Below are positions 1-64,000 of a stretch of 64,000 nucleotides of DNA, piece after piece. Within the stretch, counting starts at the first letter, position 1, and every line of letters begins with the position of its first letter. Both the position numbers and the translations under genes were made by a program. The stretch comes from a virus. A model generated the notes under the pieces. It made no database searches, was not told where the DNA came from, and was given only the letters and a program-made list of their open reading frames with translations. Where the stretch lies: positions 36,002 through 100,001 of IMG/VR virus record IMGVR_UViG_3300032331_002067. One strand, 5' to 3'.

Positions 1-1
1 T

Positions 2-328
2 GAAGAGGATTATCACAATAGATTATATAAGGAAGCAATTGGTTGTCTTTATGATTTGCCAGATTATCTAGAAAATATGATCGACACTAATGTTCCAAAT
101 TATGGTGAAGATATCTACTATGAATTGACAGCAAATATGAACATTGAATTCGATGTAGATGGTGAACAATATCCAAAGGATGATGATATTAAGTATGCCG
201 TTTATAGTTTGCAATATTGGAACGATGAAGCAACTGAAGAATGGAATGAATGGACAGACCAAAACGGTATGGAAAGAATTTCTACAAGAAAGAAAAACCC
301 TAATCAATTAAAACTATTTGAGGATTAA
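2..328 (+). CDS. hypothetical protein, probably 5'-truncated by the window edge
   Basis: frame is open from position 2; stop overlaps the next ATG (TAATG). Confidence 0.6.
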   Translation, partial: EEDYHNRLYKEAIGCLYDLPDYLENMIDTNVPNYGEDIYYELTANMNIEFDVDGEQYPKDDDIKYAVYSLQYWNDEATEEWNEWTDQNGMERISTRKKNPNQLKLFED

Positions 329-534
329 TGAACGAAATACAAACAAAAGAAGTAAGAACGGAATTACACCGTGTCTTAGAAAATATGGATATACCAAAGA
401 TGAGGTTTGATGATTTGGGTTGGCTAACCCGGAACATTGGAATTAATAATTCAAATCATCCAAACTTTATCCTAGCAACTTGGTTAATAGAAAAGCTTAA
501 GGAGAGCAAAAATGAACAAGTGTCCTCAATGTAG
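328..534 (+). CDS. hypothetical protein
   Basis: coupled ORF in a dense + strand cluster. Confidence 0.6.
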   Translation: MNEIQTKEVRTELHRVLENMDIPKMRFDDLGWLTRNIGINNSNHPNFILATWLIEKLKESKNEQVSSM

Positions 535-766
535 ATTGGAAAATCTAACATTTATTGACAGTCATGAAAATGTAATATGCGAAAATCCAGAGGATAAAGC
601 ATTTCTTTCTGATTGGGAACAATATGAATGTCAAAATTGTAATCTCATTTTTGATGTTCAAGATGGAATTATTGAAGTAAAAGAAATCATTGGTCTAAAT
701 CATTATGCATTTAGATATAAATTAACAACAAATTGGGAGAAGGTTTATAATGAACTTGGAATATGA
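512..766 (+). CDS. small Zn-ribbon-like protein
   Basis: CPQC...CQNC; AAGGAG upstream. Confidence 0.6.
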   Translation: MNKCPQCRLENLTFIDSHENVICENPEDKAFLSDWEQYECQNCNLIFDVQDGIIEVKEIIGLNHYAFRYKLTTNWEKVYNELGI

Positions 767-1052
767 AAACAAAGAGCGTGAGCTAACACATGAAGAATTA
801 GAAATGGAAGCCGATGCAGCATTGGATATTGAATACCAAGCTCATCTTAAAGGTATTTCGGTTCAAGACTACATGGATTTAATGACATTAAGACTTAATC
901 AAGTCCATCAGGCAATTGATGATGATTATGAAATTGGTGATGAATATGATTGGGATAGATCAGATAGAAGCCAATATTGTAAGCATGGTAAATTCATTGG
1001 TTCTTGGTGGGGACCAGACATTCTTTGTGGTTATTGTGAAGCCGGAGAATAA
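750..1052 (+). CDS. hypothetical protein with C-terminal CKH...CGYC motif
   Basis: ORF track; GGAG upstream. Confidence 0.6.
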   Translation: MNLEYENKERELTHEELEMEADAALDIEYQAHLKGISVQDYMDLMTLRLNQVHQAIDDDYEIGDEYDWDRSDRSQYCKHGKFIGSWWGPDILCGYCEAGE

Positions 1053-1063
1053 ACATAGAATCT

Positions 1064-1130
1064 TAGCGCATACTAAAATTCACCAAAAAATAAAGATAAA
1101 CAAACGGGCGTAAGCCTAAAAGGAAAGATA
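1064..1130 (+). repeat. ~65-bp intergenic element, copy 1 (copy 2 at ~9567-9632)
   Basis: AGCGCATACT.AA.TT...CAAAAA.TAAA..TAAACAA...GGCGTAA..CTAAAAGGAAA is shared by both sites, each directly before an ATG. Confidence 0.7.
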
Positions 1131-1260
1131 ATGGAAAATCAAAACACTGCACTATTTAGTGCATCAATGGTATTGACAGCATATGTCGATGAAAATGGAA
1201 ATGTTAAATATGTAAAGTCATCTTGGGATGAACTTTTCGAAAAAGAGAAAGAAGAAGAAA

Positions 1261-1839
1261 ATGCCTAACTGGTGTATGAACACATTAGAAATACAAGGTC
1301 CAATTGAAGATGTGGATAAATTCATGGAAAAGATTAAATCTGTTGAACCAGATAAACTTAGTCTTTTCAATGCACTTATCCCAATGCCAACTGAATATAT
1401 TGGTGAACCTGCAAGTATGACCAAAGAAGAAAAAGATTGGTCAGATACTGAAAAGCTTTGCTTTGAAAAGTATGGTCATAAAGATTGGTATGGATGGTCT
1501 ATTGCTAACTGGGGAGTTAAATGGGATATTAGCGATGGTTATATTTCAGATGAAACTCTTGTTACTAAATATAACATTGATAAACAAGCAACCGAAGAAA
1601 CAGGTGAGAAACTTGTAATAATGCAATACTCAACTCCTTGGGCACCCGGAGATGAAAGTTTAGCTGAAGCTTTTTGCAGAGATGAATACAAATCACTTTC
1701 TTTTCATATTTATTATGAAGAAGGTGGAATGGGATTTCACGGTGCTTTGACAGTACATAAAGGTGAAATTGTATATCAGGAATCTGATGATATGAGTACT
1801 ATAAGAAAATGTCTAGAAGATTCTCTAGACTGGATTTAA
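1261..1839 (+). CDS. DUF1281/YubB-like ferredoxin-fold protein
   Basis: MPNWCxN start; WYGWSIANWGVKWD, STPWAP and YYEEG motifs. Confidence 0.75.
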   Translation: MPNWCMNTLEIQGPIEDVDKFMEKIKSVEPDKLSLFNALIPMPTEYIGEPASMTKEEKDWSDTEKLCFEKYGHKDWYGWSIANWGVKWDISDGYISDETLVTKYNIDKQATEETGEKLVIMQYSTPWAPGDESLAEAFCRDEYKSLSFHIYYEEGGMGFHGALTVHKGEIVYQESDDMSTIRKCLEDSLDWI

Positions 1840-1870
1840 CAACAAAACAACAATAAAAGGAAAAATAATA

Positions 1871-2302
1871 ATGGAAACAGCACAAGAAAAACTAGAAGCA
1901 ATTTTTAATTTGCTTTATGGAAAAGATGATACAAAAGAAGCAATTGCTTATGGTATTACAAAAGATAAAGATAATAATCTTATCAGTAAGATCATTACTA
2001 AAGGAGATGATATCTATGAAATGATTGATACTCTGCACGAAGATAAAACATATCTAGTAAATGATTTTGTATCCGTTAGAACAACTGGTTGGGCAGCCCC
2101 TTTGGGTGCTAATGGTGAAGTTGAAGGTGCGCCAAGTCAGCACCCAAATCGTAGGCGTGTATGTTTGTTTGTAAGTTTAGATATTCTAAACAAAGAAGTA
2201 ATCGGAAGCTGCCTTAAATTTGACGATGATGAAGAAGTTATTTATGACTTCAATCAAGCAACTGGTTCATTGGCATTGGCATTGGAAAGTCTGGTCGAAT
2301 AA
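1871..2302 (+). CDS. hypothetical protein
   Basis: 143-aa ORF with AAGGA RBS. Confidence 0.65.
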   Translation: METAQEKLEAIFNLLYGKDDTKEAIAYGITKDKDNNLISKIITKGDDIYEMIDTLHEDKTYLVNDFVSVRTTGWAAPLGANGEVEGAPSQHPNRRRVCLFVSLDILNKEVIGSCLKFDDDEEVIYDFNQATGSLALALESLVE

Positions 2303-2787
2303 TGGGGTTAGACAATATGCCAAATGTTTATCCTTGCGTAAAGGAAAACACAGCCATTATGAATGATGGTCGGATTGATTGTGAAGCAACTATAAACGCT
2401 AATCAATGTCCATACAAAAGAGAAAAAGAAAGTGATCCATTAACTAAAGACATGCGTTCAATATATGGAATGTTTGGAACTGAATGCTGGTATAGAGGAA
2501 AGTATGGTAATAACCTACTTGCTAAAATGAAGCGTCATAACAATGATTTTCCATATGATGAAGATGGATTTTATGGAAATGGAGAAGATGGCATATCAGA
2601 AGATGAATGCGAAACAATGTCAGAAGTAATGGTTAACTTTACTGAGTCATGGATTCATTATGTAGATACTAAAGGTATCGCAGAAACAGGGGAGGAAAGA
2701 GAAGCTTTAATTAACGACTGGATTTATGCAGCTTGGTGGTTAAAGTTTGTAGGAAATTATGGAGAAGGCTCAGGAGTTTGGTACTAA
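2302..2787 (+). CDS. hypothetical phage protein (MGLD-start type)
   Basis: coupled 161-aa ORF. Confidence 0.65.
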   Translation: MGLDNMPNVYPCVKENTAIMNDGRIDCEATINANQCPYKREKESDPLTKDMRSIYGMFGTECWYRGKYGNNLLAKMKRHNNDFPYDEDGFYGNGEDGISEDECETMSEVMVNFTESWIHYVDTKGIAETGEEREALINDWIYAAWWLKFVGNYGEGSGVWY

Positions 2788-2791
2788 ATAG

Positions 2792-3160
2792 ATGTTCAGT
2801 ATGGATGACTTTGACAATATACAAAAACCTAGTGAAAGAAAGGAGGCTCCAGATTATATAATAGAAGACCCGGATTTTCTAAATCAGATGATGACAGTTG
2901 CTCGAATAATTAGAGAAACTGATTTTGATGACCACGAAAGTCGTGCATCTTTCATTATGCATATGATTAATATGTCGATAGATGATCCTAATAATGTTCA
3001 CGAGAAATCGTTAGATGTTGTTAGTGCATTATCATCTCATATTTGTATGATGATGATGGCTATTAATGGTGGAAAAGAAACATATTTATCAAGTTATGAT
3101 AATTCTGTTATTCAACCAATGATAGATGATGGTCCACATATTCCAATCTGGGATAATTAA
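2792..3160 (+). CDS. hypothetical protein
   Basis: 122-aa ORF. Confidence 0.6.
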   Translation: MFSMDDFDNIQKPSERKEAPDYIIEDPDFLNQMMTVARIIRETDFDDHESRASFIMHMINMSIDDPNNVHEKSLDVVSALSSHICMMMMAINGGKETYLSSYDNSVIQPMIDDGPHIPIWDN

Positions 3161-3161
3161 A

Positions 3162-3518
3162 ATGTCAACAATTACAATTAATTGGTTAGATGAAGCTGCT
3201 TGTTTAGGTCAAGGAACAGATTTGTTTTATACAGACACTGTTTATACATCAGAAACAAAGAAGATTATTGCCAAAGCTAAAACATTTTGTAATAGTTGTC
3301 CGGTAGTTGCTGATTGCTTACAATATGCAATTAATAATGAAGAAAGGTTTGGGGTTTGGGGTTCTTTTTCATCAAAAGAAAGAGCATCAATCCGAAACCA
3401 TTTGAAAACCAATGACATTACAAAAGATCAAGCAAAGGCAATGGTTAATAAAACAGTATTGCAAGTAAAAGAAACATTCAAAAATACAATATTTGTGGAG
3501 GGTGATAATGCCCGATGA
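3162..3518 (+). CDS. whiB: WhiB family Fe-S transcription factor
   Basis: W..EAAC...LFY...AK.FCxxCPV..DCL.YA...ERFGVWG: four Cys plus the GVWG turn. Confidence 0.92.
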   Translation: MSTITINWLDEAACLGQGTDLFYTDTVYTSETKKIIAKAKTFCNSCPVVADCLQYAINNEERFGVWGSFSSKERASIRNHLKTNDITKDQAKAMVNKTVLQVKETFKNTIFVEGDNAR

Positions 3519-3631
3519 TATGAATCTTAATTTTGAAGGAAAAATAACAAATAAGGATGTGCGAGAAATATTGCATGTTCCGGTATTTATTACCAAATCA
3601 ATAGACAACAAACAAGAGAAAGAAGAAGAAA

Positions 3632-3988
3632 ATGAGTAATCCAACTTGTTCAGAAAGGATTGCAAAGCAAATGCAATCCATGAATGAAACATTAGAAGAG
3701 CTTTATGACAAGATTAATCAATTTGAAGACTCAGAAGTGAATGAGGAAGGAATGGATGAGTATATCAACCTACCTTTGTCAATTGAAACATTCAAGATAA
3801 TCAAAGTTTTATTCTCAACTGGAGGTCCAGCAGATTGGATTGAAATTAAAGTTGATGAAGATGACGGAGAAGTTATTGATGTTGATTACCACTTCTCAGA
3901 TTGGTTTGACCACGCACAGGTTAAAGTAGAAAAAAATAGTTATCTTTGGCAATATGCTGAAGAACGAGCAGAATTAGAAAGAAACTAA
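3632..3988 (+). CDS. hypothetical protein
   Basis: 118-aa ORF with STGGPA and DWFD motifs. Confidence 0.65.
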   Translation: MSNPTCSERIAKQMQSMNETLEELYDKINQFEDSEVNEEGMDEYINLPLSIETFKIIKVLFSTGGPADWIEIKVDEDDGEVIDVDYHFSDWFDHAQVKVEKNSYLWQYAEERAELERN

Positions 3989-3999
3989 AGGAAAACAAA

Positions 4000-4587
4000 A
4001 TGGAAAATATTAATGTAACACTAGGTATTGACGATGAGTCAATGGAGAAACTTTCTTCACTTCTTGAAGAAACACTAAAGGATTCTTTGACAGAATCAAT
4101 CAAGAACGATATTGAAAATGATATCGATGTTGATGACAATATTAGCAATTGGATGGATTATAACTTTGATGTTGAAGATCATCTTCGAAATGTAAACTTG
4201 AATGACTACATTGATGATAAAGATATTGAAGGTTCAGCACTAGAGCTTCTTGGAAGTTATAGTCCACTTAATGATTGCGATACAGCTAATGCTTTTACTG
4301 AAGCAGTAGCAAAAGCAATTCGTTACCTTCTGATGAAGGATCAATTAACTGTTGAAACTATTGAAAAAGCACTCGAAAAGCGTTCTGAAAACAAGAAGCG
4401 TGACGAGATGAAAGCATCTATTATGGAGGAAATTAAACCTCTTATGTTTGATGAGTTCAAAGCTGAACTTGAGCGTTATGCAGCACATGTTGAATATGAA
4501 AAGGCTCAAGAAATCGTAAGACAGACTAATGCTGTTGTTATCCCAGAAGTTACACCGTGGACTCGTGAAAACGATATCGGTTACTAA
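4000..4587 (+). CDS. acidic hypothetical protein
   Basis: 195-aa ORF with RBS. Confidence 0.65.
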   Translation: MENINVTLGIDDESMEKLSSLLEETLKDSLTESIKNDIENDIDVDDNISNWMDYNFDVEDHLRNVNLNDYIDDKDIEGSALELLGSYSPLNDCDTANAFTEAVAKAIRYLLMKDQLTVETIEKALEKRSENKKRDEMKASIMEEIKPLMFDEFKAELERYAAHVEYEKAQEIVRQTNAVVIPEVTPWTRENDIGY

Positions 4588-4602
4588 ATAAAAAAAGAAA
4601 TC

Positions 4603-4631
4603 AGAGGGGGGAAGAAATTCCCCCCTCTTTT
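4603..4631 (+). terminator. intrinsic terminator
   Basis: AGAGGGGGGA/TTCCCCCCTCT stem followed by a T-run. Confidence 0.7.
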
Positions 4632-4647
4632 ACAAAAGGAAATTAAA

Positions 4648-6333
4648 ATGTTAAAAGATTATATCGTAATCTCAAATAAAGCTGAAACCGTAAGTCGTAT
4701 CTCTTTAGAAAAGCTAGGTTTTTCTACTAAGAGAAATGACGCTAAGACTATTGGTCAATTTGGCTCTGGAATTAAATATGCACCAATTGCTGCACTAAGG
4801 AATGGACTTGAATGGTTCTTTACCGGAAATGATAACAATGGTCCATTCACTCTTGAATACATTGTTCAAGAAGAAGATGGAGTTGAGTGTATTGCTTATA
4901 AGTATGGAGATCAAATTAAATCATCTTCTTTTACTCTTGAAGCAGGAGTAATGTCTTGGGAAGACCCATTCCAAATTTTACGCGAACCTATTGCTAATGC
5001 AATGGATGGAGCAACAGTAAATGAAGATGGATGGTATAACATTTTTGTTATTACTGTTGATACAGATGACCCAGAATCAATGAAAAAGCTTGAACCTCGT
5101 GAAGGTGTATTCTCTGTTTATATCACAGCATCTCCTAATCTAATGAAGGTTGTTAATAATTATGATGCATACTTCTCTGTAAAGCGTGAAGTATTGTTTG
5201 ATAATCATTTTGGTAAACTTCTCGATAAGTTTGATAACACATCTCGATTTTATACATTAAATGTTCTTGTAAAACATGATGAAACAAGTAATTCCATTTT
5301 CGATTACCAATTCGATAGTCTTGAACTAAATGAAGAGCGAAGTGTTAAATCATTATGGGATCTTGACTACAATGTATCCAAAATGATTTGCAGTGTTACT
5401 AATCCAGATATTGCTGAAGAATATATCTCTGAGTTTGTAGGGGCTAAAGCAGAGGATAGTGGTATTTGGGAACTAAATCGTTTGGCTAGTCAAAACTTCA
5501 AATATCACGGAAGCGATGTTTCTCACGAAGTTTGGCAGAAAACTTGGAATAATCTTTATACAGAAAAAGCTGTGATGCTTAATGGTGATCAGAATTCAGA
5601 TTCTCTTCGTTTGGCTGTTATTAGTCGTGGATATCAACCAATTGTTGTAGCTAATAAAACAGCTTACAATATTTTATCATCAATGGAAATCAAATCTCTT
5701 TTTGACATCTTGGGTGAACAAGTTGATTATGAAATTGATGACGATATTAGTGGATATCCTCGTTTGCTTGAAGCAATTGAAATTGCATCATCTTTTGAGA
5801 CCGGAATCATTCCCCTACAGAATGAAATTGGCGTGTTTGAAAGTAAAAAAGAAGGTGTAATGGGAATGTGCGTGAGTATTGGTGATAACAAAAAGCGTAT
5901 TGTCATTGAGAAATATCACGCCAAGAATGGAACAATTCAGGAACTTGTTGGCACACTGATTCATGAATTTGATCATTACAGCACTAATGTTGGTGATTCA
6001 GCCGATATGATTGGCAGAGAATTTAGGAATATTGCAGACACAAGAATTGGTGGATTGATGGTTGAACATTACAAGCAAAATATCCTCGAAAAGAAGTTTG
6101 GTGGTGCTTATATTGCAATCAGTAAAATGTCTTCAATGTCTAACCTAAACTACAGTTCAGAGTATTCTGAAATTCTTGGTAAAACAATCCTTGGTATTGG
6201 AGGATTGAGTTTCATTATTGAATGTAGCAAATCAGCGATTGAAAAATCAGGAACTTGTTTTGTTGATAATACAGGTAAATATCTGTATGTTCCTATTAAC
6301 GGAGAATTCGAAATCATAAAGGAGATTTTGTAA
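4648..6333 (+). CDS. GHKL-type ATPase domain fused to a HEXXH metallopeptidase-like domain
   Basis: IGQFGSGIKYA and REPIANAMD (GHKL motifs); LIHEFDHY near the C-terminus. Confidence 0.65.
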   Translation: MLKDYIVISNKAETVSRISLEKLGFSTKRNDAKTIGQFGSGIKYAPIAALRNGLEWFFTGNDNNGPFTLEYIVQEEDGVECIAYKYGDQIKSSSFTLEAGVMSWEDPFQILREPIANAMDGATVNEDGWYNIFVITVDTDDPESMKKLEPREGVFSVYITASPNLMKVVNNYDAYFSVKREVLFDNHFGKLLDKFDNTSRFYTLNVLVKHDETSNSIFDYQFDSLELNEERSVKSLWDLDYNVSKMICSVTNPDIAEEYISEFVGAKAEDSGIWELNRLASQNFKYHGSDVSHEVWQKTWNNLYTEKAVMLNGDQNSDSLRLAVISRGYQPIVVANKTAYNILSSMEIKSLFDILGEQVDYEIDDDISGYPRLLEAIEIASSFETGIIPLQNEIGVFESKKEGVMGMCVSIGDNKKRIVIEKYHAKNGTIQELVGTLIHEFDHYSTNVGDSADMIGREFRNIADTRIGGLMVEHYKQNILEKKFGGAYIAISKMSSMSNLNYSSEYSEILGKTILGIGGLSFIIECSKSAIEKSGTCFVDNTGKYLYVPINGEFEIIKEIL

Positions 6334-6449
6334 TGGGTAAAATGACTTGGGCTATTTGTATCTTATTGGTATTTGTTGCCTTTCCAGTATTGGCAGTATT
6401 AACATTAGGTTTTCTTTTAGCTATTATGCTAGGAGGAGGTGCTTAAATA

Positions 6450-6830
6450 ATGCCTAAATTTGAAAATTATTTTATTGTTGAATATCGTTATCCGGTAAAA
6501 GTAGAAGATGTTTCTACTGTTCAGGAAGCTATGTCAAAAGCAAACAGGATATGTGAAAGAGTATTTGGTTTCAAACCTGATAATTGGTTTGCAAGAATCT
6601 TTGAGTATTCAACAAGGCAAAAGGATCCCGGATTAGTAAAGGAATACTTTTATAATCCAAACTCATTGACCTATAGAGAGATTACAAAGAATTTTGGATA
6701 CTTTTCACAACTATTAGCTGACGGTAAAACGCCAGATGATGTTATGAATTATGAAGAAGTCTTTGGTCGTCTTGAATCTGATGGTGAAGTTAAAATTATT
6801 TATAAGGAAGAAAAAGATGGTGAAGGATAG
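6450..6830 (+). CDS. hypothetical protein
   Basis: 126-aa ORF with GGAGG upstream. Confidence 0.65.
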   Translation: MPKFENYFIVEYRYPVKVEDVSTVQEAMSKANRICERVFGFKPDNWFARIFEYSTRQKDPGLVKEYFYNPNSLTYREITKNFGYFSQLLADGKTPDDVMNYEEVFGRLESDGEVKIIYKEEKDGEG

Positions 6831-7254
6831 GATTATCCTTTGCGCTGGCTGTTCAGAAAGATTTAGTTCAAACAAGACCGAGGTTTATCGTAAAAAACGA
6901 TGCTGTGGAAATCAAAATTGTATTCAAGTAATTGATCAAAAAGTAGCCAACGCAAATTATAAAAGACAACAGAAGAAAATTAAGAATGGTAAATTCCGAC
7001 ACGGAGTTCCAATTGATTTAAAACAAAAGGTATATGAAAGAGATGGGCATAGCTGCAAGTTGTGTCTTGGTCTTATTAAAGAAAAAGAAAGAGAAGTTCA
7101 TCACATTGTTCCTGTATCTGAAAATGGTGCAGATGATTTGAAGAATCTAATCTTGCTTTGTAATAATTGTCACACAACAGTTCACAAGAAAGGACACACT
7201 AATTATTATGGCAAATTTAACACCTATATTGGAGACTTGGAAAAGATATCTTGA
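6817..7254 (+). CDS. HNH endonuclease
   Basis: RDGHSCKLC...EVHHIVP...G.DDLKNLILLCNNCH...H. Confidence 0.88.
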   Translation: MVKDRIILCAGCSERFSSNKTEVYRKKRCCGNQNCIQVIDQKVANANYKRQQKKIKNGKFRHGVPIDLKQKVYERDGHSCKLCLGLIKEKEREVHHIVPVSENGADDLKNLILLCNNCHTTVHKKGHTNYYGKFNTYIGDLEKIS

Positions 7255-7467
7255 TGATAATGATCTTTATAAGTGGTGCGAGTCAATCGTATTTCTATTA
7301 GAGATTTTTTCAACAGATTTTGAATTCAAAGCGACACTTATTGACGAGGCTAATAAAGTTTTCTTACTGAAGCTTGATAATGATGCTAAATCGGATGTAT
7401 TTTTCTTCCTTCTAGGGAAAATGAAGTAATCATACGGATAGGTGATAAAATTGAATAGGTACAGAAA

Positions 7468-7827
7468 ATGAGAATTGACCCTTTTAGAGAACACAGAGAT
7501 AGCCTATTCACAGACTTTGCTTTGCAAATATTTAATGCACATGTATCAGATAACAGTCAAGATAATCTATCTCAATTGATGGATTCTTACCAATCAGAAG
7601 CAATGGATAATCCAGCATTTATGCCGGGAGTTATCTTTGGTTCAATGGTTCATATGTTTATGATGATACAGATGTTGGCAGAAGAAAGAGATATTGAAAA
7701 AGAAGATATGATTAAGGAATATACAGATTATTACAACATCAACAGGGTTAAATTAGCCAAGATGTTAGGTAATAGACCAGAATATGCGAATAAACTTATT
7801 CGTGAAATGTTTAAAGATCCAGAATAA
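7468..7827 (+). CDS. hypothetical protein
   Basis: 119-aa ORF. Confidence 0.6.
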   Translation: MRIDPFREHRDSLFTDFALQIFNAHVSDNSQDNLSQLMDSYQSEAMDNPAFMPGVIFGSMVHMFMMIQMLAEERDIEKEDMIKEYTDYYNINRVKLAKMLGNRPEYANKLIREMFKDPE

Positions 7828-7844
7828 TAGAAAGATAAAATAAA

Positions 7845-8435
7845 ATGGGATACTATATCGGAACAGAAGATGTAAATATCTTCCTAGACAAAGAACACTT
7901 TGATGATGTTTATAAAAGAATGTGCGAAATCAATGACTATGATGACCTAAAGCGTGGAGGTTCTTATGGTGGAGATGAAAAGCAAGTAGAAGGTCAAAGA
8001 TATAATAGCAAGAAATGGTTTTCATGGATGGCTTATGATTATCCTGAAACCTGTCCAGATATGAAATCAATTTTTGATGCATTGGGATTTGAATTAGAGT
8101 TTGATGAAAATGGTAACTTAGTTGGTCTTGGTTATTGGGATAAAGCTGGATCAGAAGATTATTTCTTATCTTGCTTTGCCGGTTATGTTAAAGACGGAAG
8201 CTATATCCAATGGAAAGGTGAAGAGACTGAAGATTATTACAGATATCTTTTCAAGGATGGTAAGATGATTTATCAAAGAGCAGAGATGATTCTTAAATAC
8301 TCAGATGAGAATTCTGAGACTTACGAATTTGGTAAACCATCCTCATCAGATGTGGCAATGATAGAGTGGTCCAGAAAAAGACAAGAAGAAGCAGAAAAAG
8401 CTAAAGCCCTTGCTGCGTCTGAGAATAACCAATAA
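7845..8435 (+). CDS. hypothetical phage protein
   Basis: 196-aa ORF, MGY start, GSYIQWKGEE motif. Confidence 0.65.
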   Translation: MGYYIGTEDVNIFLDKEHFDDVYKRMCEINDYDDLKRGGSYGGDEKQVEGQRYNSKKWFSWMAYDYPETCPDMKSIFDALGFELEFDENGNLVGLGYWDKAGSEDYFLSCFAGYVKDGSYIQWKGEETEDYYRYLFKDGKMIYQRAEMILKYSDENSETYEFGKPSSSDVAMIEWSRKRQEEAEKAKALAASENNQ

Positions 8436-8645
8436 GATTATGCCTGTTATTACCTATAAGGTATAATAGATAGATTACTTTTTAAGGAGGTGATGTAGAT
8501 TGACATAAAATTTGTGGAACAAGTAGCATTATAAAATTTGCAGTAATCTTGTTTCGCAACCTTAGCAATACGCTAATACGGCTAATTGATGTGTTTGTAG
8601 ATACAATCAATTTCCCGTAAAACCAAAAGTTTTAAGGAGCGAAAA

Positions 8646-9314
8646 ATGAAAACTAAAAATAAAATTAAAAACATGTTGTTATGTACAGCATTAATTACAG
8701 GAATGGTTGCAACTAATGCATCAGCAAAAGTTAATACAGTTCCTACGGAAATACCTCAACTAACTTTCAGTGAACTTGGAAAGCCAAGAGCTTTGGATTT
8801 ATATTGGCATAGAATGGCTCAATGTGAAACCGGAGGCGATTGGAAAAACAAAGGTCAATGGTCAGGTGGTTTAGGTATTTATAAACAAACTTGGATTGGA
8901 TATGGCGGAAAAGAATTCGCATCTAAACCAGAATTTGCAACAATAGATGAACAAATTATTATTGCAAATAGGATCTCAACTCAGGGATATCAAACCAAAA
9001 ATGAGTTCCGAACATTTGAGGATAGACAAAAGAATAGACCATTCTTTAGAGAACCAGTAGGCTTTAGCGGATGGGGATGTAAAAAGAATGTTGGAAATCC
9101 TGTGTTGTTTAAAAAATTCCCTGCGAAAACATTACTTCATCAATATCATCTTGGTGAAAGAGGTTCTCTTGTTAGTAACCTTCAAAAAATTATTGGTGCA
9201 GTACCAGTAGATGGATATTATGGTCCACATACTGATTCTGTTTATAATAAGTTTATGAACAAATACAGGAAGTATCTCATTGCCGAATACGAGAAATATA
9301 AACATCTCTCATAA
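8646..9314 (+). CDS. secreted Rpf-like lytic transglycosylase with a peptidoglycan-binding domain
   Basis: signal peptide ending ASA; W.RMAQCETGGDW...GGLG...TW; C-terminal G.RGS.V..LQ...DG.YGP.T. Confidence 0.8.
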   Translation: MKTKNKIKNMLLCTALITGMVATNASAKVNTVPTEIPQLTFSELGKPRALDLYWHRMAQCETGGDWKNKGQWSGGLGIYKQTWIGYGGKEFASKPEFATIDEQIIIANRISTQGYQTKNEFRTFEDRQKNRPFFREPVGFSGWGCKKNVGNPVLFKKFPAKTLLHQYHLGERGSLVSNLQKIIGAVPVDGYYGPHTDSVYNKFMNKYRKYLIAEYEKYKHLS

Positions 9315-9398
9315 GTAAGCAATAAGTAGCGGTTGATTGATACCGTAAAACCTCATGCCTGACATATGTGTGAATAAATTCAATCAATATGTCATTCA

Positions 9399-9470
9399 GC
9401 TTCTATAGTTAAAGGGATATAACTACGGACTTCTAATCCGTTATTTTAGGTTCGAATCCTAATGGAAGCA
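9399..9470 (+). tRNA. tRNA-Arg(UCU)
   Basis: GCTTCTA/TGGAAGC acceptor stem; ACGGA-CTTCTAA-TCCGT anticodon arm; GGTTCGAATCC T-arm. Confidence 0.9.
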
Positions 9471-9473
9471 CTA

Positions 9474-9528
9474 AGAGATTAAGTATAGGTCGTTATTGGA
9501 TATTCCTTCCTATACTTAATCTCTTTTT
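9474..9528 (+). terminator. intrinsic terminator with a 17-bp stem
   Basis: AAGAGATTAAGTATAGG/CCTATACTTAATCTCTT followed by a T-run. Confidence 0.7.
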
Positions 9529-9566
9529 CTATACCCAAAAACAAGTAAAGAAAGGCATAAAGATTT

Positions 9567-9632
9567 GAGCGCATACTCAATTTATCCAAAAAGTAAACCT
9601 AAACAAGATGGCGTAAAGCTAAAAGGAAAAAA
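9567..9632 (+). repeat. ~65-bp intergenic element, copy 2
   Basis: matches 1064-1130; begins within the inverted repeat TTGAG-CGCATA-CTCAA. Confidence 0.7.
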
Positions 9633-10049
9633 ATGACGAACAATCATATTAAAAGAAAACAGTTTATAGAAGCTGCTCAAAAGTTATGTAATCCAATTGT
9701 GGAATTGACTATTGCTTGGCAAGAGTTATCTAGTGAAGATAATGGAGAGACATCAATTGATTATCCATTTATTGGATCTTTTGATGAATGGGTTTATTCT
9801 TACAATGAATGGCTAGATAAGTTAGAAGAGAAGTTCTCGATAAAAACAGATGATTTCAAACCAACAATTACGGTTAAAGATTTGAAAACAATTTTGGATA
9901 AATTAGATGATGACATTCAGATAGTTATACGAGATGAAAAATCAGATTGGTGGTTGAACATTGAATCACTTGAATTACCAGATGAAGATAATGGAAGCTT
10001 CACACTTACATTTAATCCAAAAGACAATTTTGATAACAGACAATTCTAA
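9633..10049 (+). CDS. hypothetical protein
   Basis: 138-aa ORF with RBS. Confidence 0.65.
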   Translation: MTNNHIKRKQFIEAAQKLCNPIVELTIAWQELSSEDNGETSIDYPFIGSFDEWVYSYNEWLDKLEEKFSIKTDDFKPTITVKDLKTILDKLDDDIQIVIRDEKSDWWLNIESLELPDEDNGSFTLTFNPKDNFDNRQF

Positions 10050-10062
10050 AGAAAGAAATAAG

Positions 10063-10320
10063 ATGAGAACAAATATGAGCTGGTCAAATGATGATATTGA
10101 AGTACAAGATCATTATATTGAGACAGAGAACTATGAAGCATTAGCAATTTTCCATGCAGATTGTGCAAGTCAATTAATGCTGTCAATGAAACCAAAAGAA
10201 GGTGTATTTTATAACACGACTCCTTTCCCTTTTATTGAAGCACAAATTCATGCACAACTATCAACAACATTTGCAACACTTGCAATTAGTAGAGGAGTAG
10301 AAACCAATGAGAAAAAGTAA
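10063..10320 (+). CDS. hypothetical protein
   Basis: ORF in a dense cluster. Confidence 0.55.
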   Translation: MRTNMSWSNDDIEVQDHYIETENYEALAIFHADCASQLMLSMKPKEGVFYNTTPFPFIEAQIHAQLSTTFATLAISRGVETNEKK

Positions 10321-10510
10321 AATGGTAAAGCTAATCATTGAAGCAATTCAAAGACCCGGAGAAGATTATACAGATGGAGAATGTATGGATGAAGTTATCC
10401 AAATTGTAGAGAAAGCCGGTTATGACTTTAAATGGGATGAATGGCATAAATCACAAGATAAGAGTGCTGGTTATAGATTAATGCCAGTATCAGAATACAG
10501 GAGAGATTAA
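10307..10510 (+). CDS. hypothetical protein
   Basis: GGAG RBS, overlaps the previous ORF. Confidence 0.6.
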   Translation: MRKSKMVKLIIEAIQRPGEDYTDGECMDEVIQIVEKAGYDFKWDEWHKSQDKSAGYRLMPVSEYRRD

Positions 10511-10657
10511 ATGAGTAATGATGCTTATTTTGAAGCAGCAATGGATAATTATGAAGAGGAAGATGATGAGTATGAATCGGAAGATATTGATGAAGATGAA
10601 GAAGAAGGTTATTGCCCAGCCTGTGGTTTTCCAAATTGCAGCGGATTTTGTTTATAG
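10511..10657 (+). CDS. small acidic protein with a C-terminal CPAC...C...C cluster
   Basis: 48-aa ORF below the track cutoff; GGAG RBS. Confidence 0.5.
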   Translation: MSNDAYFEAAMDNYEEEDDEYESEDIDEDEEEGYCPACGFPNCSGFCL

Positions 10658-10669
10658 GAAGGAAACATT

Positions 10670-10876
10670 ATGACTAAGTACAAGATATACGAATTATACA
10701 ATTATACATTGACTTACAATGTTGAAGCAGAAAGCGAAGAACAAGCAATAGAGCTAATGCAAGATGATCCTTATGAATATAGGGATTTTGAATTAGAAGA
10801 TAACGAAGAACACAATATGGTTTATAGGATTATAGAGAAAGTAGTAGAAAATGAAGAAGCTATTCGTAGTAACTAG
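10670..10876 (+). CDS. hypothetical protein (VEAESEEQA-type family)
   Basis: resembles ORFs at 10851, 12846 and 14584. Confidence 0.6.
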   Translation: MTKYKIYELYNYTLTYNVEAESEEQAIELMQDDPYEYRDFELEDNEEHNMVYRIIEKVVENEEAIRSN

Positions 10877-11033
10877 GTTTTATCATTATGCAGAAATGTA
10901 TGATGTTGAAGCTGAAACAGAAAAAGAAGCAATTGAAAAATTAGAAGAAGGATTCTTGAGTGGTGAATTTGATGAGCCAGATGATATCTATCAAGAGTTT
11001 GATTTTTATGAAGCACAGGAGATAACAAAATGA
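10851..11033 (+). CDS. hypothetical protein (VEAETEKEA-type family)
   Basis: resembles the 10670 ORF. Confidence 0.6.
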   Translation: MKKLFVVTRFYHYAEMYDVEAETEKEAIEKLEEGFLSGEFDEPDDIYQEFDFYEAQEITK

Positions 11034-11317
11034 ATTCAATAGAAGCACTAGAAATATACCAAAAGATTGCAAGAGCAGATTGGTATTACAACTATTGTGA
11101 TGATTATGGTGCATTTTTAAAAGGTCAGGCTTCTTGCAGTGCTGTTAAATCTTTTATTGATAAAAGAGAATGGTCACAAGATGATGTTGAAATGATTAGA
11201 AATGAAGCAATGAACGCAATTGCATTAGATACAAGAAGTGATGAAGAATCGAAGAATAAAAGAGTTACTTGGTGGAATGAAAAGATCGACCAATTATTTA
11301 AAGGGAAAGTACAATGA
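11030..11317 (+). CDS. hypothetical protein (ADWYYNYCDD), paralog of 11831
   Basis: shared ADWxYxYxDDY..x.G motif. Confidence 0.65.
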   Translation: MNSIEALEIYQKIARADWYYNYCDDYGAFLKGQASCSAVKSFIDKREWSQDDVEMIRNEAMNAIALDTRSDEESKNKRVTWWNEKIDQLFKGKVQ

Positions 11318-11826
11318 CATTAATTACAAACGATTATGAAGCATTTGTGTTCATCAAAAATCATTTGCTTACGCAAAATGCAAAATCAATAGAAGACAAT
11401 GGTGATTGTTTATATCGAGGATATTCTCAAGAAAAAATTAATGAATTGAGAGATAGTGCTCATATTCTTGCCAAAGAAGAGTATGACATTGAGGAAGTTG
11501 GTTCATCATATTTTGATGATACTTACAATGATATTTTTCGTGAACTTGTACTTCAAACAGTTCCTGACGCAATGTGTGCAGTGGGTTGTATTGTTTTAGA
11601 TGACTTTTATGATTCCGAAATGGAAGGAAAAACAATTGAGTTTGAAGAATATGTTTGGGACTCTGTTGTTAAATCAAATCCTGCTTGGAAAATGACGGAA
11701 TCATCATATCGTTTGCTACAGAAATTGCAATCTATTCACGATACACATGAAGTAGATAGCTGGGAAGTTAATCTATCTCTATTGAATGTACAATTTGATA
11801 AATACGGTGACTACACAGGAAGATAA
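11314..11826 (+). CDS. hypothetical phage protein
   Basis: HLLTQ..KS...CLYRG...CAVGC...LQSIHD motifs. Confidence 0.65.
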   Translation: MTLITNDYEAFVFIKNHLLTQNAKSIEDNGDCLYRGYSQEKINELRDSAHILAKEEYDIEEVGSSYFDDTYNDIFRELVLQTVPDAMCAVGCIVLDDFYDSEMEGKTIEFEEYVWDSVVKSNPAWKMTESSYRLLQKLQSIHDTHEVDSWEVNLSLLNVQFDKYGDYTGR

Positions 11827-11830
11827 TGAA

Positions 11831-12097
11831 ATGATTACAGAAAAACAAGCCATTGATTGGTCAATTAAAATTAGAGATGCAGATTGGAATTATCATTATA
11901 TTGATGATTATGTATCTTGGAATAGAGGTAGAGAAGAATGTCTTAGTGTCTACAATGACGCAAAAATAGCAAAACTTACTGATGATGATATTCAATTAGT
12001 TGTTGATGTCTTTCTTTCAGCAAGACAAACCAATACAGAAGAATATATCCAGACACAAACACAATTCATTACAGATATTTTTACAAGGAGTAGATAA
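11831..12097 (+). CDS. hypothetical protein (ADWNYHYIDD), paralog of 11030
   Basis: shared motif. Confidence 0.6.
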   Translation: MITEKQAIDWSIKIRDADWNYHYIDDYVSWNRGREECLSVYNDAKIAKLTDDDIQLVVDVFLSARQTNTEEYIQTQTQFITDIFTRSR

Positions 12098-12235
12098 TGG
12101 AAAACGAACAGTCAAAAAATAAAAATAGTCGGTTCTCAAATAAACTTGATGCCGACCCAGTTGATTTTGGATTTACAAGGTCTGAAATTATGAAAATCCG
12201 TGGCTATGAACCAAAGAAAAAGAAAGCAAAAAAGA

Positions 12236-12466
12236 ATGGAAACTGACGATGAAGTGTTCCCTGAACGAATCAATGTAATGAAAGTTATTACATATGATGT
12301 TGAAGGCATTAGACAACAGATTGTTGCAGATAATGGAGAAGTAACTTTAGAAGAAGTTATGGACAGAATATATCTTTATGCAAAAGATGACTTTAGCTGT
12401 GGCTGGGGTCATGAAGCAAATATAAGAGATCTTATTTTTACAGATGAGAACGGAGAAGAGTACTGA
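12236..12466 (+). CDS. hypothetical protein
   Basis: coupled ORF. Confidence 0.55.
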   Translation: METDDEVFPERINVMKVITYDVEGIRQQIVADNGEVTLEEVMDRIYLYAKDDFSCGWGHEANIRDLIFTDENGEEY

Positions 12467-12648
12467 TGGAAATTGAAGACATTAGCCAAGATGTTTATTT
12501 TGCATTTGGTGAGGATTGGGCAACTGTTTATTATCAAGATAGAGCTGTTCAAAAGTTTAGCGGAAGCGATTCCTTTGATAAAGCAAAACAACTAGCTGAC
12601 CGTTTTAGTAGGTTAGGTAATACTTTGGAGGTAAGAGATGTTAGTTAA
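12466..12648 (+). CDS. hypothetical protein
   Basis: coupled ORF. Confidence 0.55.
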   Translation: MEIEDISQDVYFAFGEDWATVYYQDRAVQKFSGSDSFDKAKQLADRFSRLGNTLEVRDVS

Positions 12649-12853
12649 ATACACAATTCATAGAATTGATACACCAAAACTTGCAATTAAAAATCACTGG
12701 ACTGATGAAGCTAGTGAATACTGGAATAATGAAGATGGTTGGGGTCATAAATCAACTGCAACCGTCTTTGAGGATAAATATTACAATCTTCCATTAGATG
12801 GAGAATGGGTTGAAATTTATATAAATGAGCCAGTAGGAGAATACAGTGCTTAA
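12638..12853 (+). CDS. hypothetical protein
   Basis: GGAGGT RBS. Confidence 0.6.
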   Translation: MLVKYTIHRIDTPKLAIKNHWTDEASEYWNNEDGWGHKSTATVFEDKYYNLPLDGEWVEIYINEPVGEYSA

Positions 12854-13037
12854 AACATACACAGTAACAGCAACCGGAACATATTTTATTCAGGCAGCTA
12901 ATGAAATTGAAGCCCAAGACATTATCTACGAAGCAATGTTAGGCAATGGAGATACCAGTATTTTAGGTTGGGGCGAAATTCATTACGACATGAAAACAGT
13001 AGAGGGTTTTCATACAACTATAGAAAGGGTTGATTAG
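12846..13037 (+). CDS. hypothetical protein
   Basis: AGGAG RBS, GTG start. Confidence 0.55.
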   Translation: MLKTYTVTATGTYFIQAANEIEAQDIIYEAMLGNGDTSILGWGEIHYDMKTVEGFHTTIERVD

Positions 13038-13039
13038 AA

Positions 13040-13297
13040 ATGGCTCATTATTATTACTTGGTTTATTTTGACGAGGAAACAAAAGAATGGATTCACGATG
13101 TTGATTCAGAAGAAATTCGCCTAGAAGGTAAGACTATTTGGAATACTGAAACGGAAGAATGGGAAAGTGGATACCTTGGAGATGGTATCTGGAATGATAA
13201 ACAAGACAAGACTGATGAGATTATGAATGATGGACTTCAATATCTAAATCGTATCTCAGCAGTTTGGCATCTAAAAAAGGAAAAAAATGGAAACTGA
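13040..13297 (+). CDS. hypothetical protein
   Basis: 85-aa ORF. Confidence 0.6.
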   Translation: MAHYYYLVYFDEETKEWIHDVDSEEIRLEGKTIWNTETEEWESGYLGDGIWNDKQDKTDEIMNDGLQYLNRISAVWHLKKEKNGN

Positions 13298-13706
13298 TTA
13301 TAAAACAGAGTTCAAGTTTGAATATACAAATACATGCACCTGCACATTCTATGACGAAGATAAAGATGAATATCTTGAATCATCAGATTGTTATGGAGAT
13401 TGTTGGGAATTTGTATTAGAAGACTTTAGTAATATCACAAAGAGTTTGTTTGATAAAAATGACACTCTGTGGTGGAAAGTATCTAATTTGAGATTATGGA
13501 ATGGAGATACTTCAGGATTTGCTCACGCAGATACGCCGGCAAAGTTAATCCAAGCTATGACAGTAAATAGCTCTTGGACAATTACAGGAATAGTAATGGA
13601 TGATCATATTGAATATTCATTATCTCATCATGATGCCCCAACGGGAAGTAATACTCTATTATCAATTGTTACAGAAGAAGAAAGAGAAGAATGGGGGTTG
13701 TACTGA
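13287..13706 (+). CDS. hypothetical protein
   Basis: 139-aa ORF with SHHDAPTG motif. Confidence 0.65.
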   Translation: METDYKTEFKFEYTNTCTCTFYDEDKDEYLESSDCYGDCWEFVLEDFSNITKSLFDKNDTLWWKVSNLRLWNGDTSGFAHADTPAKLIQAMTVNSSWTITGIVMDDHIEYSLSHHDAPTGSNTLLSIVTEEEREEWGLY

Positions 13707-14107
13707 TGAAATTTGATATTGAATGGCTAACCGAGAATGAGCCGAAACAAAGAACTGATGTTTTCTATTGTGAAGGTTATCACCATAGTCCAGTTTGTTT
13801 TATAACCGGGAATAAAAGAAAAGTTTTAATCTCTTGTGATGGTGAAATGACAATTAGATATAAGCATAGTGTCTTGAAAAACTTTTGGGACTTATTAGGT
13901 CATGGTATCAAAACAGATTCAGATTTAAAAAAGTTAGATCATGATAATTATGATGATGAACCTTGGTTTGCAGCCTATGACATTACTAATAATTATGATG
14001 AAGTAGCAGGACATGAGACTTATGATGATTTAGGAATCATTGAAGGAAATCTTGATGAAATGATCAAGCTAGTAAAAGAATATCTTATAAAAGGAGAATA
14101 CAGATGA
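13706..14107 (+). CDS. hypothetical protein
   Basis: coupled ORF. Confidence 0.6.
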   Translation: MKFDIEWLTENEPKQRTDVFYCEGYHHSPVCFITGNKRKVLISCDGEMTIRYKHSVLKNFWDLLGHGIKTDSDLKKLDHDNYDDEPWFAAYDITNNYDEVAGHETYDDLGIIEGNLDEMIKLVKEYLIKGEYR

Positions 14108-14442
14108 AAGCAATATTAATAACACCGGAAAATGAAATTGAAGTCCTTGATGAGGACTTTGATCTCAAGACAATTCAAAGCTATTTGGGAGGCTGGATTG
14201 AAGTTGTAAACTTTGGTCCGGATAATCCACATTTCTTTGCTTATATTAACGAAGAAGGAAAACTCAATGGTTTGCCAGAAAATGAGATTGTAACTACATT
14301 TTGGTATAACTCAGGACAGCAGATTTTATTGGGAGATGTCATTGTAGGAAATGCATTGTTTTTTGGTCAAGTAGATGATGAGGGGAATGAGACAGATGTT
14401 CCTGATGATTTGATTGAGTTCTTTCGGATGATAAGAAAATGA
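14104..14442 (+). CDS. DUF3846-like protein
   Basis: L..IQ.YLGGWIEVV...INEEGKL.GLP.N...D.IVG.A. Confidence 0.8.
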   Translation: MKAILITPENEIEVLDEDFDLKTIQSYLGGWIEVVNFGPDNPHFFAYINEEGKLNGLPENEIVTTFWYNSGQQILLGDVIVGNALFFGQVDDEGNETDVPDDLIEFFRMIRK

Positions 14443-14583
14443 GTAATAATGAACCATTTGAGTGGGGTATTCTTTGCACAAAATGCGAAGGACAAGCTGT
14501 GCCATTAGGCAAAATTGGCGACCTCAATTATTATAAATGCACAGATTGCGGAATGGATTACGCATACGAACATAGGGAATATA

Positions 14584-14730
14584 ATGAAAAAGTATAGAAT
14601 AAGCGTATGGGCTTGTATTGAAGTTGAAGCTAAAGATTTAGAAGATGCATTAGATCAAGCACACGATGCAGTCATAGGCTGTAATATAAAAACAAACGAA
14701 TTTGAATTCGAAGCAGAAGAAATAGATTAG
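14584..14730 (+). CDS. hypothetical protein
   Basis: IEVEAKDLEDA family motif. Confidence 0.5.
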   Translation: MKKYRISVWACIEVEAKDLEDALDQAHDAVIGCNIKTNEFEFEAEEID

Positions 14731-14742
14731 AAAGAAAATAAA

Positions 14743-15228
14743 ATGTCATTAAATTGGTCAACACAAAAAGTAGAATACTTTAAACAAAACCCAGACGAGC
14801 TTTGGGTAAAGTATCGTAAAGGAACACCTGAAGAATACGAAGATGTAAATGCTGAAACAAAAGCGTTGATTTTTGGCTCAATGGCTCTTGGGCTTGGAAG
14901 TATTACAGAAAAAAATGCTTCCGAATGGTATGCAAGATGGAAAATGTATGAGAAATATGATGGATTTTCATTGTATGCTATGTTCAAAGAAGATGGCACA
15001 TATGAAGACATCTATTTAACCCCAGAAGTTATCCTAAAGCATATTGGATTAGGTATGAATGTTTCTGACGAAACAACAGCAAATTGGTGCAAGCGTTTTA
15101 GTAAGCCTAGATATAAAGAAGAAACTGACCGACCTACTTTTGTTCAAGCAAAAGCTATGGTTATTGTTTTGAAAATGGAATTTGATTCCTTAATCAAAGA
15201 TCTCAATAAAGAAATGGAGACAGTATAA
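14743..15228 (+). CDS. hypothetical protein
   Basis: 161-aa ORF; MSLNW and HIGL..NV motifs. Confidence 0.65.
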   Translation: MSLNWSTQKVEYFKQNPDELWVKYRKGTPEEYEDVNAETKALIFGSMALGLGSITEKNASEWYARWKMYEKYDGFSLYAMFKEDGTYEDIYLTPEVILKHIGLGMNVSDETTANWCKRFSKPRYKEETDRPTFVQAKAMVIVLKMEFDSLIKDLNKEMETV

Positions 15229-15443
15229 TGGCGGGTAAGAAACCAGCTAAAGTTAATTCAGCTACACAGAAAGAAAAGGTAACGATACAGCCCGGAAAAG
15301 CTGTAAAGTATCTTAGTTTAGTAAAAGGTGCAAATCCTTTCGTCTGTCCTACTTGTAATCGTAATCTATTTAAAGGGATTCTTTATGAGCACGATAATAA
15401 GACATACTGCAAGCGTACCTGTATCCCAAAAGTGGAGGCATAG
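15228..15443 (+). CDS. small basic Zn-finger-like protein
   Basis: CPTC...YCKRTC. Confidence 0.6.
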   Translation: MAGKKPAKVNSATQKEKVTIQPGKAVKYLSLVKGANPFVCPTCNRNLFKGILYEHDNKTYCKRTCIPKVEA

Positions 15444-15445
15444 TA

Positions 15446-15730
15446 ATGAATTTAGGAAGCCTTAGTATCTTTAGAAACTCTCTTCAAATCAGAGAGTTTG
15501 CTAGAGGATATATTGCAGCAATGCCATTACAAAACAAATACCAAGATGAATATGATGAATGGCATGCATTCTCTGATGATATCGATATTAACTTCTATGT
15601 TATAGATGGATACATTAGGGCAACGGCTTATAAAGTCATTGATTCAATGATAGATACAGATCAAGAAGAATTGATCTACGAAGAAAAACTACTACTCAAA
15701 CAACTAATCAAGAAAGAAACCTATAAATGA
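15446..15730 (+). CDS. hypothetical protein
   Basis: GGAGG RBS. Confidence 0.6.
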   Translation: MNLGSLSIFRNSLQIREFARGYIAAMPLQNKYQDEYDEWHAFSDDIDINFYVIDGYIRATAYKVIDSMIDTDQEELIYEEKLLLKQLIKKETYK

Positions 15731-15996
15731 GTAAAACAAAGAACCTAAAGACAACGACAGAATTTCCATGTGGTCAAATGATTACAACAGTCAGAACCAT
15801 GACTGATAAAGAAATGTTGGAAGAAGGTTGGGAGCGTAGGCATTATGAAAGCGTGAACCCAACTTGTTTTGTATTATCTGATGGATCTATTCTTTATCCT
15901 TCTTGTGATGAAGAAGGTAACGGACCGGGAATGTTTTTTGGAATAGTTGATGGAAGCCATATTGCTATCTCTTTAACAGAGAAAATTAGCTCATAA
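15727..15996 (+). CDS. hypothetical protein
   Basis: PSCDEEGNGPG motif. Confidence 0.65.
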   Translation: MSKTKNLKTTTEFPCGQMITTVRTMTDKEMLEEGWERRHYESVNPTCFVLSDGSILYPSCDEEGNGPGMFFGIVDGSHIAISLTEKISS

Positions 15997-16051
15997 AGTT
16001 GAGATTAATTGTCCTAATACAATAGGATAATTGTCATAAGGATTATATAAA

Positions 16052-16092
16052 GAAAGGAGGGGTATGCGTAAATCGTGTACCTCTCCTTTTAT
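16052..16092 (+). terminator. probable intrinsic terminator
   Basis: AAAGGAGGGGTATGCG/CGTGTACCTCTCCTTTT hairpin. Confidence 0.55.
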
Positions 16093-16222
16093 AATCCATT
16101 ACAGAGCCTCTGAGTGGGCTATGAAGTAAAGCTGGAAGGAGCTTTAATGAGGATATTAATTCAATACGGACTCATAGGATTAGCTATGTTTCTAATTTAT
16201 ACATTTGTCAAAGGAGACTGAC

Positions 16223-16462
16223 ATGAAGAAAAATCCAATGGTGAAGGTAAAACTAAGCCGATTAGATCTCGAAATCTTAGGCGAAGCCTTAGTTGAATCA
16301 GAGAGGGTTGTTCACATACTTGGTGATGAAGAATATATCGCTAGGTATAACCATATTGCCGATGTGATAGCTGACCGAATGGTAAATCTTTATAAAAAGA
16401 GAGAAAAAGCCAAAAAGCGTAGATTCCGGTATCAGAAAGTAAGGTTTGGACTATGGGGCTAG
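16223..16462 (+). CDS. hypothetical protein
   Basis: AAGGAG RBS. Confidence 0.6.
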   Translation: MKKNPMVKVKLSRLDLEILGEALVESERVVHILGDEEYIARYNHIADVIADRMVNLYKKREKAKKRRFRYQKVRFGLWG

Positions 16463-16464
16463 TT

Positions 16465-16680
16465 ATGGAATGGAAAATGACAAAAGACTACAAAATAGAT
16501 AGGGATGTATCAACATCAATTGAACAGATTGAGTTTGTACATAGCCTAATCCAAGAGCTAGAGAATAAAGGGGTCGAATTGCCGATGGGTGATTACAACC
16601 TTATTTATGACTATATTGAGGGGGCTAGAGATATCCTTATGGAATACGAAGAAACAATGGATTTCGAGGAGGAATCATGA
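16465..16680 (+). CDS. hypothetical protein
   Basis: ORF in cluster. Confidence 0.55.
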   Translation: MEWKMTKDYKIDRDVSTSIEQIEFVHSLIQELENKGVELPMGDYNLIYDYIEGARDILMEYEETMDFEEES

Positions 16681-16776
16681 CTTATTACGAATGTGAAGAA
16701 TGCAGCAGAACGCTGTCTATAGAAGAAATAAATTATGGGCACGATTGTGAGCCAAAAGAGGAAAGTGGAGTTATTT

Positions 16777-16941
16777 ATGACCCAAGCAAAAGAAGCTATT
16801 AATATGACCCATAGTCATTATTGGAAATGTACGGATATTCCGGGCTATTTCTTATGTGAATGTGGGGCTATGTCCAGACACAATAGAGAAACCGGATCAA
16901 AAGAGATTTGGAGCCTTGAATCGGAAGGTGGCGAAATATGA
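16777..16941 (+). CDS. small His/Cys protein
   Basis: HSHYW.C...CECG; GGAG RBS. Confidence 0.5.
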   Translation: MTQAKEAINMTHSHYWKCTDIPGYFLCECGAMSRHNRETGSKEIWSLESEGGEI

Positions 16942-17106
16942 TACTAATAGACTTTCTATGTCTTATCCTGCTATATACGATTCACCGTTTGGTAGCCCAA
17001 AAGCCAAATGATGCCTTTGGGAATATGATGTTCTTAATCCTTGCGGGGTTCGGGTTCCTATTCTTATTCCTAGATGTAATTGAAAAGATAAAGGGATTGT
17101 TCTGAG

Positions 17107-17295
17107 ATGATAAAGAAGAAGATTGATCCAAGTGATCGGCGGGAATATTTCTATGGAGAAAGTGTACATGAATATATCGGGGTTCTTGTAGAGATGATTC
17201 TAAAGATAGAAGAGTCTAAAGAGATAGGGAATCTAGATAAGGATCGTATAAGAGTTCTATTAACTGATTCTATTTCTATTCTGAACGAGTATTAA
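17107..17295 (+). CDS. hypothetical protein
   Basis: last ORF of the + arm. Confidence 0.5.
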   Translation: MIKKKIDPSDRREYFYGESVHEYIGVLVEMILKIEESKEIGNLDKDRIRVLLTDSISILNEY

Positions 17296-17329
17296 CACAC
17301 AGGTATATACACATATCTGTGGATTACAT

Positions 17330-17338
17330 TGTGGATAA
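17330..17338 (-). promoter_or_regulatory. DnaA box (TTATCCACA)
   Basis: TGTGGATAA on +; 1-mismatch boxes at 17305-17313 and 17318-17326. Confidence 0.6.
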
Positions 17339-17433
17339 GCTACCCGTATAGATACCGTATAGTAGCAATCATGTAGTAAGCGCTCAACATGGCGCAAATA
17401 TATACTAATTAGTAGTTAGTAACATAGCAATTA

Positions 17434-17478
17434 AAAGCCTTAGAGGTAAGTTAAATCTTATCTTTAGGGCTTTTTTTT
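17434..17478 (+). terminator. intrinsic terminator ending the left arm
   Basis: AAAGCCTTAGAGGTAAG/CTTATCTTTAGGGCTTT followed by T8. Confidence 0.75.
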
Positions 17479-17562
17479 GTGCCTAAAATCAGCATAAAGT
17501 AAAGAATAATCGATAAAAAACGATCAAAACATAGCAAAAACATACTATTTTGTATCAAAACA

Positions 17563-17578
17563 TCGAACATTTGTTCGT
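17563..17578. promoter_or_regulatory. actinobacterial/Gram-positive LexA (SOS) box
   Basis: TCGAAC-ATTT-GTTCGT versus the consensus TCGAAC-N4-GTTCGA. Confidence 0.65.
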
Positions 17579-17582
17579 ATGT

Positions 17583-17591
17583 TGTGGATAA
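17583..17591 (-). promoter_or_regulatory. DnaA box (TTATCCACA)
   Basis: perfect TGTGGATAA, 4 bp from the LexA box. Confidence 0.6.
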
Positions 17592-18315
17592 CTTCGGATA
17601 TGTACTAAAATTAAAGGTAAAGTTAAAGAAAAACAGCCTACATTAGAGAGCTGAATGCGTATTCGCCGGCTTTGTTCTATCTATAGCTATCTCTATCCCT
17701 ATATATAAGCTAGAAGACTATCTAACCCGGAACTTTGCGGGAAAGCTCATAATTTGAGAATGTATAAGTGCCCCTTACCCTATATATATCCCTAGCTATA
17801 AAGTAAATAAGAATATTTGAAGGTATTTACCCCGATAGTTAATGTATTAGAGAATGAGGTAGAGAATGTGATAGTAGATATCCCAAATGCCGGCGATAAT
17901 AATGTGAAAGTTACGGGCTTGTAATTTGAGTCATATATTCACCTATATATGTACAGATATACCTAGGGGAATAGATAAACCAATAGCCCCGTCTTATTCC
18001 TCAGACCCCATAATTTGAAAGGGATACTGATCCCTTACCCTTATCTTAAATTGAAATAGAAATTTAAACTTAATAAAAGAAAGATTCATCATGATTAGTA
18101 AATTCATTAAATTAATGAGAAAATTAAAGTTAAATTTAATTGGTGTCCAAAACGCTGAAGCGTTTATGGTACCCCAACCATAATTTGAAAGTTAAGGTGG
18201 TCCCTTACCGTATAGGTATCGTTTGGAGAATGTATTAAATTAATAAGAAAGATAAAGGTAAACGAAACTGGTGTTCAAGTGCTTTAGCACGCCCAGAACA
18301 CCAGCGATTTTGGGC

Positions 18316-18342
18316 AAAAAAAAACCACGCCTTTCGGCGTGG
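18316..18342 (-). terminator. cassette A terminator
   Basis: minus strand CCACGCC-GAAA-GGCGTGG-T9. Confidence 0.85.
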
Positions 18343-18378
18343 AAAAAACTTTCGTTTATTTTTTCGGTTTCACTTTCG

Positions 18379-18729
18379 CTAAGCGTTCGCCTTGCGAGAG
18401 ATAACCATTCTGCCATCGTCAAGCCAGTTGATTTGGATTGCAATCCCCAACTTTTCCGAAACACTTTCGGCACGATTTCGGTATTTCATCTTTTCGGCTT
18501 GAATCTTCGTTGAATCTTGGTTGAGATTCACCGTTGCTTCAGACCAAACGAATGCGTCACCGATTTCGTTGGGGTCTAATGACAGAATGTCTGTCGCCAA
18601 TACAGGGTTTTCGTATGGGGGTTTCCCACGCTTGACCAACTTGGATTGGATTTCGGAAAGGTTTACCTTTTGGTTTGCCTTTTTGGGTTTGTCGCCTGCG
18701 TTATCGCTCGGCATGGTTGTTGTAGCCAC
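18379..18729 (-). CDS. small protein, KRG(K/R)PP...KMKYRNR family (cassette A)
   Basis: leaderless GTG 6 nt after TATTAT; close paralog of 19033-19365. Confidence 0.75.
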   Translation of the reverse strand: MATTTMPSDNAGDKPKKANQKVNLSEIQSKLVKRGKPPYENPVLATDILSLDPNEIGDAFVWSEATVNLNQDSTKIQAEKMKYRNRAESVSEKLGIAIQINWLDDGRMVISRKANA

Positions 18730-18735
18730 ATCTAC

Positions 18736-18767
18736 ATAATACGAATGGGCTTGGGTTATGTATTCAA
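18736..18767 (-). promoter_or_regulatory. cassette A promoter
   Basis: TTGAATACA-N17-TATTAT. Confidence 0.75.
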
Positions 18768-18974
18768 TAATCGTAAATAATAGACCCAGAACGGCGGGCG
18801 CACGAAGTTCGCTGAAGCTCTCCGCACGCCCGTCATGATTTGAATGGTAATTTGAATCCTTACGGAGATCCTTACCATGATTTGAAAATGTGAATGAAAT
18901 TTTACTCATAGCTACACCGGTAGAAGCTGGCGTTCAAGTGCTTTAGCACGACCCGAACGCCAGCGATTTTGGGC

Positions 18975-19001
18975 AAAAAAAAACTCGCCCCGAGGGGCGA
19001 G
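18975..19001 (-). terminator. cassette B terminator
   Basis: CTCGCCC/GGGCGAG stem followed by T9. Confidence 0.85.
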
Positions 19002-19032
19002 CCAAAAAAACTTTTTTTGTGTGGGGGGGATG

Positions 19033-19365
19033 TTACTGAGGAGTACCGAGGGAGATAATCATTTTTCCGTCATCCTGCCAGTTGATAGCGATGGTTACGC
19101 CACACTTCTCAGCAACGCTGAGGGCACGATTACGGTACTTCATTTTCTCTGCTTGTACCTTGTCCTGTGGTGCTGTGAGGTTCACAGTCGCTTCCGACCA
19201 GTAGAAGGCATCGCCCTCAACTGTTGGGTCAAGACTGAGAATGTCAGTAGCGAGCACTGGGTTCTCATAGGGGGGCTTGCCTCGCTTCACCAAGTTAGCC
19301 TTGATGCTGTTGAGGTTCACCTTTTTGTTTGGTTCCGCTTTGCGGTCACCTGTGTTATTTGCCAC
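19033..19365 (-). CDS. small protein, KRG(K/R)PP...KMKYRNR family (cassette B)
   Basis: leaderless GTG 6 nt after TATAGT. Confidence 0.8.
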   Translation of the reverse strand: MANNTGDRKAEPNKKVNLNSIKANLVKRGKPPYENPVLATDILSLDPTVEGDAFYWSEATVNLTAPQDKVQAEKMKYRNRALSVAEKCGVTIAINWQDDGKMIISLGTPQ

Positions 19366-19371
19366 GAGATA

Positions 19372-19403
19372 ACTATACCTATGGGGTTCACCTGTGTATC
19401 CAA
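19372..19403 (-). promoter_or_regulatory. cassette B promoter
   Basis: TTGGATACA-N17-TATAGT. Confidence 0.75.
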
Positions 19404-19553
19404 TACCTACTAAATACTCTCATAGATTAGACCCAAACTGGCTGGTGCTTAAAAGAGCTGAAGCTCTTCCGCACACCAGACCATCTTGTGTATAGAGAGA
19501 GCGCATACTCAATCTCTCTGACTGTCCGTCTGGGTCGGCTTGGCGTTAGGCAC

Positions 19554-19584
19554 AAAAAAAGGGAGAGAGCCGAAGCCCTCTCCC
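19554..19584 (-). terminator. cassette C terminator
   Basis: GGGAGAGGGC-TTCG-GCTCTCTCCC-T7. Confidence 0.85.
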
Positions 19585-19607
19585 TTTTCGTCAGCCCGCA
19601 AGTGATT

Positions 19608-19880
19608 CTAGCGGTTTGCTTTGCTTACTACTGGACTTGACTTTGCGCCGACTGTCCATGAGATGGACACGGGCTTACCAAGCCTCATAGAGATGGTATG
19701 TATGCGGTTGCGATACTTCATCTTTTGAGTGTGATTGCTCTGAGTGACACGAATATCACTCAAGACAATCTCATCAGTTGTCTTTTTGAGAAGGCGTAGA
19801 GCCTGCTCAATGTTTGCGTCAGAGAATGGGGGTCGCCCACGCTTGACGATTGTTGCTGTACCTTTAGGCTGAACTTTCAT
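19608..19880 (-). CDS. small basic protein, divergent member of the KRGRPP...KMKYRNR family (cassette C)
   Basis: AGGA RBS; VKRGRPPF, QKMKYRNR and ISW motifs. Confidence 0.75.
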   Translation of the reverse strand: MKVQPKGTATIVKRGRPPFSDANIEQALRLLKKTTDEIVLSDIRVTQSNHTQKMKYRNRIHTISMRLGKPVSISWTVGAKSSPVVSKANR

Positions 19881-19929
19881 GATTCCTACTTTCGTTGGGT
19901 TTAGGTTCACCGTTGGGCTGACATCTATA

Positions 19930-19961
19930 ACTATACCTATGGGTTGAATATATGTATTCAA
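19930..19961 (-). promoter_or_regulatory. cassette C promoter
   Basis: TTGAATACA-N17-TATAGT. Confidence 0.75.
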
Positions 19962-20098
19962 TATGAGAATATATAGACCCTAGATTCGCTGGCGTTTAAG
20001 AAGTCTGAAGCCCTCTCGCACACCAGCTCGCTTAGGTAGGAAGAGAATGTGTACTCAATTCCAATGGATCGCCTGTCCGGGTCGGAGTGGTGTTAGAC

Positions 20099-20130
20099 AA
20101 AAAAAAGAGGGGGTCTTGCGACCCCCCCTC
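20099..20130 (-). terminator. cassette D terminator
   Basis: GGGGGTC-GCAA-GACCCCC followed by T8. Confidence 0.85.
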
Positions 20131-20146
20131 TTTCGGAGTGTGTGAC

Positions 20147-20563
20147 CTAGGCGAAGGCTAGGAACTCAACGATTGCCTGTGAGTAAAGGTGACCCTCCAC
20201 TTGCATATTCTCACCCAACAATGCCTCAACCGCTTTCACGGCTGGTAGCAATGTTTCCTGAATGGTGAACAATGTCTCGTAGTAGGTAGCCTTCGTGACT
20301 GTCTCGCTATCGTCACGGGTCACTGTTCTAATGACTGTCTGAGTAGCGTCTAGGAGTGTCTCACCCGTTGAGCGGGCTTGTTCTAGGAAGAACATATGAG
20401 TATCTCCTGACATATGGTCAGACTGAATCATGACCTTTATAAATGCCTTAGTGAATATCTCCACGAAGGTGTTGAGTGTGCTTGCGAACACATTCAGACT
20501 AAGTATCTGAAGTGGCTCGCAGGGTTCAAGTAGTGGTTCCAATGTTACCTTTCCGCAGTTCAT
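20147..20563 (-). CDS. hypothetical protein (cassette D); start uncertain, alternative AGGAG-led ATG at 20395
   Basis: ORF lies between a promoter and a terminator. Confidence 0.6.
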   Translation of the reverse strand: MNCGKVTLEPLLEPCEPLQILSLNVFASTLNTFVEIFTKAFIKVMIQSDHMSGDTHMFFLEQARSTGETLLDATQTVIRTVTRDDSETVTKATYYETLFTIQETLLPAVKAVEALLGENMQVEGHLYSQAIVEFLAFA

Positions 20564-20586
20564 TTGTTCACTGCTTCCATACACCT

Positions 20587-20618
20587 ATATTACTATCGGG
20601 TTTAGAATATGTATTCAA
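20587..20618 (-). promoter_or_regulatory. cassette D promoter
   Basis: TTGAATACA-N17-TAATAT. Confidence 0.7.
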
Positions 20619-20774
20619 TATCGGGATATACCTAGACCCACATTGGTTGGTGCTAAAGGAAGCTTAAGCCTCCTCGCACACCAAACGAACATCGGTACGG
20701 GAAGACGATCAGTGTAGAGAGAACGCATACTCAACTCTATAGACTGTCCGTACCGAATGGATTGGAGTAGAGAC

Positions 20775-20806
20775 AAAAAAAAGAACCGTACTGGCTGTAC
20801 GGTTCT
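20775..20806 (-). terminator. cassette E terminator
   Basis: GAACCGTAC/GTACGGTTC stem followed by T8. Confidence 0.85.
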
Positions 20807-20819
20807 CTTTCTTGGGGGT

Positions 20820-21032
20820 CTAATCGTTTGGTCGGTATGTCTCGTACCCATAGGGGTCGTAGATAGTGGTCGTGGTCTCGCAAGGGTAGTGAAACTCTTG
20901 GCAGTCGGGGATACCCTTTCCCCCCCTCTCACCGATAATGAAGCAGGCGATAAGTATCGCATACGCAAGGCTCACCCAAAAGATGAACCTCACGAATGAG
21001 CGAATACGGTAGTAGGTAGGTGAGTGCCCCAT
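20820..21032 (-). CDS. small membrane protein (cassette E, gene 2)
   Basis: TAATG coupling; hydrophobic FIFWVSLAYAILIACFII segment. Confidence 0.6.
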   Translation of the reverse strand: MGHSPTYYRIRSFVRFIFWVSLAYAILIACFIIGERGGKGIPDCQEFHYPCETTTTIYDPYGYETYRPND

Positions 21033-21295
21033 TACAAGCACCTCGGGCACTTGCAGGGGGCAGGCTCGCAACACTCAGTAGCGTTGGTCAGTATCTCAAA
21101 CTTACGCAACCCTTTGAGGATTGCGGGGTTGAGGTAAAGGTTCTCTGTCCAACCTTCGTACTGAGCCTCACACATTGCCTTGCAAGCCTCATAGATAGAG
21201 AACTCATTAGGGTGAGTTCGTAGTGTCCAATACATGTCCCAGTTCTTAGGGAACTGGGTTGCCTCTGCGATAGCAGTCAGCGGGTTTATTCCCAT
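21032..21295 (-). CDS. small protein with a Cys-rich C-terminus (cassette E, gene 1)
   Basis: leaderless ATG 6 nt after TATAGT; ends CCEPAPCKCPRCL. Confidence 0.7.
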   Translation of the reverse strand: MGINPLTAIAEATQFPKNWDMYWTLRTHPNEFSIYEACKAMCEAQYEGWTENLYLNPAILKGLRKFEILTNATECCEPAPCKCPRCL

Positions 21296-21301
21296 ACACA
21301 C

Positions 21302-21333
21302 ACTATACCTATGAGGTTAGAATGTGTATACAA
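21302..21333 (-). promoter_or_regulatory. cassette E promoter
   Basis: TTGTATACA-N17-TATAGT. Confidence 0.75.
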
Positions 21334-21498
21334 AATGAGAGAATACCTACCCCCTTACACGCTGGTGTTTAAGAAGGCTTAAGCCTTCCCGCACTCCAGC
21401 GATTCTAGATCTATCACCGTTCCCCTGAGAGGTCGTGTATAGAGAGAGCGCATACTCAACCCTATGGGCTGTCCGCCTCGGTAGGAATGGTGTTAGGC

Positions 21499-21528
21499 AA
21501 AAAAAAGAGCCAGCCCGAAGGCTGGCTC
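21499..21528 (-). terminator. cassette F terminator
   Basis: GAGCCAGCC-TTCG-GGCTGGCTC-T8. Confidence 0.85.
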
Positions 21529-21554
21529 TCTCTCTTGGGGGATTGTTGGGGGTC

Positions 21555-21887
21555 TTAGTAGTTGCGACCATTCGCATCGGTTACCTTGTAGCCCGACTTG
21601 ACGAGCAAGGCAATGGCTAGGTCGGCATCGCTTGATACTCGCTCACGAATAGGTGACTTTACCTCGTAGCCTGCCATGAGTAATTCGTTCATTGCGCTTT
21701 CTACGATAGCCTCACGAGCCTTTATGTGGAGTTTGCTTGCTGTCTTGACCATGTAGGCGAGTTGGTCGTCAAACATTTTGGCGTATGCTACGGAGAACTT
21801 TACGCCCTCGCTTGCGACTTCCATGTTGCGTAGTTGAACGCAAGCCTCCTTGAAGGCTTCTTGTATAAGGTTAGTATCGTGTGACAT
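21555..21887 (-). CDS. hypothetical protein (cassette F)
   Basis: GAAAGGA RBS; internal repeat L.MAGYEV / LVKSGYKV. Confidence 0.75.
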   Translation of the reverse strand: MSHDTNLIQEAFKEACVQLRNMEVASEGVKFSVAYAKMFDDQLAYMVKTASKLHIKAREAIVESAMNELLMAGYEVKSPIRERVSSDADLAIALLVKSGYKVTDANGRNY

Positions 21888-21937
21888 GGATTCCTTTCTC
21901 GCCCGTCAGTTGTTCGGGGCGTTGCTTCCATGTCATA

Positions 21938-21969
21938 ACTATACCTATGGGCTGAAAATGTGTATTCAA
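21938..21969 (-). promoter_or_regulatory. cassette F promoter
   Basis: TTGAATACA-N17-TATAGT. Confidence 0.75.
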
Positions 21970-22208
21970 TCTAGGGAATAAACAAACCCCTACCCTGCGG
22001 GCGTAAAGCGAAGCTGAAGCTTAGCACGCCCGCCTATTGACTCCCCAAACAGAGGAAAACGAAAAACAAAAAAATAACGCAGTAGCATGCTACGGATATA
22101 TACTCAAATTTTCTAAAAAACGGGGTCGGCTGCAAGTGCCGGGTTTTGGTTTAGAAAACGGGGGAGATGGGGGGTTGAGTGCGTATTGCTCCCAGAGCTG
22201 AGCTGCTG

Positions 22209-22281
22209 CTCCCAGAGTAGGGCTTGAACCTACGACACACGGATTAACAGTCCGTTGCTCTGCCAACTGAGCTATCTGGGA
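22209..22281 (-). tRNA. tRNA-Asn(GUU)
   Basis: TCCCAGA/TCTGGGA acceptor stem; ACGGA-CTGTTAA-TCCGT anticodon arm; GGTTCAAGCCC T-arm. Confidence 0.93.
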
Positions 22282-22321
22282 AAGATCGAATTTAGAAAGT
22301 TTGGGGGATCGAATTTAGAAC

Positions 22322-23092
22322 TCAATTTGTATTCACTTCTACATTTATCTCTAGAATCTTATTGGAGGAATGTTGAGCTACATTATCTTGTCCTATGTTA
22401 GTGATCTCGTATCCGAGAGACTCAATGTAGGAGAATAGATCTTGTCTCCGGGGCTGGAACCATTCCTTGTTTGCCCACGCTTCAAAGAGAATAGGTGGGA
22501 ACCCATTTCGCTCAATAGTATTTTTTGCGCCCACGAGAACAGCGAGTTCCAAGCCTTCTACATCGATTTTGATGAGCTTGATATCGTTCATCTCAAGTGA
22601 GTCCAATTTTAAGACAGAAATCAATTCCGTGTTACCACTGGAGGTACACTCATAACCGTTCTCACGCACCTCGTGATCAAGGCTAAAGGCTCCTACATTC
22701 AATTCTGTGGAATAGTCCGGCAACTGAATATAAAACGAATCTGGCTCGTATGACAAACCGAAGTTTTTGGCGAATACATTGTCACACCTGTTGAGTAAGA
22801 TATTTGAACAAAGCTGGTAAAACACGATTCTTTGCGGTTCAAAGGCATGGAACTCAAACTGTGGATACTTCTTTGCTAACGGCACACAAAAGCTTCCTAC
22901 ATTGGCTCCGATGTCCAAGACCAAACCCTGCTCACCAATCCTGAGATAGTGATCCAAGAACATTCCTGAGAATGTGAGAATGTGTGGCTCATGCCCAACT
23001 TTATTCTTTAAGGCATCTGAGATGAGATCATCTTTATCAAACAAGAAAAAGCGACAATCCCCTCCGTCATATATTGAAGATGATGGAATCAT
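22322..23092 (-). CDS. FkbM family SAM-dependent methyltransferase
   Basis: LDIGANVG, AFEP and LIKIDVEGLE motifs. Confidence 0.9.
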   Translation of the reverse strand: MIPSSSIYDGGDCRFFLFDKDDLISDALKNKVGHEPHILTFSGMFLDHYLRIGEQGLVLDIGANVGSFCVPLAKKYPQFEFHAFEPQRIVFYQLCSNILLNRCDNVFAKNFGLSYEPDSFYIQLPDYSTELNVGAFSLDHEVRENGYECTSSGNTELISVLKLDSLEMNDIKLIKIDVEGLELAVLVGAKNTIERNGFPPILFEAWANKEWFQPRRQDLFSYIESLGYEITNIGQDNVAQHSSNKILEINVEVNTN

Positions 23093-23104
23093 ACTTTCCT
23101 TTTG

Positions 23105-23323
23105 CTATTCATTATCTCTATTATACCAATGAGACTCACGATATCTCTGCATGGCGTTGATATTTGAGACTGTTTGTGCAACCTGTCGATGCCGGCGATT
23201 CCGTGACCACAAGCTATTCTGAAACCACGAGGAAACAGCCACATACCCGGCATAACCCACACACAATATTGCAAACCACCTTGCAATCACTACATAGTAT
23301 CTTTCGGGTGCCACCTTGGTCAT
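23105..23323 (-). CDS. small membrane protein
   Basis: coupled ORF with GGAGG RBS and one hydrophobic segment. Confidence 0.55.
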   Translation of the reverse strand: MTKVAPERYYVVIARWFAILCVGYAGYVAVSSWFQNSLWSRNRRHRQVAQTVSNINAMQRYRESHWYNRDNE

Positions 23324-23883
23324 GCCATTCCTCCATCGGGAAGGAAGTTTATGTTTATTGCGAATCTAAAAGGACTCAATACGGGATTGCTTCCCGCATG
23401 AAGGATGTCTCCATCAAACACAACCGCCGTTCCTTTTTTGGGATATACTTCTTTTACAACATTGAGGTCGTCATCATAGAAGTATGTAGGACCGTCTGAG
23501 TCGTTCACATAGTACAGACAGACAAGATGTGGAACCAAACTGCCATCCTCTAGTTTTAAATCAGTGTGTGGTGTCTGAGGACTACACCGGGATGGGTTTG
23601 GCATCGTGACATTTACCTTTGCTCGATACAACCGGATGTCTCCATGCTTATCCTGAATAGCATTGATTATTGGCAATACAACAGGAAGATTCGGAGACTG
23701 TTTTTCTTCCCCCATCATAAAGAGATGATTGGTTAGTTGTTTACCGGAAGAGGATGAGCTGCCAGTTTCTAATGGATCGTTATGAATATTTTGAAAACGG
23801 TAAGGGAATGCGTTGCTAGAGACAAACTCTTCAATTAGGTTCTGATCCTTAACTGGTATGAAGTTTTCAAAAATATCTATCAT
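23320..23883 (-). CDS. 2OG-Fe(II) oxygenase
   Basis: PHTD...LYYVNDSDGPT...FDG..LHA...R..ININF. Confidence 0.85.
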   Translation of the reverse strand: MIDIFENFIPVKDQNLIEEFVSSNAFPYRFQNIHNDPLETGSSSSSGKQLTNHLFMMGEEKQSPNLPVVLPIINAIQDKHGDIRLYRAKVNVTMPNPSRCSPQTPHTDLKLEDGSLVPHLVCLYYVNDSDGPTYFYDDDLNVVKEVYPKKGTAVVFDGDILHAGSNPVLSPFRFAININFLPDGGMA

Positions 23884-24128
23884 TAGTAACGCTGATTCCG
23901 CTCAAGCCTAGATATCTCACATTCTTGATTAATGATGGTGGACATCATTCCTTCAACCTTCTCCTTTAGCTTTAAATTTTCTTCTTCAAACATGGCGCAC
24001 CTATCAATCCACCATTTAATTGTCACTCTGTCCATTTGGGGATCACTTTCCACTCTTGACTCTTCTTTTCTGAAGAAGGTCAAAGTCTTTAATTTTTGTT
24101 TCCCCCATGTACTCCCAAGCAAAGCCAT
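23883..24128 (-). CDS. small coiled-coil protein (start uncertain)
   Basis: coupled to the next ORF. Confidence 0.45.
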   Translation of the reverse strand: MALLGSTWGKQKLKTLTFFRKEESRVESDPQMDRVTIKWWIDRCAMFEEENLKLKEKVEGMMSTIINQECEISRLERNQRY

Positions 24129-24450
24129 CTTTGATCAATTGTTCATTAACAGAAGTCGGTTGGTCATCAATAAAGATCCATCCAAGAATTCTTCCGTACT
24201 TTTCAGTGGAGTCGGGTTTCTCTGTTCTAATGACAATCTTTGTTGCAGCCTTTAGAATTTCATCTAGTCTCTTCTTTACCTCAAGACCAAGAACTTTTTC
24301 GTTCTTATCCGTTGTTCTAGATTCTGGTGTGTCAATACCGGCAAGTCTAACCCGCTGGTAATAAGAAATATTGAACCCAAGATCAATATCTACATCAATG
24401 GTGTCACCATCAACTACTTTGTATAATTTTTTTACGACATATTCGTACAT
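24043..24450 (-). CDS. thermonuclease (SNase-like) nuclease
   Basis: VVDGDTID...RVRLAGIDTPE...KYGRILG...G.A..Y. Confidence 0.9.
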   Translation of the reverse strand: MYEYVVKKLYKVVDGDTIDVDIDLGFNISYYQRVRLAGIDTPESRTTDKNEKVLGLEVKKRLDEILKAATKIVIRTEKPDSTEKYGRILGWIFIDDQPTSVNEQLIKDGFAWEYMGETKIKDFDLLQKRRVKSGK

Positions 24451-24461
24451 ATAACCTCTTT

Positions 24462-25688
24462 CTAATTAATTTTTGGTTTTGGTGTGAACACCACTGGTAG
24501 AACTTCTATATTAGTAAATATAGTTGAATTTGGTGAGTGAATACATTCACCATTTATTTTAATATCTGGAAATCTTTTAATAATAGAAATTATAGCTACT
24601 TCCATTTCAATTTTAGCAAGAATCATTCCAATGCATTGATGAAGTCCTCCACCAAAAGTAAGAATTTGACTTGCGTTATTTTTTCTAAAAGCAATAAGCT
24701 CATTAGGATTAGGAAAAACATCTGGGTCACGATTGCCGGAAGCAACATTAACAGATATAAGAGTTCCTTCTGGAAAGATGACTCCACGATATTCAATATC
24801 TTCCATTGCCATCCTCAATGTTCCACGAAGAGTTGGTGTCAATCTTGCTAGCTCCTCTACTAAGTGAAGAACACGGTTATCATCCTGCAAAAGAAGATCG
24901 ATTTCTTCCTGATGCTCTAGCAAATATGCCATTGATAAACTTAGTTGATTTCTAATTGTATCAATACCTGCTGTAACAATCATTTCAATAACAGCTGCTA
25001 TGTCAAAATCAGAAAGAACCTCTCCATCATCCGCTGGAGAAACAAGCTTGGAAATTACATCATGACCCGGATTCTTTCTTTTTTGTTTAATAATTTGATC
25101 TGTAAAATTATTTATATCTGATTGTAAATTTTTAATTGTGTCAATAGTTACATCAGTATCAATATTGTATAAATCTAGAAGCGTTTTTGACCATTTATCT
25201 AAAATTTCCCAGTTTTCAATGGGAATATCAAATAAATCACAAAGAACAGCTATTGGATAAAAAGCAAATATATCTGCGGTTAAATTTGATGTACCTTTTT
25301 CTTCAATGCTATCAAGCAAGTCTGACATGATCTTTTCCATTTTTGGTTTCATATGTATTGCATTCATATATGTGAAAGCAGGCATAATCATTTTCTTTAA
25401 ACGCCGATGGTCTTCTCCGTTAATTAGTAAAAGCCCTCTTTTTCTTTTTTCACGGTATTCAGGAGTCAACGCTGGATGAAGATCATTGAATACAATTAGT
25501 GGAGATTGCCATCTCTTATCTCTTAAAACAGCAAAACAATCTTGATTACGCAAAACAGCATAACCAATTCTTGTCTTTACTAGCCAAGATTGAGCAGCTA
25601 ATTTTTCAGTTTCTTTAAAACCATCATGCCTTGTCAATACATTATTCATATATGGCAAATCTAATTGCTCTGCTAAATATGTCATCAT
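24462..25688 (-). CDS. cytochrome P450
   Basis: AGIDT (I-helix), EELAR (ExxR), NRDP..F..P and FGGGLHQCIG heme-thiolate signature. Confidence 0.93.
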   Translation of the reverse strand: MMTYLAEQLDLPYMNNVLTRHDGFKETEKLAAQSWLVKTRIGYAVLRNQDCFAVLRDKRWQSPLIVFNDLHPALTPEYREKRKRGLLLINGEDHRRLKKMIMPAFTYMNAIHMKPKMEKIMSDLLDSIEEKGTSNLTADIFAFYPIAVLCDLFDIPIENWEILDKWSKTLLDLYNIDTDVTIDTIKNLQSDINNFTDQIIKQKRKNPGHDVISKLVSPADDGEVLSDFDIAAVIEMIVTAGIDTIRNQLSLSMAYLLEHQEEIDLLLQDDNRVLHLVEELARLTPTLRGTLRMAMEDIEYRGVIFPEGTLISVNVASGNRDPDVFPNPNELIAFRKNNASQILTFGGGLHQCIGMILAKIEMEVAIISIIKRFPDIKINGECIHSPNSTIFTNIEVLPVVFTPKPKIN

Positions 25689-25700
25689 TACCTTTCATTC

Positions 25701-25805
25701 AAAAACCCCGGCTATTTACTTTCGTAGGGATAGTTCCGGGGCTTTCGTTGTACTATAACGGTCCCAAGGTAGCCTGCACTTGCGCAACAGACACAAAGGG
25801 TGTCA
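25701..25805 (-). ncRNA. candidate small RNA antisense to 23S rRNA H69-H70
   Basis: TG-TATAAT at 25811-25818; 5' hairpin GACAC/GTGTC; 22-nt complement of the 23S H69/70 region; terminator GCCCCGG/CCGGGGT followed by T4. Confidence 0.65.
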
Positions 25806-25818
25806 TATACATTATACA

Positions 25819-25992
25819 CTATCGACTGTTTTTGTAAAATCCACTGCCCTTTAATTGCATCAAAGGGGCTGAATAGACTTGTTTTAATTCCCCATTGCAG
25901 TATTCACAATGCGTCTTCTTCTGTTCTTCTTTTATTGAACGAATCTCTGTATAGAGATGATCATTCTCACACTTATAATCGTAAATTGCCAT
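25819..25992 (-). CDS. FmdB family zinc-ribbon protein
   Basis: MAIYDYKC...H...CEYC...LKGSGFY. Confidence 0.85.
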   Translation of the reverse strand: MAIYDYKCENDHLYTEIRSIKEEQKKTHCEYCNGELKQVYSAPLMQLKGSGFYKNSR

Positions 25993-25993
25993 G

Positions 25994-26806
25994 TTATCTA
26001 AATTTTGGGTTAGGATGATTTGGTTCCGGATAGATTGGACCCTTATAAGTATAGCTTCCGCTAGAAATATTTGCTCCACGAGAGTCGTAAACAGTATAAT
26101 TTGTTACGATTGGTCCATTTGATGTGGTGATAGGAATCTTATTATGTCTATTGATTGGTGATTCATCAATTGAATAGAAGAAATTACCATCCGTTAAGGC
26201 TTTTGGCATAAAGTCGTCATTATTAGACATGGGAAATAGAAAAGTTCCATTTATCCACTTAATTGCGATAATCGAATAACCAATAATATCCAGTAGTGTA
26301 TCCTGTAGGGATTCATTTGATGGATTTGAATCTTTTTTAATCAAATTTTCAAGACGAGCTACCTTGTCATGAATTCTAATCACCAAGCCATTAAGACCAA
26401 ACTTCGCAATATTTTCAGAGCCATAGTCTCTTTGTTTTCTTGTAACAGTAAGGAGAGTCCAATCTCTGTATTCGTTCAAATCTAAATCTTTATCTATTTG
26501 TTTTAATGACAAAAATGAAAGAACAGAAAGAATACACCAATAGTTTACAATAGCCGATGCTACTTCAAAGTCATTTGTTTTGTCATGATTCCAAACTTTT
26601 ACTGTGATCATATAATCAACAATAGTCCTCATATTCTCAACAAAATCATTCCCAAGAACCTTGTTACACAAAGTAACATCTCTTGTAATATCTGCAAATA
26701 GTTCCTCATTTTCAGAAATGAATTCGAATAGCTCTTTAACAGTAAATGAAGCTGCTTCTTCCCAAGATTCTGAAAGTTTTGCTGAGAGTAGCTTAGAGAG
26801 TACCAT
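25994..26806 (-). CDS. nucleotide-modification-associated domain 1 (DUF1599-like) protein
   Basis: RKQRDYG..NI...GL.IR..DK.ARL.NL...ES..DT..D..GY. Confidence 0.75.
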   Translation of the reverse strand: MVLSKLLSAKLSESWEEAASFTVKELFEFISENEELFADITRDVTLCNKVLGNDFVENMRTIVDYMITVKVWNHDKTNDFEVASAIVNYWCILSVLSFLSLKQIDKDLDLNEYRDWTLLTVTRKQRDYGSENIAKFGLNGLVIRIHDKVARLENLIKKDSNPSNESLQDTLLDIIGYSIIAIKWINGTFLFPMSNNDDFMPKALTDGNFFYSIDESPINRHNKIPITTSNGPIVTNYTVYDSRGANISSGSYTYKGPIYPEPNHPNPKFR

Positions 26807-27219
26807 TACTTGCTTGATTGACGCTCTTTGTTTGGATCAACAATTTCAAACTGACCACGCTTAATCTTCTTGAAGAAGCCTCTGTTTGCATTGTAGTAGT
26901 TATAGAAGGTTGGCATAGAGATACCTGTTGCAGATACTAGGTCTTGAGGGGTAATTGTTTTACCAATATTCTCTTTGATGTATGACTCAATAATTGCACT
27001 TTTGCGCGAACGCTTTCCTTCTGTAGATACAGAGTTTTTTGAAAGCAAACCATGCTTCTCCCAAACCTCTTTAACAAAAGCGGATGGTACGCTATAGAAT
27101 TTTGCTGTTTCTGAAATGGACATTTGGTTTTTCGCACCAGTAAGAGCTGCAGCAACCTCACGGTAGCTTTCGCTCGGTGTTTTGTCCAAGATCAATTTCA
27201 TTTCTCTTTCAGTAATCAT
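26806..27219 (-). CDS. hypothetical DNA-binding (winged-HTH-like) protein
   Basis: ITPQDLVSATGISMPTFYNY segment. Confidence 0.55.
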   Translation of the reverse strand: MITEREMKLILDKTPSESYREVAAALTGAKNQMSISETAKFYSVPSAFVKEVWEKHGLLSKNSVSTEGKRSRKSAIIESYIKENIGKTITPQDLVSATGISMPTFYNYYNANRGFFKKIKRGQFEIVDPNKERQSSK

Positions 27220-27284
27220 TTGATTCCTTTCGTAGAGTAGATAGTTTACACCTCGTGAATAGAAAGTCAACTCGGTTTTATAAA

Positions 27285-27890
27285 TTATCTTTGTTGAACA
27301 AAAGTCTGGAATGGAGCACCTGTGTATGGATCAAATTTAGATGCTACAGAGAGAGCTTTGTTGATAGCAGTCTTGGCTTTGGCTAGAGGGAGTTCCTTGC
27401 CATTGCTAAGGGCGTGCAGAGCGCCTAGGGCGTAGGATGAGCCACTGCCAATGGCGTAGATACCGGCTTTATCTGAAGTCCAAGAGTAGTCTCCATCAAT
27501 AATATAGATCGTTCCGTTAATAACGACAACTATTTGTGATGAATGTTCAGCGATATGATCTTTCGCATCATTGTCAGGCATGGCATATCCGGTACTCTCA
27601 AAGCATTCACGCAAGGATGGAACAAATTTTTGAGTTATGAACTGATCAAGTTTTGGACCAGATGTTACAAAACTTGGAACTGGGGGAATAAAGGCGTGGT
27701 GCAATATGTTGATAGCTCTTACATCGCCAGCAGCTCCGAGAAGGTATCTGCCATTTTGAGCAACTTTGCTACTACCTGTCCCTAGAGTTGTTATCTGATA
27801 AGCCATTCCTGATTCATCAAAAGATGAAACTCTGGAGTCAGTACAGATAACTGCATAATCATCGCCTTGAATTCCTACAATTGTTGTCAT
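27285..27890 (-). CDS. proteasome beta-subunit/HslV-like threonine peptidase
   Basis: N-terminal MTTIVG; DSR, K and AIGSGSSYALG motifs; DPYTG. Confidence 0.85.
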   Translation of the reverse strand: MTTIVGIQGDDYAVICTDSRVSSFDESGMAYQITTLGTGSSKVAQNGRYLLGAAGDVRAINILHHAFIPPVPSFVTSGPKLDQFITQKFVPSLRECFESTGYAMPDNDAKDHIAEHSSQIVVVINGTIYIIDGDYSWTSDKAGIYAIGSGSSYALGALHALSNGKELPLAKAKTAINKALSVASKFDPYTGAPFQTFVQQR

Positions 27891-27991
27891 TTCTGCCTTT
27901 AGATACTGATGGGGCACCCCAAGATATCAGGTCTAATCTTTCGAAATAGTACCCGCCAAAGAGTGCCCCAAACTTAGTATAGCGTAGTTTG

Positions 27992-28186
27992 TTAAATATT
28001 TTCTTTTAAATGATCATCAATATGCTGATCAAGTTTTTGATCAATGACTGTTACATCAGAATGAAGCAGTTTAATCATTTCTGTGACTGCTCCGTGATCT
28101 TGTTTGTTCTCCTTACGGAACTTCTGTATCAGAGCTATAAGAATAGCCCCAAGTGTTGTGACGAGAGCAGCGTAAACTACCTCCAT
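27992..28186 (-). CDS. small membrane/coiled-coil protein
   Basis: N-terminal TM segment; KLDQHIDDH end. Confidence 0.6.
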   Translation of the reverse strand: MEVVYAALVTTLGAILIALIQKFRKENKQDHGAVTEMIKLLHSDVTVIDQKLDQHIDDHLKENI

Positions 28187-28191
28187 CCGAC

Positions 28192-28581
28192 TTACTCTGC
28201 AAGCAAAAAGTTTGCAATGTCTTCAGCAGACATATCAAACGAACCAAACTCTGCTTCATGGCTCTTAAGAATCGTAACAAGGTCACTCTTCTTAACGGAC
28301 TCAGGGTCCAATGCTACTTCCTTTGCAGGGGAAGTCTTGCCAGCACCAGAGGTTGGCGTTGAAGCGGATCCGGCTGTTGGAATTGAAGTAACTTTCTTTT
28401 CTGGGTCGAGAGGTACCTCATTCATCATGCCTTTAATCATGTCTGTTTGTGATTCGTGCCAAGACGCAGCCTTGATGTGATCTTGCATCTGAGTTGCAGC
28501 TGATTTAGCCATCTCTTCATGCCATGATTTCATTGAGCTATGGTCTTCAGCCATCTTCTTCATATTGTTTGAATAGTTCAT
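28192..28581 (-). CDS. hypothetical protein (possible internal head protein)
   Basis: AAGGAG RBS; repeated SWHE motif; several hydrophobic-x-K-S sites. Confidence 0.6.
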   Translation of the reverse strand: MNYSNNMKKMAEDHSSMKSWHEEMAKSAATQMQDHIKAASWHESQTDMIKGMMNEVPLDPEKKVTSIPTAGSASTPTSGAGKTSPAKEVALDPESVKKSDLVTILKSHEAEFGSFDMSAEDIANFLLAE

Positions 28582-28582
28582 A

Positions 28583-29779
28583 TTATTCTCCTTTAAATAA
28601 ATTAATATTGTTTATTACATTTAATGCAATTTCTTGAGATTCCTCAAATTTATTAGCACTAATGTTAACATCTGTGATGGGTCCACCTAAGACCCATGCA
28701 TCGCAAGTTCTAAGACCTGCACATTTGAAGTCAAAGATTTCACAGTAACCAAGATTAGCAATCTCGGCTATAGCGTAAGCTTCTTCTTCACCACCAAGAC
28801 CTTGAGCAATTGCCTCTTTCATATCAGTAGTCTGAATAAAAGCTGCACAATTAGCACATCTTGAAGATTTTGCCTCCTCAATGGAGGTCTTGTAGACATC
28901 AGCCCTAGCTTGCCAGTATTCATTATTATCAATAAGCGGGTTCATTGGACCATAATTAGCTACATCAATACACTCTTGTCTATTACGAATGTTTACTGAA
29001 ATATCTTGAGTTGCAGCTGGGAACCCATTGATCAAGTCTTCTGATTTATCCATTTGCACAACACCATCCGGGATAACTGCAAATCGACACTTGCCCTCGT
29101 CTTCAACCTGCTGAGCAATAATCTTGCAGACACCGTTACCCTCATACAGCACGCAGTTAGAGCACTTAACACCAATATCTTTGACATCGTTTTCTTCCGG
29201 ACTGTCGTATCCAGCCCAGATTCCAGTTGCGTCTTCATTAAACTTTCCATGCATTTCGACAATCGCTAGAAGCGCATCGGCAAGCATTGCCTCTTCATGA
29301 GCCAAGTCCTCTGCTACTTTACTCATATCATCTTTTGTCACTCTGTAGCCTCCGCCTCTTTTTTTGTATTCACGAACAAGCCATGCATTTGCATATGCTG
29401 ATGGGTAAACATCAAATTTAGCCTTAGCAGCAGCTTTCACTCTAGCGTAAAGGGCTGGATCAGTGGGGACATTAGCTTTCTCAACTTTTTCTTTGTCTGT
29501 TGAAACATAGATAGGAGTTTTCCCATCACGAGTCTGGGTCGATTCTGCAGTTCTTTTCCTGCGAACAGCGGAAGCTATTTCTTTTGATGTCATTCTTGCT
29601 GCTTTAGAGGCTGGAACACACTTAGGATACTTACCGGTCTTTGCATCATTTCTACCACAAGGCTCAAAACCACCGCCCTTTTTGGGTCTTGAGATATCAA
29701 CCCATTTTTCTCCAAACCATTCCGTCAATGATTTCAACAGATTCTCAAGTTCTTTTGCATTAAGCTTTTCATCAGACAT
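28583..29779 (-). CDS. multi-module protein with two HiPIP-like four-Cys modules (possible internal head polyprotein)
   Basis: WFGEKWVD module; YPSAYANAW module; CSNC..C..C and CANC..C..C modules. Confidence 0.7.
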   Translation of the reverse strand: MSDEKLNAKELENLLKSLTEWFGEKWVDISRPKKGGGFEPCGRNDAKTGKYPKCVPASKAARMTSKEIASAVRRKRTAESTQTRDGKTPIYVSTDKEKVEKANVPTDPALYARVKAAAKAKFDVYPSAYANAWLVREYKKRGGGYRVTKDDMSKVAEDLAHEEAMLADALLAIVEMHGKFNEDATGIWAGYDSPEENDVKDIGVKCSNCVLYEGNGVCKIIAQQVEDEGKCRFAVIPDGVVQMDKSEDLINGFPAATQDISVNIRNRQECIDVANYGPMNPLIDNNEYWQARADVYKTSIEEAKSSRCANCAAFIQTTDMKEAIAQGLGGEEEAYAIAEIANLGYCEIFDFKCAGLRTCDAWVLGGPITDVNISANKFEESQEIALNVINNINLFKGE

Positions 29780-29802
29780 AGTGTGTCTATTTTATCACGA
29801 TT

Positions 29803-30090
29803 TCACTTGTAATAGCTATATAGATCTTCTCTTTCCCATCTCTGGACAGGAATGCTTATGTTGTGAAAGGCAATGTATGCATCTTCTGATGAGTAATAGA
29901 TCCTTGCGTAAGCTTTTCGAGCACCCTCATCATAGACAGGGCATGCAGGGTTGGGGTCTAGATAAAGAGCTTTGTACTGATACTTGTCAGGCTCATAATG
30001 AACTGCATTCACGACCTTCATTTCTTTCATACAGTATGGGCACATCTTTGTCGGGTATGGGAAATCTTTAATTAGTTGACCAAAAATCAT
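29803..30090 (-). CDS. hypothetical protein
   Basis: CPYC motif; GGAGG RBS. Confidence 0.6.
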   Translation of the reverse strand: MIFGQLIKDFPYPTKMCPYCMKEMKVVNAVHYEPDKYQYKALYLDPNPACPVYDEGARKAYARIYYSSEDAYIAFHNISIPVQRWEREDLYSYYK

Positions 30091-30329
30091 TCTTCCTCCC
30101 TTTTTGAGTTCAATATGTAGTCAATAATATCATCCACTGACTTGTTTGCTATCTCAATCCCATCCATTAAGGCAGAAAGCTCATCAATAGACATCATATA
30201 GTCCTCAGATGGAGATGAGATATAGAAAGCTGGGATAAAGCTATCCTCAAATGGGACAGCTTTAATAATAATTGTAAGAGTTTCGAGATCTTCTAGGTCA
30301 TCATCATTTGAATAAGGGACTATCCTCAT
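30087..30329 (-). CDS. acidic hypothetical protein
   Basis: ORF in the - strand operon. Confidence 0.55.
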   Translation of the reverse strand: MRIVPYSNDDDLEDLETLTIIIKAVPFEDSFIPAFYISSPSEDYMMSIDELSALMDGIEIANKSVDDIIDYILNSKREEE

Positions 30330-30708
30330 CGTAATCAACTCCATCTGGGTACACGAGCATCACATCTTGGTACGATGTGAGAAGCTTTTTAGCAACAATT
30401 TCTAGTATAGCGGTTTCCGGTACTCTTTTTTTACCAAAAAATACAACAACAATATATTCATTAATCTTCTCATCAAAAAAAAGATTAAAGTGTTTATCTT
30501 TAATCAAATTAACTTTTCTTTTTGCAAAAACTTTTAAATAAACTTTAATGAATTTAGCAGTTGATGCTGGTGATGCATAAACAAAGACTTTGCCAGAAGT
30601 TAGGTTTTTTAAGAAATCAGTTATATACGGATACGGATACCATGTATCACTAATCAAAAGCAATTTTTTTGTATTCAAGTACTCTTGATTGATGTCTTCA
30701 GGATTCAT
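30304..30708 (-). CDS. hypothetical protein
   Basis: 134-aa ORF. Confidence 0.55.
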   Translation of the reverse strand: MNPEDINQEYLNTKKLLLISDTWYPYPYITDFLKNLTSGKVFVYASPASTAKFIKVYLKVFAKRKVNLIKDKHFNLFFDEKINEYIVVVFFGKKRVPETAILEIVAKKLLTSYQDVMLVYPDGVDYDEDSPLFK

Positions 30709-30859
30709 TAAGTTGAGTTGCCAATATAAAACCGGCTACAAAGACCAGCAAAGCTGGACCGATATATCCGGGATCGTGTGACCAGCCAGCAATAATAGCC
30801 ATTCTAATTATAAATGATGAAAACATCACATAAGCTAGAACATAAAGAAATTTACTCAT
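30698..30859 (-). CDS. small two-TM membrane protein
   Basis: 53-aa ORF filling the gap; overlaps the thyX stop (ATAG). Confidence 0.45.
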   Translation of the reverse strand: MSKFLYVLAYVMFSSFIIRMAIIAGWSHDPGYIGPALLVFVAGFILATQLNES

Positions 30860-31551
30860 AAAGCAATTCTACCTGATTCAATAAACGCTTCGTGTGAAAT
30901 AGGCATCTTTTGCTGGAATATGTCTTCAATTACTTTTGCATACTCATTGATTTCATATTGGGCATTGCCTTCGTTGCGAAGCGAAATAAAATTAATCAAA
31001 CTTCTTGCATTTACTGTCCAAATAAACTCAGTATATTGAGTTACTGGTAGTACGCAACGAGCAATTTCTTTAGCAACGCCAAGCTCAATCAGCTTGTAAT
31101 AAGCCTCATCCGCCTGCAGAATTGTTTGTTGAAAAATAGAATAGAAAGCATCTTTAACTTCTGGATCAGAAATTTCTTCAAAAGTATAAGCTCCGGGTTT
31201 TCCAATCTGCTTACGAATCTTATCGTAAGCTGGGGTATAGTAATCAATGTTTGCAGGCTGATGGTATCGCATACTCATCTCATTGAATGATGACCATCGA
31301 TGACGCATCCATTCTCTTGTAACAAAAATTGGAGCCTTAATTCTGAACTTAAATACACAGTGTTCAAAAGGAGTTGCGTGCTTATTACGCATAAGATACT
31401 TAATTAAGCCAATTGAAGACTCATCTAACTCTTTAACATAAGTGGCAAAACTAACTTTTGCAGCATTAACAACATCAACATCTGATGCCATACAGTTGAG
31501 TAATTCAATTTCGCCATTGTCGAGAATGTCGTAAACGGTAGTATAAGTCAT
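30856..31551 (-). CDS. thyX: flavin-dependent thymidylate synthase
   Basis: H.TPFEH, RHRWSSFNEMSMRY, KEIAR.VLP, NARSL.NF..LR and AQYEI motifs. Confidence 0.95.
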   Translation of the reverse strand: MTYTTVYDILDNGEIELLNCMASDVDVVNAAKVSFATYVKELDESSIGLIKYLMRNKHATPFEHCVFKFRIKAPIFVTREWMRHRWSSFNEMSMRYHQPANIDYYTPAYDKIRKQIGKPGAYTFEEISDPEVKDAFYSIFQQTILQADEAYYKLIELGVAKEIARCVLPVTQYTEFIWTVNARSLINFISLRNEGNAQYEINEYAKVIEDIFQQKMPISHEAFIESGRIAL

Positions 31552-31631
31552 TGATTCATGTTATCAAAAAATTTTTGATAATCCGCACATTCCTTCAAAA
31601 AAGTTGATATGCTTCGCATCTGGGATGCGCC

Positions 31632-31695
31632 AGTATACTTAGTATGCTAGTTATGCAAGTATACTTATTGTTATATAAGTTTACTTAAGTATACT
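31632..31695. repeat. cluster of AGTATACT-type palindromes at the divergence point
   Basis: AGTATACT at 31632, 31658 and 31688; variants at 31641 and 31678. Confidence 0.6.
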
Positions 31696-31725
31696 GATAA
31701 CACTGTGGATGGTAAAATTTGGATA

Positions 31726-31946
31726 TGAAAATTATTGCAATTGTTGAGTCGGATGAATGCGGACCCGCAGTCATTCTTGATTCCGATTGTATTGGGATAA
31801 CTAAATTTGATGATTTTTACATTGCTGCTGCAAGATGTGTTTATACTGATTTACCAATAACTTGTGAAATTTCTGAAGAACACGCACTAATGTTGATTGA
31901 AAAGGGTGTAAACTGTTTATCAATCAGCTCTGAAAGCTTCAAGTAA
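31726..31946 (+). CDS. hypothetical protein (leaderless)
   Basis: TG-G-TAAAAT followed by 6 nt and ATG. Confidence 0.6.
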
Positions 31947-31971
31947 GCAGTAGAGTTATCCCAAGGAGAAT

Positions 31972-32985
31972 ATGAAGAAAATCAGCTGGTTCAGCTTGAG
32001 TAATGTTGACATCAGTGGCGAGCTTTGGGCTAGTCAGGGATATGCCAATGCTGCTATTAGTACAATTAGGGCACTACAATCTAAAAAAGTAGGTGTATTC
32101 TACAATAGATCTGAAATACCCTTTCATATTAACTTCTGTCAGCCTCATTATTATCAGCTAAATAATGATTATAAAGTAGGATATACCCCTTGGGAATCTA
32201 CAAAGATTCCTTCTGGATGGAAATACAATATGAGCTTGTGTAACGAGATTTGGGCTACTTCTAGCTTTGTTAAAGATGTATACGATAAAGCTAATGTAAA
32301 TGAAAATGTATATGTTATTCCTCACGGAATATCTGAAGAATTTCTTCCTATAGAAAGAGAACTATCTAAAACATTTAATTTCCTACATATAGGTGGAGAC
32401 TCTAAGCGTAAGAATGCACAACTTGCTGTCGATGCTTTTCTAGAGTTATTTGATGGTAATATGGACTATAAGTTAGTTCTTAAATACAATAACTTCTGTC
32501 ACGCAGAAGTATATATTGAAAGTAGATTAGTACCAGCTACTTCTCATCCTCAGATTATTGGCATCCCAGAATCTTATGATACAGATCAATTAGTTAATCT
32601 TTATCATAAGTGTCACTGCCTCATTTATCCTACTAGCGGTGAAGGTTTTGGAATGATTCCTTTTGAAGCAATGGCAACAGGATTGCCTACAATCGTTACA
32701 GACTTAACAGGTTGCAAAGACTTCTCACATTACGGAATCCCATTGCCAGCTGAGTTTTCAGACGCAGAATATCATTCTCATCAGTATGGAACTGATACAG
32801 GTATGTGGGCAACTCCTGATTTTGAAGAGTTAGTTAATCTAATGACAAATGTAACAGACGAATATGAAGAATTCAAAAAGTTTGCATTCCGTTCGGCAAA
32901 AACAATTCACGAAAATCACTCATGGGCTTCTGTCGCTGATATGATTCTAAATCGTTACGCCGAATTCGAAAAAAATTACAATTAG
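31972..32985 (+). CDS. GT4-family glycosyltransferase
   Basis: PWEST.IP, RKN and EGFGMIPFEAMATGLPTI motifs. Confidence 0.88.
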   Translation: MKKISWFSLSNVDISGELWASQGYANAAISTIRALQSKKVGVFYNRSEIPFHINFCQPHYYQLNNDYKVGYTPWESTKIPSGWKYNMSLCNEIWATSSFVKDVYDKANVNENVYVIPHGISEEFLPIERELSKTFNFLHIGGDSKRKNAQLAVDAFLELFDGNMDYKLVLKYNNFCHAEVYIESRLVPATSHPQIIGIPESYDTDQLVNLYHKCHCLIYPTSGEGFGMIPFEAMATGLPTIVTDLTGCKDFSHYGIPLPAEFSDAEYHSHQYGTDTGMWATPDFEELVNLMTNVTDEYEEFKKFAFRSAKTIHENHSWASVADMILNRYAEFEKNYN

Positions 32986-33056
32986 TCCTAAGCACTAATC
33001 GGTGCGGTGTAGCTCCCCAATTGATAATATTAAAGCCTACTACTACAGGAGCCTCA

Positions 33057-35126
33057 ATGACCAACAATAATCCTAAGGAAGATTTCTTTTCCTTCAAACT
33101 AAGCGAAGATTTTACTGCTACATATCGCACAAAGAAAGCACCATTCGGCTATCAGGATGCAGCAGGGAACTCTGTTGGAGAAATTACCTTTCTTCGCACA
33201 TATTCCCGAAAGAAACCAGATGGAACCAAGGAGACTTGGGTTGATGTTTGCGAGCGTGTAATCAACGGAATGTATTCTTTGCAAAAGGATCATTGTCGAA
33301 AGAATCGTCTTCCTTGGAATGGTGTAAAGGCTCAGTCAAGTGCCAAAGAAGCTTTTGATCGCCTGTTCAACCTTAAGTGGACACCACCGGGTCGTGGTCT
33401 TTGGATTATGGGAACTGAGCTTGTGAATGTTCAGCGCAACTCTGCTGCTTTGCAGAACTGTGCATTCGTATCTACTGCGGAAATGTCAAAGGACAATCCG
33501 GCGGAACCATTTGCGTTTCTGATGGAAGCATCAATGCTCGGAGTGGGTGTTGGCTTTGACGACAAGGGTGCTGATAAAGATTTTACCATCCATGAATCAA
33601 TTCGCCCAGTAATCACTCAGGTTATTGATGACACTCGTGAAGGGTGGATGCAATCAACCGCTGACCTGATCAACTCTTATTTGAAACCAGAACAGAGTCC
33701 GATTGTTTTTGACTACTCAATGATTCGCCCAGCAGGAGCACCTATTAAAACATTTGGTGGTACAGCTGCTGGTCATGAACCGCTCGAAAAGTTGCACAAA
33801 TATATTCGTAAGATGTTCCTAGGTCGTGCAGGTCAAAAACTTACACGAGTTGATATTGCAGACATTGGCAACATGATTGGAGTTTGTGTTGTATCGGGCA
33901 ATGTACGCCGTTCTGCTGAACTTCTAATCGGTAGACACAACGATGAGACCTTCTTGAATTTAAAGAACGCAGAAGCCTTCCCAGAGCGTAACTCTTATGA
34001 TCCAGAGAATCAGGGATGGGCTTGGATGAGCAACAATTCTGTAGAAACAAATGTTGGCGAAGATCTATCTCACATTGTTGAAAGTATTGCTCTCAACGGA
34101 GAACCCGGAGTCATCTGGTTGGATATGTCTCGTAAGTATGGTCGTCTAATTGATCCACCAAATAACAAGGACTGGCGTGTAGCTGGATACAACCCATGCG
34201 CAGAACAATCTCTTGAATCATACGAGTGCTGCACCCTTGTTGAGACATATCTCAACCGCCATGAGTCTCTTGACGACTATAAGCGCACATTGAAATTCGC
34301 TTACCTTTACGCAAAGACCGTTACTCTTCTTCCGACTCATTGGGAAAAGACAAATGCAATTATGCAGAGAAACCGCCGTATTGGAACATCAATGTCTGGC
34401 ATCGCAAACTTTGCTGACAATCATGGGGTTCCGACACTTCGTGAATGGATGGATCAGGGTTACGAGACAGTTAAGCGTTACGACAATGTTTACTCAGAGT
34501 GGTTCGGTATCCGTGAATCAATCAAGATGACAACAGTTAAGCCTTCGGGAACTGTTTCTATTCTGGCAGGAGAATCTCCGGGAGTTCATTGGACTCCGGG
34601 TGGAGAATACTTCAATCGTGCAATTCGTTTTGCAAATGATGACCCAATGCTTCCTCTGTTCAAAATGGCTAACTACCGTGTTGAGCCAGCTTCTGAATCT
34701 CCAGATACAACAAGTGTTGTTTTCTTCCCGATTAAATCAAATGCTAAGCGTTCTGAAAAGGATGTGACAATATTTGAGAAGATGGCGATTGCATCAGTAG
34801 CCCAGCGTTACTGGTCTGATAACTCTGTATCGGTAACAATCTCATTTGATGCTGAAAAGGAAAAGGATCAAGTTGGAACTGTTCTTCATATGTACGATGG
34901 TCAGCTTAAAACTGTTTCGTTCCTACCTCAAGGCAACTTTACTTACCCACAAATGCCGTACACTCAGATTACAGAAAAAGAATATAAACAGGATGGTTTA
35001 GACAAACTATTTCCAATTGACTTCGCTGGTGTGTATGCAGGAATGGCTGCAGATGCAATCGGAGAAAGCTACTGCAGTACAGATTCTTGCGAAATCAAAC
35101 TTATCAAAGACAACATTGCTCATTAA
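33057..35126 (+). CDS. nrdJ: class II (adenosylcobalamin-dependent) ribonucleotide reductase
   Basis: RTYSR, PPGRGLW, NCAF, GNVRRSAE, NPCAEQ and TTVKPSGTVS motifs; C-terminal C..D.C. Confidence 0.95.
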   Translation: MTNNNPKEDFFSFKLSEDFTATYRTKKAPFGYQDAAGNSVGEITFLRTYSRKKPDGTKETWVDVCERVINGMYSLQKDHCRKNRLPWNGVKAQSSAKEAFDRLFNLKWTPPGRGLWIMGTELVNVQRNSAALQNCAFVSTAEMSKDNPAEPFAFLMEASMLGVGVGFDDKGADKDFTIHESIRPVITQVIDDTREGWMQSTADLINSYLKPEQSPIVFDYSMIRPAGAPIKTFGGTAAGHEPLEKLHKYIRKMFLGRAGQKLTRVDIADIGNMIGVCVVSGNVRRSAELLIGRHNDETFLNLKNAEAFPERNSYDPENQGWAWMSNNSVETNVGEDLSHIVESIALNGEPGVIWLDMSRKYGRLIDPPNNKDWRVAGYNPCAEQSLESYECCTLVETYLNRHESLDDYKRTLKFAYLYAKTVTLLPTHWEKTNAIMQRNRRIGTSMSGIANFADNHGVPTLREWMDQGYETVKRYDNVYSEWFGIRESIKMTTVKPSGTVSILAGESPGVHWTPGGEYFNRAIRFANDDPMLPLFKMANYRVEPASESPDTTSVVFFPIKSNAKRSEKDVTIFEKMAIASVAQRYWSDNSVSVTISFDAEKEKDQVGTVLHMYDGQLKTVSFLPQGNFTYPQMPYTQITEKEYKQDGLDKLFPIDFAGVYAGMAADAIGESYCSTDSCEIKLIKDNIAH

Positions 35127-35187
35127 TTGAATAAAACTGTCATCAATGTGTAGATAATTTAAAGAAAGTAATGTAGAATTGAATCAA

Positions 35188-35517
35188 ATGACTTCTGACA
35201 TGATTAAAAGTAAAAATATGTGGGTTCCAGAGCGTGCTTATGGCATCTGTCTCTGGATTATGCCAGACGGTTTCCCGTTATCCGATGGGGATGGTGTTCT
35301 TTGCGCAGAAGGAATGATCGGTGATGAAGCTCTTGAGCTTCGTGTTGCGGAAGTCGCAAAGTATTGGACAGGTTCTGATGCTGGAGTTATCCGTTGGGTT
35401 CCCGGTGCAAGAAAAGTTTCTTCTGATGAAAGAGATGACCAAGCAGAAAGACTTGCTGCTGGTCTGGTTGCTGACCCATTTGAAGATATGTATGACCAGC
35501 ACTTTGGGGGTAAATAA
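35188..35517 (+). CDS. hypothetical protein upstream of portal
   Basis: coupled to portal (TAATG). Confidence 0.65.
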   Translation: MTSDMIKSKNMWVPERAYGICLWIMPDGFPLSDGDGVLCAEGMIGDEALELRVAEVAKYWTGSDAGVIRWVPGARKVSSDERDDQAERLAAGLVADPFEDMYDQHFGGK

Positions 35518-37148
35518 TGGATAACAAAATGGTTCTGTCACAGGATGATGATGACTTCAGCGAAGAAATTGACGACCTTTCTTATATTTCAGCTTTAGCT
35601 AAAGTCGATGCAGTTGACCCTTTTTCTGAAGTAAAGATTTCAAGTCTTTCTCCAAAAATGAAAAGAAAAGCTCAGCGTCTTCAAAAAAGACATGAGGGAG
35701 AAGACGGAACAAAGTCTAAGTATCTTGATCCAGAAGTTGTTAACGGTTATTCACTATGGGATATTGTTAATCCGCCATATGATTTAGATAGTCTTGCAAT
35801 CCTATACGACCAGAGTTCAATTCACTATGCAGCTATTAATGCAAGAGTAATGAATACCGTTGGTCTTGGTTTTGAATTTGATGAAACTCTTAAATCAAGA
35901 AGGCGTATTGAAAAAGTACAGGGTGAGCCATTAAAACTTGAAAAGACTCGTAAAAGCTTACAAGATCTTAGGGAAGAGCTTGAAGTTCTTTTTGAAAGTT
36001 TCAATGTTGAAGAAACATTGATTGAGACAATGGTTCGTGTTTGGCAAGATTGTCTTACAGTCGGTAATGGTTATTTAGAAATTGGTCGCAATAATGAGGG
36101 CAAGGTCGGTTATATCGGTCATATCCCTGCAACGATGGTTCGTGTAAGAAGGCGTAGAGATGGCTTTGTGCAACTCTCAAGGGCTAACAAGATCCAAGCT
36201 ATTTTCTTTAGAAACTTTCAAGACCTAGAGATGGAAGATCCCGTTAATGGCGATCCAAAGCCAAATGAAATTATTCATTTCAAGATGTATTCTCCAAACA
36301 GCACTTACTACGGTATTCCTGCAGCAGTTTCTGCAGCAGCAGCAATCATTGGGGATAAATTTGCAAAAGAATATAATATTGATTATTTTGAAAATAAGGC
36401 TATTCCTCGTTATGCAATTATCCTTAAAGGTGCAAAACTAAGCAATAAGTCAAAAGCTGAACTTGTTAATTACTTCCGCAATGAAGTTAAAGGTAGAAAC
36501 CACGGAACACTTGTTATCCCTCTTCCTGCCAGTATTGGTTCTGATTCAGATATCCGATTTGAGAAACTTGAAGCTGGAGTTCAGGATGCTTCATTTGATA
36601 AGTATCGTAAATCTAACCGTGATGAAATCCTCGTAGCCAACAGAGTTCCTGCACCAAAAGTTGGTGTTTATGATAATGCAAACCTTGCTGTATCACGAGA
36701 TGCGGATAAGACATTTAAGATGCAAGTAATTGGTCCAGACCAAGCAATTATTGAAAAGAAGATCAACAGACTTCTTGCTGAGTTCACAGACCTCCTTCAG
36801 TTCAAGCTTAAGAAGATTGACTTGCTTGATGAAGATATGGAATCAAGAATTTATGACCGTTACCTCAGAACTGAAGTTATCAGTCCTAATGAGGTTAGAG
36901 GTAAGATTGGATTCCCAGAACGGAAGGATGGCGATGATGTCCTTCCTTTCCCAACAAAGATCAAACAAGAGAACGCAGGAGCACCAGTTGGAAATTCCAA
37001 CAATGCTTCCTCTAATCCACCAAAATCTAGATCAGACAGTGGAGCAACACCAAGTGGGGTTCAGGGTTCCGGAGATCAAAAAGAAAGAGGTCAGGCACAA
37101 GACTCGGGTGATAATACAACCGCTAATACTGACCAAGGAGGAAACTAA
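35517..37148 (+). CDS. portal protein
   Basis: GNGYLEIGR, EIIHFK.YSP..TYYGIP, YFENKAIP and ISPNEVR motifs; position before the protease. Confidence 0.9.
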   Translation: MDNKMVLSQDDDDFSEEIDDLSYISALAKVDAVDPFSEVKISSLSPKMKRKAQRLQKRHEGEDGTKSKYLDPEVVNGYSLWDIVNPPYDLDSLAILYDQSSIHYAAINARVMNTVGLGFEFDETLKSRRRIEKVQGEPLKLEKTRKSLQDLREELEVLFESFNVEETLIETMVRVWQDCLTVGNGYLEIGRNNEGKVGYIGHIPATMVRVRRRRDGFVQLSRANKIQAIFFRNFQDLEMEDPVNGDPKPNEIIHFKMYSPNSTYYGIPAAVSAAAAIIGDKFAKEYNIDYFENKAIPRYAIILKGAKLSNKSKAELVNYFRNEVKGRNHGTLVIPLPASIGSDSDIRFEKLEAGVQDASFDKYRKSNRDEILVANRVPAPKVGVYDNANLAVSRDADKTFKMQVIGPDQAIIEKKINRLLAEFTDLLQFKLKKIDLLDEDMESRIYDRYLRTEVISPNEVRGKIGFPERKDGDDVLPFPTKIKQENAGAPVGNSNNASSNPPKSRSDSGATPSGVQGSGDQKERGQAQDSGDNTTANTDQGGN

Positions 37149-37411
37149 TGGCAGAAGGTCAGACAATGATTTTTGCAATGGCAAATGTTACATCAAGTGA
37201 TGGAGTGGTAAGTATTGGAAGACATACATCACAAATATCATTCATGAACCAAGGTGCAGATTTTGTAGATATTAAATTAAATGGTAGACATATCATTAAA
37301 ATTGGACACGGGCAAGTTGAAGCGCATTTTTACAATTCAATTGATGGTGATTACACCACTTTTGAAGTATTAACTGCGGGTCAGACTGTTTCCATGTATG
37401 CCCTCGGGTAA
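37148..37411 (+). CDS. small beta-rich virion-type protein, paralog of 37423
   Basis: shared DGVV.IG.HT, LNGRH and GDYTT..V.TAG.T.S.YA.G. Confidence 0.7.
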   Translation: MAEGQTMIFAMANVTSSDGVVSIGRHTSQISFMNQGADFVDIKLNGRHIIKIGHGQVEAHFYNSIDGDYTTFEVLTAGQTVSMYALG

Positions 37412-37422
37412 AGGAGAAAAAA

Positions 37423-37683
37423 ATGAGTAGTATTGTATATACAACAACAGCTATTGCAAGCACAGACGGAGTGGTGCCAATCGGACATCATACTGATTAC
37501 TTGTTCGTATGGAACGCAAATAGTACAACAAGTGCCGTTATTGAATTGAATGGAAGACATCAAGTTCTTATTCCACATTCACCAACTAATGGTAGTCACA
37601 TGTATCATAAAATTCCGGGAGATTATACAACCATTAAAGTTGTTACAGCCGGTGTTACGCTTTCTGCTTATGCAGTTGGGTAA
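37423..37683 (+). CDS. small beta-rich virion-type protein, paralog of 37148
   Basis: same shared motifs as 37148. Confidence 0.7.
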   Translation: MSSIVYTTTAIASTDGVVPIGHHTDYLFVWNANSTTSAVIELNGRHQVLIPHSPTNGSHMYHKIPGDYTTIKVVTAGVTLSAYAVG

Positions 37684-37725
37684 TTATACACAGAATAGTG
37701 TATAATTTAAAATTACGAGGTAATT

Positions 37726-39813
37726 ATGGAAAACTTTAATTTATCTTTCCCGATTGAAATGATCAAGAAAGAGCAAAGAATTATTAGTGGTATCGCTACT
37801 GCTGATAATGTTGACAAATCTGGTGATATTGTTGACTTTTCTGCATCTCTTGAAGCATTTAAAAATTGGGGAGGGAACATCCGTGAGATGCACTCCCCTA
37901 TTGCTGTTGGCAAGGCTGTCAATTTTGAGCCAATCAAAATTAAAGGCGAAGATGGCGAAGAGTACAATGCTATTCGTGTAGATGCTTATATCTCAAAGGG
38001 TGCACAGGATACTTGGGAAAAGATTCTTGATGGCACTCTTCAGGCTTTCTCTATTGGCGGGAAGATTCTTCAAAAGAGTGAATCAGCAGAAAAGATGTTC
38101 CGAGGAAGACCTGTCAATGTTATTGAGAAGTATGTTCTTGGTGAATTGAGCGTGGTTGATAATCCAGCTAACGCTTTGGCAACCGTTGATATCATTAAGA
38201 GAAGTGATGATGGCGGTCTTGACTATGTTCTTGATAAAGCTTCTCCCCTCAAAGATCCCAAGGGCGGTCTTACAGCAGCAGGTCGTAGACACTTTAAAGA
38301 AACAGAAGGTGCAAATCTCAAACCCGGAGTTAAGGGTCCAGCAGATACCCCAGAGAAGATGCGTAGAAAAGGTTCTTTCCTTACACGCTTTTTCACAAAT
38401 CCATCTGGTCCTATGAAGGACTCAAAGGGAAGACCAACAAGGCTTGCGCTTTCAGCAGCAGCTTGGGGGGAACCAGTCCCGCAGAACGCACAGGATGCAG
38501 CAGAACTTGCTGCAAAAGGTCGCAGACTTCTTGAACGCTATCAGAATACTAAAGAAAAAAGTATGAAGAAAGAAGGGGAAGTCACATCAGGCTCAATGGG
38601 AGCTGGTATCAAGAACCCTACTCAAGGTAGTTTTCAAGGTCCATTCCCCGGGAAGCCTAAGAAAAAGAAAAAGGAGTTTTCTATGAAAAATAAAATTAAG
38701 AAAAGCTCTCCATTGACTGAATCGTTGAACAATCTTTTGTCCAACACCGCAGTTCTGTACTTCTCTTCGCATAGAGCGCATTGGAATGTTGAAGGTGTAG
38801 ATTTCCGTGAATATCATGATTTGTTTGGTGAAATTTATGAAGATACATATGATTCGATTGATCCAATTGCAGAAAGTATTAGAAAACTTGGAGACTTTCC
38901 AATTGCATTGGGAGATGCAGAGGATATGTCCTCATACGAGGATGACTCGGCAACAACAGACGCAAGAGAGCTTGCAATGGACATTTATGAAAAGAACAAG
39001 GTGTACCTAGAAATGGTAAAAGAAGCCTTCAATGTAGCAAACGATTCAGATGAACAAGGTGTCGCAAATCTCCTTGCAGGAAGAATTGAAATGCACGAAA
39101 AGTGGGATTGGCAACTTCGTGCTTCTCTTGGTATTTCAACAGGAACGCCTACAGAAGATCCTGAAGAGGATGGAATGGAAGATGATTCGTCTGAAGAGTA
39201 CCCAACTGAATCACTTACTGCAATGCTTACACAAATTTTAGAAATGTCTAATAAATCTGATACAGACGCAGATTTAGTTAAAATGCAAGAGAATGAATTG
39301 CAAAATGATGCAAATTATGATAAGGTCTTAAACATGAATGAACAAGAATCAAGATTGTCGCTACTTAAGCGTATGGTCAATTGGCTTGTTCCCGATGTAC
39401 AAGAAAATGCTTCAATCCAAATTGAAGTAACTGAAAACACACAGGAGGAAATTATGGATATTGAAATCCTTAAAGATGCTCTTAGTGCTGTGGTTGACGA
39501 AAAACTGGCTGCCTTCGCTACTTCAATTAAAGAAGAGGTTGAAGCTTCGGTTCAAGAAAAAATCGACACCATCACCAAGGGATTTGAAGTTCAAACAACT
39601 GAACTTCAAGAAAAATTAGAAGCAACAGAGCAATCTCTGTCCGAGCAAGAGGAGAAGGTTCAAGCCTTCGCTAAGTCCGGTGCTATCAAGAAAAGCGTTG
39701 ACCCAGAAGATGATGAAGAGGGCGAGGAACTTACCAAGTCTGCTCCATCATCAATTTGGGACAATACATATTTGCCACAAGGTTTAATTAACTCCTTGGG
39801 CTATAAGTCATAA
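37726..39813 (+). CDS. prohead protease-scaffold fusion with inserted modules, including a Dps/ferritin-like domain
   Basis: HK97-like IREMH...FSIGG...ELSVVDNPAN; HWNVEG.DF.EYH.LF.E.Y (Dps); acidic coiled-coil C-terminus. Confidence 0.85.
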   Translation: MENFNLSFPIEMIKKEQRIISGIATADNVDKSGDIVDFSASLEAFKNWGGNIREMHSPIAVGKAVNFEPIKIKGEDGEEYNAIRVDAYISKGAQDTWEKILDGTLQAFSIGGKILQKSESAEKMFRGRPVNVIEKYVLGELSVVDNPANALATVDIIKRSDDGGLDYVLDKASPLKDPKGGLTAAGRRHFKETEGANLKPGVKGPADTPEKMRRKGSFLTRFFTNPSGPMKDSKGRPTRLALSAAAWGEPVPQNAQDAAELAAKGRRLLERYQNTKEKSMKKEGEVTSGSMGAGIKNPTQGSFQGPFPGKPKKKKKEFSMKNKIKKSSPLTESLNNLLSNTAVLYFSSHRAHWNVEGVDFREYHDLFGEIYEDTYDSIDPIAESIRKLGDFPIALGDAEDMSSYEDDSATTDARELAMDIYEKNKVYLEMVKEAFNVANDSDEQGVANLLAGRIEMHEKWDWQLRASLGISTGTPTEDPEEDGMEDDSSEEYPTESLTAMLTQILEMSNKSDTDADLVKMQENELQNDANYDKVLNMNEQESRLSLLKRMVNWLVPDVQENASIQIEVTENTQEEIMDIEILKDALSAVVDEKLAAFATSIKEEVEASVQEKIDTITKGFEVQTTELQEKLEATEQSLSEQEEKVQAFAKSGAIKKSVDPEDDEEGEELTKSAPSSIWDNTYLPQGLINSLGYKS

Positions 39814-39830
39814 TAGGAGGAAACATAGAT

Positions 39831-40862
39831 ATGGCATCACAAGAAGAAATTCTATCAAAGGCTAATGAAGTAACAACTGGGGTTGTAGGTAATGATTCGG
39901 GTGGTTTGATGAAGCCACAGCAGTCAAACCGCTTCCTTGATTTTGTTATTGATCAGTCTGTACTTATGCAGAACGCAAGAGTCGTTCGTATGCGTACACC
40001 ACAAATGGAAATCGATAAGGTTTCTGTAGGCACTCGCTTGCTTTCAAAGGCAACCGAGGCAACAGATGATGGCTCAAATGCAGCCGTCACATTCAGCAAG
40101 GTCTCATTGTCCACCGTCAAGCTTCGTCTTGATTGGGCACTGTCAACCGAGTCGTTGGAAGACAACATTGAGGGAGCTTCTTTGGAGGACCACATCGCAC
40201 AGATGATGGCTCGCCAGACTGCAAACGACCTTGACGATCTCTTTATCAACGGAAACACAAGCTCCAACAACGGTCTCATTAAGGCTCTTGATGGTTTTGT
40301 TAAGCTTTCAAAGGCAAATGGTCGTGTAGTTGATGAGGCTGGTAATGGAGTTTCTCGTGCATCTTATGACCGTATCCTTCGTAACCTTCCAACCAAGTAC
40401 CTTCAGCGCAGAAATGAACTGAAGTTCTTCTCTGGTTCAGGTATCGTTCAGGACACAATCTACAGCCTTGGAAATCCAAACTCTGCAACAGCAGCAACAG
40501 CAGGCGCACCTGCACCATTCTCACAAGTCGGCGAACTTGCATTCTTGCAAGGCGCAATGCGTGGAAATGGTGGTGCTGGTTCAACTGGTATTTCACCATT
40601 CGGTATTCCGTTGGTTGAAATTCCTTTGATGCCAGAAACCGTTGCCGGTGATTATTCCGGAGCAGCTGGTTCACATGGTTATGTGGAACTCACATTCCCT
40701 AACAACCGTGTTATCGGTATTCACCGTGACATCACTGTGTATCGTCAGTTCAAGCCAAAAACAGACACTATTGAGTACACTCAGTTCATGAGAGTAGCAA
40801 GCAATATTGAAAATGCTGATTCGTATGTAATCGGTAAAAACCTTAAGCTTCGCACACTGTAA
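39831..40862 (+). CDS. major capsid protein (HK97 fold)
   Basis: position after protease-scaffold; GGLM.P.QS.RF, LEDNIEG and DL.INGN motifs; strong RBS. Confidence 0.88.
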   Translation: MASQEEILSKANEVTTGVVGNDSGGLMKPQQSNRFLDFVIDQSVLMQNARVVRMRTPQMEIDKVSVGTRLLSKATEATDDGSNAAVTFSKVSLSTVKLRLDWALSTESLEDNIEGASLEDHIAQMMARQTANDLDDLFINGNTSSNNGLIKALDGFVKLSKANGRVVDEAGNGVSRASYDRILRNLPTKYLQRRNELKFFSGSGIVQDTIYSLGNPNSATAATAGAPAPFSQVGELAFLQGAMRGNGGAGSTGISPFGIPLVEIPLMPETVAGDYSGAAGSHGYVELTFPNNRVIGIHRDITVYRQFKPKTDTIEYTQFMRVASNIENADSYVIGKNLKLRTL

Positions 40863-40885
40863 GTAATAATTAAAAAATTTGTGAT

Positions 40886-40925
40886 CGGGGGGGGGTGAAA
40901 TATCCCCTCCCTTTCGCATTTTTTA
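40886..40925 (+). terminator. probable terminator after MCP
   Basis: G-rich/C-rich hairpin followed by a T-run. Confidence 0.55.
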
Positions 40926-40949
40926 ATTAAGTGTGGTATTGTATTAACC

Positions 40950-41294
40950 ATGACTGATAACATCGTTACATCGAAAGCAACATCAGGTGAAGAAGCAAAG
41001 CCAGCAAAGAAAGCTCCGGCTAAGAAGGCTGCTGCAAAGCCAAAGGTTGAAGCAGAAATCACAGAAGATAATGTTGAAACAAAACCAGCAAAAGTATCTA
41101 AGAAGACAAATCAAATTAATTTGATTATCTTCGAAAGCGGAGCTTCATATAGTTCCGGTGATCTTTTCTTTTCAAGAGAAGATAAGACTCAAGAAGTCTC
41201 AGATGAGGATTTTGCATTCCTTCTGACTCTTGAAAATTTTAGAAGAGCAGATCCTCACGAAATCGAAGAGTATCTTGCTTCTAAGGAGGGTTAA
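40950..41294 (+). CDS. hypothetical protein with a Lys/Ala-rich N-terminus
   Basis: leaderless-type start after TG-G-TATTGT. Confidence 0.65.
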   Translation: MTDNIVTSKATSGEEAKPAKKAPAKKAAAKPKVEAEITEDNVETKPAKVSKKTNQINLIIFESGASYSSGDLFFSREDKTQEVSDEDFAFLLTLENFRRADPHEIEEYLASKEG

Positions 41295-41296
41295 TT

Positions 41297-41680
41297 ATGG
41301 CAGGTAATCTTAGCAATTACTTAGAGAACAAAGTTCTCGACCACATTTTAGGAACAACAACCTATACAATGCCAAGCACTGTTTATGTAGCGCTTTATAC
41401 AGCTGCTCCAAACGATACAGGTGGTGGAACACAGGTCACTGGTGGTTCGTATGCTCGTCAAGTAGCAACTTTTGATGCTGCATCAAGTGGAGCAACACAG
41501 AATACTGGAAATATTGACTTTGTAAATATGCCAGCATGTACAGTTACCGCAATTGGTATCTTTGATGCTTTAACAACAGGAAACCTACTTGTATGGGGAA
41601 CTCTTGCAACAAGCAAGAGTCTTGACGCAGGCGATACATTGAGAATTGCAACAGGCGATCTTGATATCAGCCTTGACTAA
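41297..41680 (+). CDS. virion structural (fibre-associated) protein
   Basis: LSNYLENKVLDH...YVALYTAAP...GGSYARQ motif common in phage tail modules. Confidence 0.75.
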   Translation: MAGNLSNYLENKVLDHILGTTTYTMPSTVYVALYTAAPNDTGGGTQVTGGSYARQVATFDAASSGATQNTGNIDFVNMPACTVTAIGIFDALTTGNLLVWGTLATSKSLDAGDTLRIATGDLDISLD

Positions 41681-41690
41681 AGAGGTTTAA

Positions 41691-42035
41691 ATGGAAAGAA
41701 GAGAATTTGCTGGAGCTGTTTTAAGTACAACATTGCCAAGCAATGTTGCAAACTCAGCGACATCAATTACTGTTGGTTCTGGTTCGTCTTTCCCAACAGG
41801 TGCTAACAATCCATTTGCGATTATTGTAAGTCGTGGTGAAGCAGCGGAAGAAAAGATGCTTGTGTCATCTCGTTCAGGAGATGTTCTAACTATAAGCGTT
41901 AGAGGGTATGATGGTACTACAGCAAAGAACCACTTAGCGGGTGCTGTTGTTGACCATGTTCTTGATTCAAATACAATTCAAAGCATGAATACATATACAT
42001 ATGACACTGCTATTTTGCAGTGGATGGGGGTTTAA
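41691..42035 (+). CDS. virion structural protein
   Basis: RGYDGTTA..H..GA.V.H motif. Confidence 0.7.
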   Translation: MERREFAGAVLSTTLPSNVANSATSITVGSGSSFPTGANNPFAIIVSRGEAAEEKMLVSSRSGDVLTISVRGYDGTTAKNHLAGAVVDHVLDSNTIQSMNTYTYDTAILQWMGV

Positions 42036-42371
42036 ATGGCAAACTTAACACCAAAGCTTTTATACATTGGAGCCGATACAGCAGCGAATGTTGTTACTGT
42101 GTCAAGTAATGTAGGAAGCTATGCTATTGTCAAAAATATAAACTTGTGTAATTTCACATCAAGCGCAGCTACATGCAATGTTCACTTGCTTGTGTCAGGT
42201 GTCTCAGCAGCAGCTAATAATAATGCAATTCTAAAATCATTCACTGTTGCACCAAATGAAACAATTGCTTATAATGGTATTGTTGTTCTTCCTGCTAACT
42301 CTAAACTTTATCTTTCTCAAGCAACTGCAAGTATTACTTTGTCGGTTAGTGGAGTTGAATACGCAACTTAA
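42036..42371 (+). CDS. virion structural protein, paralog of 48366
   Basis: IVK.I..CN.T..A.T...SGVE. Confidence 0.7.
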   Translation: MANLTPKLLYIGADTAANVVTVSSNVGSYAIVKNINLCNFTSSAATCNVHLLVSGVSAAANNNAILKSFTVAPNETIAYNGIVVLPANSKLYLSQATASITLSVSGVEYAT

Positions 42372-42395
42372 TTTAAACTCATATACAATTGTTAT

Positions 42396-44381
42396 GTGAG
42401 AAAGTTAAGTTTCAAAAAAGGTTCTTGGATATTAATCCCTGTAATTATTCTTTCTTTTTTTGCAAATCCTGCAAAGGCTGACACATTCAGAACAGAAGGT
42501 GCAAATGATTTCTATTTTCAATTAGAAGTTGGCACGACATTTACTGCTAGAGCAGATGCTTGGTCACATGGAATTGATAGTCAATTATGGCTTTACAATA
42601 GTGAAGGAACTGTTGTTGCTGTCAATGATGATTATTTCTACCTTGATTCCTATATATCCTATGTAGTCCAACAGTCAGGAACTTATCGTTTAAGAACAAG
42701 TGTCTGTTGTGGTGATCCCAATAGATGGTACAACCAGTTTTATACTGTTGATACAAGTTCTACTCCAACAAATGCACCTGAAACAACTACAACCACAAGT
42801 AGTACAACAACGACTAGTACCACTACAACGAGCACAACTACTACTACGACTACATTGCCCCCATTAGTAATGGCTTCTCCAACAAACCTTGAGGCTCATG
42901 CATACGAAGGGAGTATTGCTCTTTCTTGGGATGCACCACAGGAAGGGGAAGGTTATGCACACCCAGAGCACTATGCAGTTTTCTTTTCTGATGACAATTG
43001 GCAAACTTCATATGCAATTTCAACCGGTAATACTTGGGCAGTTGTTTATAACTTAGTAAACGGTACAGAGTACCAGTTTAGAGTTCGTGCAGATAATGAT
43101 ACTCTTCATGTTTATTCATCACTTGTAGAGACTTATACAGTTAGATCAACTCCTGTTACCACGACAACATCTACGACTACAACAACCACCAGCACAACCA
43201 CAACCAGCTCAACACTGGCACCAACCACAACCACAACATCTACTACAACTATAGCACCTGAGCCTGAAACGACTACAACGACTGTTGAGGAGGTTGTTCC
43301 CCCTCCTGTTGAAACACTTCCAACAGAAAACACCACTGTTTCAATTCCTGAGATAAATCCAACCCCAGTTCCTACTCCAGAAATAGATATAACACCTGTT
43401 GAGATTCCTGTGGACCCAACGCCAACAATTGAGGTTCCTCAAGAAGTTCAAGACACTGTGGATAGTGCGGTTGCAGATATTTTTGATTCACCCATTTCAG
43501 ACGCAAAGCTTGGAGATGCTATTGATAATCTAGTAGCAGATGTCGGGACTCCAGAAGAACTTACGGCAGTGGTTAACTCACTTCTTGACCAAGAACTTAC
43601 TGATTCACAATTTGCTACGGTTATTGACTCCGTGTTCTCAGAACCATTATCCGATGAAAACTTCTCGGCTGCAGTAGAGGCTGTCTTTGATGACACATCA
43701 AAATTAAGCGCAGACCAGTTTGATGCTGCTGTTGAAGCAGTCTTTTCCGAGCCGTTATCTGACGAGCAATTCTCTGCTGCTATTGAGGCTATTTTTGATG
43801 AACCTATCTCAGATGAAAAGTTTGCATCAGTTATTGACTCTGTTTTAGACGAGCCTTTGTCAAATGAGCAGTTTGAAGCGGTTGTTGGAATTTTGGAATC
43901 AGATTCCGTTTCTGAAGAACAGGTGTCTAATGCCGTTGATAGCATTTTGGAACTTGGTGTTACAGAAGATCAAGCAACCGACCTTGCTACAAGCGCAAAG
44001 GTTTTGGAAAGTATTGATGCAGATCAGGCTACAGATATCTTTCAAGAGATTCCTGTTGCAGACCTATCTCCAACAGAAGAGGCTGCTCTTGTTGAGACAC
44101 TTACTAATGCCCCAACAGATATCAAAGAAGCCTTTGAAGGAGCGATTGATATCTTCGGAGAGGGATTGGATGATTATGTCCCTACAGGCTCTGGAATTGA
44201 TGTAAAAGCAAGAAGGGCACTCATTGCAGTCACTGCAGTTACAACAACGCTTGCAGGCGCTCCTGCGCCCTCTAGCGGGGGTTCTGGACCATCTGGCGGT
44301 GGACCATCTGGAGGCGGAAGCCCATCAGGGGATGAAAGTTCAAATAATGATCGTAAAACAAGACGGTCAAGGAGGAAATAA
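42396..44381 (+). CDS. secreted/surface protein: signal peptide, PPC-like domain, Thr-rich linkers, FN3 domain, acidic 15-aa repeats
   Basis: PAKA-D cleavage site; DSQLWLYN..G.VVA.NDD; LSWDAP...NL.NGTEYQFRVRA; LSDEQF.A.V..VF.EP repeats. Confidence 0.75.
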   Translation: MRKLSFKKGSWILIPVIILSFFANPAKADTFRTEGANDFYFQLEVGTTFTARADAWSHGIDSQLWLYNSEGTVVAVNDDYFYLDSYISYVVQQSGTYRLRTSVCCGDPNRWYNQFYTVDTSSTPTNAPETTTTTSSTTTTSTTTTSTTTTTTTLPPLVMASPTNLEAHAYEGSIALSWDAPQEGEGYAHPEHYAVFFSDDNWQTSYAISTGNTWAVVYNLVNGTEYQFRVRADNDTLHVYSSLVETYTVRSTPVTTTTSTTTTTTSTTTTSSTLAPTTTTTSTTTIAPEPETTTTTVEEVVPPPVETLPTENTTVSIPEINPTPVPTPEIDITPVEIPVDPTPTIEVPQEVQDTVDSAVADIFDSPISDAKLGDAIDNLVADVGTPEELTAVVNSLLDQELTDSQFATVIDSVFSEPLSDENFSAAVEAVFDDTSKLSADQFDAAVEAVFSEPLSDEQFSAAIEAIFDEPISDEKFASVIDSVLDEPLSNEQFEAVVGILESDSVSEEQVSNAVDSILELGVTEDQATDLATSAKVLESIDADQATDIFQEIPVADLSPTEEAALVETLTNAPTDIKEAFEGAIDIFGEGLDDYVPTGSGIDVKARRALIAVTAVTTTLAGAPAPSSGGSGPSGGGPSGGGSPSGDESSNNDRKTRRSRRK

Positions 44382-44548
44382 TGTTTAAGAAAATTTTAAA
44401 CGAACTCCATGCTTTGGCATGGACACTATCTGGAGGTGTAATTGTTTTAATTACACTATCTGGAAAAACTCAAACTTACGGATTGTGGCTAACTATTGCT
44501 GCTTTTACGGTTCACATGTTTGGCGCTTTGATTAAAAAAGAAGGATAA
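44381..44548 (+). CDS. small two-TM membrane protein
   Basis: 55-aa ORF, GGAGG RBS, coupled (TAATG). Confidence 0.6.
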   Translation: MFKKILNELHALAWTLSGGVIVLITLSGKTQTYGLWLTIAAFTVHMFGALIKKEG

Positions 44549-44555
44549 TTTATAC

Positions 44556-45224
44556 ATGATACTTATGATTAGAGGGCACATCCGTAATTCATTTGAAACA
44601 AAGGATTTCTACTCTCTAGTAAAAGAACTACATACCCTATACCCAGATTTAAAAATTTTTATACATACTTGGAATATATTTGCTAATAATATTAGTCATA
44701 GACAAATAATTGTTAACAATACAAATGTAGATAATCAAATTATTTATGATTATTTTGATGATTTAAAGCATTTAATTCAAAATATTATTATTGATGATGA
44801 TACTAAAATAAATTTAATAGGTAATTTATTTGGTAATGCTGGAGGTAATCCTCTTATTGGCTGGAAAAATTACTGGTATGGTAAACATAGAGCCATAGAG
44901 GATATTAATAATAAAAATGTAGATAAAAATCAAATGATTGTAAATCTAAGATTTGACATTATGAACAATAGTGTTAGTTTTTCAAAAGAGTCTATTGTTA
45001 ATTTTATAAAAAACAATAGCAAAATGATATTTACAAAAAATGTATTTATTTTTGATAATGAACAAAATCATGGTATTGATAACATCTACATAGGAAATAT
45101 CGACACCATGTATAAGCTAACTAATAAGTTTTATTATGAATTAGATAATATTTTAATTGAGAATCAAAACATTGGAGCACCAGAGTATTTGGTTTACAGT
45201 ATAAACAGTGTTCTGTTTGACTGA
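44556..45224 (+). CDS. very AT-rich hypothetical protein (glycosyltransferase-like)
   Basis: RGHIR...FIHTW...RFD motifs. Confidence 0.6.
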   Translation: MILMIRGHIRNSFETKDFYSLVKELHTLYPDLKIFIHTWNIFANNISHRQIIVNNTNVDNQIIYDYFDDLKHLIQNIIIDDDTKINLIGNLFGNAGGNPLIGWKNYWYGKHRAIEDINNKNVDKNQMIVNLRFDIMNNSVSFSKESIVNFIKNNSKMIFTKNVFIFDNEQNHGIDNIYIGNIDTMYKLTNKFYYELDNILIENQNIGAPEYLVYSINSVLFD

Positions 45225-45237
45225 AAAGGAGAAAAAA

Positions 45238-45486
45238 ATGAATAAAGTTAATAATATTTTATTAAGAATACTTGCTGTATTCGGGGCATCTGGTCTTGGG
45301 GTGATTGGAGCTGGCGCTATCGCTGGAGTCAACCTTCCTAAAGCCATCTTTATGGCTGGAATTGGCGGAGTTGCTAAAGTTGTTGAGGGTCTTGCTAGTG
45401 CATTCCTTGATGATGGCAAGCTTGATGATAACGAAATAGCTGCTGTTTTTGGCGGTAGAAATAAACAGCCTAAAAACAACGATTAA
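45238..45486 (+). CDS. holin-like membrane protein
   Basis: two hydrophobic segments, DDGKLD..EI motif, next to the endolysin. Confidence 0.6.
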   Translation: MNKVNNILLRILAVFGASGLGVIGAGAIAGVNLPKAIFMAGIGGVAKVVEGLASAFLDDGKLDDNEIAAVFGGRNKQPKNND

Positions 45487-45530
45487 GGTATAATGTTAGT
45501 ATAGTGATTTAATGTCACGAAGGAGATTAT

Positions 45531-45722
45531 ATGATCAAAATTACAGAACAAAACAAGGCAATGCTTGCCTCCTACGCAAGAAGCGTATTGGGAGCCGGTG
45601 TTGCAACATATGTTGCAACAAGTGACATCAAATTGACAGCGAACGCTCTTTGGGCTGCAGCCCTTCCAGTAGTTTTGCGCTACTTGAATCCAAACGATAA
45701 AGCATTCGGGAAGACAAAATAA
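45531..45722 (+). CDS. holin-like membrane protein
   Basis: SYARS...ALPV.LRYLNP.D.AFG; coupled to the endolysin. Confidence 0.65.
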   Translation: MIKITEQNKAMLASYARSVLGAGVATYVATSDIKLTANALWAAALPVVLRYLNPNDKAFGKTK

Positions 45723-46240
45723 TGGCTCGTAAATATACTGGCAATACAGATGGCAATTCCGGTAAGGCTTTGCCCGGAACACAAAAGCTTCTAGAGCTTT
45801 GTGGAAAGAGATGGGGTTTTACGAATTTGGGGATTTGGGCAAATAGATCCATGAAAAATCCTAAAGCTATTCCCGGAGATCCAAAGTGGTTGTCTGTCCA
45901 TGCAACAGGTCGTGCAATCGATATGGGCTATACAGATCGTAAGAAAGCAGTTGAAGCATGGGACTGGTTCCTTGCTCATAGTGCAGCCCTCGGTATTGAG
46001 GAACTTCACGATTATGCATTTGATGCAAATGTAAAAGACAAGGTTCTTGGTTGGGGTCGCGGTTATCGTTGCTCTCGTGGTGAAGGTTCAGATCCAAAGT
46101 CGGTCAAGGTTTATGATTCAAATGAGAATGCTGGCTCACAAGGCGGAAAGTGGTTGCATGTAGAACTTTCTCCAGAAATGGCAAAAGATGCTGCAAAGTT
46201 TGAAGCAGCATGGAGAGCATTACCAAAGCCGGGTGCATGA
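45722..46240 (+). CDS. endolysin, M15/LAS-type Zn peptidase
   Basis: R...SVHATGRAID...WLHVE. Confidence 0.75.
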   Translation: MARKYTGNTDGNSGKALPGTQKLLELCGKRWGFTNLGIWANRSMKNPKAIPGDPKWLSVHATGRAIDMGYTDRKKAVEAWDWFLAHSAALGIEELHDYAFDANVKDKVLGWGRGYRCSRGEGSDPKSVKVYDSNENAGSQGGKWLHVELSPEMAKDAAKFEAAWRALPKPGA

Positions 46241-46335
46241 TGGATGAATTAGAAAAGTCAAGATCAAAAAGTTGCACCTGCGGTTGCGAATGCACTGATC
46301 AATGCACATGTGGCTGTGAAGACTGCGTTTGTTGA
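46237..46335 (+). CDS. metallothionein-like microprotein (32 aa, 9 Cys)
   Basis: MMDELEKSRSKSCTCGCECTDQCTCGCEDCVC; ATGA overlap with the endolysin stop. Confidence 0.55.
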   Translation: MMDELEKSRSKSCTCGCECTDQCTCGCEDCVC

Positions 46336-46369
46336 TAACAAGCGTAATATCGTCTAAAATTTAAGTATT

Positions 46370-46708
46370 ATGGCTGGCGCAAGAGATATCGTTTTATATG
46401 CTGGTGATACATATGTTCATGAGCTTCGTTTAAGAAATAGTGCAAACGCTGTTATTAATATCAGCTCACATAGCTACTCTGGTCAAATCAAACTGGGTCG
46501 TACTGCAACGGACAATATTGTTTCGTTTACTTCTCAAATAACTGATGGAGCAAATGGGGTTGTTCAGTTCTCACTGGCTGCTAATGTAACATCTACAATA
46601 ACCTCTGGAACTTATTACTATGACATCCAACAAACAAACGGTACAGTTGTAACCACCTTGCTCGCTGGTAAGGCGATTGTGCAAGGGGATGTTACTCGTG
46701 CCAGCTGA
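46370..46708 (+). CDS. Ig-like tail/baseplate-associated protein
   Basis: GDT...GTYYYDIQ...LL.G...V..DVTR. Confidence 0.7.
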   Translation: MAGARDIVLYAGDTYVHELRLRNSANAVINISSHSYSGQIKLGRTATDNIVSFTSQITDGANGVVQFSLAANVTSTITSGTYYYDIQQTNGTVVTTLLAGKAIVQGDVTRAS

Positions 46709-46973
46709 AATAACCACAGTACAGATTAATCAATCTGATATTACTCAATTAAGTATTAGTAATACAGATATAACAACTGTTAATGTGCAAAATAGTGATA
46801 TCACTGTATTACAAAATGTTTCTGCTACAATTAATGCAGCGTCATTGAGTCTTTCCAGCGATATTCCACAAAATATAGCAAGAACTGGGTCAGCTGGCAC
46901 CAGTTCTGCAGTGAGTAGAGCGGATCATATTCACTCAATAGCAAATACATTACTAGATGGAGGTAATTACTAA
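46698..46973 (+). CDS. tail fibre-associated protein
   Basis: 7-aa beta repeats; SRADHIH motif; LDGGNY end. Confidence 0.65.
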   Translation: MPAEITTVQINQSDITQLSISNTDITTVNVQNSDITVLQNVSATINAASLSLSSDIPQNIARTGSAGTSSAVSRADHIHSIANTLLDGGNY

Positions 46974-46974
46974 A

Positions 46975-48063
46975 ATGGCTAATACAATTAGAATTAAAAG
47001 AAGGGCTTCTGGAGGAGCAGCTGGTGCGCCAGCCTCTCTGGAAAATGCAGAACTTGCATATAACGAAGTAGACGATGTTCTTTACTACGGTAAAGGAACA
47101 GGTGGAGCAGGTGGAACTGCTACAAGTGTTGAGGCAGTTGCTGGTGCAGGAGCTTATCTCACACTTTCCGGGGTCCAGACGGTAACTGGCAACAAGACAT
47201 TCAGTGGTCTTGTTATTGTCCCAACACCAACGGCAAACACGCATGCTACAACCAAGGCTTATGTTGACAGCGCTATTGCTGGCGTTACCTTGGGCAATAC
47301 AGCAGTAACGGCTGGTTCTTATGGTGGTGCAGGAACAGTAGGTACCTTCACTGTTCAAGCAGATGGTCGTTTGACTGCTGCTGGCAATACATCCATTTCA
47401 ATTACCGCTTCTCAAGTTAGCGATAGAGCAACAAATCTTGTCACTGGTCTTACGGGTACTGCGAATCAAATCGCTGTTTCTAACTCAGGTGTTGGAGCGG
47501 TAACAATTAGCCTTCCAGCTAATGTGACAATTAGCAATGATCTCGTTGTAACTGGAGACTTCACTGTTCAGGGAAATACAACAACTCTTAATACATCAAC
47601 CCTCGTTGTTGAAGACAAAAACATTGTTCTTGCCAATGTCGCAAGCCCAACTGACACAACAGCAGATGGTGCTGGTATCACACTCAAGGGCGCAACAGAC
47701 AAGACTCTTAACTGGGTTGATGCAACAGACGCATGGACATCTTCAGAACACCTAAACCTTCTTACCACCAAGAGTTTCCAAATTGCCGGAACTTCGGTTC
47801 TTTCAAGTACCACTCTCGGTTCAGGAGTTACAGGCTCAAGCCTGACATCGGTTGGAACCATTGCGACTGGTGTATGGAATGGTACAGCTATTGGTACAGT
47901 CTATGGCGGTACTGGTCTTACTTCTTACACAACTGGTGACTTGGTTTTTGCTTCTGCAACAAACACACTCTCCAAGCGTGGTGTCGGTACAGAAGGTCAA
48001 TTCCTCAAAGTAGTATCCGGTGTCCCAAACTGGTCTGATACAGTAGATGGCGGAACCTTCTGA
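46975..48063 (+). CDS. tail fibre protein
   Basis: MANTIRIKR...ELAYN...LYYG; TKAYVD; V.GNTTT.N...VEDKNI.L; DGGTF end. Confidence 0.8.
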   Translation: MANTIRIKRRASGGAAGAPASLENAELAYNEVDDVLYYGKGTGGAGGTATSVEAVAGAGAYLTLSGVQTVTGNKTFSGLVIVPTPTANTHATTKAYVDSAIAGVTLGNTAVTAGSYGGAGTVGTFTVQADGRLTAAGNTSISITASQVSDRATNLVTGLTGTANQIAVSNSGVGAVTISLPANVTISNDLVVTGDFTVQGNTTTLNTSTLVVEDKNIVLANVASPTDTTADGAGITLKGATDKTLNWVDATDAWTSSEHLNLLTTKSFQIAGTSVLSSTTLGSGVTGSSLTSVGTIATGVWNGTAIGTVYGGTGLTSYTTGDLVFASATNTLSKRGVGTEGQFLKVVSGVPNWSDTVDGGTF

Positions 48064-48075
48064 TAGGAGGAAGCA

Positions 48076-48366
48076 ATGGCTAACACCATTAAAATTAAAA
48101 ACTCAGGAACAGCCTCGGCAGTCCCAGCTTCACTTGAATACGGTGAGCTGGGGCTTAACTATGCCGATGGAAAAATTTTTTATAAAAATGGCTCCAACAC
48201 AATTGTGCAGTTTAGCAGTGGAGGCTCTATAGATCTTGATGCCTTAACCGATGTTGTTATCACAACCCCAGCATCAGGACAGATTTTAGAATATAATGGT
48301 AGTTCATGGGTGAATAAGAATACTGTTCGTGACAATATGATCAAATTCTATATGGAGGTTTCGTAG
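48076..48366 (+). CDS. tail fibre-associated protein
   Basis: MANTIKIK...GELGLNYADG; LD.L.DV.I..P..GQ.L.YNG..W.N. Confidence 0.75.
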   Translation: MANTIKIKNSGTASAVPASLEYGELGLNYADGKIFYKNGSNTIVQFSSGGSIDLDALTDVVITTPASGQILEYNGSSWVNKNTVRDNMIKFYMEVS

Positions 48367-48725
48367 TGGCTATTAATCAGAAAAGACTGGCTGGTCCAAC
48401 TCAGCTCTCCACAGCCAATACCGTTCAGTATACAACTCCATTAAGCACAACTTCAATTGTAAAACAAATTGTTATGTGCAATACAACAGCTTCTGCCAAA
48501 ACTGTAACAATCAGACTCAAGCCAGCCGGAGTCGCAGAAGCCAATACTCAAGATTTCATGAGCGCATTCAATATTAATGCAAATGAAACAATTTCTTTTG
48601 GTTGCTCAATCGTTCTTACAAATAACGGCAACACAGCTAACGCTACAAATAGCGATCAGCTTATTGCCTTTACTTCCGCCAACTCTGCGGTAAATGTTAT
48701 GTTTATGGGAATTGAAGAAGCATAA
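48366..48725 (+). CDS. virion structural protein, paralog of 42036
   Basis: IVKQI.MCNT...GIEE. Confidence 0.7.
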   Translation: MAINQKRLAGPTQLSTANTVQYTTPLSTTSIVKQIVMCNTTASAKTVTIRLKPAGVAEANTQDFMSAFNINANETISFGCSIVLTNNGNTANATNSDQLIAFTSANSAVNVMFMGIEEA

Positions 48726-49453
48726 TGGCTGGTCTTGAACGATACCCAGCAGCCAATGCTTTCGCTTCATTCATTGATGCTGCTGACTCTGTTTACGGTA
48801 CTGGCTCTGATGGGTCAGTTACTATTTCTGCAAATACAACTCTGACATCAGATAAATTTTATTATAATCTAAATGTTGATTCAAATGTTGTCTTAAATAC
48901 AGCGGGTTATCGTGTCTTTGTTAAAAACCTTCTTACTCTAAGTTCTAATTCAACAATTGGTGTTGGTACAGCAAATACATATACGATGACAACAGGTTTT
49001 TCCGGTGTTGGTTCAATACGGGGTGGTGGAGGTATTTCTGGTGCTGTTACAAACAGTCTTGGCGGGAATAGTGCAACACAAACTGCAGCTGTCCCATCAG
49101 TAGCACAGGGCGGTACTGGAGATAAAACAACAACAAGTGGTTACTGGTATCAACCCATTCAATCTACTAAGGGTTATGTCATCAATGCAAGTAATACAAC
49201 CCCACTTTTCCTGTATGGAGGAGCTGGTGGATCAGTCGGTGTAGGCGGTGGAGTTGTTATAATTGGGGCAAGATACATTTCGGCTACAAGTGCCAATATA
49301 AAAGCCACTGGAGCCACTGGAGCGAATGGTGGAGGGGGTGGAGTAATCATTCTGGTATCAACATATGCATCAATCCCATCAGGTATCACAACAGATGTGA
49401 CTGGTGGAACAAGCTGTGTTGCGGGTACGGTAATTTACTCCCAATTGGTTTAA
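48725..49453 (+). CDS. Gly-rich tail fibre/receptor-binding protein
   Basis: YGTGSDG.V...Y.NL...GGGGGVII motifs. Confidence 0.75.
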   Translation: MAGLERYPAANAFASFIDAADSVYGTGSDGSVTISANTTLTSDKFYYNLNVDSNVVLNTAGYRVFVKNLLTLSSNSTIGVGTANTYTMTTGFSGVGSIRGGGGISGAVTNSLGGNSATQTAAVPSVAQGGTGDKTTTSGYWYQPIQSTKGYVINASNTTPLFLYGGAGGSVGVGGGVVIIGARYISATSANIKATGATGANGGGGGVIILVSTYASIPSGITTDVTGGTSCVAGTVIYSQLV

Positions 49454-49454
49454 T

Positions 49455-51068
49455 ATGGCTGGCTTAGAAAAATTCGGTTCACCCGCAAAAGTTCAAAGAA
49501 TTGGTAATGACTCTATTTACGGAACGGGGTCAGATGCCAATGTCGTAATTGCCTCGAATACTTCTCTTTCTAGAGATATGTATTATAATAATTTAACAAT
49601 CAATACCGGAATAATGTTAAATACAAATGGTTTCAAAGTATTTGTAAAAGGAACTTTAACTCTTAATGGAAACATTGGTGTTGGCTCCGGAGATACTGCA
49701 AACTCAAACACTATCTCTGGACAAACACCTGCACTAACATCAACAACAGTCTCATTGGGTGGTAATGCTTTTGGTAACACTTACACAGCTTCTACGATGT
49801 CTACAAATCTTTTAAAAGATATATCTACTGCAATTCTTGGTTATTACATTGATACTAACTCTAATACAAAAGTAATCACCGGTGGTGCTGGTGGTGGTCA
49901 TGGTGTTGCTGGTACCGTCACTCCGGGAGCTGCTGGAACAGTAACACCGGCAACAGCTGGATCGGGTGCTGGAGCTGGTGGTGGAGGAACGCTCAGTAGA
50001 AATGCCCTCGCTCCGGGTGGTCCGGGAACTGCTGGAAGCAACGGATCAGCAGGCTCAACTCCTCCTGCAGCAGCAGCAGGCTCCACACCCCCCGCAGCAG
50101 CAGCGGGTGTGGCAGGAGCGGGTGGTCCAGTTGTGATTGTTGTCGCAAAATCTTTTGCTGGGGCTGGCTATATTATTGCTCAAGGCAAAAATGCTACCGC
50201 TGGTGGTGCATCTGCAACAGGAACGGGGGCTGGTCCAGCAGCAACGGGTTCAGGGGCTACAAACGGTGCAGCAGGCACAGCAGCTCCGGGTCAAGCTATT
50301 GCTCATCATTCAGACGGACATTCAGCATACATAACGGGTGATGGTACGCATGGTCACCATACGCCATATGGTGGTCATACACCGAACCTCCCTCATGGTA
50401 GTCATGTTCCTCATACATCTATGGGACTTCATCATGATAGATATGTTTATCATGCAGTCTATGTTGATGGAAGTGGTTGCGGTGATGGTGTACATGGTCA
50501 TGGTGCAGGGCACTATCATGCTAGTCCATACGGTCATTATCATGGGTATAGCCCACATGATGCTGGTGAAACTACATCAAACTATACTGCTATAAACGGC
50601 ATCACTCATACATACCCTCATCGCCCTCATTCGGGAGTTGCTTATTCTGGCAACACTCATCAGCAACATGTTGATTCAAGCCCAGAGCACCATAACTGGC
50701 ACTCAGGGGCAATGCAGTGTGCAGACTATATGGGACATCATTACCATACAGGAAGGCATCATGGAGCAAGAGTTGGTTATGGACATACAAATGCTCACCG
50801 TAATGCAGGTACAGTAAGTCATGTAGGTCACTTGCATGCTGCTGGGGGTGCTGCAGGCTCTGCTGGAACAAATGGGACTAACGGTTCAACTACTGCAGGA
50901 ACCAATGGATCAACAACTGCAGGAACTGCTGGTCAATCAGGCGGTGGTGGTGGTATAATTATCGTAACAGAGACTACCCCAGCAGGAATACAGACAAGTG
51001 TTTCTGGTGGTGTTGTCGGTAGTAATACTGCAAGTTCTGGTACAGTAGTAACTGTACTTAACGCATAG
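49455..51068 (+). CDS. Gly-rich tail fibre protein with a His-rich insertion
   Basis: paralog of 48725; about 38 His within 50304-50837. Confidence 0.75.
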   Translation: MAGLEKFGSPAKVQRIGNDSIYGTGSDANVVIASNTSLSRDMYYNNLTINTGIMLNTNGFKVFVKGTLTLNGNIGVGSGDTANSNTISGQTPALTSTTVSLGGNAFGNTYTASTMSTNLLKDISTAILGYYIDTNSNTKVITGGAGGGHGVAGTVTPGAAGTVTPATAGSGAGAGGGGTLSRNALAPGGPGTAGSNGSAGSTPPAAAAGSTPPAAAAGVAGAGGPVVIVVAKSFAGAGYIIAQGKNATAGGASATGTGAGPAATGSGATNGAAGTAAPGQAIAHHSDGHSAYITGDGTHGHHTPYGGHTPNLPHGSHVPHTSMGLHHDRYVYHAVYVDGSGCGDGVHGHGAGHYHASPYGHYHGYSPHDAGETTSNYTAINGITHTYPHRPHSGVAYSGNTHQQHVDSSPEHHNWHSGAMQCADYMGHHYHTGRHHGARVGYGHTNAHRNAGTVSHVGHLHAAGGAAGSAGTNGTNGSTTAGTNGSTTAGTAGQSGGGGGIIIVTETTPAGIQTSVSGGVVGSNTASSGTVVTVLNA

Positions 51069-51076
51069 GAGATAAA

Positions 51077-51307
51077 ATGGATTTTACTTTAACAAGGGAA
51101 GATAAAATTAGATCACTTGATCAAGTTCTGGTATCAGTTCAGGTCAATTTGTTTAATTGTTTACTTGAAGCTGGCTATGACCCAGAGACTTTTGATGAAA
51201 CATCTTTTGAGATACCAGCAGAGGCTTTCCCTATGTCAATTTTTCATAGAATTCAAGAGCTTCTTGAAAAGCTTTCTAATATTAAGAATATTAAGAATAG
51301 TTTGTAA
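51077..51307 (+). CDS. hypothetical protein (possible fibre chaperone)
   Basis: AGGAG RBS; follows the fibre gene. Confidence 0.6.
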   Translation: MDFTLTREDKIRSLDQVLVSVQVNLFNCLLEAGYDPETFDETSFEIPAEAFPMSIFHRIQELLEKLSNIKNIKNSL

Positions 51308-51706
51308 ATGCGCAGGGTTATTTATTGCCCTTCAGAAGAATTTCTAGAAGAAGCTAGTATTTTAGCTAAAGATAGTCATCTTCCTATCAATATTGGTGGT
51401 TCAGAAGAGCTTGATTTACTTGATTTTGATAAAGAAAAAACACAAATTGTATTGATTCCTGAATTAAACAATATTAGTTATTTAAAAAATATATCTAAAG
51501 GTTTTCATCAAGTAATTATTATAAATAATGATTATACAACTTTTACAAAAAATATGAATATTCATTTTGAAAATAATTGTATTCGACCAAGTATTCTTGA
51601 AAAGCATTATGCAAGATTTTTTTTCCCATGCAATAATGCTGGGGAGTTTGAAGCTATCTTGTCTGATAGTATAGAGTTAGAAAAGGTCGTGTTTAGTGTT
51701 TGTTAA
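51308..51706 (+). CDS. hypothetical protein
   Basis: 132-aa ORF. Confidence 0.55.
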   Translation: MRRVIYCPSEEFLEEASILAKDSHLPINIGGSEELDLLDFDKEKTQIVLIPELNNISYLKNISKGFHQVIIINNDYTTFTKNMNIHFENNCIRPSILEKHYARFFFPCNNAGEFEAILSDSIELEKVVFSVC

Positions 51707-52286
51707 AAAAGAAAAACAACCAGCAATTTGGGTTTATGAAGAAGCTTTTGATTGTGGTGATTTTATTGAAAAAATTGAATCTGAATCAGAAAGAGAGTGG
51801 GGCTATATGTCTTGGTCGTCTTCTGCTACAGGTGGTGGAGACAAAGGACAAATTTCTGAGTATAGAACTTCTTATGAAATGTCTTTAAATGGTCTACTCG
51901 AAAAAGATATTGCAACTGATATTCAAGGTATTTCCAATCAATTTAAAGAAATTTTTGGAGATATTGACAAATGTATATGGGATTATAGAAACTGTTTTGA
52001 TTTAACATTACAAGGGAATGATGGTTTTAATCTGCTTAAGTATGGTCCTAGTGGTGAATATCATAATCATCATGATCATGCACCACAGAATGGTCGTGTT
52101 TTAAGCCTTGTTGCTAATCTTGGAGATGATTGCGAAGGCGGAGAACTAGAGTTCCCTTATTTTGATGTATCATTCAAATTGCAAAAAAACTCAGTAGCTC
52201 TATTTCCTTCTAATTTTCCGTATACACATATTGCGCACCCAGTAGTGAAGGGGCTAAAATATAGCTTAGTGACTTGGTTCCAATGA
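51696..52286 (+). CDS. 2OG-Fe(II) oxygenase (prolyl-4-hydroxylase-like)
   Basis: LLKY...Y..HHD...R.LS...GGEL.F...FPSNFPY.H...PV..G.KYS.VTW. Confidence 0.9.
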   Translation: MFVKKEKQPAIWVYEEAFDCGDFIEKIESESEREWGYMSWSSSATGGGDKGQISEYRTSYEMSLNGLLEKDIATDIQGISNQFKEIFGDIDKCIWDYRNCFDLTLQGNDGFNLLKYGPSGEYHNHHDHAPQNGRVLSLVANLGDDCEGGELEFPYFDVSFKLQKNSVALFPSNFPYTHIAHPVVKGLKYSLVTWFQ

Positions 52287-53386
52287 TTATGAAAAATATA
52301 TCCGAAATTGATACAACAAAATATACATGTTATGCATTTACAAAATGTAAAACAAATGTTCAAGTCTTGTCCATTCATCCGGAAGGTGAATTTGCCTACG
52401 ATGATTGTGAATTATTTTCTTGTGGTGATTATACAGTAATTGCTTTTGAGCACTTAACAACAGCAAGAGTCGATAATGCCTTTAAAATTACTTCGGAAGA
52501 AGGGTTCGATTATATTCAAGCTGACTCGTATGAAAAAAATTATGACTTTATAAATAATAACTATAATAAAGATAATACTGTTTTTTTGTATATGGATTCT
52601 GTATCAATGCCATCCTTTCTTGAGTCAGGAAGACCAATGACAATGCATGATGGTAGATGTGATTTATCGACATATGGTCCTGTTCCTTTTATCGTTACGG
52701 ATAATGGTCTTGGGGAACCTTTGATTAAAGAAGAATATCATCAATTATCAAATACTGTAAAAATGACATTTGGGTTTTTTGGTTCAGTAAGTAATTTTCA
52801 TGTTCTTAGACTTGAATGGAAAGATTATCCAGATAGTGCCTACAAAGATGTTAGCTCAGTTACTGGAATTGCTAGAACATTTATTGGGTTAGTCAAAATG
52901 ATAATTGAGTGGTCAGAGACAACAGAAGACCCTTGGAATAATGATGAAAGAATAGCTACAGCAGCCTACGCCGGTTTGATTGGTATGGGTATCCCACAAG
53001 AAGTTATTGATGAAATTAAAGAATATCAAGTTGATATGCCAATTAAATTGTTTTTACAAAATGACCCTAACTGCCGAGGATCTCTTGACGAAAAATCTGA
53101 ACTGCCTCCTTTATTCAAAAAATGGTTTTTATCGAAAATCCGCTATGAATCACTTAATTCACTAAATTCTAAAAATCCTGAAATTGATATTCCAGACAAT
53201 ATCCTTCAAGACGAAAAAAGAAATATCTATATTCCAATTTACGATTTTTTCTTATCTCAAGGAATAAATGCTGAATCTAACTATCTTAATGAACTTTTGC
53301 ATATGATTGATAGTGGACAGTTCAAAACAGATATAGATGGGCTTATTCTTGCCAAAAATCAAATAAAGAAAGCTTTACATTTTTAA
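52283..53386 (+). CDS. hypothetical protein
   Basis: ~367-aa ORF between the oxygenase and the halogenase. Confidence 0.65.
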   Translation: MIMKNISEIDTTKYTCYAFTKCKTNVQVLSIHPEGEFAYDDCELFSCGDYTVIAFEHLTTARVDNAFKITSEEGFDYIQADSYEKNYDFINNNYNKDNTVFLYMDSVSMPSFLESGRPMTMHDGRCDLSTYGPVPFIVTDNGLGEPLIKEEYHQLSNTVKMTFGFFGSVSNFHVLRLEWKDYPDSAYKDVSSVTGIARTFIGLVKMIIEWSETTEDPWNNDERIATAAYAGLIGMGIPQEVIDEIKEYQVDMPIKLFLQNDPNCRGSLDEKSELPPLFKKWFLSKIRYESLNSLNSKNPEIDIPDNILQDEKRNIYIPIYDFFLSQGINAESNYLNELLHMIDSGQFKTDIDGLILAKNQIKKALHF

Positions 53387-53388
53387 TT

Positions 53389-54852
53389 ATGAATAAAATA
53401 ACAATCGTTGGGAGTGGTACAGCGGGTCTTGTCTCTGCTCTTATTCTTCATCAAGCTTTTCCACTGAAAAATATATCAATTGTTTCATCAAGTAAAATTG
53501 GAATCATTGGTGTTGGCGAGGGCAGTACAGAGCATTGGAAGATGTTTATGGAAATGTGCAATATACCTCTTGCTGAGCTTTTGATTGAAACAAGGGCTAC
53601 TCATAAAAATGGTATTAGGTTTGAGAATTGGACAAATCATACTCCAGACTATTTCCATTCAGTTGGGTTTGCTGATACCGTTCCTCCTTTTAATGTTTAT
53701 GGTCTTTATAACCACTTAATTAAAGATGGCAAGACCCTTACAGAAAATACAGTAAGTCGTTCTATTATTGAAAATAAAGTTAGAACTATTAATCCACATA
53801 CATCCGTTAATCAATATCATTTTGATACAAATGCTTTAAATAAATATTTAACAAAAATTGCTCAATATCGAGGTATTTCTTTTATTGATGCCGAAGTTAT
53901 TGATGTAAATCTGAATGAAGAAAATGGATTGATTAAATCAATTTTGCTTGATACTAATGAAATTGTTGAATCAGATTTTTGGCTAGATGCTACCGGTATT
54001 AAAAGATTTTTAATATCAAAAGTATCAGAGCCAAAATGGAAATCATTTTCTAAGTATTTACAAATGGACTCAGCAATCCCCTTTCCAACACCTAGTGATC
54101 CATCAGGACAGATTAGACCATACACAAGAGCAAGAGCTATGCCTAACGGATGGGTTTGGGAAATCCCTACACAGGATAGAAGGGGTAATGGCTATGTCTA
54201 TTCCTCATCTCATTGTTCTGATGAACAAGCTATTCGTGAAGTGTCTGAGCTTATGGGGTTTGATGTTGAGCCATTTAAAACTATTAAATTTAATCCCGGA
54301 CATTTAGAGGAGATGTGGGTCAAGAATTGCGTAGCTGTTGGTCTTGCATCTGCTTTTGTTGAACCCATTGAGGCGACATCTATTGGCGGAACCATTCAGC
54401 AAATCCGTTGTTTGGTTGAAAATCTTTCTACATACCAGCCAACGCATAATAAGGTGCAAAATGTTTTTAACAAAAAAATGAATGAGATGATGCAAAACAT
54501 TCTTGCATTCATATCATTGCATTATATCTCTGATAGAGAAGATACTTCCATGTGGAAGGAGCAAAAGGAAATGCCAAAACCTGACTATCTCGTAGACCTA
54601 CTTGATCTGTGGAATGAAAGACCTCCATTTCCTTTTGACATATCTTCAAATAATTATGAGATGTTTCAAGTTCCCCACTTCTACCATGTAGTTCAAGGAC
54701 AAAAATTGTTTAATTCGGATATGGCAAGAGTAATGCTCAATTCTTTTAATTTAGAAGAAAAAGCTAAATACGCTGCTTACGATGCTAAACTTAAACAATC
54801 AGATCACGAGAGGATTGACCATGCTGAGTCGCTCAGAGAAATTCAGATATAA
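53389..54852 (+). CDS. flavin-dependent (tryptophan) halogenase-like protein
   Basis: GSGTAG, IGVGEGS, HK.GI.F.NW, GWVWEIP (WxWxIP), GNGYVYS and FVEPIEATSI motifs. Confidence 0.92.
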   Translation: MNKITIVGSGTAGLVSALILHQAFPLKNISIVSSSKIGIIGVGEGSTEHWKMFMEMCNIPLAELLIETRATHKNGIRFENWTNHTPDYFHSVGFADTVPPFNVYGLYNHLIKDGKTLTENTVSRSIIENKVRTINPHTSVNQYHFDTNALNKYLTKIAQYRGISFIDAEVIDVNLNEENGLIKSILLDTNEIVESDFWLDATGIKRFLISKVSEPKWKSFSKYLQMDSAIPFPTPSDPSGQIRPYTRARAMPNGWVWEIPTQDRRGNGYVYSSSHCSDEQAIREVSELMGFDVEPFKTIKFNPGHLEEMWVKNCVAVGLASAFVEPIEATSIGGTIQQIRCLVENLSTYQPTHNKVQNVFNKKMNEMMQNILAFISLHYISDREDTSMWKEQKEMPKPDYLVDLLDLWNERPPFPFDISSNNYEMFQVPHFYHVVQGQKLFNSDMARVMLNSFNLEEKAKYAAYDAKLKQSDHERIDHAESLREIQI

Positions 54853-55591
54853 GATTGCACAATATCGTCAAGATATTCCAACACCAAAACAAAACGAAAT
54901 TGTAATTATTCCACAAGATAATCGTATTATAGATTTTCCTCCCTATGCCGGAAGTTCACAACTTCCTTCGTGGTGGAAGGATTTAAGTAAAGGTCGTGGT
55001 TCAATCCGTAGGTGCCAAGGAACATATGATTATGTGTCTTATGGTGTAGTCATGCCCTTATGGACTAACATTACTATTAGACCAAATATGAATAATACAA
55101 TGTATGATACAAAAGCTGATCATATTGATAATCATATGCAATTCCCTATTGAGGGGTTTAATGCGGAAAGTGCAAATGGATGCCCAATTGAGCATACTAA
55201 ATCCCTTGAGACAGGACAATATATAAAACTGGTTTCTCCTTGGCGTTTCATTACAGCAAAAAATGTTTCTTTGATGACACTCCCAATGCTTCTTGAGCCA
55301 GATCCTCGTTATTCAATCGTTCCCGGAATTGTTCATACGGACTACTATCATCAAATTAATGTTGTTATTATTCCTCATACTAATGAAGAATTTACTATTC
55401 CTGTGGGTACCGCAATTCAACATATGATTCCCATAAGGAGGGATCATAATTTTAAAGAAGTTGTTTGGGGCAATGAATCTATGTATAAGTTTGTCGCTCA
55501 CTCAGGTCTAGGCGATGGTAACTTGGTTTATGGTGATGACCAAAAATCATCTATTTATCGAAAATTACAAAGAAAAGCTGATTTAAGATGA
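54821..55591 (+). CDS. hypothetical protein of the type found beside phage oxygenases/halogenases
   Basis: LP.WWK...IRRC.G..D...G...PLW; PGIVHTD; I..GT.I.H.IP. Confidence 0.65.
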   Translation: MLSRSEKFRYKIAQYRQDIPTPKQNEIVIIPQDNRIIDFPPYAGSSQLPSWWKDLSKGRGSIRRCQGTYDYVSYGVVMPLWTNITIRPNMNNTMYDTKADHIDNHMQFPIEGFNAESANGCPIEHTKSLETGQYIKLVSPWRFITAKNVSLMTLPMLLEPDPRYSIVPGIVHTDYYHQINVVIIPHTNEEFTIPVGTAIQHMIPIRRDHNFKEVVWGNESMYKFVAHSGLGDGNLVYGDDQKSSIYRKLQRKADLR

Positions 55592-55869
55592 AAAAAATAA
55601 TTGATGCAATCAAGACGATGAGTAGTCGTTCTTATTGGACAAGGGTTAATACAGTAGAGGCTTGGGGATTTGCAACAAAGATTGCAATCATCTTTCCGGG
55701 TCTTCTTCTCGGTAAACAATTCTGGTGGTTATACATCTTTGCCATTATCTCAAGCGTTGCCTTAATCTGGACTTCGACAAAAAAGACTCTTCCGACTATT
55801 ATCCTATTCAATGTGATGTGGGTGATTCTAGCCAGCTTGTCTATTTTGAAGCACTTTTGGTGGTTTTAG
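55588..55869 (+). CDS. small membrane protein
   Basis: three hydrophobic segments. Confidence 0.6.
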   Translation: MKKIIDAIKTMSSRSYWTRVNTVEAWGFATKIAIIFPGLLLGKQFWWLYIFAIISSVALIWTSTKKTLPTIILFNVMWVILASLSILKHFWWF

Positions 55870-55910
55870 GATTTACTGATTAAAACCGTATGCTGTATAC
55901 TTAAAGCATA

Positions 55911-56837
55911 ATGGAAGATGTAAAAGTAAACACATCCAAGACCCTAACCCTCACTCTCCCCGCTGACCCCACTTCAAATCTGGTCAGTGTCTCTGTCTAT
56001 CATGAACTGGGAGACCTCGTATATGGTCCTGTAAGCGCCTCTAGAGCCTCTACGGGAGTTTATACAATCACATTAGGACAGCAAGCGTCTGGTCTCTATA
56101 TTTTAAATGCAGCAGGCAGACATCGTGCGGAATTTACTTACACGGTTTCCGGAGCTTCTTATACACAGGCTCAGTATATTAATGTCTACACCCCCTATAC
56201 CACTGCTGCCGATTTCTTCATCTCCTATCCAGAACTGCAAGAATCTAAAGGTTCTCTTTTTGACCGTTATGAAAAGCGGGTCAGAGCAATCATTGATACT
56301 TACTGTGGTCAGTCATTTGATTATTACCCAAACAAGTCAATTACTATTGATGGCAATAACCATGCGAACCTACATCTCCCATATCCTATTTACACTTTAA
56401 CCAAAGTTACTCAAGATCCGGGTCGTACATATCAAGAAGTTCTTTTTGATGCAACTCTTCCATCTGTCAATAATGTTGAGAGAGTTAAGCAGCCTTTAAA
56501 CTTTGAAGCCTCTTATTACATTCGTTTCAAAACAGACACGATTGATAAAAATAACACTCAGATTGTTCCTAACGGATGGAAAGCTAAGTCTGAATATAAG
56601 ATTGAAGGAGACTTCGGTTGGGGGTATGTTCCTAATAATGTAAAGTTTGCAGCTGATCTTTTGATTGCTGACTTGATGAATGATGACGCTGAGTATAGAA
56701 GGCATGGTATCCACAGCATCGATATGGATATCGTTAAGATGCAGATGAAGCAGTCGTTCTACGAATCAACTGGAAACATTGAAGCTGATGTCTACTTGAT
56801 GGACTACACACTGTTTGTGATGGATTATGTGGTCTAA
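55911..56837 (+). CDS. head-tail adaptor (neck) protein
   Basis: IIDTYCGQSF...G.FGW..VP..VK.A...TGN.EAD..L.DY; position in the module. Confidence 0.75.
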   Translation: MEDVKVNTSKTLTLTLPADPTSNLVSVSVYHELGDLVYGPVSASRASTGVYTITLGQQASGLYILNAAGRHRAEFTYTVSGASYTQAQYINVYTPYTTAADFFISYPELQESKGSLFDRYEKRVRAIIDTYCGQSFDYYPNKSITIDGNNHANLHLPYPIYTLTKVTQDPGRTYQEVLFDATLPSVNNVERVKQPLNFEASYYIRFKTDTIDKNNTQIVPNGWKAKSEYKIEGDFGWGYVPNNVKFAADLLIADLMNDDAEYRRHGIHSIDMDIVKMQMKQSFYESTGNIEADVYLMDYTLFVMDYVV

Positions 56838-57226
56838 TGGCATTTGGAACTTATTTACGGTTTAACCAAACCGCTGATGTCTATCAGAAGATTACGACAG
56901 TGAGTCCTGCCGGACAAAAAACATTTGAGTACAGACTGATTAAAACAATCCCTATCTTTGTTCAGTCTCACGGTTCAGAGACAAGCAATAGCGGAAAGAG
57001 GATTGCTCCCTATCAAGATTATATCTCTACTCACCAAATTCTTGTTCCGGGTGATTACTCAAGCTACATCGATTTTACAAACCGTATTCAAATTATTAAA
57101 GATAAGTATGGAGATACCCTTGAAGTCGGACCTTTTGAGATTGTATCTATCCAGCCAAAATTTGGGTTCAATGGTCGCAAGTCTCATCTCCTTGCCGTTA
57201 TTAGAAAGGTTGTTGAGCCATCATGA
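56837..57226 (+). CDS. head closure/stopper protein
   Basis: synteny and size. Confidence 0.6.
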   Translation: MAFGTYLRFNQTADVYQKITTVSPAGQKTFEYRLIKTIPIFVQSHGSETSNSGKRIAPYQDYISTHQILVPGDYSSYIDFTNRIQIIKDKYGDTLEVGPFEIVSIQPKFGFNGRKSHLLAVIRKVVEPS

Positions 57227-57558
57227 GTTTTGCAGTAAGTCATACACTGGGAGCGTTAGTCAATAGAATTGATAATATTCCCAATAATCTTAAAGAAGCT
57301 ATTTCACGAACATTTATGGAATCATATGATACTTTGAAATCCGAACTTGAAATGCAGTTTGGTGACGCTATACGGTATGCAGATTTTGACCTCTCCTTCT
57401 CAGGAGACACCTATTCAATAAATATCACTAATTTGAATGAATTTGTTACAATAGCTCAGACTGGTTCAGACGGTTCTGATATTACATCATTTGCAGAATC
57501 CTATATGCATCAAAAAATAGTTGATTGTCTTAAAAGAGACATCATGGGAGGAGCTTAG
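57223..57558 (+). CDS. neck/tail-completion protein
   Basis: synteny. Confidence 0.5.
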   Translation: MSFAVSHTLGALVNRIDNIPNNLKEAISRTFMESYDTLKSELEMQFGDAIRYADFDLSFSGDTYSINITNLNEFVTIAQTGSDGSDITSFAESYMHQKIVDCLKRDIMGGA

Positions 57559-57560
57559 TA

Positions 57561-57986
57561 ATGACAATATCAACCATTGCAGTCTATGATTTAAATGCTT
57601 TCTTAAAAGCTGATACTACGATAACAACCATTGCGGGCAAGACGCTCAATTTCTTCCCAGTCGTTGCTACAGATTCTGAGCCAGCGCCATTTGTTGTTTA
57701 CTTTTACAACCCAATGGTTCCCGATGTTGAAGCTTATTGGTTGAGATACGATGTTATCAAGTACTCAATTTTTGACACAGATGTGGATCGTCTTTTCCGC
57801 CTTTCTGAGAGGTTCGTGGAGCTGCTTGGTCATGGCGACCAAATTGAGGCAGCGGGCGGGGTAACAGGCACCGATACTCGTATCTTGTCCTGCTACCAAA
57901 CAGGATCCAATCTGATAGCTCCATTGGAAATCAATGGTTGGTATAGAATGAATTTAGATTTTAAATTGTGTTATGTTTCAAAATAA
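57561..57986 (+). CDS. tail terminator protein
   Basis: L.AD..I......FP...APFVVY motif; precedes the tube gene. Confidence 0.65.
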   Translation: MTISTIAVYDLNAFLKADTTITTIAGKTLNFFPVVATDSEPAPFVVYFYNPMVPDVEAYWLRYDVIKYSIFDTDVDRLFRLSERFVELLGHGDQIEAAGGVTGTDTRILSCYQTGSNLIAPLEINGWYRMNLDFKLCYVSK

Positions 57987-58024
57987 ACAATGTCAGTCTA
58001 GATAAAGTGGTACACTAATAATAT

Positions 58025-58219
58025 ATGCAGTATACTACTATTACATATGTCGGGAAGACTCCCGGCTACATAGTCAGGGTAGGTCGAAATACCTACGATT
58101 TTGAGTGGAATAAAGGACTCGGAATCGGTACAAGAGGTGGAGAAATCCGCCCTGATCATGTCAAGAAGATCGCTAAATGGCGTGATAAAAAGGGTAAAAG
58201 AATATTTATCCTTGAATAA
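58025..58219 (+). CDS. small basic hypothetical protein
   Basis: TG-G-TACACT promoter upstream. Confidence 0.55.
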   Translation: MQYTTITYVGKTPGYIVRVGRNTYDFEWNKGLGIGTRGGEIRPDHVKKIAKWRDKKGKRIFILE

Positions 58220-58236
58220 TTTAGGAGGAAACTAAA

Positions 58237-58812
58237 ATGGCAGTTAATGTTTCAAACATTGTAGTCGGAGAGGCAACTATTAAGGTTGGCGATTCGGCTA
58301 ATGCAACAACCATCAATGCGATGGACAGCTTCAGTGACCTTGGTGCAACACAGAACGGTGTAGAAATTTCATGGGAACCAGATATGGTTGACATTGAAAT
58401 TGATCAATTCGGTGACGCAGCAAGAATCATTCAATCAAAGGTAAAGGTCACGGTCAAGACGACTATGGCAGAGGCAACCTTGAATAACCTAGCACTTGCT
58501 TGGAACTACGACTCGGTTGGAACAACCGATGTTGTGGCAAACAACGATGGTGCAAATACAAAGACTTTCTTGTTCGGAGCGCAGACCGTGTTCCCATACG
58601 AAAAGGCACTTGTTATCCAAGGTTATGCTCCCGGCACAACAGCTGGTGCAACCAAGACCCGCAAGTTCTATACAAAGCGTGCAATTTCAATGGAATCAAC
58701 TCAGTTGAGCATGAAGCGTGCAGAGGCATCCGTCTTTGCAGTAGGCTTCAGAATTCTTCCAAAAGTTGAAGACACTGGTTACGAGTACGGCAAGATCATC
58801 GATCAAATCTAA
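58237..58812 (+). CDS. major tail (tube) protein
   Basis: LGAT.NGVEI..EP....IEIDQ...TTMAEATL.NL.LAW. Confidence 0.85.
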   Translation: MAVNVSNIVVGEATIKVGDSANATTINAMDSFSDLGATQNGVEISWEPDMVDIEIDQFGDAARIIQSKVKVTVKTTMAEATLNNLALAWNYDSVGTTDVVANNDGANTKTFLFGAQTVFPYEKALVIQGYAPGTTAGATKTRKFYTKRAISMESTQLSMKRAEASVFAVGFRILPKVEDTGYEYGKIIDQI

Positions 58813-58846
58813 ACAAGTAATAAACAAAAACTAACTGATTGTCGGA

Positions 58847-58892
58847 AAATCCCTCAAGCCCTTGTGCTATACTTGGAACTTGAGGGATTTTT
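58847..58892 (+). terminator. terminator after the tail tube gene; loop contains TG-C-TATACT
   Basis: AAATCCCTCAAG/CTTGAGGGATTT followed by a T-run. Confidence 0.7.
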
Positions 58893-58922
58893 CAATCCCT
58901 AAACTCAAGGAGAAAATTAAAT

Positions 58923-59225
58923 ATGACTGAAAAGAATGCTGACATCCTCGGAGGAACAGAGATCCTTTTTGCTGATGGTAAGACAAGAACAATTAAGCCA
59001 CTCACAATCAGAAACCTTCGTAAGTTCATGAAGGTCGTTAAAGACCTCAAGACTGATGACACACTTGAAGACGCTGATATTGATGTCATGGTGGAAGCTG
59101 CAGCTATTGCACTTATCGCCGTTGACCCTGTGCTTGCTGCCAATACAGAAGCACTTGAAGATGCGCTTGACCTTCGCTGCTTTGGTGAACTGATGGGCGC
59201 AGCAATGGGTTCAGACCCTTCCTAA
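58923..59225 (+). CDS. tail assembly chaperone (G)
   Basis: position between tube and tape measure genes; IKPLTIR.LR.F motif. Confidence 0.75.
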   Translation: MTEKNADILGGTEILFADGKTRTIKPLTIRNLRKFMKVVKDLKTDDTLEDADIDVMVEAAAIALIAVDPVLAANTEALEDALDLRCFGELMGAAMGSDPS

Positions 59226-59539
59226 CAGAGGGGAGTGGAACAGGTGATCCCACAAGCTGGGAAGACATTCCTCTCCTCAAATATGAATCAGAAATTTTCA
59301 TAAGAAGCGGTGCTTGGAAGAACATCGTAGAGCTAGAAGAAAGTCTCACACTTGACGAGATGTTTCTTCTTTATCGTGCTTGTATGAATGAAAATTCAAC
59401 GCAAATGAAAATGCTCGCTGCTTCGCAAGGAGCGGATGTTGATATGAATGAAGATTGGTTTGATCCAGAACCACCAGAAATAATCGGCTCTTCAAATATT
59501 GGTTCAATACCATTTGGATTAGGTTATGAACAACAATAA
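59216..59539 (+). CDS. tail assembly chaperone extension (GT), reached by a probable -1 frameshift
   Basis: open -1 frame from 59216 with no early start; C-CCT-TCC-TAA at the end of G. Confidence 0.6.
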   Translation, partial: PFLTEGSGTGDPTSWEDIPLLKYESEIFIRSGAWKNIVELEESLTLDEMFLLYRACMNENSTQMKMLAASQGADVDMNEDWFDPEPPEIIGSSNIGSIPFGLGYEQQ

Positions 59540-59586
59540 TAAATTGCTTTTATTGGCTCAATGCCTTATTATTAACTAAGACAATC

Positions 59587-62500
59587 ATGAGTGACGCACA
59601 AGCCGAAATCCTAGTTAGAGCCGAGATGAATGACCGGCTTTCGGCTGCTCTTCAACGCATAAACGGTCAATTAAGTAACACTGTTCGTTCATTAAATGGT
59701 TTAAAGGCAACAAGTCAAAGCGCAGTAGGTGCAACTAATGCTGTTGGTGCAGCAATATCTAAACTTTCAAGAAATTCTAATTCTTTAAATGGATCTTTAA
59801 GAAGTAATGCTTTAAGTCAGCAAGCTCTTTCTGCTGCATTTAGAAATAGTAATATACAGGCTAATGCTCTTAGCGCACAACTTGGTCGCTTACAGTCTGC
59901 CGGTTTAAATACAACACCTATTCGTGCATATATAACTCAATTGAGAGTTATGGATTCTATGCAGAAGCAAATTGGAAACTCAATGCGAGCAATGCAGTTC
60001 CAAAAAATGGGTACTCAGCTAAACGCTTTCTCTCAGAGGATGACAAATGCTGGTACACGAATCACAATGGGTTTGACATTACCACTCGTTGCCTTCTTCA
60101 GAATCGGCTTCCAGTCATTTAAAGCATTAGATAAGCAAGTTATTCGTACATCCAAGTTGATGGCTGACTCTTTTGATGACAGCGTAAAGAACGCAACTGG
60201 TGCATCAAAGGGCTTTACCGACCTTGGCTTTGCTTTGAAAACTCTTGGTGATGGTCTTGATAAGATTACTTCTAAATGGGGCGTGTCAAGAGAGCTTGTC
60301 CAAGGTCTTGCAGGAGACTTTGCAGAGCTTGGTATTTCCGCCCCAGAGACACTTTCTCGATTGACTGAGCTAACTGTTGAGTTTGAGAAGTTGGGTAACA
60401 TTGATATCACACAAGCTCAATCAACAATTCAAGCAATGTTCCAAACGATTTCCAGAATCAGAACGGATAAAGGTCTGGATGTTTCAAGCGCTGCTTCTCT
60501 AAAGCAGATGACTCAAGAGATTGATGGAGCGATTGCTTTCTTCAACTTTGCTGAAAACAAAACAACCCTTTCTCTAAACAACATTGCTGAAGCTTTCCCC
60601 GAAGTAACTGCTGCTGCGACTTCTTTTGGTTTGAACATGCAAACTACAGCAGCAATGCTTGTTCCTATGATTGGTGCAGCTTTCCAAACTGGAGCTTCAG
60701 CTAACTCTATTAAAGTCTCTCTGCAGAGAATGGTTGCAACAACAAAACAAAATGCGGATATGCTTCAAAGTTTGAGTGGAGTTCTCGGTAAAGAATTTAC
60801 TCCAGCACTTGATGTTAGTGCGAACGGTGTAATGGGGCTTGTTAATAATTACGATTTACTTTTGAAAAAGTTTGGTCAAAAGGGCGTTCTTCAATTTATG
60901 TCAAAACTATTTGGTGTCCGTCAGGGTCCAAGAATGGAAGTGGCTGTTGCTCAGATGAATAAGTATCAAAAGTCTTTAAAATTAGTCGGAACTCAAGAAC
61001 AGATGATGGCAAAAGGCGTTGAGAGATCTGTCAATGCCCAACTCAAACTTGCTGGATACGGCAAGAAAGATATGATTAAGATTGAAAATCTTAAAGATAT
61101 TAATGATTTAACACTTAAAGCACAAGATATGGATAAAAAAAGTGGTGAGTATACAGATAAAGCTTTAAGGATTCAAGAGGGTCAAAAAATTGCTATGCAA
61201 AACTTAGAAAAACAATCTCTAAGTGCCGGAAAGCAAAATTTAGATGCACAAGGAAAGATCATTGTAGACAATACCAAGAAACTTACAAAGCAAAATAAAA
61301 TTGGTGAAGAGTTTAATAAGATTCAAACAGAATCAGGAAAACTTCTTACAGGTCAGCTTTACGGTAAGTCTTTAACAGAAAAGAATAAGAATGACGAATT
61401 AGAGCGTGTAAGAAAGTCTATTGAAGTTCAATATGGTATTGCAAGAGAGAATGTTAAATCAATTTCTCGCGAATTGGTAACAGTATTTGGGGATGTTCTT
61501 CAAGTACTTAACCCAATTCTTAAAAAAATATCTGCGTTTATCCGTGATCTATCTCCTCAGACAAAAAAGATTATTGGTGTTGTCCTTCTTGCCCTCGTAG
61601 CAATTGGACCGTTGATGCGCACCATTGGCGCTGTTGGTCAGCTTGGAGCGATGTTCTCAAATGCTCGTGCTGCCGGTATTAGAAGATTTAGAGGTAATGT
61701 TGTTGAACTAAACGATTCTCTTATGAGAACAAGCGATATTGCACTAAGAGTCGGAGGAAACTTCAAGAAGTTTGGGCAAGACGGTAAAATCTTTACTACT
61801 AGAAAAGATGCAAAAAGACTTGAGAAGCTTGCTCCAATTATTGCAAAACAAGATCGGGGAGAAACTCTTACTGCTAAAGAATCAGCCAAGGGTGGTAAGT
61901 ATATTAGACAACTTGCGGGCGGTAAGGCTGTTAGGGAAGGCAAAGCTCTTTTATCTCAAAAAAACTTCTATGGTCTTGATCAAGCAACAAAAGATTATGT
62001 TAGGTCTCTTGACCCCATTGTTCAAACAAACAAAATGGTCAATGATATTCTTACACAGCAGGCTCAGAAGACAGCAGGTATTGCAAGAAAAGCAGCACAA
62101 AAAATTCTCCGTATTAGACCTGCTTCTAACAATACTGGACCTATTTATCCAACCCCCACAGGAGCACCTATTCCAGCGAGCGCTCTAGCAGCCCCTGCTG
62201 CCCCTGCTGTTACAGCACCAATACTCACTCTTAGAGATATTCTTACTCAAATTCTTGCATCTCTTCAAGCAATTCAGGCTTGTGTTTGCAATGCAAAAGC
62301 TGCAGCAACTGGAAGACCTTCTCCTGCTGCAAGTGGTGCTCCAACCAACGCACCGCCCGCAGGAGGCGCAGGCGGTACAACATCGGCTGCAGCTACAACA
62401 GGAACACCTGCTCCAACGGGTGCTGCTGTTACAGCTGTAACTGGTCCAATCACCGCTGCAGCAGTCGCAGCAAAACAAACATACGCAGAACTTCTTGCGA

Positions 62501-64000
62501 CATCTCCTCTCTTTCAAAGGTATAGACTTTCTCTCCGAGATATTGTCCATATTGTTAATGCTCTTAAGCTTCCTATTGATCAAGCTGTTGCCCAGTCAAG
62601 CGGAACATTGAATGAAACATTTAGTTTTGTAAAAACAATTTCTAAAGATTCAATTCTCACAAAAGTTTTACTTGAGAAATATGGAATTGACATCAATAAG
62701 GTTCTTGATCAATATCGTCAAGCAGTAATTAATGCCAGAAATAACTTAGTTGCTGGAGCTAGACCGACTGCACCTGCTCAAACACTCCCTGCAAACTTTA
62801 TGAACCCAATGGGTGTTATTGGTGCAATGAAGCCGGTTGTCCCGTCTGCTCCTTCCGCACCTGCACAGTCTCTCCCCGCAAACTTCATGAACCCAATGGC
62901 AATGATGAATGCCATGAAGCCCACGATGCCTGAGATACCTGCAGGTGGAGATATTCTCAAACCAGCAATTGATAAGGGAATGCATGCTGTTGCGGAAGCA
63001 GTCATGGTGTCTATCGGTAAGAAGCCAGTTACCCCAGCAGCAAGCCCAATTCCTGCTGCAATTGAAGCAGCAACAGCCACTGCGGAAGAAACGGTTGCAA
63101 CAGATGTCAAGCAGAAAGCAAAGAGAGGTCGTGGAAGACCAAAAGCTGCTGGACCAATCCCTGCTGCTATTGATACTGCTGTTGTAAAGGCGGAAGAAAC
63201 CGTTGCAGAAGCAGTTGTCGAAGGATCTAAGAAAAGAGGAAGACCAAAGGGTTCAGCGAACAAGCCAAAAGTGCCTGCTCCTGTGGTACAAACTCCTCCT
63301 GCAATGGCAGGGGATCCTTACAGTATTGTCGCAAGTTTTGGAGGTTTGGGCAGTGATCCAATAATCCAAGCAAAAGTAAAAGTAATTCAATCAATAACTG
63401 ACATTGTTGCTAAAGCAAATCAAACGGGTGAGAAACTTGGTGTCAATTTTACATCTATTGGTAAAGATATTGTTCAAGCTTTAAGCATTGAAAATGTTGG
63501 CAAAGATTCTTATGCAATAACAAAAGAAGCACTCATAAGTCTATTCAAGACCCTTGGAGTTCAAGTTCCAGCAGATCTTGCTAAGGTTGCTGACTTAATC
63601 AATAAGGAAACAGGACAGGTTCTAACAACATCCGCTGCAGGAGTTGCAAAACTTGCAGCACAAATTAAGTCCGGTATGACTGGAGCAGCAATTGGTGCTG
63701 GTTCAAATATGGTAACTGGTCAGAAGGGTAATCCTTTCTTTGTACAGCAACTAAATACTGGTTTCGGAAAAGCAATGGGCACAGGAATCGATAGAACGAG
63801 TCCAGCCGTTGTTGCCGAAATGAAAGCTGATGCCCCAGTTGCTGTCGCTGATCAAAAAACTGATGAAGGGAAACTTCGTGCAAGAGTTGAAGAACTGAAG
63901 ACGAGGGTTTTAAGAGTCCAAAGAATTGGTGAAGATATTGACTCTAAGGTTGCAGCAATTCTTGAGCAAAAGAGGGCAACTAAATCTGTAGATATTAAAT
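59587..64000 (+). CDS. tape measure protein (3'-truncated by the window)
   Basis: ATG at 59587; frame stays open at the positions checked; TMGLTLPL and ENKTTLSL..I.EAFP motifs; Ala/Gln-rich helical composition. Confidence 0.88.
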   Translation, partial: MSDAQAEILVRAEMNDRLSAALQRINGQLSNTVRSLNGLKATSQSAVGATNAVGAAISKLSRNSNSLNGSLRSNALSQQALSAAFRNSNIQANALSAQLGRLQSAGLNTTPIRAYITQLRVMDSMQKQIGNSMRAMQFQKMGTQLNAFSQRMTNAGTRITMGLTLPLVAFFRIGFQSFKALDKQVIRTSKLMADSFDDSVKNATGASKGFTDLGFALKTLGDGLDKITSKWGVSRELVQGLAGDFAELGISAPETLSRLTELTVEFEKLGNIDITQAQSTIQAMFQTISRIRTDKGLDVSSAASLKQMTQEIDGAIAFFNFAENKTTLSLNNIAEAFPEVTAAATSFGLNMQTTAAMLVPMIGAAFQTGASANSIKVSLQRMVATTKQNADMLQSLSGVLGKEFTPALDVSANGVMGLVNNYDLLLKKFGQKGVLQFMSKLFGVRQGPRMEVAVAQMNKYQKSLKLVGTQEQMMAKGVERSVNAQLKLAGYGKKDMIKIENLKDINDLTLKAQDMDKKSGEYTDKALRIQEGQKIAMQNLEKQSLSAGKQNLDAQGKIIVDNTKKLTKQNKIGEEFNKIQTESGKLLTGQLYGKSLTEKNKNDELERVRKSIEVQYGIARENVKSISRELVTVFGDVLQVLNPILKKISAFIRDLSPQTKKIIGVVLLALVAIGPLMRTIGAVGQLGAMFSNARAAGIRRFRGNVVELNDSLMRTSDIALRVGGNFKKFGQDGKIFTTRKDAKRLEKLAPIIAKQDRGETLTAKESAKGGKYIRQLAGGKAVREGKALLSQKNFYGLDQATKDYVRSLDPIVQTNKMVNDILTQQAQKTAGIARKAAQKILRIRPASNNTGPIYPTPTGAPIPASALAAPAAPAVTAPILTLRDILTQILASLQAIQACVCNAKAAATGRPSPAASGAPTNAPPAGGAGGTTSAAATTGTPAPTGAAVTAVTGPITAAAVAAKQTYAELLATSPLFQRYRLSLRDIVHIVNALKLPIDQAVAQSSGTLNETFSFVKTISKDSILTKVLLEKYGIDINKVLDQYRQAVINARNNLVAGARPTAPAQTLPANFMNPMGVIGAMKPVVPSAPSAPAQSLPANFMNPMAMMNAMKPTMPEIPAGGDILKPAIDKGMHAVAEAVMVSIGKKPVTPAASPIPAAIEAATATAEETVATDVKQKAKRGRGRPKAAGPIPAAIDTAVVKAEETVAEAVVEGSKKRGRPKGSANKPKVPAPVVQTPPAMAGDPYSIVASFGGLGSDPIIQAKVKVIQSITDIVAKANQTGEKLGVNFTSIGKDIVQALSIENVGKDSYAITKEALISLFKTLGVQVPADLAKVADLINKETGQVLTTSAAGVAKLAAQIKSGMTGAAIGAGSNMVTGQKGNPFFVQQLNTGFGKAMGTGIDRTSPAVVAEMKADAPVAVADQKTDEGKLRARVEELKTRVLRVQRIGEDIDSKVAAILEQKRATKSVDIK

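Follow-up and report, generated by a model that had tools for sequence, protein, structure and literature searches.

Within the window, the 64,000-nt stretch of the viral record that was analyzed, the minus strand from 22035 to 18265 holds an array of six tandem units of 558–715 bp from start to start, close to the roughly 550–750 bp claimed in the initial annotation, and each unit has a promoter-like motif ahead of one or two ORFan genes and closes with a strong intrinsic terminator. The array lies between a tRNA-Asn gene and an AT-rich zone, at the far end of a leftward gene block, and no second copy was found in the record. The phage is a siphovirus-like, uncultured freshwater virus of approximately 100 kb, related to the Stanwilliamsviridae and probably infecting freshwater Actinobacteria. 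Its portal protein is 42% identical to that of Streptomyces BE-cluster siphoviruses, with neighboring genes in matching order, and the record encodes a tape measure protein of more than 1471 aa. By synteny with the Streptomyces BE-cluster phages, the array likely adjoins a genome end.

Six promoter-like motifs, in register on the minus strand, agree with the conserved promoter previously claimed for each unit. They follow the order TTGAATACA, 17 nt, TATAGT or a variant, 5–6 nt, and ATG or GTG, and begin with TTG at 21969, 21333, 20618, 19961, 19403, and 18767, giving successive spacings of 636, 715, 657, 558, and 636 bp. Scanning all 100 kb of the record showed the strong form of the motif to be confined to the array, with one degenerate seventh copy at 18239. 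The upstream box is set 20 nt away from the −10, a noncanonical geometry, and a sigma-70 consensus scan called only one of the six promoters. No sigma-70 region 2 was found.

21929..21969, minus strand: promoter-like motif A, with box TTGAATACA, −10 TATAGT, and ATG 6 nt past the −10
21293..21333, minus strand: promoter-like motif B, with ATG 21295 in frame with the cargo
20578..20618, minus strand: promoter-like motif C, with −10 TAATAT; ATG 20580 opens a 6-codon mini-ORF (MEAVNK)
19921..19961, minus strand: promoter-like motif D; the leader after it opens with the conserved TGTCAG
19363..19403, minus strand: promoter-like motif E, with GTG 19365 in frame (leaderless)
18727..18767, minus strand: promoter-like motif F, with −10 TATTAT and GTG 18729 in frame (leaderless)
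18137..18239, minus strand: decayed seventh unit, its promoter-like motif (18239) and its hairpin (18137-18180, E = 0.007) both weak

The claim of a start codon 5–6 nt after the −10 stood in part: an ATG or GTG is found there, but only units B, E, and F have it in the reading frame of the main ORF. Because ATG 21295 shares the frame of the unit B cargo, that mRNA would be leaderless. In units A, C, and D, the codon after the −10 opens a short or out-of-frame ORF, with the actual gene beginning some 40 nt further downstream, behind a GAAAGG-type ribosome site.

21555..21887, minus strand: cargo A, a 110-aa ORFan with a leader of about 44 nt and an AAGGAA ribosome site
21032..21295, minus strand: cargo B1, 87 aa, with a Cys-rich C-terminus
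20820..21035, minus strand: cargo B2, roughly 70 aa, with a single hydrophobic segment and a start that overlaps the stop of B1 (TAATG)
20147..20563, minus strand: cargo C, an ORFan starting at ATG 20563 or TTG 20542 (the TTG behind a GGAAAGG site)
19608..19880, minus strand: cargo D, a 90-aa paralog of the MKVQPKGT subfamily
19033..19365, minus strand: cargo E, a 110-aa paralog with a KRGKPP motif
18379..18729, minus strand: cargo F, a 116-aa paralog

Three of the cargo proteins are paralogous, as first described, and searches of Pfam, PHROG, and PADLOC returned no match for any cargo. Cargo A has a homologue with 78% nucleotide identity in the first unit of the related array L094, and cargo C matches only 15 protein clusters, each at least 81% identical. 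Cargo B1 is 27% identical to its positional counterpart, the unit 4 protein of another relative (L013), with flanks 84–90% identical in nucleotides; cargo B2 is missing from L013.

The array has a GC fraction of 0.42–0.50 versus 0.32–0.35 in the flanks, in keeping with the GC-richer block noted at first, and GC3 is 0.49–0.67 in the cargo versus 0.20–0.46 in other genes. Codon usage of the cargo is host-like and does not require the tRNA-Arg(UCU) of the phage, and avoidance of 4-bp palindromes is stronger in the array than in the remaining genome. If this composition marked foreign origin, the array might be a set of morons acquired recently from the host or a GC-richer phage, its repeats being incidental; the GC and GC3 values far above those of the rest of the genome, the differing codon usage, and a promoter–gene–terminator layout that matches how a moron is defined all point that way. 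We nevertheless judge recent capture quite improbable: phages with portals of only about 80% identity retain the array at this locus together with its scaffold and high GC, which argues for long residence, no relatives of the paralogs were found in 185,579 prokaryote genomes, and homologues of the cargo are limited to this phage lineage.

Each unit ends in a GC-rich hairpin followed by 7–9 T and folding at −14 to −27 kcal/mol. The loops from A to F are UUCG, AGCCA, GCAA, UUCG, CUCG, and GAAA, so that the UUCG or GNRA loops reported for four of the six terminators are confirmed.

21499..21536, minus strand: terminator A, UUCG loop, T8, −26.9 kcal/mol
20775..20813, minus strand: terminator B, −21.1 kcal/mol
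20099..20134, minus strand: terminator C, GCAA loop, −25.3 kcal/mol
19554..19589, minus strand: terminator D, UUCG loop, −25.1 kcal/mol
18975..19003, minus strand: terminator E, GC-rich hairpin and T-run
18316..18342, minus strand: terminator F, GAAA loop

From T-run to start codon, the spacers measure 174–245 bp (about 150–250 bp in the initial annotation) and contain the motifs listed there in the order given. They are homologous, with a mean column identity of 68% in an alignment of the four full spacers plus one from a relative, and the spacer holds two copies of a bipartite ACRCCA...TTGARTAYRC box along with an imperfect hairpin, for which scores under the spacer-hairpin model (R1) are given below. 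A second hairpin type, repeat family D9, occurs 3′ of two terminators.

21441..21498, minus strand: spacer A-B module, tail GCCTAACACCA, then CGGACAG, then core box TTGAGTATGC
20716..20774, minus strand: spacer B-C module, tail, CGGACAG, and core box
20040..20098, minus strand: spacer C-D module, tail and core box
19494..19553, minus strand: spacer D-E module, tail, CGGACAG, and core box
21995..22035, minus strand: spacer hairpin A, GGCGGGCG / CGCCCGC stem variant, 39.9 bits, −22.1 kcal/mol
21359..21402, minus strand: spacer hairpin B, 49.8 bits
20644..20687, minus strand: spacer hairpin C, 46.4 bits
19986..20029, minus strand: spacer hairpin D, 48.9 bits
19439..19482, minus strand: spacer hairpin E, 50.7 bits
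18792..18835, minus strand: spacer hairpin F, GGGCG / CGCCC stem variant, 35.2 bits
18924..18966, minus strand: second hairpin type (D9), directly 3′ of the terminator of a paralog cassette; 92% identical to the copy at 18264-18325
18265..18307, minus strand: second hairpin type (D9), 3′ of terminator F

Matches to the spacer-hairpin model are confined to these arrays. The arms are GCTGGYG and CRCCAGC, with a conserved 2×2 internal loop, and pairing in the lower stem reaches 99.4%, three of the pairs having changed on both sides. None of 500 shuffles reached the observed score, in a sample that amounts to four or five independent arrays, where within-genome copies related by duplication inflate the covariation counts. 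Summed folding energies of the hairpin as RNA are −740 kcal/mol for the sense versus −610 kcal/mol for the antisense strand, and G-U pairs number 59 versus 15. With its compensatory changes and strand bias, the hairpin is a candidate new cis-regulatory or recombination element; in an Rfam search, tRNA alone passed the gathering score, and nothing in 17200-22200 scored better than E = 0.08. Since it lies 3′ of a strong terminator and 5′ of the next promoter, a role as RNA requires read-through; in such sense RNA it may act as an insulator, a back-up terminator, or a processing site, or it may be a protein-binding structure. Its distance to the promoter box is fixed at 25–26 nt, the single exception being longer by about one helical turn, which would fit a role at the DNA level as well as one in RNA.

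Comparison of cassette number and content among relatives, proposed in the initial annotation together with the spacer alignment, uncovered arrays at the same locus with 7 units in L013, 10 in L097, and approximately 9–10 in L098. Across the four arrays compared, the paralog family alone is common to all and most cargo is unique to one genome; shared cassettes keep their order and others are replaced. Unit A of the window and unit 2 of L013 have the same promoter, leader to the ribosome site, and terminator, around unrelated ORFs. Cassette D is absent in L013, where a lone spacer aligns with both window spacers around D and is itself a C-D / D-E / C-D mosaic, and exchange tracts take in leader and terminator. 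Exchange at the scaffold is also indicated by the cargo A homologue in the first unit of L094 and by the divergence of B1 between its well-conserved flanks. In G003, a complete relative, there is no hairpin array, so that the array is dispensable. Gain, loss, and replacement in relatives are thus bounded by the shared scaffold, and the modularity claimed at the outset is borne out.

These patterns also bear on plain tandem duplication of an ancestral paralog cassette, in which the ORFs would have diverged past recognition and the scaffold would be kept as regulatory sequence with no ongoing exchange. The paralogy of three of the six cargos would be expected from such a history, for which the leaders of the non-paralog cassettes, resembling the 5′ coding portion of the paralog genes (GTGAACC...), and the decayed unit relics at the distal array end also speak. 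Against it stand unrelated ORFs, one of them a membrane protein, within near-identical leader and terminator between genome flanks 84–90% identical, a cassette that one genome has and another lacks precisely between two homologous spacers, the mosaic spacer in L013, and the kept order of shared cassettes with others replaced; we therefore find duplication without exchange unlikely.

The window had been described as free of integrases, and this extends to the entire record, resolvases included: in six frames of the 96%-complete 100-kb record we found no tyrosine or serine recombinase (PF00589, PF00239), in searches whose controls did return matches. Genes for UvsX-, RuvC-, and Cas4-like proteins are present. 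An integron-like platform, in which the hairpins would be attC-like, structure-specific sites exchanged site-specifically as single-stranded DNA or cruciforms by a dedicated enzyme, could draw on the RuvC-like and Cas4-like nucleases, the single hairpin at each cassette boundary, the hairpin structure kept while its sequence drifts (with its internal loop and strand bias), and the match of the tail motif GCCTAAC to the RYYYAAC pattern. The missing recombinase counts against it, as do the promoter of each cassette, unlike integron cassettes, and hairpin arms without attC core sequences. The exchange tracts with leader and terminator, and the L013 spacer as a patchwork of approximately 50-bp tracts, fit homologous recombination or gene conversion and not one fixed exchange point. 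Such a platform is accordingly a very doubtful candidate. We give a small chance to another proposal, that the hairpin and repeated boxes form a dedicated cis-acting system, bound by the KRG(K/R)PP proteins or cut by RuvC-/Cas4-type nucleases, that drives cassette exchange or switches the whole array on or off; if true, this would be an integrase-free, integron-like phage cassette platform and not passive homology.

We consider it likely that self-contained ORFan cassettes form a PeSL- or moron-like hyperplastic array here, one shuffled by homologous recombination. Host RNA polymerase would read each cassette from its own array-specific promoter (−10 TATAGT), starting at the ATG/GTG or one base ahead and stopping at the strong intrinsic terminator; paralog cassettes would yield leaderless mRNAs, and the others a leader of about 40 nt with a tiny leaderless ORF and then a ribosome site. 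The repeated spacers of approximately 200 bp, the leaders, and the terminators serve as portable homology, which the UvsX-, RuvC-, and Cas4-like proteins can use to delete, insert, replace, or patch cassettes; the comparison with relatives bears this out. The promoters may fire early, and the cargo may act in host takeover or counter-defence; promoters, timing, and termini are all predictions from sequence. The modular part of the initial interpretation holds, and its comparison to an immediate-early or host-takeover terminal region like those of SPO1 or T5 has only circumstantial support, from host-like codons, leaderless starts, restriction-site avoidance, and synteny near a genome end.

The host-takeover or pre-early modules of SPO1 and T5 lie at genome ends and group small genes under a number of strong promoters and terminators. 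The array resembles them as a cluster of small genes with promoters and terminators, restriction-site avoidance, and a position near a genome end suggested by synteny only, although the cargo proteins are unrelated and those modules are not known to have a conserved structured spacer. Integron attC arrays are similar in their tandem small cassettes and imperfect inverted repeats, with structure kept above sequence; the present array differs in having no IntI-type recombinase and no RYYYAAC...GTTRRRY cores, a promoter and terminator in every cassette, and exchange tracts that resemble homologous recombination. Morons, reportedly described by Juhala and colleagues in 2000, are autonomous promoter–gene–terminator insertions of deviant base composition in lambdoid and other phages. 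The units appear moron-like in their own promoters and terminators, deviant base composition, and presence or absence in collinear relatives. The classical kind is inserted singly and has no shared flanks, whereas six to ten tandem units here have one shared scaffold, and prophage expression is inapplicable with no integrase.

Among described systems, the array comes closest to one that the initial annotation does not name, the PeSL (promoter-early stem-loop) cassettes, regulatory elements of the hyperplastic regions in T4-type phages (Arbiol et al. 2010, PMC2839356; Comeau et al. 2014, PMC4122927). Both place ORFans between repeated composite intergenic elements, in which a terminator stem-loop is followed by a promoter, here a putative one, and which extend to the ribosome site and start codon. 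Insertion, deletion, or replacement with breakpoints in these elements sets related phages apart in either system, and phage homologous recombination is the presumed engine, with no integrase. By its tape measure and BE-cluster-like portal, the present phage is not a T4-type myovirus but a siphovirus-like actinophage related to the Stanwilliamsviridae. Its spacers are also longer (approximately 200 versus 100 bp) and carry an extra covarying, strand-biased hairpin apart from the terminator plus the two bipartite boxes, the promoter geometry is noncanonical with leaderless ATG/GTG starts, and the array is a GC-rich island. What is new, as judged from sequence comparison, is the apparent cargo swap, presence or absence between homologous spacers, and a mosaic spacer in related phage arrays. 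PeSL-type shuffling, known in T4-type phages of Gram-negative hosts, would thereby extend to an abundant uncultured freshwater lineage of probable Actinobacteria phages, with leaderless starts and an extra structured spacer element added. Such arrays are likely stores of host-takeover or counter-defence genes and mark where new phage genes are tried, and their conserved scaffold offers primers and search models for the variable gene pool in metagenomes.

Regular-expression and mismatch-tolerant scans of the whole 100-kb genome located six promoter-like motifs in register on the minus strand of window 22035-18265, each laid out as TTGAATACA, 17 nt, TATAGT, 5-6 nt and then ATG or GTG, with the -10 varying to TAATAT in unit C and TATTAT in unit F. 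The strong form of the motif is confined to this array, and one degenerate copy lies at 18239.

21969, 21333, 20618, 19961, 19403 and 18767, minus strand: TTG starts of the six promoter-like motifs

Every unit (A-F, each a promoter-like motif, cargo and a terminator) is closed by a GC-rich hairpin followed by 7-9 T (-14 to -27 kcal/mol), with loops UUCG, AGCCA, GCAA, UUCG, CUCG and GAAA in unit order, and the T-run is separated from the start codon by 174-245 bp. Alignment of the four full window spacers and one from a relative gave a mean column identity of 68%, with conserved blocks in the order T-run, GYCTAACACCA, CGGACAG, TTGAGTAYRC-TCTC, hairpin, GGGTCTA and promoter. The initial annotation had described six minus-strand units, recurring spacer motifs in fixed order and a block richer in GC than its surroundings, and all of this was borne out: six motifs and six terminators were recovered, the aligned blocks are its motifs read on the opposite strand, and GC is 0.42-0.50 in the array versus 0.32-0.35 in the flanks. 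Cargo GC3 is likewise 0.49-0.67, compared with 0.20-0.46 in ten other genes. A further promoter was sought between the core box, the conserved block upstream of the hairpin, and the hairpin itself, and that stretch holds no conserved -10. An exact IMG/VR search with the 16-nt core motif returned nine unrelated chance matches only.

The initial annotation had also placed a start codon 5-6 nt after each -10, and this position holds in all six units, whereas the codon is in frame with the main ORF in B, E and F only. The ORF that it opens has 43 codons and is out of frame in unit A (ATG/GTG), and has 6 codons in unit C (ATG) and 5 in unit D (ATG/GTG); the genes of these three units begin approximately 40 nt further downstream, preceded by a GAAAGG-type ribosome site, and the downstream start of unit D is confirmed because its homologues begin MKVQPKGT. 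Separately, we observed that leaders other than those of the paralogs (the related cargo proteins of units D, E and F) open with conserved 5-7-codon leaderless mini-ORFs (MEVNPK, MVVKPK, MRVKPK, MEAVNK), whose nucleotide sequence is similar to that encoding the paralog N-termini. About 20 nt past the start codon, the predicted leaderless mRNAs of the paralogs share a small stem, CCGC-NNNN-GCGG, which is conserved and has the compensatory variants CUGC...GCAG and CCGU...GCGG. L013 and L097 in the following lines are array loci of related phages.

L013 3441-3461, 4413-4433 and 4832-4852; window 20560-20580: leaderless mini-ORFs in leaders
Window ~19330-19350; L013 ~6015-6035; L097 5335-5352, 6940-6957, 7549-7566 and 8162-8179: CCGC-NNNN-GCGG stem

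The portal has 373 relatives in IMG/VR. Arrays that occupy the equivalent position, on the downstream side of tRNA-Asn and the nuclease, 2OG-oxygenase and methyltransferase genes, were recovered from three related genomes: L013, with flanks 84-90% identical to the window at the nucleotide level, L097 (from G002), and L098 (the G001/G004/G005/L114 type). The window array has 6 units and one relic, and the others have 7, 10 and approximately 9-10, respectively. Clustering of sense-strand ORFs from the four arrays revealed that the paralog family is the only cargo present in all of them; two further cargos are common to the window and L013, and the remainder are unique to one genome. Cassettes B, C, E and F stand in the same order in the window and L013, while cassette A, ORF B2 (the second ORF of unit B) and cassette D are missing from L013, which has three cassettes of its own. 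B1 is only 27% identical to its positional counterpart in L013. Window unit A and L013 unit 2 share a near-identical promoter, leader and ribosome site, as well as terminator, around unrelated ORFs. The closest relative by portal (L094, 97%), whose contig breaks within the first unit, holds a homologue of cargo A at 78% nucleotide identity. At the place of cassette D, the C and E homologues of L013 are separated by a single spacer, which can be aligned with each of the two window spacers on either side of D; informative sites resolve it as a C-D / D-E / C-D patchwork. Cassette content is thus not invariant among relatives, and its changes are bounded by the scaffold, in support of the proposal that cassettes would be shuffled as modules. 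A complete relative with a portal approximately 81% identical (G003) is without the hairpin array, and the array is therefore accessory.

Contigs of the closest relatives (G006, which carries L022; L094; L096) tend to stop at or just before the array, consistent with assemblies breaking where the sequence is repeated and variable. In the G001-type relative (L098 3642-7154), the hairpins that close the cassettes are very GC-rich and lack a T-run, an extra small hairpin (GTTAGG-NNNN-CCTAAC) lies between spacer hairpin and promoter, and leaders begin with a 5′-terminal stem, GTCGG...CCGAC.

The spacer hairpin was aligned in 25 copies from four genomes (GCTGGYGTGC...GCTTCAGC...TTAAACRCCAGC), and a covariance model built from these copies matched only inside these arrays. 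There was no match in the rest of the 100-kb genome, in the portal flanks of about 50 relatives, in five further relatives searched whole, or at the genome ends of Blueeyedbeauty, a Streptomyces BE-cluster phage. Applied to the 40 IMG/VR and 80 metagenome loci listed by pattern searches, the model gave only three weak single matches (28-30 bits) at unrelated loci; among the IMG/VR loci listed, only contigs of the same few phages belong to these arrays, and the metagenome loci listed are chance palindromes, none confirmed by the model. No Rfam family matches the hairpins. In all 34 copies folded, a lower stem, a 2x2 internal loop (GC opposite AA) and a sequence-variable upper stem were found. 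Counts that overstate the evidence, because copies within one genome are not independent, put the 7-bp lower stem at 99.4% paired, with both partners changed in three pairs (U-A to C-G to A-U; C-G to U-A; U-A to G-C), a covariation score reached by none of 500 shuffles, and the gene-carrying strand more stable as RNA in 30 of 34 copies; the direction of the effect is consistent across the four genomes. Sliding the partner columns drops pairing to 34-43%, and summed fold energies are -740 kcal/mol for the sense and -610 kcal/mol for the antisense strand, with 59 versus 15 G-U pairs. Together these observations argue that the sense strand would form a base-paired structure, either as RNA or as single-stranded DNA.

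We also considered that the hairpin sequence might instead be a dimer operator on double-stranded DNA, a less likely reading, which its fixed distance from the promoter would fit; the symmetric compensatory changes argue for base pairing. The hairpin 3′ end lies 25-26 nt from the promoter box in all units but E, where the distance is 36 nt, about one helical turn more, and such fixed spacing would suit a DNA-level role. For the base-paired structure, an RNA role is counted against by its placement: a strong terminator precedes it and the next promoter comes after it, so that it would be present in read-through RNA only. In all four genomes, the paralog-cassette terminators are followed by a second type of hairpin. 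An attenuator-like pairing of the tail motif with the hairpin 5′ arm was rejected, as it includes a variable base without covariation across five spacers.

The box TTGARTAYRC occurs nine times in the window against 1.4 expected, and a box of this type is found twice per spacer, as core box and as promoter box; ACRCCA lies approximately 30 nt upstream of the core box, and the ACRCCAG hairpin arm lies the same distance upstream of the promoter box. Three further copies of the bipartite ACGCC...TTGAGTATGC/TTTAGTATGC box, in the same orientation, were identified just upstream of rightward early genes. When these are read on the plus strand, a TACTAAAAT-type -10 is followed by a conserved leader and ribosome site.

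Window 9571-9580, window ~1077 and genome 30407, minus strand: extra bipartite boxes

The promoter box is uniform within a genome and differs between genomes (TTGAATACA in the window and L013, TTTAGTGCAT in L097, TTGAGTGCG in L098), while the -10 is unchanged across all four. This pattern points either to homogenization by recombination within the array, or to co-evolution with what would be a phage-specific factor.

Searches of Pfam, PHROGs and PADLOC found no match for the seven window cargo proteins or three from L013. The paralog family comprises 79 protein clusters, all unnamed and all metagenomic, in two subfamilies, with an almost invariant, AT-hook-like K-R-G-(K/R)-P motif. It is absent from 185,579 prokaryote genomes, and neither the broad alignment nor the MKVQPKGT subfamily search retrieved anything further from IMG/VR. 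An AlphaFold model of a paralog (pLDDT 86) had no convincing fold neighbors (best Foldseek E-value 0.14; best VIA Z-score 5.5, in the noise range), and a protein atlas yielded nothing. Cargo C has 15 close homologues only.

The source record comprises 100,001 bases (CheckV completeness 96%). PHROG and Pfam scans identified genes for replication (DnaE-type polymerase, DnaB-like helicase, primase), recombination (UvsX-like recombinase, Cas4-like exonuclease, RuvC-like resolvase), terminase, ribonucleotide reductase, portal, protease and major capsid protein; the tape measure exceeds 1471 aa. Six-frame searches of the record found no tyrosine or serine recombinase and no sigma-70 region 2. As candidate readers of the unusual promoter, a phage RNA polymerase and a phage sigma factor were both looked for and neither was found, the RNA polymerase control being uninformative. 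The leftward block at 22322-25688 also holds an FkbM-type methyltransferase, a 2OG-Fe(II) oxygenase, a staphylococcal-nuclease homologue and a 408-aa ORF, and a tryptophan-halogenase homologue lies in the tail region (53389-54852).

Among cultured phages, Streptomyces BE-cluster siphoviruses (Stanwilliamsviridae) are the nearest, with portals 42% identical. An actinobacterial host is consistent with a -10 followed directly by ATG/GTG, and would also fit the U-less GC-rich terminators of one related array. The window and Blueeyedbeauty have a common local gene order, with leftward small genes and tRNAs, then rightward glycosyltransferase, ribonucleotide reductase and portal. The leftward block of Blueeyedbeauty adjoins the physical left end, and the right arm of that genome is taken up by many small rightward genes in succession. 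Terminal repeats of approximately 11 kb are present in BE1 phages (PMC5764925). Our array is the last element of the leftward block, facing the gene-free, AT-rich zone (17.3-18.26 kb) where the blocks converge, and because of this synteny we infer that it would lie beside the genome end, which the zone at 17296-18259 may itself hold. The record contains no end repeats and, by covariance-model search, no second array copy. Decayed relics of array units are present in the zone, along with 3-4 copies of a repeat (GGTAAGGG, 10-14 nt, TTCAAATTATGG), each of which opens a 5-10-codon ORF; this repeat is also inserted in the E-F spacer (18833-18906).

18239: weak promoter motif, relic in the convergence zone
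18137-18180: weak hairpin, relic in the convergence zone
Convergence zone: AT-rich copies of the box region

Codon usage sets the cassette genes apart, with AGA making up 6% of arginine codons versus 41% in 13 other phage genes, and AAC making up 77% of cargo asparagine codons versus 33% in the rest of the phage. With so little AGA in the cassette genes (18379-21887), the phage-encoded tRNA-Arg(UCU) would not be needed.

Window 9399-9471: phage-encoded tRNA-Arg(UCU)

TCGA is absent from the array (17 expected) and occurs 102 times elsewhere against 186 expected; cassette coding DNA contains neither AGCT nor GATC, and the whole genome avoids ACGT (1 versus 139 expected), GGCC (0 versus 79) and CGCG (5 versus 51). 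Such codon usage and palindrome avoidance would suit genes expressed from newly injected DNA with host resources. The early or host-takeover role suggested in the initial annotation is plausible.

In comparison with known systems, the array fails to resemble an integron in both integrase and attC features, and it can be described as a tandem series of units that each qualify as a moron. Among the systems described, it comes closest to the promoter-early stem-loop (PeSL) cassettes of T4-type phages. PeSLs are composite terminator-promoter repeats, approximately 100 bp long and extending as far as the ribosome site and start codon, that border ORFans in hyperplastic regions; through homologous recombination they give rise to indels and replacements, with mini-circles excised in the process (PMC2839356, PMC4122927). 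The array shares four defining features of PeSLs, and its promoter-like motifs are candidate counterparts of the PeSL promoter. It differs in host and phage lineage, in its predicted leaderless starts, in a longer spacer that also has paired boxes and a covarying hairpin distinct from the terminator, and in being a GC-rich island. Judged by these features, the array would work like PeSLs while standing outside the PeSL set, because its context is not T4-type.

Follow-up and report, generated by a model that had tools for sequence, protein, structure and literature searches.

A small RNA of a tailed freshwater phage, predicted to be transcribed from the minus strand and complementary in its core to domain IV of the 23S rRNA, is described here. 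The DNA analysed (the window) is a stretch of 64,000 nucleotides that corresponds to positions 36,002 to 100,001 of IMG/VR record IMGVR_UViG_3300032331_002067. Sequence comparison makes it very likely that the RNA gene is real, and the RNA would probably pair with the large-subunit rRNA of the host. Of the mechanisms considered, a trans-acting minus-strand phage small RNA antisense to 23S domain IV is the best supported, and it is the one towards which we lean slightly.

The plus strand of the window reads ACTATAACGGTCCCAAGGTAGC at 25752–25773, and CTGCAC follows directly at 25774–25779. The first block is identical to 23S rRNA positions 1913–1934 at 21 of 22 nucleotides and the second corresponds to 23S 1962–1967, the two being joined without a gap, so that the match with its directly adjoining second block is as the original prediction had described it. 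C25773 can be used by either block and the second block is therefore 6–7 nt long. The E. coli-type 23S sequence, checked in E. coli, Arthrobacter and a Bdellovibrionota MAG, is ACTATAACGGTCCTAAGGTAGC at 1913–1934 and CCTGCAC at 1961–1967. When the window was searched with the E. coli-type pattern allowing up to three mismatches, 25752–25773 was the sole site (one mismatch) and no site arose in any of 100 dinucleotide-preserving shuffles; no other site in the whole 100-kb phage record matches the rRNA operons compared as well as this one. Together, the shuffles and the whole-record comparison rule out chance as the origin of this match. The Rfam bacterial LSU model falls on the strand reading ACTATAACGG..., which identifies the plus strand as the rRNA sense strand, and RNA made from the minus strand is therefore antisense to 23S. 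In such an RNA the single difference places a G opposite U1926 and gives the G·U pair that had been anticipated. Duplexes predicted between the RNA and E. coli-type 23S range from -39 to -70 kcal/mol. Two further candidates were set aside: a search of the window for a second anti-rRNA RNA, by way of the complement of the 16S 3′ tail, gave one distant match at chance level, and a 17-nt match to 23S at G000 1685–1701 lies within a 361-aa ORF and is likewise at chance level.

The element occupies a 130-nt gap between two minus-strand genes, a Zn-ribbon ORF (25819–25992) and a cytochrome P450 gene (24462–25688), and its features are compiled in Table 1. On the minus strand, TTTACA, a 16-nt spacer and TATAAT (25838–25811) together agree with the promoter consensus at 11 of 12 positions and form the best promoter-like site of the region. 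A TG-TATAAT promoter had been proposed, of which the TATAAT stands; the TG immediately abuts it, so this is not a canonical extended -10 element (TGnTATAAT). The proposed terminator beginning with GCCCCGG is recovered as a strong hairpin followed by UUUUU at 25746–25701. Promoter and terminator delimit a short non-coding unit, as the class of trans-encoded small RNAs requires, as far as can be read from sequence only. With a promoter and an intrinsic terminator of its own, and with homologues in related phages, the minus strand does carry the stand-alone unit that was originally claimed.

Table 1. Features of the predicted small RNA gene, its neighbours and the host markers (window coordinates unless another record is named).
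Feature	Position	Strand	Remarks
-35 hexamer TTTACA	25833..25838	-	within the 3′ end of the upstream Zn-ribbon ORF; -35-like hexamer equally spaced in all homologues
-10 hexamer TATAAT	25811..25816	-	conserved in 18/18 homologous loci
Predicted small RNA, ~100–106 nt	25701..25806	-	5′ end placed at ~25804 ± 3; 3′ end in the U-run 25701–25705
5′ arm (AUGACACCCUUUGUGUCUGU)	25787..25806	-	masks part of the anti-23S arm by pairing (predicted)
UUGCGCAA, apical GCAA-capped part of the 5′ domain	25780..25787	-	invariant in the alignment; 7/8 pairing possible with 23S 1971–1978 (UGGCGUAA)
Anti-23S segment	25752..25779	-	complement of 1913–1934 (one G·U, opposite U1926) joined to complement of 1961/2–1967
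Single-stranded linker ACCGUUAUAGUACAAC	25747..25762	-	predicted; holds the complement of the H69 loop (AACUAUA); unpaired probability ~0.9 in all variants
Intrinsic terminator	25701..25746	-	long hairpin (GCCCCGG...CCGGGG) with GAAA-capped tip, then UUUUU; structure kept and sequence replaced in v2 and v3
FmdB-like Zn-ribbon ORF, 57 aa	25819..25992	-	upstream; syntenic with the RNA in 18/18 homologous loci
Cytochrome P450 gene	24462..25688	-	downstream; not a conserved neighbour
WhiB-family gene 1	3126–3518	+	host marker
WhiB-family gene 2	G000:C1:11391-11573		host marker

The genes around the element deserve a brief description. The P450 is full-length (Pfam 3.4e-33), lies in a tailed phage and has no redox partner gene that we could see in its neighbourhood. 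It is followed by genes for an SNase-like nuclease (24043–24450), a 2OG-Fe(II) oxygenase (23320–23883) and a methyltransferase (22322–23092). The nuclease had been pointed to as a possible partner of the RNA; the gene is there, and a link to it is not supported, the downstream genes differing among homologues. Upstream of the Zn-ribbon ORF, also on the minus strand at 25994–26806 and 27285–27917, are genes for a DUF1599 protein ('nucleotide modification associated domain 1') and an HslV/proteasome-like peptidase.

Exact-pattern scans of IMG/VR returned 18 loci with the element, which fall into three variants: v1, the window-like form; v2, in which the match to 23S is lengthened to GCCGTAACTATAACGGTCCCAAGGTAGC, corresponding to 1907–1934 (28 nt); and v3, which reads GGCGTAACTATAACGATCCTCAAGGTAGC. 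In the alignment a 43-nt core is invariant across the 18 loci except for two changes in v3, and around it changes are found in the promoter flanks, the 5′ loop, the linker and the entire terminator sequence. All variants keep the upstream Zn-ribbon ORF, the -35-like hexamer, the TATAAT and a terminator, the terminators of v1, v2 and v3 having very different sequences and the same hairpin and U-run structure. The downstream neighbour is the P450 gene in the window, a tRNA-Asn or tRNA-Thr gene some 40–75 nt downstream of the RNA in L002, L004, L013, L011 and L014, and other ORFs elsewhere. A 17-codon ORF that overlaps the RNA is not conserved, its start being ACG in all four v3 loci and its frame being shifted by a 2-nt deletion in L011 and L014, and conservation accordingly follows the anti-23S core and not the ORF. 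On the points by which the original prediction could have been overturned, the outcome thus favours an RNA gene, since homologues are present and the core is kept where the ORF is lost. The element was absent from the 185,579 species genomes scanned, where no prophage copies were found either, and a search of the window and related loci against Rfam 15 (gathering score and E-value threshold) gave only tRNAs and no family match. As a separate observation, the genes for anti-H69 RNAs usually lie from ~40–75 nt to 2.5 kb from same-strand phage tRNA genes (Asn, Thr, Leu, Ile), as in L002, L004, L013, L011/L014, L034 and L035; in the window a tRNA-Asn gene (22208–22281) is found 3.4 kb downstream of the RNA, with the P450, SNase, oxygenase and methyltransferase genes in between.

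The minus-strand RNA has a predicted folding energy of -34.8 kcal/mol (z = -2.8), and the minimum-energy structure and the pair probabilities agree in every variant. In the predicted fold the partners of the 5′ arm are GCAGGC.AC and the GGG of the antisense arm, and a GCAA loop closes the tip, after which the 5′ domain is followed by a single-stranded linker containing (C)CGUUAUAGU(U)AC and then by the terminator. By this prediction, some half of the antisense arm is engaged in pairs within the RNA itself. The complement of the loop of 23S helix 69 (H69) is predicted to be unpaired in every variant and in every scaffold described below, the seed GUUAUAGU that represents it having an unpaired probability of ~0.9 throughout. 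This arrangement differs from the one first proposed, in which the antisense segment was held in a loop closed by GTTGCGC/GTACAAC: that stem can be drawn, is not predicted and cannot form in v2 and v3. The accompanying 5′ hairpin GACAC/GUGUC is similarly a drawable alternative pairing of the same bases and is not the predicted fold. There is modest support for the model in which the 5′ arm masks part of the anti-23S arm. When 5′ arms were swapped between variants, the native 5′ arm and core were predicted to pair 0.9–4 kcal/mol more stably than the swapped combinations, and in v3, where an A is inserted into the antisense arm, the 5′ arm has CCUC to match it instead of CCC, and UCGU is available as a partner for ACGA. 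The larger part of the stem does not vary and is for this reason silent for or against the masked fold.

The same core also occurs in phages in which the rest of the RNA is different. What is common to all scaffolds is a stretch of 19 nt complementary to 23S 1912–1930, always on the gene strand and located either upstream of a terminator or in a 3′ UTR. In L032, L034 and L035 the element has a TGnTAGAAT promoter, a closing stem around a UCCCAA/UUGGGA hairpin and unpaired CCGUUAUAGUUAC, and lies near a tRNA cluster, and in L036 the core sits in the loop of a CCUUGGG/CCCAAG hairpin. The phages of L034 and L036 have a capsid protein 80–81% identical to that of the window and also carry WhiB, and by these comparisons they are sister phages whose RNA scaffold was exchanged as a whole with the core retained. 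In L038–L040 the core follows a ribonucleotide reductase gene, within its 3′ UTR and ahead of a strong terminator, and has an A instead of a G opposite U1926; the L038 contig, which is only ~16% complete, gave no capsid match to the window phage. In cultured T5-like phages of Vibrio (PWH3a-P1, qdvp001 and relatives) the core is found 20 nt after a small Cys-rich ORF. These phages have no detectable capsid similarity to the window phage either, and they clearly represent an unrelated lineage. At L025 1499–1523 (Vibrio phage PWH3a-P1, NC_020863.1 ~80880–80906) and in L033, GCCATAACTATAACGGTCCCAAGGC is read on the non-gene strand after a 48-aa Cys-rich ORF, and the gene-strand RNA of both would be a predicted anti-H69 hairpin. 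The idea of a common Zn-ribbon protein partner was dropped on the grounds that the small Cys-rich ORF upstream of the element in the window does not, by eye, resemble that of the Vibrio phage.

Most departures from the perfect complement are of a kind that gives G·U pairs in the antisense RNA and A·C or G·A mismatches on the sense strand. Such wobble-tolerable changes comprise the G opposite U1926, which is present in four of the five scaffolds, a U facing G1922 in v3 and another facing G1910 in the Vibrio phages; in addition, C17 has become U in the stem of the RNA itself in L004 and L008. Two kinds of exception, a C·C mismatch at C1908 (v3, L034) and insertions of one base (v3, L035, L038), mean that the pairing would not be perfect everywhere. 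Among 185,579 species genomes scanned, a 23S rRNA with C at 1926 was found only in one odd Bdellovibrionota MAG; adaptation to a host variant thus does not explain the G in the RNA.

Since the core complements an rRNA hairpin that is universal and exposed at the surface, stays constant in unrelated scaffolds and in phages of unrelated hosts, and no other stretch of the 100-kb phage record has more than 12 nt of complementarity to it, pairing with 23S in trans is the simplest reading of these data. We consider it unlikely, yet worth weighing seriously, that the RNA is instead a real small RNA, or a part of the transcript of the upstream gene, with some other job, for instance as a protein-binding RNA or as an mRNA regulator acting by way of the GUUAUAGU seed, and that its rRNA complementarity is a relic of captured rDNA. 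Part of the antisense arm does serve the RNA's own fold, internal GGG/CCC stems of several scaffolds gain stability from having G rather than A opposite U1926, and in two groups the motif lies within a 3′ UTR, all of which would fit such a role. A relic, on the other hand, would not be expected to stay invariant in the unrelated scaffolds of Vibrio and actinobacterial phages while its surroundings change, a protein-binding site gives no reason for an exact complement of a universal rRNA stretch, and the phage offers no alternative target longer than the 12 nt mentioned above.

The order of promoter, structured RNA and terminator directly upstream of the P450 start would also be that of a cis-acting leader, attenuator or riboswitch, and this we regard as improbable: the downstream gene may be a P450, tRNA-Asn, tRNA-Thr or other ORF, and because of this variability the RNA is not a leader of the P450 gene. 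Moreover, there is no Rfam riboswitch match, the terminator is strong and no anti-terminator pairing was noticed on viewing the predicted folds.

At the DNA level, the 22-mer overlaps what we take to be the I-CeuI recognition site, presumably with a T to C change within its central four bases, so that it might be a target, or an immune target variant, of a homing endonuclease of the I-CeuI/I-PpoI type or of a recombinase. This is more doubtful still. In four groups the ORFs next to the element were scanned with Pfam and PHROGs and none had a LAGLIDADG, HNH or GIY-YIG domain, the Vibrio record annotates no endonuclease nearby, and the homing-site idea was dropped when no endonuclease gene was found in the vicinity. 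No group I intron was detected, the orientation relative to transcription is constant, the flanks are promoter, hairpin and terminator units, and the substitutions are wobble-compatible on one strand only.

The direction of the substitutions bears equally on the suggestion that a plus-strand transcript acts as a sense H69 decoy for a factor that recognises H69, which we think very improbable. The sense strand of v2 retains the entire H69 hairpin sequence, and in L036 a TATAAT lies just upstream of the motif on the sense strand. The change in the Vibrio phages, however, is A·C on the sense strand and G·U on the antisense strand, the sense-strand H69 stem is broken by G·A in v3 and by a register shift in v1, and the predicted plus-strand fold (z = -1.1) is no better than those of shuffled sequences. 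The plus strand has neither a promoter nor a terminator that is conserved, and every neighbouring gene is encoded by the minus strand. Finally, the chance that the element serves to encode the 17-residue peptide MTPFVSVAQVQATLGPL is negligible: an ATG does follow the -10 box and the 17-codon frame is open in v1 and L002, but no ribosome-binding site precedes it and the start codon or frame is lost in the v3, L011 and L014 loci.

The favoured reading, antisense pairing with host 23S, raises the question of which H69 the RNA would meet. The portal and capsid proteins of the phage are 42–51% identical to those of ~130-kb Streptomyces phages, and WhiB is also present in the sister contigs G002, G003, G005 and G006; the two WhiB-family genes (Table 1) and the Streptomyces-phage-like portal and capsid indicate that the host is an actinobacterium. 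Homologue searches with the phage ribonucleotide reductase and WhiB proteins returned only phage-like contigs. In Arthrobacter 23S, H69 reads GGTGGT...ACCATC, and the same type is found in 28 of 30 metagenome rRNA operons with the AcI-852 16S target that extend as far as H69. We take the AcI-852 probe sequence used here to be the correct one, and the 'acI' label of these operons is presumably best treated as a lead. The actinobacterial H69 sequence AACCATCC that the original prediction had given is thus correct in Arthrobacter and in 28 acI-like operons. Against an ACCATC-type H69, that of the abundant acI group, the window RNA has two extra central mismatches, and the predicted duplexes are still strong.

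A host lineage with AACGGTCC had also been proposed. The other two of the 30 operons, L108 (Ga0114978_10020968) and L092 (OGVU01000413.1), both from freshwater, have an E. coli-type H69 (GGCCGT...ACGGTC) together with a ~97-nt insertion in domain III, which we take to be typical of actinobacterial 23S. The insertion is present in acI and Arthrobacter and absent from Paenibacillus and the Bdellovibrionota MAG, and it is the reason for assigning these metagenome operons to actinobacteria. Their 16S identity to the acI type is 86.5% for L108 and 78% for L092, of which the latter may be chimeric or insertion-bearing. Actinobacterial operons of the proposed type therefore exist, and it is possible that one such lineage is the host of this phage. 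Every copy of the RNA is of the ACGGTC type (ACGATC in v3), those of WhiB-carrying phages included, and freshwater actinobacterial operons comprise both H69 types. A search of IMG/VR for anti-H69 RNAs that would match ACCATC, with patterns for cores not followed by GGTAGC, yielded no such RNA. The ACCATC-type matches that were returned, in a number close to chance expectation, lie in a sense-strand promoter and 5′ UTR (L124, L125) or in coding sequence (L126–L128) and were rejected. At L124 7685–7703 and L125 12743–12761, GCTATACTATAACCATCCTAAGG, shared by these two viral contigs on the sense strand, covers a promoter (TTGACT-17-TATACT in L124) and the first part of the 5′ UTR, and its likeness to actinobacterial H69 is probably due to chance.

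H69 forms intersubunit bridge B2a and contacts tRNAs, release factors and the recycling factor. In the mechanism that we favour, the RNA would be transcribed from its own sigma-70-type promoter from about 25806 to 25701 and end at the intrinsic terminator. Its invariant core is antisense to domain IV in three colinear blocks, 1913–1934, 1962–1967 and, more weakly, 1971–1978, the first of which covers the H69 loop, the H69 3′ strand and the H69–H70 linker. The exposed GUUAUAGU linker may nucleate on the H69 loop of the free 50S subunit or of nascent, immature 23S, and pairing could then extend into the arm that is otherwise masked by the RNA's own 5′ end, so that the rRNA element forming bridge B2a would be occupied. 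Interference with subunit joining or with late 50S maturation would be the most likely consequence, which is speculative. In the mature ribosome H69 is folded and modified, the m3-pseudouridine at E. coli position 1915 is unable to form a Watson-Crick pair, and ribosomes may outnumber the RNA. Extended pairing needs H69, H70 and the 3′ strand of H67 to be open, and nascent or immature 23S or the free 50S subunit is favoured as the target for this reason. Targeting H69 with a synthetic PNA inhibits the growth of E. coli (Kulik et al. 2017, as cited in PMC7038079), which shows the site to be reachable, sensitive and essential. The phage RNA shares its target helix with the PNA described there and differs in being a natural, structured and partly self-masked RNA rather than an artificial short oligomer. 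In the full-text literature that was searched, no phage or bacterial RNA antisense to H69, nor any other regulatory RNA of these groups directed at rRNA, is described; the PNA work comes nearest.

Among known systems, the closest in organisation are the trans-encoded base-pairing small RNAs. Those of the RybB and OmrA/B type, and DicF and StxS of phages and prophages, have their own promoter, a single-stranded seed and an intrinsic terminator. The predicted RNA resembles them in its size, in the unit running from promoter to terminator, in the conserved unpaired seed beside the terminator hairpin and in the existence of 3′-UTR versions of the core in other phages. It differs from them in that its only plausible target here is rRNA and not mRNA, and in a complementarity of 22–29 nt compared to 7–12 nt. 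The plasmid pairs CopA/CopT and RNA I/RNA II involve loop-presenting antisense RNAs that are cis-encoded against a transcript of their own replicon. As in those, an antisense copy of the target hairpin would present a complementary loop, and a loop-loop kiss followed by extension is possible; here, in contrast, the RNA is phage-encoded and complementary to a helix of the host rRNA.

The predicted pairing of a small RNA with a functional centre of the rRNA also recalls snoRNAs and the archaeal C/D and H/ACA guides. We know of no C/D or H/ACA guides in bacteria or phages. By eye, neither C box (RUGAUGA) and D box (CUGA) nor H/ACA boxes are seen in the window copy, and no partner enzyme is linked to the element. 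Group I introns offer a different comparison, as the P1/P10 internal guide sequence of LSU introns at 1923–1931 is likewise a contiguous antisense of ligated exons with a G opposite U, and the I-CeuI and I-PpoI target sites fall in the same rRNA hot spot. The phage RNA is distinct from group I introns in being only ~100 nt long, with no catalytic core (P3–P9) and no Intron_gpI match in the window or related loci, and from P1/P10 in its far longer pairing, in the A instead of G in one family (L038–L040) and in the lack of an endonuclease gene nearby. The idea of a group I guide sequence was rejected on account of the missing ribozyme core and of the A opposite U1926 in that family.

Taken at its broadest, the distribution of the core suggests that tailed phages of very different hosts, freshwater actinobacteria and Vibrio, may independently keep a small RNA that grips H69 and that could hold the 50S subunit off the 30S or block late 50S maturation during takeover of the cell, a proposal to which we give somewhat less than an even chance. 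Because the cultured Vibrio phages of the PWH3a-P1 and qdvp001 group share the core, the hypothesis is directly testable in a tractable system. If true, this natural RNA would be without known precedent in targeting bacterial rRNA through antisense pairing, and the matched H69 type would be a possible handle for assigning hosts to uncultured phages. It would also reveal a new route by which phages act on host translation, and would validate H69 as an antisense drug target chosen by nature.
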